From positions 1-31,025 of the IMG/VR virus record IMGVR_UViG_3300033067_000637: a DNA stretch of 31,025 nucleotides; one strand, written 5' to 3'. Below are positions 1 to 31,025 of this stretch, one piece after another. The DNA is from a virus (lineage: Duplodnaviria > Caudoviricetes). The notes below the pieces were generated by a model. That model had not been told where the DNA came from, did not search any database, and was given only the letters and a program-made list of their open reading frames with translations. Position 1 is the first letter of the stretch, and each line of letters opens with the position of its first letter. The position numbers were made by a program, and so were the translations under genes.

Positions 1-599
1 GGAAGCTCGCCCTTCAACTGAGCGATAAACTTCTCAGCCTCGGCGATGCCGTAGACGTTCGTCTTAACACCAGCCTTATCGCGCGCCTCTGCGTTGCCCT
101 TCATATCCTTGGCACGCTTGATTGCACGCTCAAGATCAGCGAACAACGAGTAGTCACGGAATACATCTTCTTTCTTGATGCTGAGATGATAAGGCTTAGA
201 CAGCAGCGTTGTAATAACCTGCGTCTTGTCCTTTTCAATGTCCGCTTTGAGAGCTTCCATATTTTCCTTAACAAACTCAAGGCGCGTCTTCTTAGACGCA
301 ATATCCTTGACTTTCTCAAAGCCGAGCGGCATTGCCCACTCGATGATTGCACGTGCATCTTCATTCCGTTTCTCTTCGACGAGAACCTGAATGAGAGCAT
401 TGATATACTTGCTCGTCATGTTCTGCGCAGCGTGCATGATGAAGCACGTACTGACCTGCGTCAGATTGTTGCGGAAGTGTGCTGCTGATTTCTTGATACC
501 AGCCAGCATGAGTTCCATCTTGTCATTGCCACCGTCAAGCCGCTTGCTCACGTTAGCAATGTCGATTGCGCTGACTTCCAGCGCTACAGCCTTAGCCAT
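1..599 (-). CDS. Early-region hypothetical protein (>=199 aa, runs off the left window edge; absent from the ORF track)
   Basis: Manual translation of the - strand from ATG at 599 gives MAKAVALEVSAIDIANVSKRLDGGNDKMELMLAGIKKSAAHFRNNLTQVSTCFIMHAAQNMTSKYINALIQVLVEEKRNEDARAIIEWAMPLGFEKVKD..., open to position 1. GGAG Shine-Dalgarno lies at 610-607. Confidence 0.85.
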   Translation of the reverse strand, partial: MAKAVALEVSAIDIANVSKRLDGGNDKMELMLAGIKKSAAHFRNNLTQVSTCFIMHAAQNMTSKYINALIQVLVEEKRNEDARAIIEWAMPLGFEKVKDIASKKTRLEFVKENMEALKADIEKDKTQVITTLLSKPYHLSIKKEDVFRDYSLFADLERAIKRAKDMKGNAEARDKAGVKTNVYGIAEAEKFIAQLKGEL

Positions 600-604
600 T
601 TGTT

Positions 605-1220
605 GTCTCCATTGGTGGATTGGGTTGATTGTTTGGTAGTGGCGACAACAATCAACTGGACGCCACGCTCCAATGAGAGACGGCAAGCCTGCCACACTCC
701 AGCCCTAGTCTGGTTGCATGTGTTAAATGATTTGATTGATTGTCTTTGTGTGGCCAATTCATATGCATCATAACACATGCCAACGCCACACCCTTAGCTC
801 TAGCTTTTGAGACAGCAACATGCTTAAAGCAGCACGTTGGACGAGCGTTCAATGTTGACGCTCCTAGGCAATACATCGCAACACGTGGCACAAGCTATGC
901 TTGCGAGACACGTTGCTTCATTGCAATCGCATAAGGTTTTGCATCCCGCTCATTCCCATGAACGGCACTGATTAGGTGGCATTAGTTTGCGGTCGGCATG
1001 AGACTTCAAGCAAACAGACTGCATATAAGCATCGCACTATGCGTGCTCATGTCTGTTGGCAAAGCGTCATGTCCCGCTGCATGGCATAGACGCACAAAGT
1101 TGTGCGTTTAAGACACGGCATCATGTGTCTTTGCGTCACGCTATGTCGTGACGTCTATCAACTGGCGACATTGCAACCCCTACCCGCAAGCATACTCACT
1201 ACGCTTTCGCTTGCGGGCAG
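605..1220 (-). ncRNA. Candidate large structured non-coding RNA or structured mRNA leader of unknown class
   Basis: No convincing ORF, and about 10 adjacent or nested inverted repeats, e.g. 624-633/647-656, 716-725/771-780, 816-824/831-839, 843-848/858-863, 889-895/899-905, 1013-1019/1051-1057, 1090-1096/1101-1107, 1110-1116/1125-1131, 1134-1140/1147-1153, 1180-1191/1209-1220. Internal A-C mismatches on + become G-U pairs on -. Confidence 0.6.
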
Positions 1221-1227
1221 TCGCGCC

Positions 1228-1635
1228 TCAACCCTTAAGGGCTCGCCGTGCTTTAGCTTTCGCAGCTTCGATCAAGTCGATCTGAGCTAAAGCCTTAGCG
1301 TGCTTAGCCTTATCCAATCTAGCATAGCTGCTAGGATGGCTCTTATATGTGGCCTTACATTCACCGTCACTTAGCATCGCGACATGTTCTTCACGTGCCG
1401 TCGCGCTATCAGGATCATATGACCATTGCGGCTGTCTCGCACCAATCGGTTGCTTGCGATACGGGATACCGATATTAAGTCGGTGTTCCGATACGGCAGG
1501 ATAAACCATTGGCTTGCTAGGTTTAGGAAACACACCTTTCTTGTCCCCGTATCTGGCCCGTTGTCCAGCTTTCGGGGAAGTGTGAGACATAACCTTAGCT
1601 AGAGCTTCACCGCGCAAAGATAGAATTTTGCGCAT
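1228..1635 (-). CDS. Small basic (K/R/A/P-rich) hypothetical early protein, 135 aa
   Basis: Part of ORF 1228..1770. The likely start is ATG 1635 (MRKILSLRGEAL...), preceded by GAGG. No recognised family. Confidence 0.7.
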   Translation of the reverse strand: MRKILSLRGEALAKVMSHTSPKAGQRARYGDKKGVFPKPSKPMVYPAVSEHRLNIGIPYRKQPIGARQPQWSYDPDSATAREEHVAMLSDGECKATYKSHPSSYARLDKAKHAKALAQIDLIEAAKAKARRALKG

Positions 1636-1655
1636 GTTCGCCTCGCCAGTTATAG

Positions 1656-1725
1656 CCGTGCACCTCACGGTCGGTTTGCTAGCGGCGAAGGCCCCAAGGG
1701 CCGCTCCTGAACCGCTAACGAAACC
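1656..1725 (-). promoter_or_regulatory. Structured 5' leader of the first early gene
   Basis: Stems 1673-1685/1712-1725 (one G-U on -), inner 1690-1694/1698-1702, and 1656-1660/1666-1670, immediately upstream of the RBS. Confidence 0.45.
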
Positions 1726-1742
1726 CTTATCGCCTGGAATTG

Positions 1743-2030
1743 TGTCAAAAATAAGGCAAGGTTCGATCACGAATTATCACGAAATGATCACGGTTTCGTG
1801 ATCGCTTTCCCGCGTGGGGAAAGGCACGAGCGCGCGCGAAGACGCGATAAACAGTGTTCAGTCAAGCTCATGGCCGATCACGTTATTGTGATCACGAGGT
1901 GTAATGACAGTGTATGGGCAACTGTGCTATGCGCGCGAGCGCGTGCGTGCGCATGCGTCAGGGACGGGAGAAAGTCAAGTAAAATTAATGTGATCGAAGT
2001 TCATGGTTTGTTCAGGGTGACAAATCACTA
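1743..2030. repeat. Array of (G)ATCAC(G)/(C)GTGAT(C) motifs with three leftward TTGAC elements; probable early promoter / genome-end control region
   Basis: ATCACG at 1766, 1776, 1787, 1877 and 1891. GTGATC at 1798, 1888 and 1990. GTGA-N4-TCAC at 2017-2028. GTCAA (TTGAC on -) at 1744, 1861 and 1974. Confidence 0.55.
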
Positions 2031-2190
2031 AAAATGCAGGAAACTAGCGATTCGTTCCGTATATACAACCCGAGGCTAGTTGTGGGTACAAGGGGGGGCG
2101 GGGGGTGCGGGTGCAGGATGGAATTACCCTCTAAAAATATCTAGCAGAAATTCTAGAAACAGAAATATTTAAGGTCATGTACGATTTCTC

Positions 2191-2219
2191 TTGACAAACA
2201 GAAATACTTAGTGTACTCT
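2191..2219 (+). promoter_or_regulatory. Sigma70-type promoter for the packaging/structural arm
   Basis: TTGACA (2191-2196), a 17-nt spacer, then TACTCT (2214-2219), with an AT-rich upstream region, ~150 nt before the small terminase. Confidence 0.65.
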
Positions 2220-2371
2220 TAAGTGAGGATACAGTATAATACCTTAAGTAATACTTAAGGATATCCTCTAGATCTCAAACGGTATAGTATTTAAAACTCA
2301 GCCGGTATAGCAATAGTAAGAGCCTCAGAACAGCTATTCTTTTGCTATACCGTTGAGTTTCTATTAATAGA

Positions 2372-2890
2372 ATGACAAAAGAAATCTATTATAACGATAA
2401 TGGTACTTTAAAGGGAGCTGAAGGTCTCTTTGTGGAATGGGCCACTAGACGGGAAGATACTCGTCCAGTATACACCCTAGCCAGAGAAGACGGAGACTTC
2501 CCCTCCCTGTACAAGCTCTACATGTCCTGTGAAGATCTCACGGAATGGGAGTTTGCAGATAAGTACCTGGCTGGATGGGACCACCTAGAGTATCTCCAGC
2601 AGAACCTCAAATTCATCAAAATCCTAGATTCCTGGCGCAAGGATCTTGAGCAGAAGCTTAAGAGCCGTGCCTTTAGGGCTATCCAGCTCATAGCCGAAGA
2701 GGGCGGTAAGAACTCCTTCGAGGCTAATAAACTACTCCTAACCGGTAAATGGAAGGAAGTAGTCGAAAAGGCAGGAAATGCTCGTGGACGTCCCTCCAAG
2801 CGAGAACTAGACAAAATCGCCAATGAAGAGTACGAATCCACTAAAAGCATTAGGGATGATCTCAAAAGGCTAGGTATCGATTTACAATAG
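2372..2890 (+). CDS. Terminase small subunit (probable)
   Basis: 172 aa helical protein directly upstream of the large terminase. Has the C-terminal 'RGRPSK' motif typical of the small terminase at this position in such podoviruses. Confidence 0.7.
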   Translation: MTKEIYYNDNGTLKGAEGLFVEWATRREDTRPVYTLAREDGDFPSLYKLYMSCEDLTEWEFADKYLAGWDHLEYLQQNLKFIKILDSWRKDLEQKLKSRAFRAIQLIAEEGGKNSFEANKLLLTGKWKEVVEKAGNARGRPSKRELDKIANEEYESTKSIRDDLKRLGIDLQ

Positions 2891-2965
2891 CCCTAGGAGC
2901 CCCTAGGAAGCCCGTACAGCGGTTTTTAGAATAGGGCCGCTACCCATATAGCCAGAAGGACCACA

Positions 2966-4507
2966 ATGGCCTCCAGAGACGAATTAAAGGCCCTAGCGCG
3001 AGAGGCCGCTGAAAACGACCTAGAGAAGTTCATATCCCTGGTAGCCCCCAAGCGGGTACTGGGTCACGTACACAAAAGGTTAATTTCCTGGTGGACACGA
3101 CAAGACGCGAAGAAGTACCAGCTAACTCTTCTTCCAAGAGACCATCAAAAGTCTGCCCTTATTGCTTACAGAGTTGCGTGGGAAATCACCCGCAATCCTG
3201 CTATTCGCGTTCTGTTTATAAGCAGTACGTCGAACCTCGCTACGAAGCAGTTAAAGTTTATCAAAGATATTCTTACCTGCGACTCCTATCGTTCCTACTG
3301 GCCAGAAATGGTACATCCGGACGAAGCCAAAAGAGAGAAGTGGACTGAGACCGAAATCTCGGTAGATCATCCTCTCCGAAAGGCAGATTACATCCGTGAC
3401 CCTACTATCTTCACCGCTGGTCTTACCACTTCTATTGTCGGTCTACATTGTGATATCAGTGTTCTCGATGACGTGGTTGTGGACGATAATGCGGCTACAG
3501 AAGATGGACGAAACAAAGTCAAACAGCAAGCTTCCTATCTTGCATCGATTGGCGGTGTGGATTCTAGGCAGTGGGTCGTAGGAACTAGATATCATCCTAA
3601 AGACCTTTACGGTCACATGATGGAACAGACAGTTCCTGTCTTTGATGATGAAGGTGAGCAGATAGACAGTACCCACTTGTTCGAAGTCTTTGAAGAGCAA
3701 GTTGAGACCAACGGAGATGGTACAGGTACCTTCCTCTGGCCACGTGCTCAGCACTTCGGTAAGTGGTTTGGATTTGATCAACGAGTACTAGCGGAGAAAC
3801 GTGCTCTCTACTATGACAAAACAAAGTTTAGAGCCCAGTACTATAACGATCCTAACGACGCTAGTGAAGCAGGTATTAATCGAGACAAGTTCCAGTACTA
3901 CAATAAAGCAAGTCTCCATGAAGAACATGGAAGATGGTACTATCGAAATTCAAGGCTTAACCTCGTCGCAGCAATCGACTTTGCTTACTCGGTTAAAGAA
4001 GGAGCTGACTACACTTGTATCGTTATTGTCGGAGTAGATAGTCAACACAACTATTACGTTCTCGACATAGAACGATTTAGAACAAGTAAGATCAGTGAAT
4101 ACTTCAATAAGATTCTTAAGCTCCACATGAAGTGGAACTTCAATAAACTCAGAGCAGAAATCACTGCAGCTCAGAGTGTCATTGTAAGAGATCTTAAAGA
4201 TAACTACATTCGTCCTCAAGGACTGGCAATCTCAATCGAGGAAGTCAGACCTATCAAAGACAAAGAAACACGAATGGATGCAGTGCTACAACCTAAGTAT
4301 AGTAACATGCAGGTTTGGCACTATCCCGGTGGTAACTGTGAACTTCTTGAAGAAGAACTTGTTCTGCAGAATCCTCCTCACGATGATATGAAAGATGCTC
4401 TAGCTTGTGCTCTTGAGAATGCACAACCTCCTTCATCCTCATTCATGGGCATTCAAAGAAACGTACAAGAAGAATTCTACAATCCGAAGTTCGGAGGTAT
4501 TGGTTAA
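2966..4507 (+). CDS. terL: Terminase large subunit
   Basis: Walker A-like LLPRDHQKS, Walker B-like GLHCDISVLDDVV, coupling motif VVGTRYHPKDLY, and RNase H-like nuclease motifs AIDFAY...ADYT and HDDMKDAL. AAGGA RBS. Confidence 0.95.
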   Translation: MASRDELKALAREAAENDLEKFISLVAPKRVLGHVHKRLISWWTRQDAKKYQLTLLPRDHQKSALIAYRVAWEITRNPAIRVLFISSTSNLATKQLKFIKDILTCDSYRSYWPEMVHPDEAKREKWTETEISVDHPLRKADYIRDPTIFTAGLTTSIVGLHCDISVLDDVVVDDNAATEDGRNKVKQQASYLASIGGVDSRQWVVGTRYHPKDLYGHMMEQTVPVFDDEGEQIDSTHLFEVFEEQVETNGDGTGTFLWPRAQHFGKWFGFDQRVLAEKRALYYDKTKFRAQYYNDPNDASEAGINRDKFQYYNKASLHEEHGRWYYRNSRLNLVAAIDFAYSVKEGADYTCIVIVGVDSQHNYYVLDIERFRTSKISEYFNKILKLHMKWNFNKLRAEITAAQSVIVRDLKDNYIRPQGLAISIEEVRPIKDKETRMDAVLQPKYSNMQVWHYPGGNCELLEEELVLQNPPHDDMKDALACALENAQPPSSSFMGIQRNVQEEFYNPKFGGIG

Positions 4508-4509
4508 CA

Positions 4510-4704
4510 ATGTGGACCTTGATACTGATCTTGTTAACTGTCAATGGTGACAAGATCGAAGTTAATCTTCATACTGAAGCTCCATCGCAGAATGTCTGTT
4601 TGATGGATCAATCCACAATGGCTCAGTACCTAGGCGATCATCCGGATAAGAAACTCCACAGCTGGCGCTGTGAGAATGTGAACAAGATTAGGACTGCAAT
4701 TTAA
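4510..4704 (+). CDS. Small hypothetical protein with hydrophobic N-terminus and two Cys
   Basis: Fills the terL-portal gap exactly. Its TAA overlaps the portal ATG (TAATG). Confidence 0.6.
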   Translation: MWTLILILLTVNGDKIEVNLHTEAPSQNVCLMDQSTMAQYLGDHPDKKLHSWRCENVNKIRTAI

Positions 4705-6587
4705 TGAGCGGTAAAACTGTAGACGTAATGGACATGATCACACCCGATATCCTCGGGTTGAACATTGCCAACAAGTTTCAGACTTGGGAGACTCTACGTA
4801 ACATTAAGGTTGCTCAGTGGAAAGAAATCACTGAGTACATCTTTGCTACGGATACTACGGTTACACCAAACAGCAAGTTGCCTTGGTCCAACAAGACGAC
4901 TATTCCTAAACTTTGTCAGATCCGTGACAATCTTCATGCTAACTATCTGACTACTCTATTTCCTAAGTCTAAGTGGCTTGAGTGGCAGGGTGATGATGAG
5001 GAATCCAATACTCGAGACAAAAAAGATACTATTGAACAGTACATGAATTACGTGATCGATCGTAATCAATTCTATGATACTGTATCTAGGCTTGTCTATG
5101 ACTTCATCGATTATGGTAATGTATTTGTCATGCCGGAATGGTATGATGGAACTAACGTAATTGAAGATAGAACTCAGGTAGGTTATGTAGGACCTATCCT
5201 GAAACGCATCTCTCCTCTTGATATTGTCTTTAACCCAATCTCTCCTACGTTCGAAGAAGCACCTAAGATCATCCGCTCACTTGTGAGCATGGGTGAGGTT
5301 AAGGCTATGCTTGACGCAGAGAGTGCCGATGAAGATGAGAAAGAGATTGCTAATAGCATCTTCCAATACATGAAAGATCTTCGTCACAACATGACGAACA
5401 TGTCTTACACTGTTACGTGTAAGGATCGTGTATTCCAGATCGCTGGCTTTACGACTTATCAAGTCTACTTGGAATCTAATGAAGTTGAAGTTCTCACCTT
5501 CTACGGAGATATCTGGGATGAGGAAACCAACAAGCTCTACAAGAACCAAGTTATCAAAGTCGTCGATAGACACAAGGTTATCTACAACAAGCCCAACAAA
5601 ACATTTTTCGGAACGGCTCCAATCTACCATTGCGGATGGCGATTGCGACCAGACAACCTATGGGCAATGGGACCCTTGGATAATCTGGTTGGCATGCAGT
5701 ATAGGATCGATCACCTCGAGAACATGAAGGCTGACTGCTTCGATCTTATTGCATATCCTCCGCTTAAGATCAAAGGCTATGTCGAAGACTTCAAGTGGGC
5801 TCCCATGGAGAAGATCATCGTTGGAGATGACTCCGATGTTGAGATGATGTCTCCTGATGTTCAGGTTCTTCAGTGTGATAACCAGATTGCCATTCTCGAA
5901 AATAAAATGGAAGAGATGGCTGGTTCTCCTAAGGAAGCTATGGGCTTTAGAACTCCAGGTGAAAAGACTGCGTATGAAGTACAGCGTATGGAGAATGCTG
6001 CTAGCCGTATCTTCCAGAATAAGATTGGATACTTCGAGCGACAGATCATTGAGAACGTAATCAATGCTATGTTGGAAATGGCTCGTCGTAATGTCACTAA
6101 GCAGACAATCAAAATCTTTGACAACGACATGAAGTTTGACAGCTTCATGGATCTTACTGCCTATGACATCACAGGTAATGGACGTATCAGGCCTATGGCA
6201 GCAAGACACTTTGCTGAGAAGGCTCAGATTGTACAGAACCTTAACAACTTCCTGGGAAGCCCTGCAGGACAAGATCAGATGGTGAGCGTTCACTTCTCTG
6301 GTGAGAAACTTGCTAAGGCTTGGGAATGCCTACTTGAGATCGAACCGTACAAGATCGTACAACCTTACATTCGTCTCATGGAACAGGCAGAGGCACAGAA
6401 ACTTTCACAGGCTGCACAGCAGAACGTAGCAATGCAGGCTGCAACTCCGACAGGATTCCTACCGGGTGATCATGACCAAGAAACCGACTCGTTCAACCTC
6501 CCAGAACCAACCGACTCCAACTCCATCCCCGCACAAAGCGGAAGTGGGACTGGCGCTGGAGTGGTTCCTGGAAACTACGGACAGTAA
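4704..6587 (+). CDS. Portal (head-tail connector) protein
   Basis: 627 aa, between terminase and scaffold. Podovirus portal-like segments (RPDNLWAMGPLDNLVGMQYRIDHLEN; GFRTPGEKTAYEV) and a low-complexity C-terminus. Confidence 0.9.
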   Translation: MSGKTVDVMDMITPDILGLNIANKFQTWETLRNIKVAQWKEITEYIFATDTTVTPNSKLPWSNKTTIPKLCQIRDNLHANYLTTLFPKSKWLEWQGDDEESNTRDKKDTIEQYMNYVIDRNQFYDTVSRLVYDFIDYGNVFVMPEWYDGTNVIEDRTQVGYVGPILKRISPLDIVFNPISPTFEEAPKIIRSLVSMGEVKAMLDAESADEDEKEIANSIFQYMKDLRHNMTNMSYTVTCKDRVFQIAGFTTYQVYLESNEVEVLTFYGDIWDEETNKLYKNQVIKVVDRHKVIYNKPNKTFFGTAPIYHCGWRLRPDNLWAMGPLDNLVGMQYRIDHLENMKADCFDLIAYPPLKIKGYVEDFKWAPMEKIIVGDDSDVEMMSPDVQVLQCDNQIAILENKMEEMAGSPKEAMGFRTPGEKTAYEVQRMENAASRIFQNKIGYFERQIIENVINAMLEMARRNVTKQTIKIFDNDMKFDSFMDLTAYDITGNGRIRPMAARHFAEKAQIVQNLNNFLGSPAGQDQMVSVHFSGEKLAKAWECLLEIEPYKIVQPYIRLMEQAEAQKLSQAAQQNVAMQAATPTGFLPGDHDQETDSFNLPEPTDSNSIPAQSGSGTGAGVVPGNYGQ

Positions 6588-6789
6588 TTCCGTAAGAGAT
6601 AGAATACTAGGTGAGAGTAGGAACCTAGTCCTAAAGCAACTAAAGAAGATCCTACTCAAACGACTAAGCGCCCTTGACACTCGTTCAGATGACTTTACTG
6701 ATCCGTCCTGGGCTTATAGACAAGCATATGAGAATGGCACCAGACAGGTGCTGAGAGACCTAATCAAACTTATGAGTTTTGTAGAATAA
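6544..6789 (+). CDS. Small conserved-type hypothetical protein between portal and scaffold
   Basis: 3' part of ORF 6466..6789 with the motif DFTDPSWAYRQAYENG. The start is uncertain (in-frame GTG 6544 chosen). TAATG coupling to the scaffold gene. Confidence 0.65.
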   Translation: MGLALEWFLETTDSNSVRDRILGESRNLVLKQLKKILLKRLSALDTRSDDFTDPSWAYRQAYENGTRQVLRDLIKLMSFVE

Positions 6790-7514
6790 TGACCAATCTT
6801 TTTGAAGCGCCAAATATGGCAGACGGTAATGAAGAGATCCAGAATTACCTCGAGCACCTTGTAGGTGAAGGCAAGAAGTTTAAGGATCACGAAGCATTGG
6901 CACGCGGCAAATTCGAAGCCGACAAAACCATTGCAGCTCGTGAAGCCGAACTTGCTGATATCCGCAAGGAGCTGAATACCCGCATTTCACTGGAAGAGTT
7001 CATGACCAAACAGAACGAGCGGCAGCCCAACAATCAGCCACAAGCTAATGTTGCTCCGAATGGCCAGAATGAGGGAAATGAAAAGGTAGACATCCATACA
7101 TTGGTTGCTGCCGAAATCGCTAAAGCACAAGCTTTAACCACGAGAGCTAAGAACGCAGAATCCTCTAAGCAGAAAATGAAAGATGCTTGGGGTACTAATG
7201 CACTAGCACGTCTTGAACAAGTATCACGCGATTTGGGACTTGGTAAAGAGTTTCTTCAGGATCTTGCAGAACGCAGTCCTGATGCTTTTGCTCAAGTCAT
7301 TGGAGCTATTCCGAACAATAATAAAGTTCAGAATATTACTCCTCCGAATACACGTGTAAACTCTGCAGCGGATATTTCCAATCGGAATACTATCCGTGAT
7401 GAAGAGTATTGGGATAAGATGAGAGAATCTGATCCGAAGTTTTATTTCTCTGCACAGGGATATAATCAGCGGCACAATGATGCTCAGACTCTTGGTGAAG
7501 CTTATTTCAAATAA
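6789..7514 (+). CDS. Capsid scaffolding protein
   Basis: Charged, helical/coiled-coil 241 aa protein immediately upstream of the major capsid gene. Confidence 0.75.
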   Translation: MTNLFEAPNMADGNEEIQNYLEHLVGEGKKFKDHEALARGKFEADKTIAAREAELADIRKELNTRISLEEFMTKQNERQPNNQPQANVAPNGQNEGNEKVDIHTLVAAEIAKAQALTTRAKNAESSKQKMKDAWGTNALARLEQVSRDLGLGKEFLQDLAERSPDAFAQVIGAIPNNNKVQNITPPNTRVNSAADISNRNTIRDEEYWDKMRESDPKFYFSAQGYNQRHNDAQTLGEAYFK

Positions 7515-7539
7515 TCTCTCAACAAGGAAGTAAATTAAT

Positions 7540-8493
7540 ATGTCTGGATTTATGGTCGCAAACAATGACCATCTCATTCGGTCGAGCCTTTGGTCGAAAG
7601 ACATCAAAGAGGTTCTGCTCGCCGATCTGATGGGCCTTAAGTTTGTCCGTATGCTTCAGGACTTCCCGGATGGTCAGACGATTAACATTCCTTCTATCGG
7701 TCAGATGGAAGCGCTTGATTACGTTGAAGGCCAGCCGGTAGAATATACTGCGATGGATACTGGTAACTTCCAGTTCTCTATCAACCAGTATAAGTCCTCG
7801 GCTACTTACATCACGAACAAGATGAAGCAAGATTCGTTCTATATGAGCGAGCTTACTGGATCGTTCGTTCCCAAGCAGGCTCGCGCTATTGCGACAGCTA
7901 TGGAAGCGGATATGTTCGTTAACTGCAACTCTGGTCAAACTCCGAATGATCCCAACGTAATCAACAGTGCTCGTCACCGTTTCGTTGGTAGTGGTTCGGG
8001 TAATGTGATCTCGATCACGGACTTTGCTAAGGCAAACTTCGCCCTTGATAAGGCGTACGTTCCGCAGCAAAATCGTGTCGCGATTGTTGATCCGTCTTGC
8101 GAATACACACTCTCTACGCTGACGAATATTGTCAACGTGTCTAATAACCCGATGTGGGAAGGTGTTATTACGACTGGTCTTACCAGTGGTATGCGCTTTA
8201 TCAAAAACATCTACGGCTTCGATATCTATGTTTCGCACTTCCTGCCTCAGGGCATCTCGGAGACGGTGTCTGGTACGTCCATCACGAATGGCGTTGCCAA
8301 CCTGTTCTTCTCGGCTGCTTCTGATGTGGTTCCGTTGGTCGGTCAGGTCCGTCAGCCCCCGAAGGTTGATTCTGACTACAACAAAGACCTGCAGCGTGAC
8401 GAATACGTGACGACCTGCCGTTGGGGTCTCAAGCTCTTCCGGCCTGAGAACATGGTTGTTGGCCTCACTGACAATTCCAAAGTTTATGCGTAA
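7540..8493 (+). CDS. Major capsid protein
   Basis: 317 aa with HK97-fold-like features (GQTINIPSIG; C-terminal YVTTCRWGLKLFRPE). Strong AAGGAAG RBS and strongly biased codon usage. Confidence 0.92.
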   Translation: MSGFMVANNDHLIRSSLWSKDIKEVLLADLMGLKFVRMLQDFPDGQTINIPSIGQMEALDYVEGQPVEYTAMDTGNFQFSINQYKSSATYITNKMKQDSFYMSELTGSFVPKQARAIATAMEADMFVNCNSGQTPNDPNVINSARHRFVGSGSGNVISITDFAKANFALDKAYVPQQNRVAIVDPSCEYTLSTLTNIVNVSNNPMWEGVITTGLTSGMRFIKNIYGFDIYVSHFLPQGISETVSGTSITNGVANLFFSAASDVVPLVGQVRQPPKVDSDYNKDLQRDEYVTTCRWGLKLFRPENMVVGLTDNSKVYA

Positions 8494-8512
8494 TTGAGGG
8501 AGGAAAATAATT

Positions 8513-9052
8513 ATGTCTTGGCTTAATAATGATGGGCTGTTCGTTCGTATGGGTCTCGATGAGGCCAATCCGAACGTAGGCGGCACCTATAATACCCTTG
8601 GTCCGCTTCAGATTTCTGAAGTTGTGATTAAGGCTGTTGACATTCAGTCTGCTACGTCGACTCGTATCGGTTCGGTTGAGCAGGTCCAGGGTGTTCAGCT
8701 GCCCAAGGGTGCACTTATCGAAAAGTGCGAACTCTTGATTGAAACTGCATTTACTTCTAGCGGTACCGTTGGTTCTGCTACGGTTGTGCTTGGTTTCATC
8801 GGTGATGACTTCGCAACGGAAGTTGACTATGACGGTATTACGACCACGTCCTTCACGGGTACGGTCGGTGGTATCGCTACGGTCAAAACCGTGACGACTA
8901 TTAACCGTGCAACGACTGGTGCTGGTGCGTACCTTACGGGTGCTACTGGTCTGGCTTCTGCCGGTTACCTGACTGTGGCCAACTCTACGCATGCTTCGAA
9001 CCCGCTCGCTACGGGCGTGATGAAGCTTCGCGTGTTCTGGCGCATGGCATAA
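8513..9052 (+). CDS. Virion structural protein (possible capsid decoration protein)
   Basis: Follows the capsid gene with a strong GGGAGG RBS and the same high-expression codon bias. Beta-rich, T/G/A-rich. Confidence 0.6.
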   Translation: MSWLNNDGLFVRMGLDEANPNVGGTYNTLGPLQISEVVIKAVDIQSATSTRIGSVEQVQGVQLPKGALIEKCELLIETAFTSSGTVGSATVVLGFIGDDFATEVDYDGITTTSFTGTVGGIATVKTVTTINRATTGAGAYLTGATGLASAGYLTVANSTHASNPLATGVMKLRVFWRMA

Positions 9053-9065
9053 GGAGTAACTGACA

Positions 9066-9311
9066 ATGGCAGTTATCTCTACTAAAGACAATCAAATTGA
9101 TCAGGGCTCACTCCAGCTTAAAGTGCTGGAGTTGGGTCTTGGTGCCAAGGTTGGTGCAGCTCAAACAGTTACCCTTACGGGTGTTGTTGCAGATGCCGGT
9201 ACTGGTGCTAGCTCAGCTGGTGCTAGTGGTGGTTCTGCTGCTGCGAAAGTCATTGCCATCGATATCGCTGGTGTGACTTACTACATTGGCGCTTGGTCGT
9301 CTAACGCTTAA
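9066..9311 (+). CDS. Small virion protein (possible head fibre/decoration)
   Basis: AAGGAG RBS, 81 aa Ala/Gly-rich protein in the head cluster. Confidence 0.55.
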   Translation: MAVISTKDNQIDQGSLQLKVLELGLGAKVGAAQTVTLTGVVADAGTGASSAGASGGSAAAKVIAIDIAGVTYYIGAWSSNA

Positions 9312-9351
9312 CGAACTCGCAAGAGCGATCACTAATGGTTAAGGCAGATTA

Positions 9352-12300
9352 ATGACTAAAGTTACTCTCAACGATCTAACAAATCTCAATAACCAGCAGA
9401 GTTCCATTAACACGATTAATGGTAACAATACTACTATTGAGACTGCGTTCGATAATACATTGTCTCGAGATGGCTCTAATCCTAATCAGATGGAAGCCAC
9501 ACTTGACATGAATAGTAATCATGTCATTAATCTGCCAGAACCTGCTCATGGTCATGAACCGTTGCGTCTTCAGGACATAACGAATTTCATTGATCAATTT
9601 GCGCTCGTACAAACTCCAAGTCCCGGTGATGCTGGAAAGATTATTCGGGTACGAACAGACGAGATTGCTTACGATATTTCTAGCATTCAAATCAATGCTA
9701 GTGATAACGCTATTCATCCAGTTACGAATGATAGCAGTACACTTGGCCAACTTGGCAAAGCTTTCTCGGATTTATTTCTCGCAAGCGGAGCAGTAATTAA
9801 CTTTAACTCCTCAGACGTTACTATCACTCATAGCTCGGACCAATTGACCATTGGTGGTCTTGGTTCGTATACAGTGGGGTCAACAGGTGGTCTTCAAGTT
9901 AATAACGATATTGTCACTACTGGCGGCGCTATCTATGCTCTTGGTGGCGCTATCCCCATCTCTACTTCTGTGCCTGGCGTTTACTTCGGAAAAGAGTCGG
10001 CAAATAACAACCGCGCTATTCAGATTGTCAGCCCTGCTGCTGGTAGTGCATACATTGATTTCGCTCCTGTCAGCGTAGACTTTGATGGTCGTATTCTTGT
10101 CGACACATCTGCACACACCATGGCTTTCTCAGTCAATGGAGCTGAAGAAGTCAAGATCTCTGGCACAGCTACTTATCCATCTGTTAACGATGGTAATGCT
10201 CTTGGTACGACAACCAACATGTGGGGAGATCTGTTTCTTGCCAGTGGTGGTGTGATCAATTTTAACAATGGTGACGTCACTCTTACACATGCTACAGATC
10301 TATTGACATTTGCAGGTGCTGCTAATGGTTACAGATTTGATGCTAATATTTCTCCAACGACAAATGATGGCGCTCCTTTAGGAACTACTTCCCTTAAGTG
10401 GGCTGACCTGTTTCTCGCAAGCGGAGCAGTAATCAATTTCAATAGCGGTAACGTTCTTCTAACACACAGCAATAATACTCTGACATTCACAGGAGCGTCT
10501 ACCGGGTATTTCTTTGATGCTCCTATCAAGAGAGATGCTAACTTCTTTTTAGATTTGGATGCAACTCCAAATCCACTGATCTCTTTCGATAGTACCGATA
10601 CTCTTTCATATGGTCGTTCAGCCAATACTTGGTACTTCAATATAGCAGGTTCTACTCCGCTATTTATTAGCGGTACTACGATAGGACCAGGTACTAATGA
10701 TCTTACTGCATTAGGTTCTACTTCACTAAGCTTCAGTGATCTATTCCTGGCTAGTGGAGCAGTGATCAATTTTAATAACAGTAACTATACTGTAACACAT
10801 AGTTCCAATCTTCTTAACTTCAGTGGTTCAGGACAGTTTGGTAATACACTCTTTATTTCTGGTGGATATGCAGGTGCGTACTCTGGTGGATCGAGTGCTC
10901 TTAAATTAGGTGGTGGTGGTACGTCTCCTAATGGAGCAGCTATCGGATGGGGTGATGGTTCTGGTTGGATTCTTAATCTAGGGTACAACTCAAGTTCTGT
11001 CTTTACTCCTAGATATCAGTTCGTAGATAGTGGAGCTTTCAGACCAGCTAATAATGATGGTGCTGTTCTCGGTACTGCTACTCAAAGTTGGGCTGACCTG
11101 TTTCTCGCTACTGGTGGTGTAATCAACTTTAACAACGGTGATTACACTCTTACTCATTCAAGTGGAGTACTTACTGCTAGTAGCGATCTTCGAGTAACAA
11201 CTGCAGGTACCAATGCTACTTCTGTGGCAACATTGCAGGGTACACAGACCTTTACTGGTAAGACTATCAATCTTACAAATAATACGCTGTCAGGTACTAC
11301 TGCTCAATTCAACACGGCATTGAGTGATGACGATTTTGCAACTCTCACAAATACCGTTACGCTTACGAATAAGACTCTTACTTCTCCGAGTATCAGTAGT
11401 CCGACGGTATCTGGAACTTTCACTAATACACAGGCGACTGTGTTTAACGGTGTTATTACTCCTTCACTTAGTGCTGATGTTAATGACTGGTCTCCTTCTG
11501 GCTTCTCAACTGCAACAACTATTCTTCTAACAGGAACGTCTAGTTGGAACATTACTGGTCTTGCTGCAAGTAGCAATGGTAGATTAATTCTACTGTTTAA
11601 CGCAGATGTTGCCAATACTTTCATTATTAAGAACAATAGTACAAGTTCATCAGTAGCTAATCGTATTCAATGTAATACTGATCTTAGTCTTCTGCCAGGT
11701 ACTGGTTGCTTATTGTACTACGAGACCACTAATAACTTCTGGCGCCTTGTAGGTGGCGGTGGTTCTGGCGGTGGTATCGCTAATGCTTATTCCGCTATTA
11801 CGGATGGTACTACTACAGCTAACGCAGCTGGTACAGATACCATTAAGTTTCGAGTAGGAGGACTTGGAGGTATCACTGCAGTAGTTGGATCGAATGATCC
11901 CACACATGGTGACAATCTTCTAATCTCTCTGAATATCACAGGTCTTACAGCTGATACATCTCCTGATCGTCAGGCAGACTCGGTTGTTACTTATGATTCT
12001 AGTGCAAATCTACATAAGAAAGTCTTACTAAAAGATATTGTCTATCCGCAATGTACCGTGCAGGTATTTACTTCTAGCGGTACTTGGACTAGACCTACTG
12101 GTTGTCGTCGTATAAAAGCGACTATTGTAGGTGGTGGTGGTGGAGGCGGGAATACCACCACCGTTAGCGGTGCTGCTGGAGGAGGTGGTGGAGCCGGTGC
12201 TACGTGCATTAAATATCTTGATGTTACATCCACGTCCTCCCTTACAGTTACGGTAGGAGCTGGTGGTGCTAGCAACACTGCCGGTGGTACATCAGGTCTA

Positions 12301-12651
12301 GGTACATCTAATGCTCAAGGACAGGCAACAGGAGGTGGTGCAGGTTCTACGGGGTCTAGTTCTACTATCGGTTCAGCTGGTGTGGCCGGTGGGTCGGCTA
12401 CGAATGGTACTATAAATATTGATGGTGGTGGAGGCGGTAGTTCTATTCCTGGATCATCGGGTGGTTGCTCTGGGATCGGAGGAGCGAGTATGTTCGGTGG
12501 TGGAGGCAGATCACTTACTACAGGCAGTTCTTATACAGGAGTGGACGGTCCCGCTTGGGGATCGGGTGCCAGCGGCGGTGTCCGACAAAGTACGAACACA
12601 TCTGGTGGCGTTGGCGGCGCAGGTATCATAATCGTAGAGGAATTCTATTAA
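9352..12651 (+). CDS. Tail fibre / receptor-binding protein with five internal repeats and a C-terminal glycine-rich domain
   Basis: N-terminal podovirus fibre anchor (NTLSRDG...MEATLDMNSNHVINLPEP), five 'P..ND...LG.....DLFLASG.VINFN' repeats, and a C-terminal 'FTSSGTWTRP...GGGGGGG...GAGIIIVEEFY' Gly-rich domain. Confidence 0.88.
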   Translation: MTKVTLNDLTNLNNQQSSINTINGNNTTIETAFDNTLSRDGSNPNQMEATLDMNSNHVINLPEPAHGHEPLRLQDITNFIDQFALVQTPSPGDAGKIIRVRTDEIAYDISSIQINASDNAIHPVTNDSSTLGQLGKAFSDLFLASGAVINFNSSDVTITHSSDQLTIGGLGSYTVGSTGGLQVNNDIVTTGGAIYALGGAIPISTSVPGVYFGKESANNNRAIQIVSPAAGSAYIDFAPVSVDFDGRILVDTSAHTMAFSVNGAEEVKISGTATYPSVNDGNALGTTTNMWGDLFLASGGVINFNNGDVTLTHATDLLTFAGAANGYRFDANISPTTNDGAPLGTTSLKWADLFLASGAVINFNSGNVLLTHSNNTLTFTGASTGYFFDAPIKRDANFFLDLDATPNPLISFDSTDTLSYGRSANTWYFNIAGSTPLFISGTTIGPGTNDLTALGSTSLSFSDLFLASGAVINFNNSNYTVTHSSNLLNFSGSGQFGNTLFISGGYAGAYSGGSSALKLGGGGTSPNGAAIGWGDGSGWILNLGYNSSSVFTPRYQFVDSGAFRPANNDGAVLGTATQSWADLFLATGGVINFNNGDYTLTHSSGVLTASSDLRVTTAGTNATSVATLQGTQTFTGKTINLTNNTLSGTTAQFNTALSDDDFATLTNTVTLTNKTLTSPSISSPTVSGTFTNTQATVFNGVITPSLSADVNDWSPSGFSTATTILLTGTSSWNITGLAASSNGRLILLFNADVANTFIIKNNSTSSSVANRIQCNTDLSLLPGTGCLLYYETTNNFWRLVGGGGSGGGIANAYSAITDGTTTANAAGTDTIKFRVGGLGGITAVVGSNDPTHGDNLLISLNITGLTADTSPDRQADSVVTYDSSANLHKKVLLKDIVYPQCTVQVFTSSGTWTRPTGCRRIKATIVGGGGGGGNTTTVSGAAGGGGGAGATCIKYLDVTSTSSLTVTVGAGGASNTAGGTSGLGTSNAQGQATGGGAGSTGSSSTIGSAGVAGGSATNGTINIDGGGGGSSIPGSSGGCSGIGGASMFGGGGRSLTTGSSYTGVDGPAWGSGASGGVRQSTNTSGGVGGAGIIIVEEFY

Positions 12652-12788
12652 TGCCTAAATACAATGTAATTAAAGATGGTGAAGTAATCAATATGGTTCT
12701 TTGGGATGGTGTTTCAGATTATAATCCTGGTGAAGGGTGTACTCTAGAACTCTGGACTCCGCCTGTTATTGAAGAGGAAGATGAATAA
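12651..12788 (+). CDS. Small (45 aa) tail-fibre-associated protein
   Basis: MPKYNVIKDGEVINMVLWDG..., with TAATG overlaps to both neighbours. It is the real 3' part of ORF 12465..12788. Confidence 0.7.
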   Translation: MPKYNVIKDGEVINMVLWDGVSDYNPGEGCTLELWTPPVIEEEDE

Positions 12789-13582
12789 TGAATTGTGGTA
12801 AACGGGGTCTAGATCTCTGTAAGCAGTTTGAAGGGTGCGAGAAACGGCTGAAAGATGGTCGCTACATCGCTTACCTCGATACAATCGCAGGTTCTAAGTT
12901 CCATTCCCCAGGCTACAATGGTTTGTGGACTATTGGGTATGGTTCTACTGGACCGTACATTACTGAAGGTACTATCTGGACGCAGGCTCAGTGTGATGCT
13001 GGTCTCTTGCGTGAGATGAATGAGAAGGCAAAGCAGCTCAATGCATACTTGCGGGTCTCACTTAATCAGAACCAGTTTGATGCTCTTTGCTGTGCTGCTT
13101 ACAATCTCGGCGTTGCTGGGATGCGTACTGTACTGGATGCTATAAATGCTGGTGATAATGAACTGGCTATGCGCCGCTTGGTTAATCATAACCATGCTAG
13201 CGGTAGAGTTGTTGCTGGATTGACGCGTAGACGTTATGCTGAGAAGGAATTGTTCGAGTGGGAGACGAAGCAAGAAGTAGTGGGACTATCGAAGCCTCTG
13301 CAGCAAGCGAATACGATACAGAATACGACAGCCGTCGGTGGCTTCTCACTGGCAGCGATGTGGAACTACCTGCCTCAGGTAAAGGAATTCATGCAGGATC
13401 ACACTGGTATGATACTCCTCGGAGTGGTCGGTACCGTACTAGGTATCAACTATCTGTACCAGAGACATTGGCATAACGCTTTTAATGAAGGTACGTACGT
13501 GCCCACAGGTACGAAGCCAGTTCCTGTTATCCCTGAGGAAGAACTTCCGGTAGAGGAGACAGAAGCTGATGCTATCGCTTAG
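12788..13582 (+). CDS. Endolysin, GH24/phage lysozyme, with a C-terminal membrane-spanning extension
   Basis: Contains FEG...AYLD...WTIGYGST, LNQNQFDAL...YNLG and GLTRRRYAEKELF. Hydrophobic segments follow the catalytic domain. Confidence 0.9.
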   Translation: MNCGKRGLDLCKQFEGCEKRLKDGRYIAYLDTIAGSKFHSPGYNGLWTIGYGSTGPYITEGTIWTQAQCDAGLLREMNEKAKQLNAYLRVSLNQNQFDALCCAAYNLGVAGMRTVLDAINAGDNELAMRRLVNHNHASGRVVAGLTRRRYAEKELFEWETKQEVVGLSKPLQQANTIQNTTAVGGFSLAAMWNYLPQVKEFMQDHTGMILLGVVGTVLGINYLYQRHWHNAFNEGTYVPTGTKPVPVIPEEELPVEETEADAIA

Positions 13583-13898
13583 TATGATTACCGGAGCAGT
13601 TGCTTGGATTGCAACCCACATATGGGTGCTATTACTCGCTGTTGCTCCAGCTGTTCTTAACTTTGTCTCTCCATTATTCAAGAACCTTAGTGAAGGTGGT
13701 GCAGGCTTCGTCTCAACAGTTTGGGAAGGAGCAAAGACAAATAAGTTTGCAAACTGGATGTTTGCTCTTGTTGTTGGTGTAACTGCTTTCGCTGTTGGCT
13801 ACCACTATGGTTGGTGGGGTGCGATCGATTGGGGTCATGAGCACTATCGTTGGATCGCTAAGAAGACCGTAACTTCCGCATGGTGGAAGTTCTGGTAA
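13569..13898 (+). CDS. Membrane protein, putative holin/lysis accessory
   Basis: Two hydrophobic segments and a basic/Trp-rich C-terminus. Overlaps the endolysin 3' end. Confidence 0.55.
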   Translation: MLSLSMITGAVAWIATHIWVLLLAVAPAVLNFVSPLFKNLSEGGAGFVSTVWEGAKTNKFANWMFALVVGVTAFAVGYHYGWWGAIDWGHEHYRWIAKKTVTSAWWKFW

Positions 13899-14155
13899 TG
13901 GAAAGAGATGATGTATTAATTGCCTTGGCTCGTCTTCAAGCGACACAAGAACAATTGCTAATTCGCTTTGATGAGTATAAAGTAAATCAAAAAGAAATGC
14001 ACATCGATAACAATACTCGAATGGATGCTATTGAAGCAGACATCTCAGTGCTGAAAGAAAAGATTAACTGGGCTGCTGGTGCTATGGCACTAGCTGCCAT
14101 TCCTTTCTTTATTGTTATCGATTGGGTCAAAGCAAAGATATTTGGAGCTAACTAA
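13898..14155 (+). CDS. Coiled-coil protein with C-terminal TM helix (holin/XhlA-like lysis accessory)
   Basis: MERDDVLIAL... start at the TAATG overlap. Heptad-like N-region, then WAAGAMALAAIPFFIVI. Confidence 0.55.
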   Translation: MERDDVLIALARLQATQEQLLIRFDEYKVNQKEMHIDNNTRMDAIEADISVLKEKINWAAGAMALAAIPFFIVIDWVKAKIFGAN

Positions 14156-14974
14156 GTGAAACAAACTCTACTTGATATTGTCCAAGCTATCTTGGCTGCA
14201 ATGGACAGTGAAGAGATCAACTCTATTGCTGATACTGTTGAGGCAAATCAGGTAGCCTTAATCTGTAAGAATGTCTATTACGATATTACTACAGACCTTA
14301 ATCTTCCTGGAAAGCAGACCATATTCCAACTTAACGCAAGTGGAGATATTAACATTCCTTGTGTTATGACAGTACCGGCAGATATCTTCAAGGTAGAGAA
14401 TGTTCGGTATGATTATACTGCAGTTCCTGGTGAGACTCCTGATTATCGCATCATCGAACTTCTAACCTTTGAAGACTTCATGCTTCGTCAGGTTCCTGGT
14501 GAAGCTGTTGATAACAGTATCCAAGTTCAGACAGTTACTGTGGGTGGAGAAGACTTTCAGTTCTACTACAGAAACAACGCTGATCCTAAGTTCTATACTA
14601 CCTTTAACGACAATACATTGATCTTTGACTCTTATGATTCTGTAAAAGAAGATACACTTCAAAAAGTCAATACGATGTGCACAGGAAGAACAATTCAAGT
14701 CTTCCTGCTTGAAGACTCTTTCATTCCTGATTTGGAAGCTAATCAGTTCTCGTACTATATCAACAAGTGTAAAGTACGTGCATTCAATGAACTGAAACAA
14801 ACCGCTAATCAGGAAGCAGTTGCTGAAACGCGTAGACAAAAGATTATGCAGCAAAAGCGTAAAGGCAAGACAGAAGATCTTCCAGCAGTATTTACAACCC
14901 CGGCTCGCTTTGGTAAGTCGGGAACAACCGGGTCATCCGACAAGATACCTAGAGCATTAAGAAGCGGATCATAA
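14156..14974 (+). CDS. Tail tubular protein A / head-tail adaptor
   Basis: N-terminal TLLDIVQAILAAMDSEEINSIADTVEANQVA resembles T7 gp11-type adaptors. Lies upstream of the nozzle gene. Confidence 0.75.
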   Translation: MKQTLLDIVQAILAAMDSEEINSIADTVEANQVALICKNVYYDITTDLNLPGKQTIFQLNASGDINIPCVMTVPADIFKVENVRYDYTAVPGETPDYRIIELLTFEDFMLRQVPGEAVDNSIQVQTVTVGGEDFQFYYRNNADPKFYTTFNDNTLIFDSYDSVKEDTLQKVNTMCTGRTIQVFLLEDSFIPDLEANQFSYYINKCKVRAFNELKQTANQEAVAETRRQKIMQQKRKGKTEDLPAVFTTPARFGKSGTTGSSDKIPRALRSGS

Positions 14975-14975
14975 A

Positions 14976-15272
14976 ATGAACACTGCCTACGAAAACTTCG
15001 AAGACCAACTTGATGAAGTTTATAATGAGCGTACAAGAACTAAGACTTTCAGTGGACGTACGTATACCATTAGATGCCATGATCCTTATGGCTTCTGGAA
15101 AGTAGAGTCCAAGAGTAATGGTGGTCGAATGCCAGACGACCTTAAACAAGATTTTACTACTATGGAATTAGCCTGGCAAGCGATTGAACGATACGAACTA
15201 CAGGTAGGACATCTGTTGGATCGTAGAGAAGATAAGAAGAATAAGAATAAACCGAAAGAGATTGAGCTTTAA
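14976..15272 (+). CDS. Hypothetical protein in the tail cluster
   Basis: 98 aa ORF tightly packed between tail genes. Confidence 0.7.
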   Translation: MNTAYENFEDQLDEVYNERTRTKTFSGRTYTIRCHDPYGFWKVESKSNGGRMPDDLKQDFTTMELAWQAIERYELQVGHLLDRREDKKNKNKPKEIEL

Positions 15273-15274
15273 GA

Positions 15275-18022
15275 ATGTCGCGTACTAGTGGTATCACAAT
15301 CCAGAATAACTTCTCTCAGGGTTTGATCACTGAGAGTACGCCTCTTAATTTTCCGAAGAACGCATCTACGGATGCGGATAATGTTATCTTTGATTATACC
15401 GGGAGAGTAATTCGTCGTCAAGAGATTGATCTTGAGGATAATTACTCTCTTGGTTCTTCATTAACATTCACTGCTTCAGATGCGTACACTGAATTTAGAT
15501 GGCAACAGGCTAGTGATCAAGGATTCTTTTCCTTCCTTGTTCAACAAGCCGGTAACACGATCCATTTTTATGATGTGTCTTCTACCACTACCGTATCCAA
15601 TAGTAAAAATTCTAATACGATAAATCTCAATTCATATTTGGCGAGTGGCTCAACACTTGTTCCATCTTCTTGGCCTTGTCAGTACGCCCAGGGTAACGGC
15701 TCGTTGGTTATTGTTAGTCGAGCAATCAATCCTTTGTTGGTTAAGTACAATCCCGCAACAAACACAATTTCAGTAACTCCAATCACTCTTCAGTTTAGAG
15801 ATTTCGCTGGTCTCACCGATCCGTATAGTGACTCGACACGCCCGTCATTCACGTCTGTCACTACAATGAAAGCAGATACTAATGGAGTTATTCATTACTA
15901 CAATCTACTCAATCAGGGGTGGTGGCAGGGAACGATTACTGCAGGTGATCTAAGTGCTACTAGCGCTCTCGGACAATGGGATGCAGACACTACGTCTGGG
16001 TCACCAGCTGTCGGAACTATGCCGAGTAACTATGATTATGTAGGTTACTATAGAGCAAGTGCTACCGATGCTTATGATCCTCAGCGATTGATTAACTTCC
16101 AGCAGGGTAACACTCCTGCTCCTAAAGGACATTTCATACTTGATGTCGGTAATACTGATCGTAGACAAGCGGTTCTTAACAGTGGATTAACACTAGATCT
16201 TAATGGAGTTATTAATCAGTTACTTGTATACAACGTAGGTACTCTTATTGGAAATATTAGTACCAACTCGTCTCAAGCTTTCGATAACAACTACAATCCT
16301 GCTTCGTCTCTAGCGTCTCAAACATTCGCCAATGCTGCTGGAACATACAATACATATGTCGGTAAGGATCTCGGAAGTGGTAATGCAAAGAAGATAGATC
16401 ATGCTGTGTGGTATGGTTATCAACGTACTAGCGGCAATCCTTATGATGCTGGATCTTACGGCACTACTACAGGATCCACAACTGATAGTGTATTTCCTGA
16501 TATAACAATTAATCTATATGCTAGTAATTCCCTTCCTATTTCCTCTACAAACGGTACTCTACTAGGAACTGCTGTTTTTAAGCGCGGATCAAATAATTCA
16601 GTAACTATTCCTAGTAATGATAAGTCAACCTCGTATAGATATGTATGGCTTACCGCTTTTATTACTGTAACTTCTAAACCTCTAACAACTTACTCGAATG
16701 TGAACATACGCACCGCAGAATGCGAGATATGGGAGAGTGTTACTGTAGTAAATACTGCAACCTATGCAGATATCGAAACGACTTCTGAACGTCCTCAAAC
16801 TATCGCCTACTACGCGGGCAGAGCATTCTATGGTGCTATCAACACTAATTCATTCGCTACTAGTATCTTCTTTTCCCAGATAATTGAGAAAGATATTCAA
16901 TACGGATATTGCTATCAGCTTAACGACCCAACTAGTGAAGATTTCTTTGACCTTTTGGATAGTGATGGTGGTGTTATTAACATTCCAGACATGGGACAAT
17001 TACAAACACTATTCGTATATCAGACAGCATTGGTTGTCATTGCTACTAATGGTGTCTGGATTATACGTGGGTCAAGTGGTACAGGTTTTAAAGCCACAGA
17101 TTATGTAGTACGTAAGATTAGTTCTCAAGGTTCTACCTCTGCGTTGAGTGTAGTAGATATTAATGGTGTTCCTTATTGGTGGGGAGAGTCAGGACTTATG
17201 AAACTTGACTATAATCCTCAGTTTGATTCTTTCAGTATTGATTCTATTACTGATACTACAATCCGTAAGTTCTTTCTCGAAATTCCAATGCAAGCACGAT
17301 CCAGTGTTAAGGGAGATTACGATCAGTATAATCAATATGCATATTGGTTGTACAGTGATACTACTACTAGTGGTCTTCCTAACTTCAATCACATTCTAGT
17401 CTTCAATGCTAGAACAAATGGATTCTTTCCTTTCTCGACAACCGTCGGTACCAACAGTCCGAAGATTGTAGGTATTAAGTTTATTGAAGACATCCTTGGA
17501 CAAACAGTACCTCAATTAAAACTTACCACTACCATCAATATCGATAGTACGCATCAGTATTTAACGTACTCATCAATTGATCATATAACACCACACTATA
17601 TTGACTGGTATAACTACTCACATGTTGTAGTAGGTGACGCAACTCAAGAACAAGATTACGTATCTTACTTTGTAACCAATTATGAACTTGATGGCGATAC
17701 TCAGAGATTTGTCCAACCTAACTACGTTATGTTGTTCCTTGATCAGCCTTATGATAATGCTGGTGATAGGATCGAACAGTCAGCTTTTCTACGAGGAGTG
17801 TTTGACTTCGCTATCAGTGGTGACACTGGTAAATGGTCTAGCACTGCTCAGTCAAGTCAGCAAATCTTCAATGAAAATCTTCCGCTGAGATCTGTAAACT
17901 TCCGTCGTCTCAAGATCAGAGGTAAAGGAAGATGTCTTCAGTTCCGTGTACACAGCGATACCGGCAAACCTTTCAGTATCATTGGTTGGTCTGTCTGGAA
18001 GACCGCTAACGCTCAGGATTAA
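15275..18022 (+). CDS. Tail tubular protein B / nozzle with an inserted beta-sandwich domain
   Basis: N-terminal NNFSQGLITE..., beta-propeller-like segments (RPQTIAYYAGRAFY...SIFFSQ), and C-terminal KIRGKGRCLQFRVHSDTGKPFSIIGW. Confidence 0.8.
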   Translation: MSRTSGITIQNNFSQGLITESTPLNFPKNASTDADNVIFDYTGRVIRRQEIDLEDNYSLGSSLTFTASDAYTEFRWQQASDQGFFSFLVQQAGNTIHFYDVSSTTTVSNSKNSNTINLNSYLASGSTLVPSSWPCQYAQGNGSLVIVSRAINPLLVKYNPATNTISVTPITLQFRDFAGLTDPYSDSTRPSFTSVTTMKADTNGVIHYYNLLNQGWWQGTITAGDLSATSALGQWDADTTSGSPAVGTMPSNYDYVGYYRASATDAYDPQRLINFQQGNTPAPKGHFILDVGNTDRRQAVLNSGLTLDLNGVINQLLVYNVGTLIGNISTNSSQAFDNNYNPASSLASQTFANAAGTYNTYVGKDLGSGNAKKIDHAVWYGYQRTSGNPYDAGSYGTTTGSTTDSVFPDITINLYASNSLPISSTNGTLLGTAVFKRGSNNSVTIPSNDKSTSYRYVWLTAFITVTSKPLTTYSNVNIRTAECEIWESVTVVNTATYADIETTSERPQTIAYYAGRAFYGAINTNSFATSIFFSQIIEKDIQYGYCYQLNDPTSEDFFDLLDSDGGVINIPDMGQLQTLFVYQTALVVIATNGVWIIRGSSGTGFKATDYVVRKISSQGSTSALSVVDINGVPYWWGESGLMKLDYNPQFDSFSIDSITDTTIRKFFLEIPMQARSSVKGDYDQYNQYAYWLYSDTTTSGLPNFNHILVFNARTNGFFPFSTTVGTNSPKIVGIKFIEDILGQTVPQLKLTTTINIDSTHQYLTYSSIDHITPHYIDWYNYSHVVVGDATQEQDYVSYFVTNYELDGDTQRFVQPNYVMLFLDQPYDNAGDRIEQSAFLRGVFDFAISGDTGKWSSTAQSSQQIFNENLPLRSVNFRRLKIRGKGRCLQFRVHSDTGKPFSIIGWSVWKTANAQD

Positions 18023-18027
18023 TAAAC

Positions 18028-18567
18028 GTGGATCCAATCACCATAATTGGTATGGCAATTACTGCTGGTGGCTTTATTGATAGTCTCTTTGGAGATAGTA
18101 AAGCTAAAGCGCTTGCGCAACAACAGAATAAAATTGCTTCACAAATTTCTGCTAATTCTAAGGAACAGAATAATCTTAGGAAGGAAGCAGCAACTAATGA
18201 TTACATGACGGCGATGAGACAAAGTATTCGAGCTTCTCAAGTTGCTCGAGCTACTGCTCTTTCTAATGCCACAAGTCAAGGTGCATCTTATGGGTCTAGT
18301 CTTCAGGGCGGTTATGGTCAAATTCTTGGTAAAGCGGGTGAAATACAAGCTGGGTTATCTGGTGATTACACAGCGGGTCAACAGATATTTGACCTCGATA
18401 ATACGAATGCTGATCTCCAGACAAAGTACAATAAACTGGGTGGAAAGATCCAACTTGCTCAAAGCCAGGGTGATAACCTAATGAAACTTGGACAGACATT
18501 AATGGGTAATGCACCTCAGATCAATAACTCAATGTCCGGTATCAAGAACGTCTTTTCAGGAACCTAA
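18028..18567 (+). CDS. Small internal virion (ejection) protein, T7 gp14-like position
   Basis: MDPITIIGMAITAGG hydrophobic start and an A/Q/G-rich helical body. Follows the nozzle gene. Confidence 0.7.
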   Translation: MDPITIIGMAITAGGFIDSLFGDSKAKALAQQQNKIASQISANSKEQNNLRKEAATNDYMTAMRQSIRASQVARATALSNATSQGASYGSSLQGGYGQILGKAGEIQAGLSGDYTAGQQIFDLDNTNADLQTKYNKLGGKIQLAQSQGDNLMKLGQTLMGNAPQINNSMSGIKNVFSGT

Positions 18568-18570
18568 TAC

Positions 18571-21500
18571 GTGGATAATACCGCATTCAATAGAGTTGCT
18601 ATCCCGGATGATGAGCAGGGAGTACAGCCGTTCTTCAACGAAGATACGATTCCTACTGTCGATGCTGAAATTCCTAAGGTCCCTGAGAATACTGCCAAGG
18701 ATCTTGCAGACAGATATCACTTTGCACTAGACGAGAACTCTCCCGGTAGAGACGCAATCTACGACACTATCTCCAGTGGTCGTGAACAGCGTCTACGCCA
18801 GGAGCAGGCTCAGACACAGTACATGAGAGATCTTCAATCTCCTCAGCAATCAGCTCAAGAATTCCTTGACAATAAGGGAGATCAGCCTTTCACTGAGAAA
18901 GAGATTAAGTATCTCTATGATCTTGGACAACAGTCTTCTTTCCCAGATAGCATTGATCCTTCAGTCTTCTTCGAACAGAAGTATGCTGACCAGGTCTTAA
19001 GAACTCTCACAGCATTTGATGATGACGATAGTAGGCCGTATATAGCACGAAGCGCATTCGATGCTATGATGCAGCCTAATCGTTACTTCGAAAGTGATAC
19101 CATTCCTGAACCTGATGAACGTCAGGGAATGATGATCAACCAAGACTTCGTCACTAGACGAATGCTCTACGGTCGTGTTGCTCAGGATGTTATTGATAAG
19201 TACGAGCAGGAAGGATACGGCACAGCTTTCTACAATCGTGCAAAGCAGCTCATTCCTTTCTACAATTGGTACCATACTCAAGATGCTTTGACACCTTCCC
19301 CACTTGCTTTAAATGGTGGATTTAAAGATCAGATCAATACTCTTTATGATCCTACAAAAGTAGGTACTCGTGAAGGTACAGAGATTCTTAGAGCTGGTCT
19401 TGAGAAAGCTTACGCCACTAATCCTTCGATGGCGCATGATCTTGCTCAGAAGTTTCTGTCTTACAGTGATGCAGATCAACTTGTAGATACTATGTTTACT
19501 GTGCTTGATGCAGTCAATGCTGGTGAAGGAGCCAAGGCTTTGCTTCGTCCAGCAATGAAAGCTGCAACACAGACAGCATCAATTCCTGGCATTCTCGATC
19601 TCAGCGGACAGCATGCTGATGCTGCTATGCGTGAGGTTGTTACTCAAGCCTTGAGCTTAGCTGAACGTCAAGGTGGTAAGACCGCTAGACAATCTCTTGA
19701 CAATCTTTTTGGTGTTGTCCCTGATCTTACCAATCCTAACGCCATTCTAAAGGATGCTCAGAACACTCGTTTTACAGCTGGTGAAGTCTCTAACTTTGGA
19801 GACATGCTTAAGAACTATGGTACTGGTCTAATTAAATCAACAGCAATTGATCCTCTTAACGTTGCTCGCATTCCTCCTGGCAGTGAAGCTTGGAAGACTA
19901 TGCTTGAAGTAGCACAGGATACAGCTGCTCGAGTTTATCCTAAGACAAATCAGAACATACTCAGTGTAGAACCTCTTCGTTCTGCAAGCGATACGTTGTC
20001 TAATCTTGATCGTATTGCTGTAAACATTGGTGGTCCTGGAGCCCAGCCTTTTGCCACAATCACACAGGCTAAACAGGCAGCTCGTAGATATGGATTGACT
20101 GAGTACGAAATCGTACGTCATGGTAATACCGTACATGATATGGATTTCGGAGCAACTTCTGACTTTGCACTACGTGTCTTTATTCCTGTTGATGAAACGC
20201 ATACTAGTGTCGCAAAGGCTTTACAGAAGCACGTACAGGCAGAAGCTACACCTAATACTATTCAGTCTCAGGTTGTCAACTTCTTCCGAGCAGCAGATAA
20301 GTTTCTTCCCACAGACATCAACCAAGAAGTTAAAGCCACAGCTGGTGGAGCAAATAAGCTTACCAGTCTTAGCCGCAACATTCTTAACAAAGAGTTCACT
20401 AATCTTGGTCGTAAACCAAGTCAAGAACTTGATGACTTCCTGGTTCATCAGCAAGACAATAAAGTCTTCTCAAATACCATTGGTAACTTCGAGCATGACT
20501 GGTATCAGTTCCATCAGAAGTATCCTTCCATCGAGCAGGCTCAGTCCTACTTTGCAATGAAAGCTGTCAATGGTGCTGAGTACGTAACCAATAACCTTGG
20601 TGGTCTCGGCACTAAAGGACGTGAAGGTCTCATGCAATTCCAACCGGCACTTAAGGGTTGGAAAGGTGAAGCACTACCTTGGGTAGAGTCCAGGAGCGTA
20701 GCAAACATTCCTTGGGAGCACGGAGATGATGCTGGTGTGGTCATGTGGCCCAACCAACAAGGTAAAAACTTTGAGTATTTCCGTCGCGTATTTTCCACAA
20801 AAGCACAAAGAACATCAGTAGATGATCTTGTCAAGAATGATGGTTATCGTATCCTTAACGTCAGCAAGTATGGACAAGATGCTCTTAGGCAATGGGCTTC
20901 AGACAATGCTCTGAAAGAATTCCCTAAAGGACGTATCGACTATATTGTTGTCAAGGACATGAAAGCTAAGAACCTTGACTTCCAGCAGATGCCTTTCCAA
21001 GATGGTGGTCACTACAGATATCGTGATCCTTACTTTGTCGGGCAGCCTCATGTTGTAAATAGTAAGTTCCCTGGTGGTGAAGTCTCTAACGATTATCTTG
21101 GAGATAAGAACTGGTTTAGTGCTCGTACTGAGAGAGAAGCAAAGGAGATGCTCAAACATGCTGAGCAGGCTCGTAAGCTTGCGTTCGAAGTACAGGATCT
21201 ACCAGCTGCCAGGCTGTATGTAGCTAACAATCTTCCTATGTCTTGGAAGGATTTCCGTCGTGCGTTCAACCCGAAGTTCGGCAACCTTGATCCCAAGATT
21301 GCGCTTAACTGGCATCCGCAAAATCAAACAATTGAAGAGACTCATAAGATTAGCGCCGGTTTTACCAACTTCTCGGATTACGGTAAGTCGATCCACAATC
21401 CATTAAGTGATAATGTCTTGTTCCGTTATGGACAAGAGAAAGGTGAACGTCTCTCTGGTATTTATAATATCGGTGATGAACGTAATCCTATCTGGAAGAT

Positions 21501-23502
21501 GGAACCTAGCAGACTACTTGATCCGTATAATGCAGTACGTCGAGCAACAAACACCATCATGGCAAGTCGCTTTACAGATGACTTGAAGATTGGTGCTGCC
21601 AGCCGTTACGTTCAAGAGTTCAATTCTGTTCTTCGTAAACCCTATGATGAACTAGAACGTTTTCCAGTTAGAGCACTCTATGATTCGAATCTGATTGACA
21701 AGACACATACTAATAAGGAACTAGTCGCTAAGGCTCAGAACTATCGTCGTGCAGTGATGGAATTCCTGAACGATGAACCGAGAGACGTTACTAAGGGTAA
21801 CTGGGTTAAAGAACAAGCACTCGCTAGGATCAGTGGCTTCTCTTCACAAGAGACTGCTACGAACTGGCTTGACAAGTTGATGACTACAGATTCTAAAGCA
21901 TTCCTTCGTTACTGGGCAGGCTTTGTTCCTAGGATGGGTGTCTGGAACCCTAAGCAGCTCTTCATGCAGGGCCAGGGTATGGCTGTTACAGCTAGTATTG
22001 AAGGCTGGGCTAATACTGCTAAGGCTGCAGGAGCTGGATGGTACATGCGTGCAGCGATGCTTAACGGTGACAAAGGAGTCATTGATGAGCTTACTCGCTC
22101 TGCTCTTAAGTACTATGGCTGGAAGCCGAGACACTTCAGAGAATCTATGGAAGGTCTCCAGAGGACAGACTTCTGGAGAGTTGGTGACAACTGGGCTGAT
22201 GTCAATGATATTCGTTCAGCTGATTCAATCAGCACCATGCGTAACATCGCAGACAGTTCTCTTGTCTTCTTCAACAAAGGTGAACGAGCCAACAAGATTA
22301 CTGCTTGGAATGCATCGTACATGAAATGGAGACGAGAGAATCCTCTTGCTCTGTGGAATGATGCTTCTATGAAGAAGGTTCATAGCTACGCTGACTTCCT
22401 CACGATGAACATGACTAGAGCCTCAGCAGCAGCCAACCAGGCTGGTGGTGAAGGTCTCAAGGGATGGGCATCTCTTACTACACAGTTCTGGTCTTATCAG
22501 TCTCGTCTGATGGACGCTATGTTGGGTAAAGAACTCTCAGCAACTCAGAAGCTCAAGTTCCTTACTTATCAGTCTATGCTGTACGGGGTGCCGATTGGTG
22601 TTCTAGGAAACACCACTGGTGTCTTCTGGCAGCCCTCTCAGGCCATCCGTAAGCTTGCTGACTATGAAGGCTGGGACCTCAGTAACCCTGTCGTACAGGG
22701 TATCCTGAATGGTATCCCCCAGACCCTGATTAACGTGGCTACCGGAGCAGACCAGAATTTAGCCCAGACTTTAGGACCTGCAGGACAGTCCGTTATCCCA
22801 GATATCATAGGAAGCTCAAAATTGGCTCCTGACTGGCTTAAGACGACTACTGGGGCCTGGGGTAGGGAGGATAAATCAGACCTGCTGACGGTCCTCCTAG
22901 GGGCTTCTGGAAGCTCTATAAAGACAGCTATGGATAACTCCTCACCTCTGGTAGGGGTTCTTTTGAACCACATGATCCCTGGGGCAGGTAATCCCTATAC
23001 GGTCCATGACTTTGCTGGGCTCCTTAAAACCACCAGTTTGACCAACAACGCTCAGCGTGCTTGGTTTGCCTACAACGTAGGTACGTACTTTACCAACTCT
23101 GGACAACAGGTTCTGCCTGACAATAGTCTGGGTGGTACAGATGCGGCTATGCAACTTGTCTTTGGTACTATGCCTCAGAAAGCTGCAGACTGGTATGGTG
23201 ATATTGAGAACGACAAAGCTAGACAACAACTACAGTCTATGGCTAAACAGGAAGCAGTGAATGCGTACAAGCGTTCTATGAACCCTACTTTGTCTGCTGA
23301 GGATGCACTTGAGGAAGTAAATACTGCTCACAAGTGGATCGAGGCTGGTGGCTTCAGTGTAATGCAGAGACCGAATATCCTTAAAGAAGCGTTTGGTCCT
23401 AAGCTTAGTGAAGTAGAACAACTCGAGAGAAAGATTAACTTGGGCTCGCATGAGTCATTCATGCGCTGGCTCGATACTGCCAATGAAGGACAACACAACT
23501 AA
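18571..23502 (+). CDS. Large internal virion (ejection/core) protein, 1643 aa
   Basis: Size, helical composition and position after the small ejection protein. No enzymatic motif recognised. Confidence 0.7.
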   Translation: MDNTAFNRVAIPDDEQGVQPFFNEDTIPTVDAEIPKVPENTAKDLADRYHFALDENSPGRDAIYDTISSGREQRLRQEQAQTQYMRDLQSPQQSAQEFLDNKGDQPFTEKEIKYLYDLGQQSSFPDSIDPSVFFEQKYADQVLRTLTAFDDDDSRPYIARSAFDAMMQPNRYFESDTIPEPDERQGMMINQDFVTRRMLYGRVAQDVIDKYEQEGYGTAFYNRAKQLIPFYNWYHTQDALTPSPLALNGGFKDQINTLYDPTKVGTREGTEILRAGLEKAYATNPSMAHDLAQKFLSYSDADQLVDTMFTVLDAVNAGEGAKALLRPAMKAATQTASIPGILDLSGQHADAAMREVVTQALSLAERQGGKTARQSLDNLFGVVPDLTNPNAILKDAQNTRFTAGEVSNFGDMLKNYGTGLIKSTAIDPLNVARIPPGSEAWKTMLEVAQDTAARVYPKTNQNILSVEPLRSASDTLSNLDRIAVNIGGPGAQPFATITQAKQAARRYGLTEYEIVRHGNTVHDMDFGATSDFALRVFIPVDETHTSVAKALQKHVQAEATPNTIQSQVVNFFRAADKFLPTDINQEVKATAGGANKLTSLSRNILNKEFTNLGRKPSQELDDFLVHQQDNKVFSNTIGNFEHDWYQFHQKYPSIEQAQSYFAMKAVNGAEYVTNNLGGLGTKGREGLMQFQPALKGWKGEALPWVESRSVANIPWEHGDDAGVVMWPNQQGKNFEYFRRVFSTKAQRTSVDDLVKNDGYRILNVSKYGQDALRQWASDNALKEFPKGRIDYIVVKDMKAKNLDFQQMPFQDGGHYRYRDPYFVGQPHVVNSKFPGGEVSNDYLGDKNWFSARTEREAKEMLKHAEQARKLAFEVQDLPAARLYVANNLPMSWKDFRRAFNPKFGNLDPKIALNWHPQNQTIEETHKISAGFTNFSDYGKSIHNPLSDNVLFRYGQEKGERLSGIYNIGDERNPIWKMEPSRLLDPYNAVRRATNTIMASRFTDDLKIGAASRYVQEFNSVLRKPYDELERFPVRALYDSNLIDKTHTNKELVAKAQNYRRAVMEFLNDEPRDVTKGNWVKEQALARISGFSSQETATNWLDKLMTTDSKAFLRYWAGFVPRMGVWNPKQLFMQGQGMAVTASIEGWANTAKAAGAGWYMRAAMLNGDKGVIDELTRSALKYYGWKPRHFRESMEGLQRTDFWRVGDNWADVNDIRSADSISTMRNIADSSLVFFNKGERANKITAWNASYMKWRRENPLALWNDASMKKVHSYADFLTMNMTRASAAANQAGGEGLKGWASLTTQFWSYQSRLMDAMLGKELSATQKLKFLTYQSMLYGVPIGVLGNTTGVFWQPSQAIRKLADYEGWDLSNPVVQGILNGIPQTLINVATGADQNLAQTLGPAGQSVIPDIIGSSKLAPDWLKTTTGAWGREDKSDLLTVLLGASGSSIKTAMDNSSPLVGVLLNHMIPGAGNPYTVHDFAGLLKTTSLTNNAQRAWFAYNVGTYFTNSGQQVLPDNSLGGTDAAMQLVFGTMPQKAADWYGDIENDKARQQLQSMAKQEAVNAYKRSMNPTLSAEDALEEVNTAHKWIEAGGFSVMQRPNILKEAFGPKLSEVEQLERKINLGSHESFMRWLDTANEGQHN

Positions 23503-26270
23503 TGGCTGCGCTTAACCCAGACGTCCAACAGACCAAGGACCCTAACTTTATCAGTAATAGTTCTGAACAACCCAAATCTGCTCAGTACAATGCTGCTGCA
23601 GATGTCTCCACTGCTGATATCGTCATGAACAATCTTACCAATGTAATTCCTGCATTGGCTGAAGGTGGTGATCGATTAACAAAGCTAGCCATTGACAATA
23701 GCATCTATGACCAGAACGACAAACTCAATAGAGAGTTTGGCGCTACTGATATGATTGCTCTGAATGATGCTAAAGTTCCTGCAATTCCCAGCTCTCTTGA
23801 AGATAGTGCAAAGAACCTTCAAAGAGTTAATCAGGCATACCAGACTGGAGCGATCAGCAAGACAACCTTTGATATTAAGGTTGCAAGCATGGCTTCAGAT
23901 CTTCGTGCCCAGTATGGGTCTCCGTACCTAAGAGACTACATCGATAAGAAGGTACAGGATGTAACTGGTGTTGATCCTCAGAACCAAGTACGTAGAGATA
24001 TTTTCTCAGCAGTAGAGAAGAATAAAGATTCTGCTCTTGAAGAGAATAAGAAGAAGATTAGTCTTGCTACTGACTTAGCTAAAGATGGTGTCTCAGTTCC
24101 TGGTTGGGAGAACATGTCTCTCACGGAACTGATCAACAATACTGCAGTGTCTCAGAAATATCTTGATCAGCACAAACGCTTTCAAGCAGCTTCTGACGAT
24201 GACAAAACCAAGCAAACGCTTGCTGATGAAGATCATATTCGTGCTGCTCAAGGCGGCTTGACTGGGCTTGTCGTTCAGAACTTCAGCAACATCCACAGTA
24301 ATCTTGGCAAGACTAAAGCTGAAATTGACAGTATGATTGGTCAGATGACTACCATGACTGGCGAGAAGAAAGCCTTACTTGTCGCTAAGACTAATCAGTG
24401 GGCAGATCAGGTTATGGCTACAGCCAGAGCTTGGGTTGTTAAGAACTATACTGCAGGTAATCTTACTAAAGAGAAGTCTGATCAGATCCTTCAACCTACA
24501 CAAATGCTTCTTGATAATTATCGTCAAGCAGTTGTGAGTGGTAATTCTGAATACTTAAAAGATATTACTGATCGTCTTCAGGCAATGAAGACCAATGATG
24601 ATATCAAGTTTATGGATGTACCTGGTGTCCGTGCAGCTGGTTCAGCCAATCGAGTTCTAGGTAACCTTGCTGGTGCAGCTGCTATGGAAAGCTGGCTGCC
24701 TCAGATTACCAAGGCTGCGGATCGTATCTTTGCTAGAGATGAATTGTATCAGGTCTATGGTACCAATAACGGCATTAGTTTGTCTGATTCCTATCAGCAT
24801 ATGAAAGACAAGGGTGTTAAGGATCAGAAAGCTTTCACGAGCTTGACTGGTACTTCAGGTGCTATGTTGGACAATCCTCAAGCAACTCCTGAGGAAGTAG
24901 AGAAATCTGTACGCTTCCTTTATGGAGCAGATAACTATCAGTTTATTGCTCGTCTTCCTGACAATCAAAAAGCACAAGCATATGCTACTCTGTATTCTCC
25001 TCAGCGTACTAAGAGCATGGAACGTATTAGAGACTCTGGAGACATCAATAGCTGGAATGCGTATGTGACTTCATCCAAACGTATGTTTGGTCCTACGTTC
25101 CGTCAATCTGCTATGTCTATGCAGCAGAACTCAATTGATCCTAATTCCTACCGCGTGTCTTATAATGCTGATACACATCAGTTCCAGTTTGATCCTACAC
25201 TAGACAAGTTTAATCCCAGAGGTAATCCAGTTGCTGTTCCGTCTCATCCTGAGATTGAGCAGATCAACCAAGGTTTGAAAGCTATTGCTCCAGTGCTTAA
25301 AGCAAATGGGCAGAGCGTTGAAGAGTATCTTCAGAGACAATTCGAAGAGTCCGGTATGACTGGACCTCCGGGTGGCTGGAGACAATCTGATAATGCTTGG
25401 AACCAGATTGGCGGAGCATTCTTTGATACAGCTGCTGCAGTTAAGATGCAGAGCGGAGCAAGTAAGCTTGGTGGTCCTGACACAGGTGGTCAGGGACAAA
25501 GCCCTGAAGGCAATCCTAATGACCGTCAAGTAAGCGGTGAGGATGAAGCTAGTAGACGTGCTCAGCTTAAAGATCTTACTGATGCCTTCAACAAGACTGA
25601 AGATCCTGAAGTAAGAGCTATGCTCAAGCAAGAGATGAAGAGTCTCCAGAAAGGTCCTGAGCCTTCTCCTACCTTTGGTGGTCCTAACCCCAGAGGCGCT
25701 CCTAATGCTGGAACTCCTACGGACGAACAGCAGATGCAGGGCAGAGATGCTATTGACATGCTGACTGGCATTCCTTCCTTTATGGAAGCTGTCCAGAAAG
25801 GTGATGCTGCTGGAGCTGCATTAGCTGCTGCGACTATCCTTCCCTTCCCTGCTGGCAAAGCAGCTAAGGCTGGTGAGAAGCTTGCTGAAGGCGGGGCTAA
25901 GATCATCGACAACGTAACTAGAGAAGCTCGTGGCGTTGAAAAAGGTATGGCCGCACAGTCTGCAAGAGAAGCTTCTGTAGTCAAAGAACTGCAGAGCATC
26001 GATGTCTCTAAGCTGAGTGATGAAGGACTACAGGCTGTCGAAGATCAGCTTCGTACAAGTCTCTCCATCAAGAGTTTGTCAGGTGATCAGTTGAATGTGA
26101 TCTTCAATAAGATCAAAGAGATTAGTAATGAAACATATCGTAGATCTCCGTTAAGCGCGGAAGACGAGATGTTCAGACTTAATGCACAGAAGACAGCAGA
26201 CGCTATGGATGCTGAAGCTAAGTTGAAGAAGAATAAAGGTTTAAGAATTATCGAAGGTGATAAGGAATAA
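23502..26270 (+). CDS. Internal virion protein, 922 aa, with C-terminal linker and appended domain
   Basis: TAATG coupling to the previous gene. A/Q/K-rich helical body, P/G-rich linkers and a distinct C-terminal module. Confidence 0.65.
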   Translation: MAALNPDVQQTKDPNFISNSSEQPKSAQYNAAADVSTADIVMNNLTNVIPALAEGGDRLTKLAIDNSIYDQNDKLNREFGATDMIALNDAKVPAIPSSLEDSAKNLQRVNQAYQTGAISKTTFDIKVASMASDLRAQYGSPYLRDYIDKKVQDVTGVDPQNQVRRDIFSAVEKNKDSALEENKKKISLATDLAKDGVSVPGWENMSLTELINNTAVSQKYLDQHKRFQAASDDDKTKQTLADEDHIRAAQGGLTGLVVQNFSNIHSNLGKTKAEIDSMIGQMTTMTGEKKALLVAKTNQWADQVMATARAWVVKNYTAGNLTKEKSDQILQPTQMLLDNYRQAVVSGNSEYLKDITDRLQAMKTNDDIKFMDVPGVRAAGSANRVLGNLAGAAAMESWLPQITKAADRIFARDELYQVYGTNNGISLSDSYQHMKDKGVKDQKAFTSLTGTSGAMLDNPQATPEEVEKSVRFLYGADNYQFIARLPDNQKAQAYATLYSPQRTKSMERIRDSGDINSWNAYVTSSKRMFGPTFRQSAMSMQQNSIDPNSYRVSYNADTHQFQFDPTLDKFNPRGNPVAVPSHPEIEQINQGLKAIAPVLKANGQSVEEYLQRQFEESGMTGPPGGWRQSDNAWNQIGGAFFDTAAAVKMQSGASKLGGPDTGGQGQSPEGNPNDRQVSGEDEASRRAQLKDLTDAFNKTEDPEVRAMLKQEMKSLQKGPEPSPTFGGPNPRGAPNAGTPTDEQQMQGRDAIDMLTGIPSFMEAVQKGDAAGAALAAATILPFPAGKAAKAGEKLAEGGAKIIDNVTREARGVEKGMAAQSAREASVVKELQSIDVSKLSDEGLQAVEDQLRTSLSIKSLSGDQLNVIFNKIKEISNETYRRSPLSAEDEMFRLNAQKTADAMDAEAKLKKNKGLRIIEGDKE

Positions 26271-26275
26271 TACCA

Positions 26276-26749
26276 ATGTTTAAATTCATGACTGCAGCCC
26301 TTGTGGCTGCTTTCGTGTTTCTTAGCCCCGTAGGGGCGGAAGCATATGGAATAGCAGATAGCTTTACATACAATAACGCCCCCAAGCATACCGCGGCAAG
26401 TCGGCATACTCAGAGGCGTTATCACAAGCACGTACAGGTGTCGGTTAAATCTTCCCACCGATCTTCTTACCTTCCCCGTACAATGGGGCCACGACCTCGT
26501 GCTTGGTGCGGATGGTATATGCGATCAATCTATGGCGGCGGTCCTAATATGAATGTCGCCCGTAACTGGATCAACTACGGAAATAGCACGCACCCTAAGA
26601 TTGGTGCTGTTGTTGTCTGGCCACACCATGTTGGATATATCGTGGGGCAAGACAGTAGGGGCTGGATCGTACGTTCCGGGAACTGGAACAACAGAGTCGC
26701 TGATGTCCCCCTTAGCCGGATGGGTAGGCCCATCGCCTTTCGTAGTTAG
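26276..26749 (+). CDS. Secreted CHAP/NlpC-P60-like cysteine peptidase (putative peptidoglycan hydrolase)
   Basis: Signal peptide ending ...GAEA, an H/R/S-rich linker, then AWCGW...ARNW..YG...GAVVVWPHHVGYI...SGN (Cys-His dyad pattern). AAGGA RBS. Confidence 0.75.
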   Translation: MFKFMTAALVAAFVFLSPVGAEAYGIADSFTYNNAPKHTAASRHTQRRYHKHVQVSVKSSHRSSYLPRTMGPRPRAWCGWYMRSIYGGGPNMNVARNWINYGNSTHPKIGAVVVWPHHVGYIVGQDSRGWIVRSGNWNNRVADVPLSRMGRPIAFRS

Positions 26750-27088
26750 GTTATCGATAAGTTTACTAGCTGCTCCCTTTACTGGCCGGTCATCGATAAG
26801 GTTACCGGTTGCAATAGCATCAAGTATGATAGCCATACAAGCGGCCACGTGAGCAGCGTGGTGACACCCAGAATCGTTAGCCTTGTCCTCCCCGTCCAAG
26901 AGTTGGAGTAGATGTCGCTGAGCAGCCCCGATATAAACAGTGAGGTTAACAGGGTGACTACGCCAGTTGTAAGGTCCATACTTTAACGCTCCGTTCTTCA
27001 TGGCCATAGCCATCTCAATAACTCCAGCCGCTGGTACCAAGTGTACTGGCGGCTTTTTTATACCTACTCTATCTTTAGGATTTGTCAT
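26525..27088 (-). CDS. DUF5664-type dATP/dGTP diphosphohydrolase
   Basis: NPKD..G..K..VHLVP...GALKYGPYNWR...YIGAAQRHL....GED...DSGCHHAAHVAACMAIILDA...LIDDRP. The last ~75 codons overlap the opposite-strand gene. Confidence 0.85.
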   Translation of the reverse strand: MTNPKDRVGIKKPPVHLVPAAGVIEMAMAMKNGALKYGPYNWRSHPVNLTVYIGAAQRHLLQLLDGEDKANDSGCHHAAHVAACMAIILDAIATGNLIDDRPVKGAASKLIDNLTTKGDGPTHPAKGDISDSVVPVPGTYDPAPTVLPHDISNMVWPDNNSTNLRVRAISVVDPVTGDIHIRTAAID

Positions 27089-27395
27089 CCATAATCCATT
27101 TCACTGTCTTAGGGTTGTCTTTAATCCAGCCGAAGATAATAGGAGACATGGCAGTAACGTAAGCTTCTTCGAGTCCTTTAAAGTCAAGACCCGCTACGTC
27201 AATCATTGCATGGAGACTCTCGTGAATGAGAGTCTCTTTCTTCATCTGATCACACTGCTTTTTCTCAATATCGATGATCTTGAAGACACTATCATGTTGT
27301 CCGTGAAGTCGTGCACCGTCTGCGTGTCTCAAATTTTCAACATGATTGACCTTAAAAGTAAAAGGTCCTATCTTAATCTTGTTTGGCAATGCCAT
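27075..27395 (-). CDS. Small HExxH zinc-metallopeptidase-like protein (ImmA/IrrE-like fold)
   Basis: LPNKIKIGPFTFKV...ETLIHESLHA...EEAYV. The start is ATG 27395 or GTG 27404. Confidence 0.7.
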   Translation of the reverse strand: MALPNKIKIGPFTFKVNHVENLRHADGARLHGQHDSVFKIIDIEKKQCDQMKKETLIHESLHAMIDVAGLDFKGLEEAYVTAMSPIIFGWIKDNPKTVKWIMDDKS

Positions 27396-27711
27396 ATCGT
27401 TCACTCAGTTTGCTTGTGTTATGTGCAATAGCTTCATCGAGAGTGAGACCTAGAGTATTGAGAATACAAGTGATGCCCCAAAGAACATCACCGCATTCAT
27501 CAAGAACTTTCTTAGGATCTAGTTCGATATCTTTACGTAGAGACTTCTCGTACAGCTCTTGAACTTCACCTGCCTCGCAGTTCATCTGTGAAGCTGCCCA
27601 GTATCCTTTCAAGAAGAGCTGGTCCTTGAACTTAAACTCATTACCAGTAGGCTGAGGTACATTAGCAACAAAGTTCTGGTATTCTTCCAAGTTACATTCC
27701 ACAGTGTCCAC
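27373..27711 (-). CDS. mazG: MazG-like nucleotide pyrophosphohydrolase
   Basis: EAGEVQELYEK...LDECGDVLW...N..KLSERY MazG pattern. The probable GTG start at 27711 follows GGAGG (TTG 27690 is also possible). Confidence 0.85.
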   Translation of the reverse strand: MDTVECNLEEYQNFVANVPQPTGNEFKFKDQLFLKGYWAASQMNCEAGEVQELYEKSLRKDIELDPKKVLDECGDVLWGITCILNTLGLTLDEAIAHNTSKLSERYGIAKQD

Positions 27712-29350
27712 CTTTACCTCCAATAAGACAGATATCATTCTCTTCTACATGCTCGTCAAACTCTTCACCTAGTTTGTCGACAACATCTTTATAATCCACC
27801 CTAGAAAGAGGCTGTCCACCACGAGCGCCATCAGGATAACAAGTAAAGCCGCGTAGTCTACTAGCGTACCGTGCAAGAGTTCCGGCAAACTCCTTCGCAT
27901 CAAACGACTGGGAGTCCACAGAAGGTAGGTTGATAGTGCTGCTGATAGACATGTCAACATAGTCTTGTACATCCGCTTGGAATTTAATACGTCGTTCATA
28001 GTCTACAGCAAGATCAGATGCAGTCTCAATACTCTCTGGATCAATACCTTGCTTAACGAGAATGTTAGCAATCGCGTCTATTCCGTACTGGTACTTCCAC
28101 CGATTTCCACCTGTAAGATAACGTCGCTTGTATGCAACGGCGTAGAGAGGTTCGATCCCCGTAGATGTTCCAGCCACCATGCCAATGGTACCTGTAGGAG
28201 CAATTGCACGGTTTGCGACTGGAGTTGATACTCCCAATCGATTAGCGATGCCTTTACTAGTACTGTCTGAGACTCCTTTGTAGACGGTAAGCCATCTGTG
28301 AAGTTCCGGGACAACTTCATACTTATATCCTCGTTTAATCAACCATTCATGAACACCCATGAGACCAAGACCAAGTCTACGGTTCTTCTCTCTGATGTTC
28401 TTTACTTTGTCGTAGGGCAGATCAGCTTTGAGAGTCCCGCAGAGTAGGAAGACTGTACTAAGTTCTGTGACGGCAGCAAGTTCGTCAATGTCACGAATGC
28501 GGCTGAGATTAAGAGAGCCGAGATTACATACGTCGCTGTCATCGCTACTCGTGACTTCCGTGCAAGCATTTCTGAGCGTCTCATTTTCTTTGTCGAAGAA
28601 GTTGAACGAGAAGCCGGGTTCACCGGTCTTAAGGGCCTGCTCCACGTTAGTGAGGAAGACTTCACCAACCTCACCGGTTCGATAGTAATTCTGTAACCAC
28701 TCTGTATCATAATTCACCGATATGTTTGTCATATCCAAAGGAGCGTTGTAGTTGAAGTCAGCTTCCTTAAGATCAGCAACAGTCTTATCTGTGCCAGCTA
28801 CATTAATTGAATGCCAGTCCTTAGCCTTCAAGAACCAGTCGACGTCTCCATGTTTCCAGTTAAGGCTAGCGTAGATAGCACTGCGTCTCGATCCTCCCTG
28901 GATAACGTTTCTCCCGATCTCATTGACCATGAACATCTTAGGAATCGGGCCTGACGCTCTTCCACCAGTGCGTCGTATTGTCTGTTTACTGTCTCGATAA
29001 ACTGAATAATCGACTCCAATTCCTCCACCTGTAAGGAGGCAGGACTCAGCTTTCCAACTAAGATTTGCCCAGTCTTCTCTAGTATCTTCTTCCGCTCTAA
29101 GGAGGTAACAGTTGTTGTAGAACCTCTTGTCTCTTCCTGCATAGTAAAGATACCTTCCTCCAGGAATAAACTTCATGTCAGACATATACTTAATCAGTTG
29201 TGATTTGTCTTCTGGAGACAAAACATCTTCAACAACTTCATTAACCAATACTCGACACAAGTCTTCCCACTGCTCACAACCAGTGTGAGAATACTTACGC
29301 ATATATGTGTCGTAGGACAGCTTGCTATTAAAAGGCTTAGGAAATTCCAT
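27692..29350 (-). CDS. nrdJ: Ribonucleotide reductase, class II (adenosylcobalamin-dependent) type
   Basis: FIPGGR, NNCY, GGGIG, GGSRRSA, GEPG, NACTE (finger-loop Cys), CNLGSLNL, RRLGLGLMG, APTG, STGIEP and a C-terminal Cys pair. No beta-subunit gene is adjacent. Start revised to MEFPKPF (29350). Confidence 0.88.
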   Translation of the reverse strand: MEFPKPFNSKLSYDTYMRKYSHTGCEQWEDLCRVLVNEVVEDVLSPEDKSQLIKYMSDMKFIPGGRYLYYAGRDKRFYNNCYLLRAEEDTREDWANLSWKAESCLLTGGGIGVDYSVYRDSKQTIRRTGGRASGPIPKMFMVNEIGRNVIQGGSRRSAIYASLNWKHGDVDWFLKAKDWHSINVAGTDKTVADLKEADFNYNAPLDMTNISVNYDTEWLQNYYRTGEVGEVFLTNVEQALKTGEPGFSFNFFDKENETLRNACTEVTSSDDSDVCNLGSLNLSRIRDIDELAAVTELSTVFLLCGTLKADLPYDKVKNIREKNRRLGLGLMGVHEWLIKRGYKYEVVPELHRWLTVYKGVSDSTSKGIANRLGVSTPVANRAIAPTGTIGMVAGTSTGIEPLYAVAYKRRYLTGGNRWKYQYGIDAIANILVKQGIDPESIETASDLAVDYERRIKFQADVQDYVDMSISSTINLPSVDSQSFDAKEFAGTLARYASRLRGFTCYPDGARGGQPLSRVDYKDVVDKLGEEFDEHVEENDICLIGGKGGHCGM

Positions 29351-29522
29351 CTTCATCCACTTCTCGTTTGAGGAATGGGGGGAGACATGCGTAACCACCA
29401 TTGAGTAGAATAGACAAACATTCCTCTGGGGAAAGGTCCATCTCTTCGAGAGCATCCTCTAGACTATAAAGATCTAGAAGTTCTCTGATCTCGGCTTCGA
29501 ACTTATCTCGCTCACCAAACAC
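29337..29522 (-). CDS. Small acidic hypothetical protein (61 aa)
   Basis: The GTG start just after the phosphoesterase stop gives MFGERDKFEAEIRELLDLYSLEDALEEMD.... Confidence 0.65.
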   Translation of the reverse strand: MFGERDKFEAEIRELLDLYSLEDALEEMDLSPEECLSILLNGGYACLPPFLKREVDEDGIS

Positions 29523-29526
29523 GGTT

Positions 29527-30291
29527 TTACTTCTTCTTATATTCTTTTTTGATTGAGTTGAGAGAGATAAACTTAGGGTCATATTGTCCATCCTCTACGT
29601 TCTGCAGGAGCGTCACTCCCCGCCACCATAGACGAGCACTATCGCCAGCATAAGACATATCATAATCAATCATACAGCCGCCGACAAGGCCCATGATTTT
29701 CTTACCGTCTGCTCTAGTCTTCACAGACCAATCGACCAAATGGCTATGGCCGACACAACAGCTAGTGTAACGCTTACTGAGAATGGAAGCCGCACTATTC
29801 TCTCCACCGATGGGTCTACCAGAAATACCACTAACCAAGTAATGAGCGTAGTAAATACCGTCGACAATGATGCCACCTGGGGTAGAACCTGAGTAAGGAA
29901 TGACTGTGTCATAGTATCTCTCTAGGTCAAGATCTTTATACGAAACAACTCCGTCGAGTTCTGGCTGGAGATCAATAGCTCTGTCAATTCTTTGTTCATG
30001 GTTCCCAATGAGTGTAATACGTCTTGGAAGCCTTTTCTTTGCTCTTCGGTAAGGGCTCCATAGTCTAGATTGGAAATCATTGTGCGAAGAGATGTCAGCA
30101 GCGTAAGTGCGACCCTGGAATGAACGCTTACCTCTGTCGTATGAACAGAGTGAGGACATGTCTGCCGTATCCCCTCCGTTGACGACAACATCCGGTCGTA
30201 GATCGAAGATAAGTTTTCCAAGCCAGTCTGCTCGATCATTGTTGTGTTCCGGATTTGCATGACAATCAGTTATAAATAGATGGGACGGCAT
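29527..30291 (-). CDS. Calcineurin-like metallophosphoesterase
   Basis: Motifs DCH, GDTAD, GNHE, YAH and GHSH. Confidence 0.9.
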   Translation of the reverse strand: MPSHLFITDCHANPEHNNDRADWLGKLIFDLRPDVVVNGGDTADMSSLCSYDRGKRSFQGRTYAADISSHNDFQSRLWSPYRRAKKRLPRRITLIGNHEQRIDRAIDLQPELDGVVSYKDLDLERYYDTVIPYSGSTPGGIIVDGIYYAHYLVSGISGRPIGGENSAASILSKRYTSCCVGHSHLVDWSVKTRADGKKIMGLVGGCMIDYDMSYAGDSARLWWRGVTLLQNVEDGQYDPKFISLNSIKKEYKKK

Positions 30292-30709
30292 TCTTAAACC
30301 ACTCCTTGGGCACGTGGCCTATTGCGTATTCGAAACCATTCTTCATTGCCCACTCGGAGTATCGTGTCTTCGATCCAGAGTACAGTTTATTATCTTGAGC
30401 AAAAATGAGCTTAAGGTCGATCGTGGGGACAGCTTCCTTAACCGCCAGAAGTTTCGTGCGATCGCTGGGTCGTAGGTACCCTTTGACTTCAATATAGAAC
30501 GTAGTTCCGTCTGCTCGCTGGCAGATAAAATCCGGCACATAGTATCTTCGTATGGTGTATGGTATGCGCGCAGTTTCATATTCTATCTTTACCTTTTTGA
30601 TACGCTCCATCTCCTTGAACATCTTGATTTCTAGGAGAGAGCGGTATTCCCTGTCTTTGTAAAGGAGCCCTTTGCGTAGGCTCTTCTTGATTTTCTTTCG
30701 GAAAGCCAT
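30266..30709 (-). CDS. T7 endonuclease I-like (Holliday junction resolvase) nuclease
   Basis: YRSLLE...YE...IPY...YVPDF...YIEVKGY...DRTK...Y..WA.KNGF. Confidence 0.88.
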   Translation of the reverse strand: MAFRKKIKKSLRKGLLYKDREYRSLLEIKMFKEMERIKKVKIEYETARIPYTIRRYYVPDFICQRADGTTFYIEVKGYLRPSDRTKLLAVKEAVPTIDLKLIFAQDNKLYSGSKTRYSEWAMKNGFEYAIGHVPKEWFKNAVPSIYN

Positions 30710-30711
30710 GC

Positions 30712-31025
30712 TTATGTACGATGCCTGTTTGTGTCTTCTGGAACATCAGGCTCTCTAAGAACTTTAACAAGCCATCTCGGTCCATTTGAATAGATAAACT
30801 TTCTTAAAGAAGGCCAACAAGTCCACTTGTATTCACAGTATCTGCATTCCATGCATAGCTGCAAGTTACCGCTTTTGCCATCAGGTTCAGCAAAATAACC
30901 CCTACCAGGAGGCTCAGGCAAATTACACATGTCATCTGCAGTCTGTACCTTAGCTTTAATTGCTGCAATTGATACGTGCGATCTGTTGTATTCGTCGAGG
31001 ACAACATGTCCAAGTTCTTTGTCGA
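30712..31025 (-). CDS. Cas4-like PD-(D/E)xK exonuclease, C-terminal part (starts beyond the window)
   Basis: The frame is open from the window edge (DKELGHVVLDEY...) through PDGKSGN..LCMECRYCEYKWTCW, a CxxC-x5-C cluster motif. Confidence 0.75.
   Translation of the reverse strand, partial: DKELGHVVLDEYNRSHVSIAAIKAKVQTADDMCNLPEPPGRGYFAEPDGKSGNLQLCMECRYCEYKWTCWPSLRKFIYSNGPRWLVKVLREPDVPEDTNRHRT

Follow-up and report, generated by a model that had tools for sequence, protein, structure and literature searches.

The early genome end and the genes flanking the spacer

The window analysed here, 31,025 nucleotides in all, is a 31-kb piece of the genome of an uncultured podophage. Packaging and virion genes occupy the plus strand from position 2372, and the early and replication genes lie on the minus strand. 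The large terminase (TerL) shares 57.6% identity with its counterpart in Lentibacter phage ICBM1, and the genes are ordered as in Zobellviridae, with a terminase/portal/capsid arm opposite an early and replication arm; judged by sequence, the phage appears to be a Zobellviridae-like podophage, with no formal taxonomic assignment. Because the 40-kb contig of a close relative starts at the base matching 2175, we infer that the early genome end lies there, with a likely terminal-repeat region at 2065..2175 that bears a weak likeness (E 0.21) to the terminal repeat of ICBM1. This region holds a G-rich run on the plus strand (2087-2112), and the stretch 2087-2195, which does not differ in the relative, weakly resembles sequences before the terminase genes of several other loci. 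Directly before the small terminase gene, 2270-2387 forms a long hairpin (arms 2303-2316/2339-2352; z of -6.4 over 120 nt on the plus strand), possibly a processing site or a late-gene control element. Repeated palindromes and GC-repeat tracts (repeats D9, D15, I3 and I12) fill 1785-1946, between the genome end and the first early gene, and may be protein-binding sites.

Read from the genome end, the minus strand presents non-coding DNA with a weak promoter candidate, gene 1, a long spacer and gene 2. The candidate host-polymerase promoter (1721..1748, minus strand), from which the early transcript would start, has a good -35 and a weak -10 element; it passes a relaxed scan only in the relative, one base of the -10 being different in the window. 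Gene 1 (1228..1635, minus strand) encodes a basic protein of 135 residues (27 K+R, pI 10.2) that has no PHROG, Pfam or Atlas match and belongs to no family; its six homologues, all unnamed, are 59-94% identical to it. Gene 2 (1..599, minus strand, ATG at 599) is cut by the window end and encodes 202 residues in the relative. Its product is phrog_1448/DUF6863-like, a widespread early protein of unknown function; the structure model (pLDDT 93) matches only uncharacterised podovirus proteins, and neither a solved relative by sequence nor a named family in Atlas was found. Codon changes between window and relative are 17 synonymous against 10 non-synonymous in gene 1 and 32 against 8 in gene 2. 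In one of the relative's two contigs (L002, near 1795) about 50 nt present in the other (L001) are missing from gene 2 and split its frame, possibly an assembly error. The relative also has a hairpin-rich spacer of about 120 nt 3' of gene 2 (L091 2101-2230, z -2.9), and L091 4651-4800, inside an ORF, reaches z -6.2.

Coding content and folding energy of the spacer

The spacer extends from the gene 1 stop to the gene 2 start (600..1227, minus strand, 628 nt). Its longest minus-strand frame, 652-891, could encode 79 residues, against 48 in the relative, and no frame keeps its length there, in agreement with the first-pass annotation, which had seen no credible ORF. That annotation had also presented the gap as exceptional in an otherwise compact genome; the spacer is indeed non-coding, but 1636-2371 is likewise devoid of a credible gene. 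A leader peptide was considered at TTG 852, which an SD-like word precedes, and set aside, its length being 66 residues in one genome and 35 in the other. Consensus scans found no promoter or terminator bounding the spacer, and the single internal promoter-like site (8 of 12 positions, at 655) was discarded as it is not kept in L001.

Folding energy is a modest guide at this locus. The minus strand of the spacer folds to -242.7 kcal/mol (z -7.5) and the plus strand to -222.2 kcal/mol (z -3.2), each against 20 shuffles; with 60 shuffles the minus strand has a z of -5.2, and none of the 60 is as stable. As a control, 5 of 22 other 628-nt windows of the same genome reach z of -4.0 to -4.9 (12 shuffles each). 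Stability alone is thus weak evidence: the expected advantage over shuffled sequence is there, but it is only slightly better than that of other parts of the genome.

Covariation with a relative

The comparison with the relative speaks more clearly. One further full haplotype was compared, that of contigs L001 and L002, which are identical to each other across the spacer and 85.7% identical to the window there. Divergence within the left 3 kb is highest at the two spacer ends, which show 37 and 47 differences per 200 nt. When pairs were folded from the window alone and read against L001, the 60 substitutions left 8 double changes, 11 one-sided changes that still pair and 10 broken pairs. We shuffled the 60 substitutions among like bases, 3000 times under each of three nulls: double changes then averaged 1.0-2.2, and 8 was reached by at most one of the 3000 shuffles under each null. 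Pairs folded from L001 alone gave 6 double changes against 0.9-1.4 under the null. The same procedure yielded no double change in gene 1 and one in the upstream non-coding DNA, and a fold fitted to both genomes contains 14 double compensatory pairs across the whole spacer length.

The one-sided changes carry information on the strand. Within the local helices, seven of them make or resolve a G-U pair on the minus strand, two of these seven coming from the sequencing-run contigs X1 and X7 only, and one makes an A-C. From the covariation, from a clean 24-nt deletion in L001 that is confined to a hairpin tip (H5, below) and from the direction of the wobble changes, the structure of the spacer is, on this comparison of sequences, under selection in the sense orientation of the early genes. 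Selection on minus-strand RNA, originally proposed from four internal mismatches, is thereby backed, with one 86%-identical relative as the point of comparison. Run contig X1 is a mosaic across 600-1240, with L001-like letters at 948-1070, the 24-nt hairpin tip kept and a window-like 3' end, and it points to recombination within the spacer.

Helices of the 5' part and core

The helices first listed by eye all exist: 9 of 9 arm pairs, 6 of 6 hairpins and 4 of 4 A-C mismatches were found where they had been placed. In the predicted fold, the 5' part (1090..1220, minus strand) consists of hairpins H1 (1220-1180), H2 (1153-1134), H3 (1131-1110) and H4 (1107-1090). H3 has three double compensatory changes against L001 and H4 one; H1 and H2 are unchanged. 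They are followed by H5 (989..1077, minus strand), predicted to be a long irregular hairpin of 89 nt, the size of an RNase III substrate. Compared with L001 it has one double change, one mismatch that has become a pair and one change to G-U, with two more G-U changes in X1 and X7, and the 24-nt deletion in L001 takes away only its tip.

The core (816..965, minus strand) is predicted to hold H6 (965-946, with a GNRA loop and one double change), H7 (925-867, 59 nt), a hairpin at 863-843 and H8 (839-816). A 133-nt stretch of this core (815-947) is identical in L001, but we do not take it as a sign of selection, since equal or longer identical runs occur elsewhere. Downstream of the core, H9 (748..791, minus strand) pairs 791-785 with 754-748 around an inner stem, 779-774 with 765-760. 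This fold is kept in both genomes, the inner stem with three double changes and one G-U to G-C, the outer stem with one change to G-U; it replaces the helix previously drawn between 713-731 and 767-784, two pairs of which are broken in the relative.

Two mutually exclusive folds at the 3' end

The last 150 bases of the spacer are predicted to flip between a fold that exposes the SD of gene 2 and one that hides it. The basis of this is a direct repeat, D2, whose two copies lie 111 nt apart (minus-strand positions 744-732 and 633-621), and a strand, 655-644, that is complementary to both. The hairpin at 624-656 described earlier is therefore present, but it is only one of the two alternative pairings of 655-644.

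In the predicted ON domain (644..744, minus strand), a 12-bp long-range helix, 744-732 with 655-644, closes the hairpins 712-700 and 685-661; the latter holds an anti-SD strand (681-670), and the gene 2 SD is free. In the predicted OFF fold (605..681, minus strand), the anti-SD pairs with 615-605 and covers the SD at 610-607, enclosing a second helix between 656-647 and 633-624. The ON domain covaries: its 22 pairs show 3 double changes, 2 single and none broken against L001, where the null gives 0.3 double and 3.3 broken (4 of 20000 shuffles, an optimistic figure, the helices having been chosen with both sequences in view). The OFF fold is kept only through a shift of register. Its helices measure 11 and 10-11 bp in both genomes, and the 11-bp anti-SD:SD helix persists despite two changed anti-SD bases, but counted in the register of the window its 21 pairs show no double change, 2 single and 3 broken. 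The OFF fold could be a by-product of the D2 repeat and of the SD-like 3' arm of the ON hairpin. Competition between the two folds would explain why most of the broken pairs in the spacer fall in 600-790.

When growing prefixes of the transcript are folded, the ON fold comes first and the OFF fold once the SD has been made, in both genomes, and ON is the minimum-energy fold of transcripts ending just past 644 in both. In L001 it stays the best fold through five successive prefixes; in the window it does so through only two, and competition from the helix 784-713 displaces it in 11 of 16 prefixes there. Predicted energies over 750-591 are -36.5 (ON) against -36.3 kcal/mol (OFF) in L001 and -34.8 against -40.0 kcal/mol in the window; the barrier between the states is estimated at 16-23 kcal/mol. 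At equilibrium the gene 2 SD is predicted to be at most 11% unpaired in both full-length spacers. In silico, then, both genomes show the order expected of delayed folding, with the SD open early and hidden finally; the two-state switch accounts for about 190 of the 628 nt.

Searches for homologues, transcripts and earlier accounts

Rfam 15, which includes ROOL, GOLLD, riboswitches and tmRNA, gave no match at gathering score anywhere in the window, in line with the novelty first supposed; the best hits in 500-2400 are at chance level (E 0.62-8.7, and 0.86 inside the spacer). No homologue of the spacer was found by distant blastn in GenBank phages, nor in the 79 other TerL-relative loci searched with blastn and nhmmer. 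Homologues of genes 1 and 2 at 56-66% identity lie on further contigs: P0007 and P0003 each on one of 28,629 bases, probably a single contig, P0002 on one of 49.7 kb and P0043 on one of 50.3 kb. Viral, metagenome and genome collections scanned with gene 1, gene 2 or TerS returned the same two contigs or none (one scan covered 30 of 64 parts). Twenty sequencing runs contain part of 1-2400, and the contigs of the eight examined represent phage variants from samples of wastewater, freshwater and algal bloom. In four runs recorded as RNA, 24-30 of the 30 bins of 1-6000 are covered, late genes included and with no excess over the spacer; these are contigs and possibly derive from DNA.

In the literature consulted we found no account of the spacer element or of DUF6863, although the supplements of one preprint (bioRxiv 10.64898/2026.09.22.753630) could list multi-hairpin regions of this kind. 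For LUZ19, two ncRNA candidates are given at 21.1-21.4 kb, in a Table S7 that stops at 250 nt (PMC10914365), and the sections consulted of PMC10914365 and PMC7316996 report no early-leader RNA in LUZ19 or phi80-18.

Structured spacers before gene 2 homologues in other phages

A profile of gene 2 relatives matches 8 of the 79 other TerL-relative loci, at the same place. We folded the spacers of six of the eight on the sense strand (328-725 nt; 14 shuffles), with z of -3.7, -2.8, -4.6, -3.1, -1.3 and -3.6. One locus (L028) has a small ORF between spacer and gene 2 homologue, another (L076) folds better on the opposite strand, and in L032 and L037 the homologue is preceded by only about 67 nt. 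None of these spacers resembles the present element in sequence. One member of the gene 2 family matches 372 phage records, including phiKMV-like, Acinetobacter and Ralstonia podophages, and six cultured examples were examined. Phage phi80-18 has the same layout, a small basic g01, a 573-nt gap (z -2.7) and g02; in K4 a gap of 641 nt (z -2.5) lies three genes earlier; the gaps in BA6 and RSB1 measure 10 and 128 nt; and in TM34 and Babayka the gene of this family comes first, after a long non-coding end. A structured spacer is often, though not always, present at this place, with a sequence specific to the lineage. Across 13 distant leaders of the gene 2 family the SD is not consistently hidden (0.04-0.98 unpaired).

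Two of the distant loci share a different structured spacer before their gene 2-family gene (L076 1035-1567 and L027 429-1050, minus strand). It opens with an intrinsic terminator, directly behind a small basic gene, and three short words are shared towards its 3' end; antitermination is more readily argued for that spacer than for the one in the window. A 16-nt word common to both was rejected as a family motif: of its 27 matches only those two lie near a gene of this family, and it is unlike the present element. Among L102-L128 the same word closes a long hairpin just before start codons in three GC-rich phage contigs, twice in each and about 3.2 kb apart; this looks like a separate conserved regulatory element.

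Discussion

Here we describe a spacer that separates early genes 1 and 2 of a podophage, lacks a conserved ORF and covaries along its length. Our leading explanation, which we put forward tentatively and would not yet call probable, is that it is a cis-acting leader within the early mRNA, likely a translational switch for gene 2 that works by delayed refolding; the two states, their order and their energies are predictions of the folding model. Host polymerase would start at the genome end and, having read gene 1, enter the spacer. In the emerging RNA, 655-644 would pair with the upstream repeat copy at 744-732 and the anti-SD would be held in hairpin 685-661, so that the enhancer and SD of gene 2 are free. 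After the SD has been made, slow refolding would let 655-644 pair with the downstream copy at 633-624 and the anti-SD cover the SD. Each transcript would then give a burst of gene 2 protein, as in the maturation leader of MS2. The 450 nt of hairpins at the 5' side would likely stabilise the message, provide RNase III sites, or offer the basic gene 1 protein a place to bind and so tilt the switch. Transcription, the trigger of refolding and these roles of the 5' hairpins are steps that we infer. The locus was initially read as a large ncRNA or, failing that, an elaborate leader, and it is the second of these that fits best: a stand-alone ncRNA is without support, since consensus scans show no promoter or terminator bounding the spacer, it is predicted to pair with the ribosome-binding site of gene 2, and the searches of GenBank phages and TerL-relative loci found no homologue beyond near-identical phages.

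Possible as well, though clearly less so, is that the spacer serves processing and stability of the message. The irregular stems (H5, H7 and the SD-covering stem) would be RNase III sites, the rest would protect the message, and the OFF pairing would be incidental or opened by cleavage. Within the predicted folds, H5 and H7 are stems of the right kind, irregular, about two helical turns long and placed between early genes, and at 89 and 59 nt they are similar in size to the T7 R1.1 site (PMC6121014). Such a function would agree with pairing that is kept while the sequence varies, with the second hairpin-rich spacer 3' of gene 2 in the relative, and with the unrelated structured spacers before gene 2-family genes in 5 of the 6 distant loci folded (z -2.8 to -4.6). 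One stem is enough for cleavage, however, and about twelve are found here, and the covarying long-range helix 744-732:655-644, which closes a junction, is no feature of an RNase III site. The two functions can be combined.

A bolder extension of the delayed-refolding switch, which we regard as rather unlikely, would make the whole RNA a multi-domain infection timer of 630 nt, of a new class, in the first transcript of a lytic dsDNA phage. The entire molecule would change from one global state to another, the basic gene 1 product acting as ligand, and would thereby pulse or gate the gene 2 family and possibly license read-through into the early arm, and the structured spacers of other Zobellviridae and of phi80-18 would be analogous, swappable modules.

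We consider it improbable that the spacer is a trans-acting RNA (a decoy, sponge or anti-defence RNA) freed from the early transcript by nucleases. Its size, the 14 double compensatory pairs over the full length, GNRA-type loops and the want of an Rfam family would all suit such a molecule. But the consensus scans show no promoter or terminator of its own, it is predicted to pair with the SD of the next gene, no homologue turned up in the 79 other TerL-relative loci (blastn, nhmmer) or in GenBank phages, and the loss of a hairpin tip is tolerated; known large RNAs are typically far more conserved.

Nor do we expect that the basic gene 1 protein and the RNA together form a bipartite antiterminator, in the manner of conAn or of lambda N/nut, that gives read-through of the early and replication arm of about 24 kb; this, too, seems improbable. 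Its appeal lies in the layout, since conAn likewise places a small first gene and then 260-600 bp of non-coding DNA at the start of a long operon (PMC8191782), in the basic character of the gene 1 product, and in the small basic gene that also precedes the spacer in L076, L027, L038 and phage phi80-18. Yet the sense strand of the first 24.5 kb of the relative holds no strong U-tailed terminator in a scan that does detect the late-arm terminator, none of 12 one-mismatch matches to a boxA-like word falls in 600-1700, and gene 1 is unlike those other basic genes or any family. Finally, it is very improbable that the spacer is a DNA-level element (a single-strand or cruciform signal for ejection or replication) or a remnant of small genes whose hairpins arose by chance: the spacer does lie within 1.6 kb of the end likely to enter first, G-T wobbles are also possible in single-stranded DNA and the folding z is not far from that of other regions, but the covariation excludes chance, cruciforms would favour neither strand, and the one favoured here is sense for both flanking genes.

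A few models, namely T7 processing, the lambda N leader and MS2, have shown that the earliest phage genes can be controlled at the RNA level. Delayed folding over an SD is known already from MS2, as is a structured repressing leader from lambda N; what the switch would add is the competition of two repeat copies for one strand, before a common protein family without known function. If gene 2 needs a timed pulse, this would suggest that a common early protein is toxic or helps to take over the host. Should the switch prove wrong, the spacer would still be an RNA structure under selection that has not been described before, but of an ordinary kind.

Comparison with known systems

Like ROOL, GOLLD, OLE and other large RNAs in Rfam, the spacer is several hundred nucleotides long, helix-dense and phage-borne; unlike them, it has no Rfam match, is narrowly distributed and is coupled to a start codon. 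The conAn system of plasmid pLS20 is a bipartite antiterminator of Gram-positive conjugative plasmids, whose operons contain terminators (PMC8191782). The two share a small first gene followed by a non-coding region of several hundred bases (628 nt here) heading a long operon, and little sequence conservation between members. They differ in that no strong terminators were found here, and gene 1 matches six unnamed proteins and no Pfam or PHROG family.

Repression by the lambda N leader is reportedly relieved by RNase III, to go by the title of one study. In lambda, nutL lies about 200 bp before N in a highly structured leader that exerts translational repression (PMC5725501). Here, too, we predict that the first early transcript carries a structured leader governing the translation of an early gene, but the present spacer has no boxA-like word, its basic-protein gene lies upstream of the RNA and not downstream, and the phage is lytic. 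The T7 R1.1 site, an early RNase III site, is a 60-nt stem with an internal loop (PMC6121014). The resemblance there is in irregular stems of about 60-90 nt between the early genes of a podophage that uses host polymerase; the T7 sites are single stems, whereas about twelve helices and a long-range junction domain share one spacer here.

The closest parallel to the proposed mechanism is the leader of the MS2 maturation gene, in which delayed folding hides the SD and a burst of translation comes beforehand (PMC4974527, citing Poot et al. 1997). A burst before a more stable, SD-covering fold is predicted here too. MS2 is an RNA phage with a short cloverleaf leader, whereas the present case is an internal spacer of about 630 nt in a dsDNA phage, and, unlike in MS2, its timing is predicted to arise from two copies of a repeat that compete for one strand.
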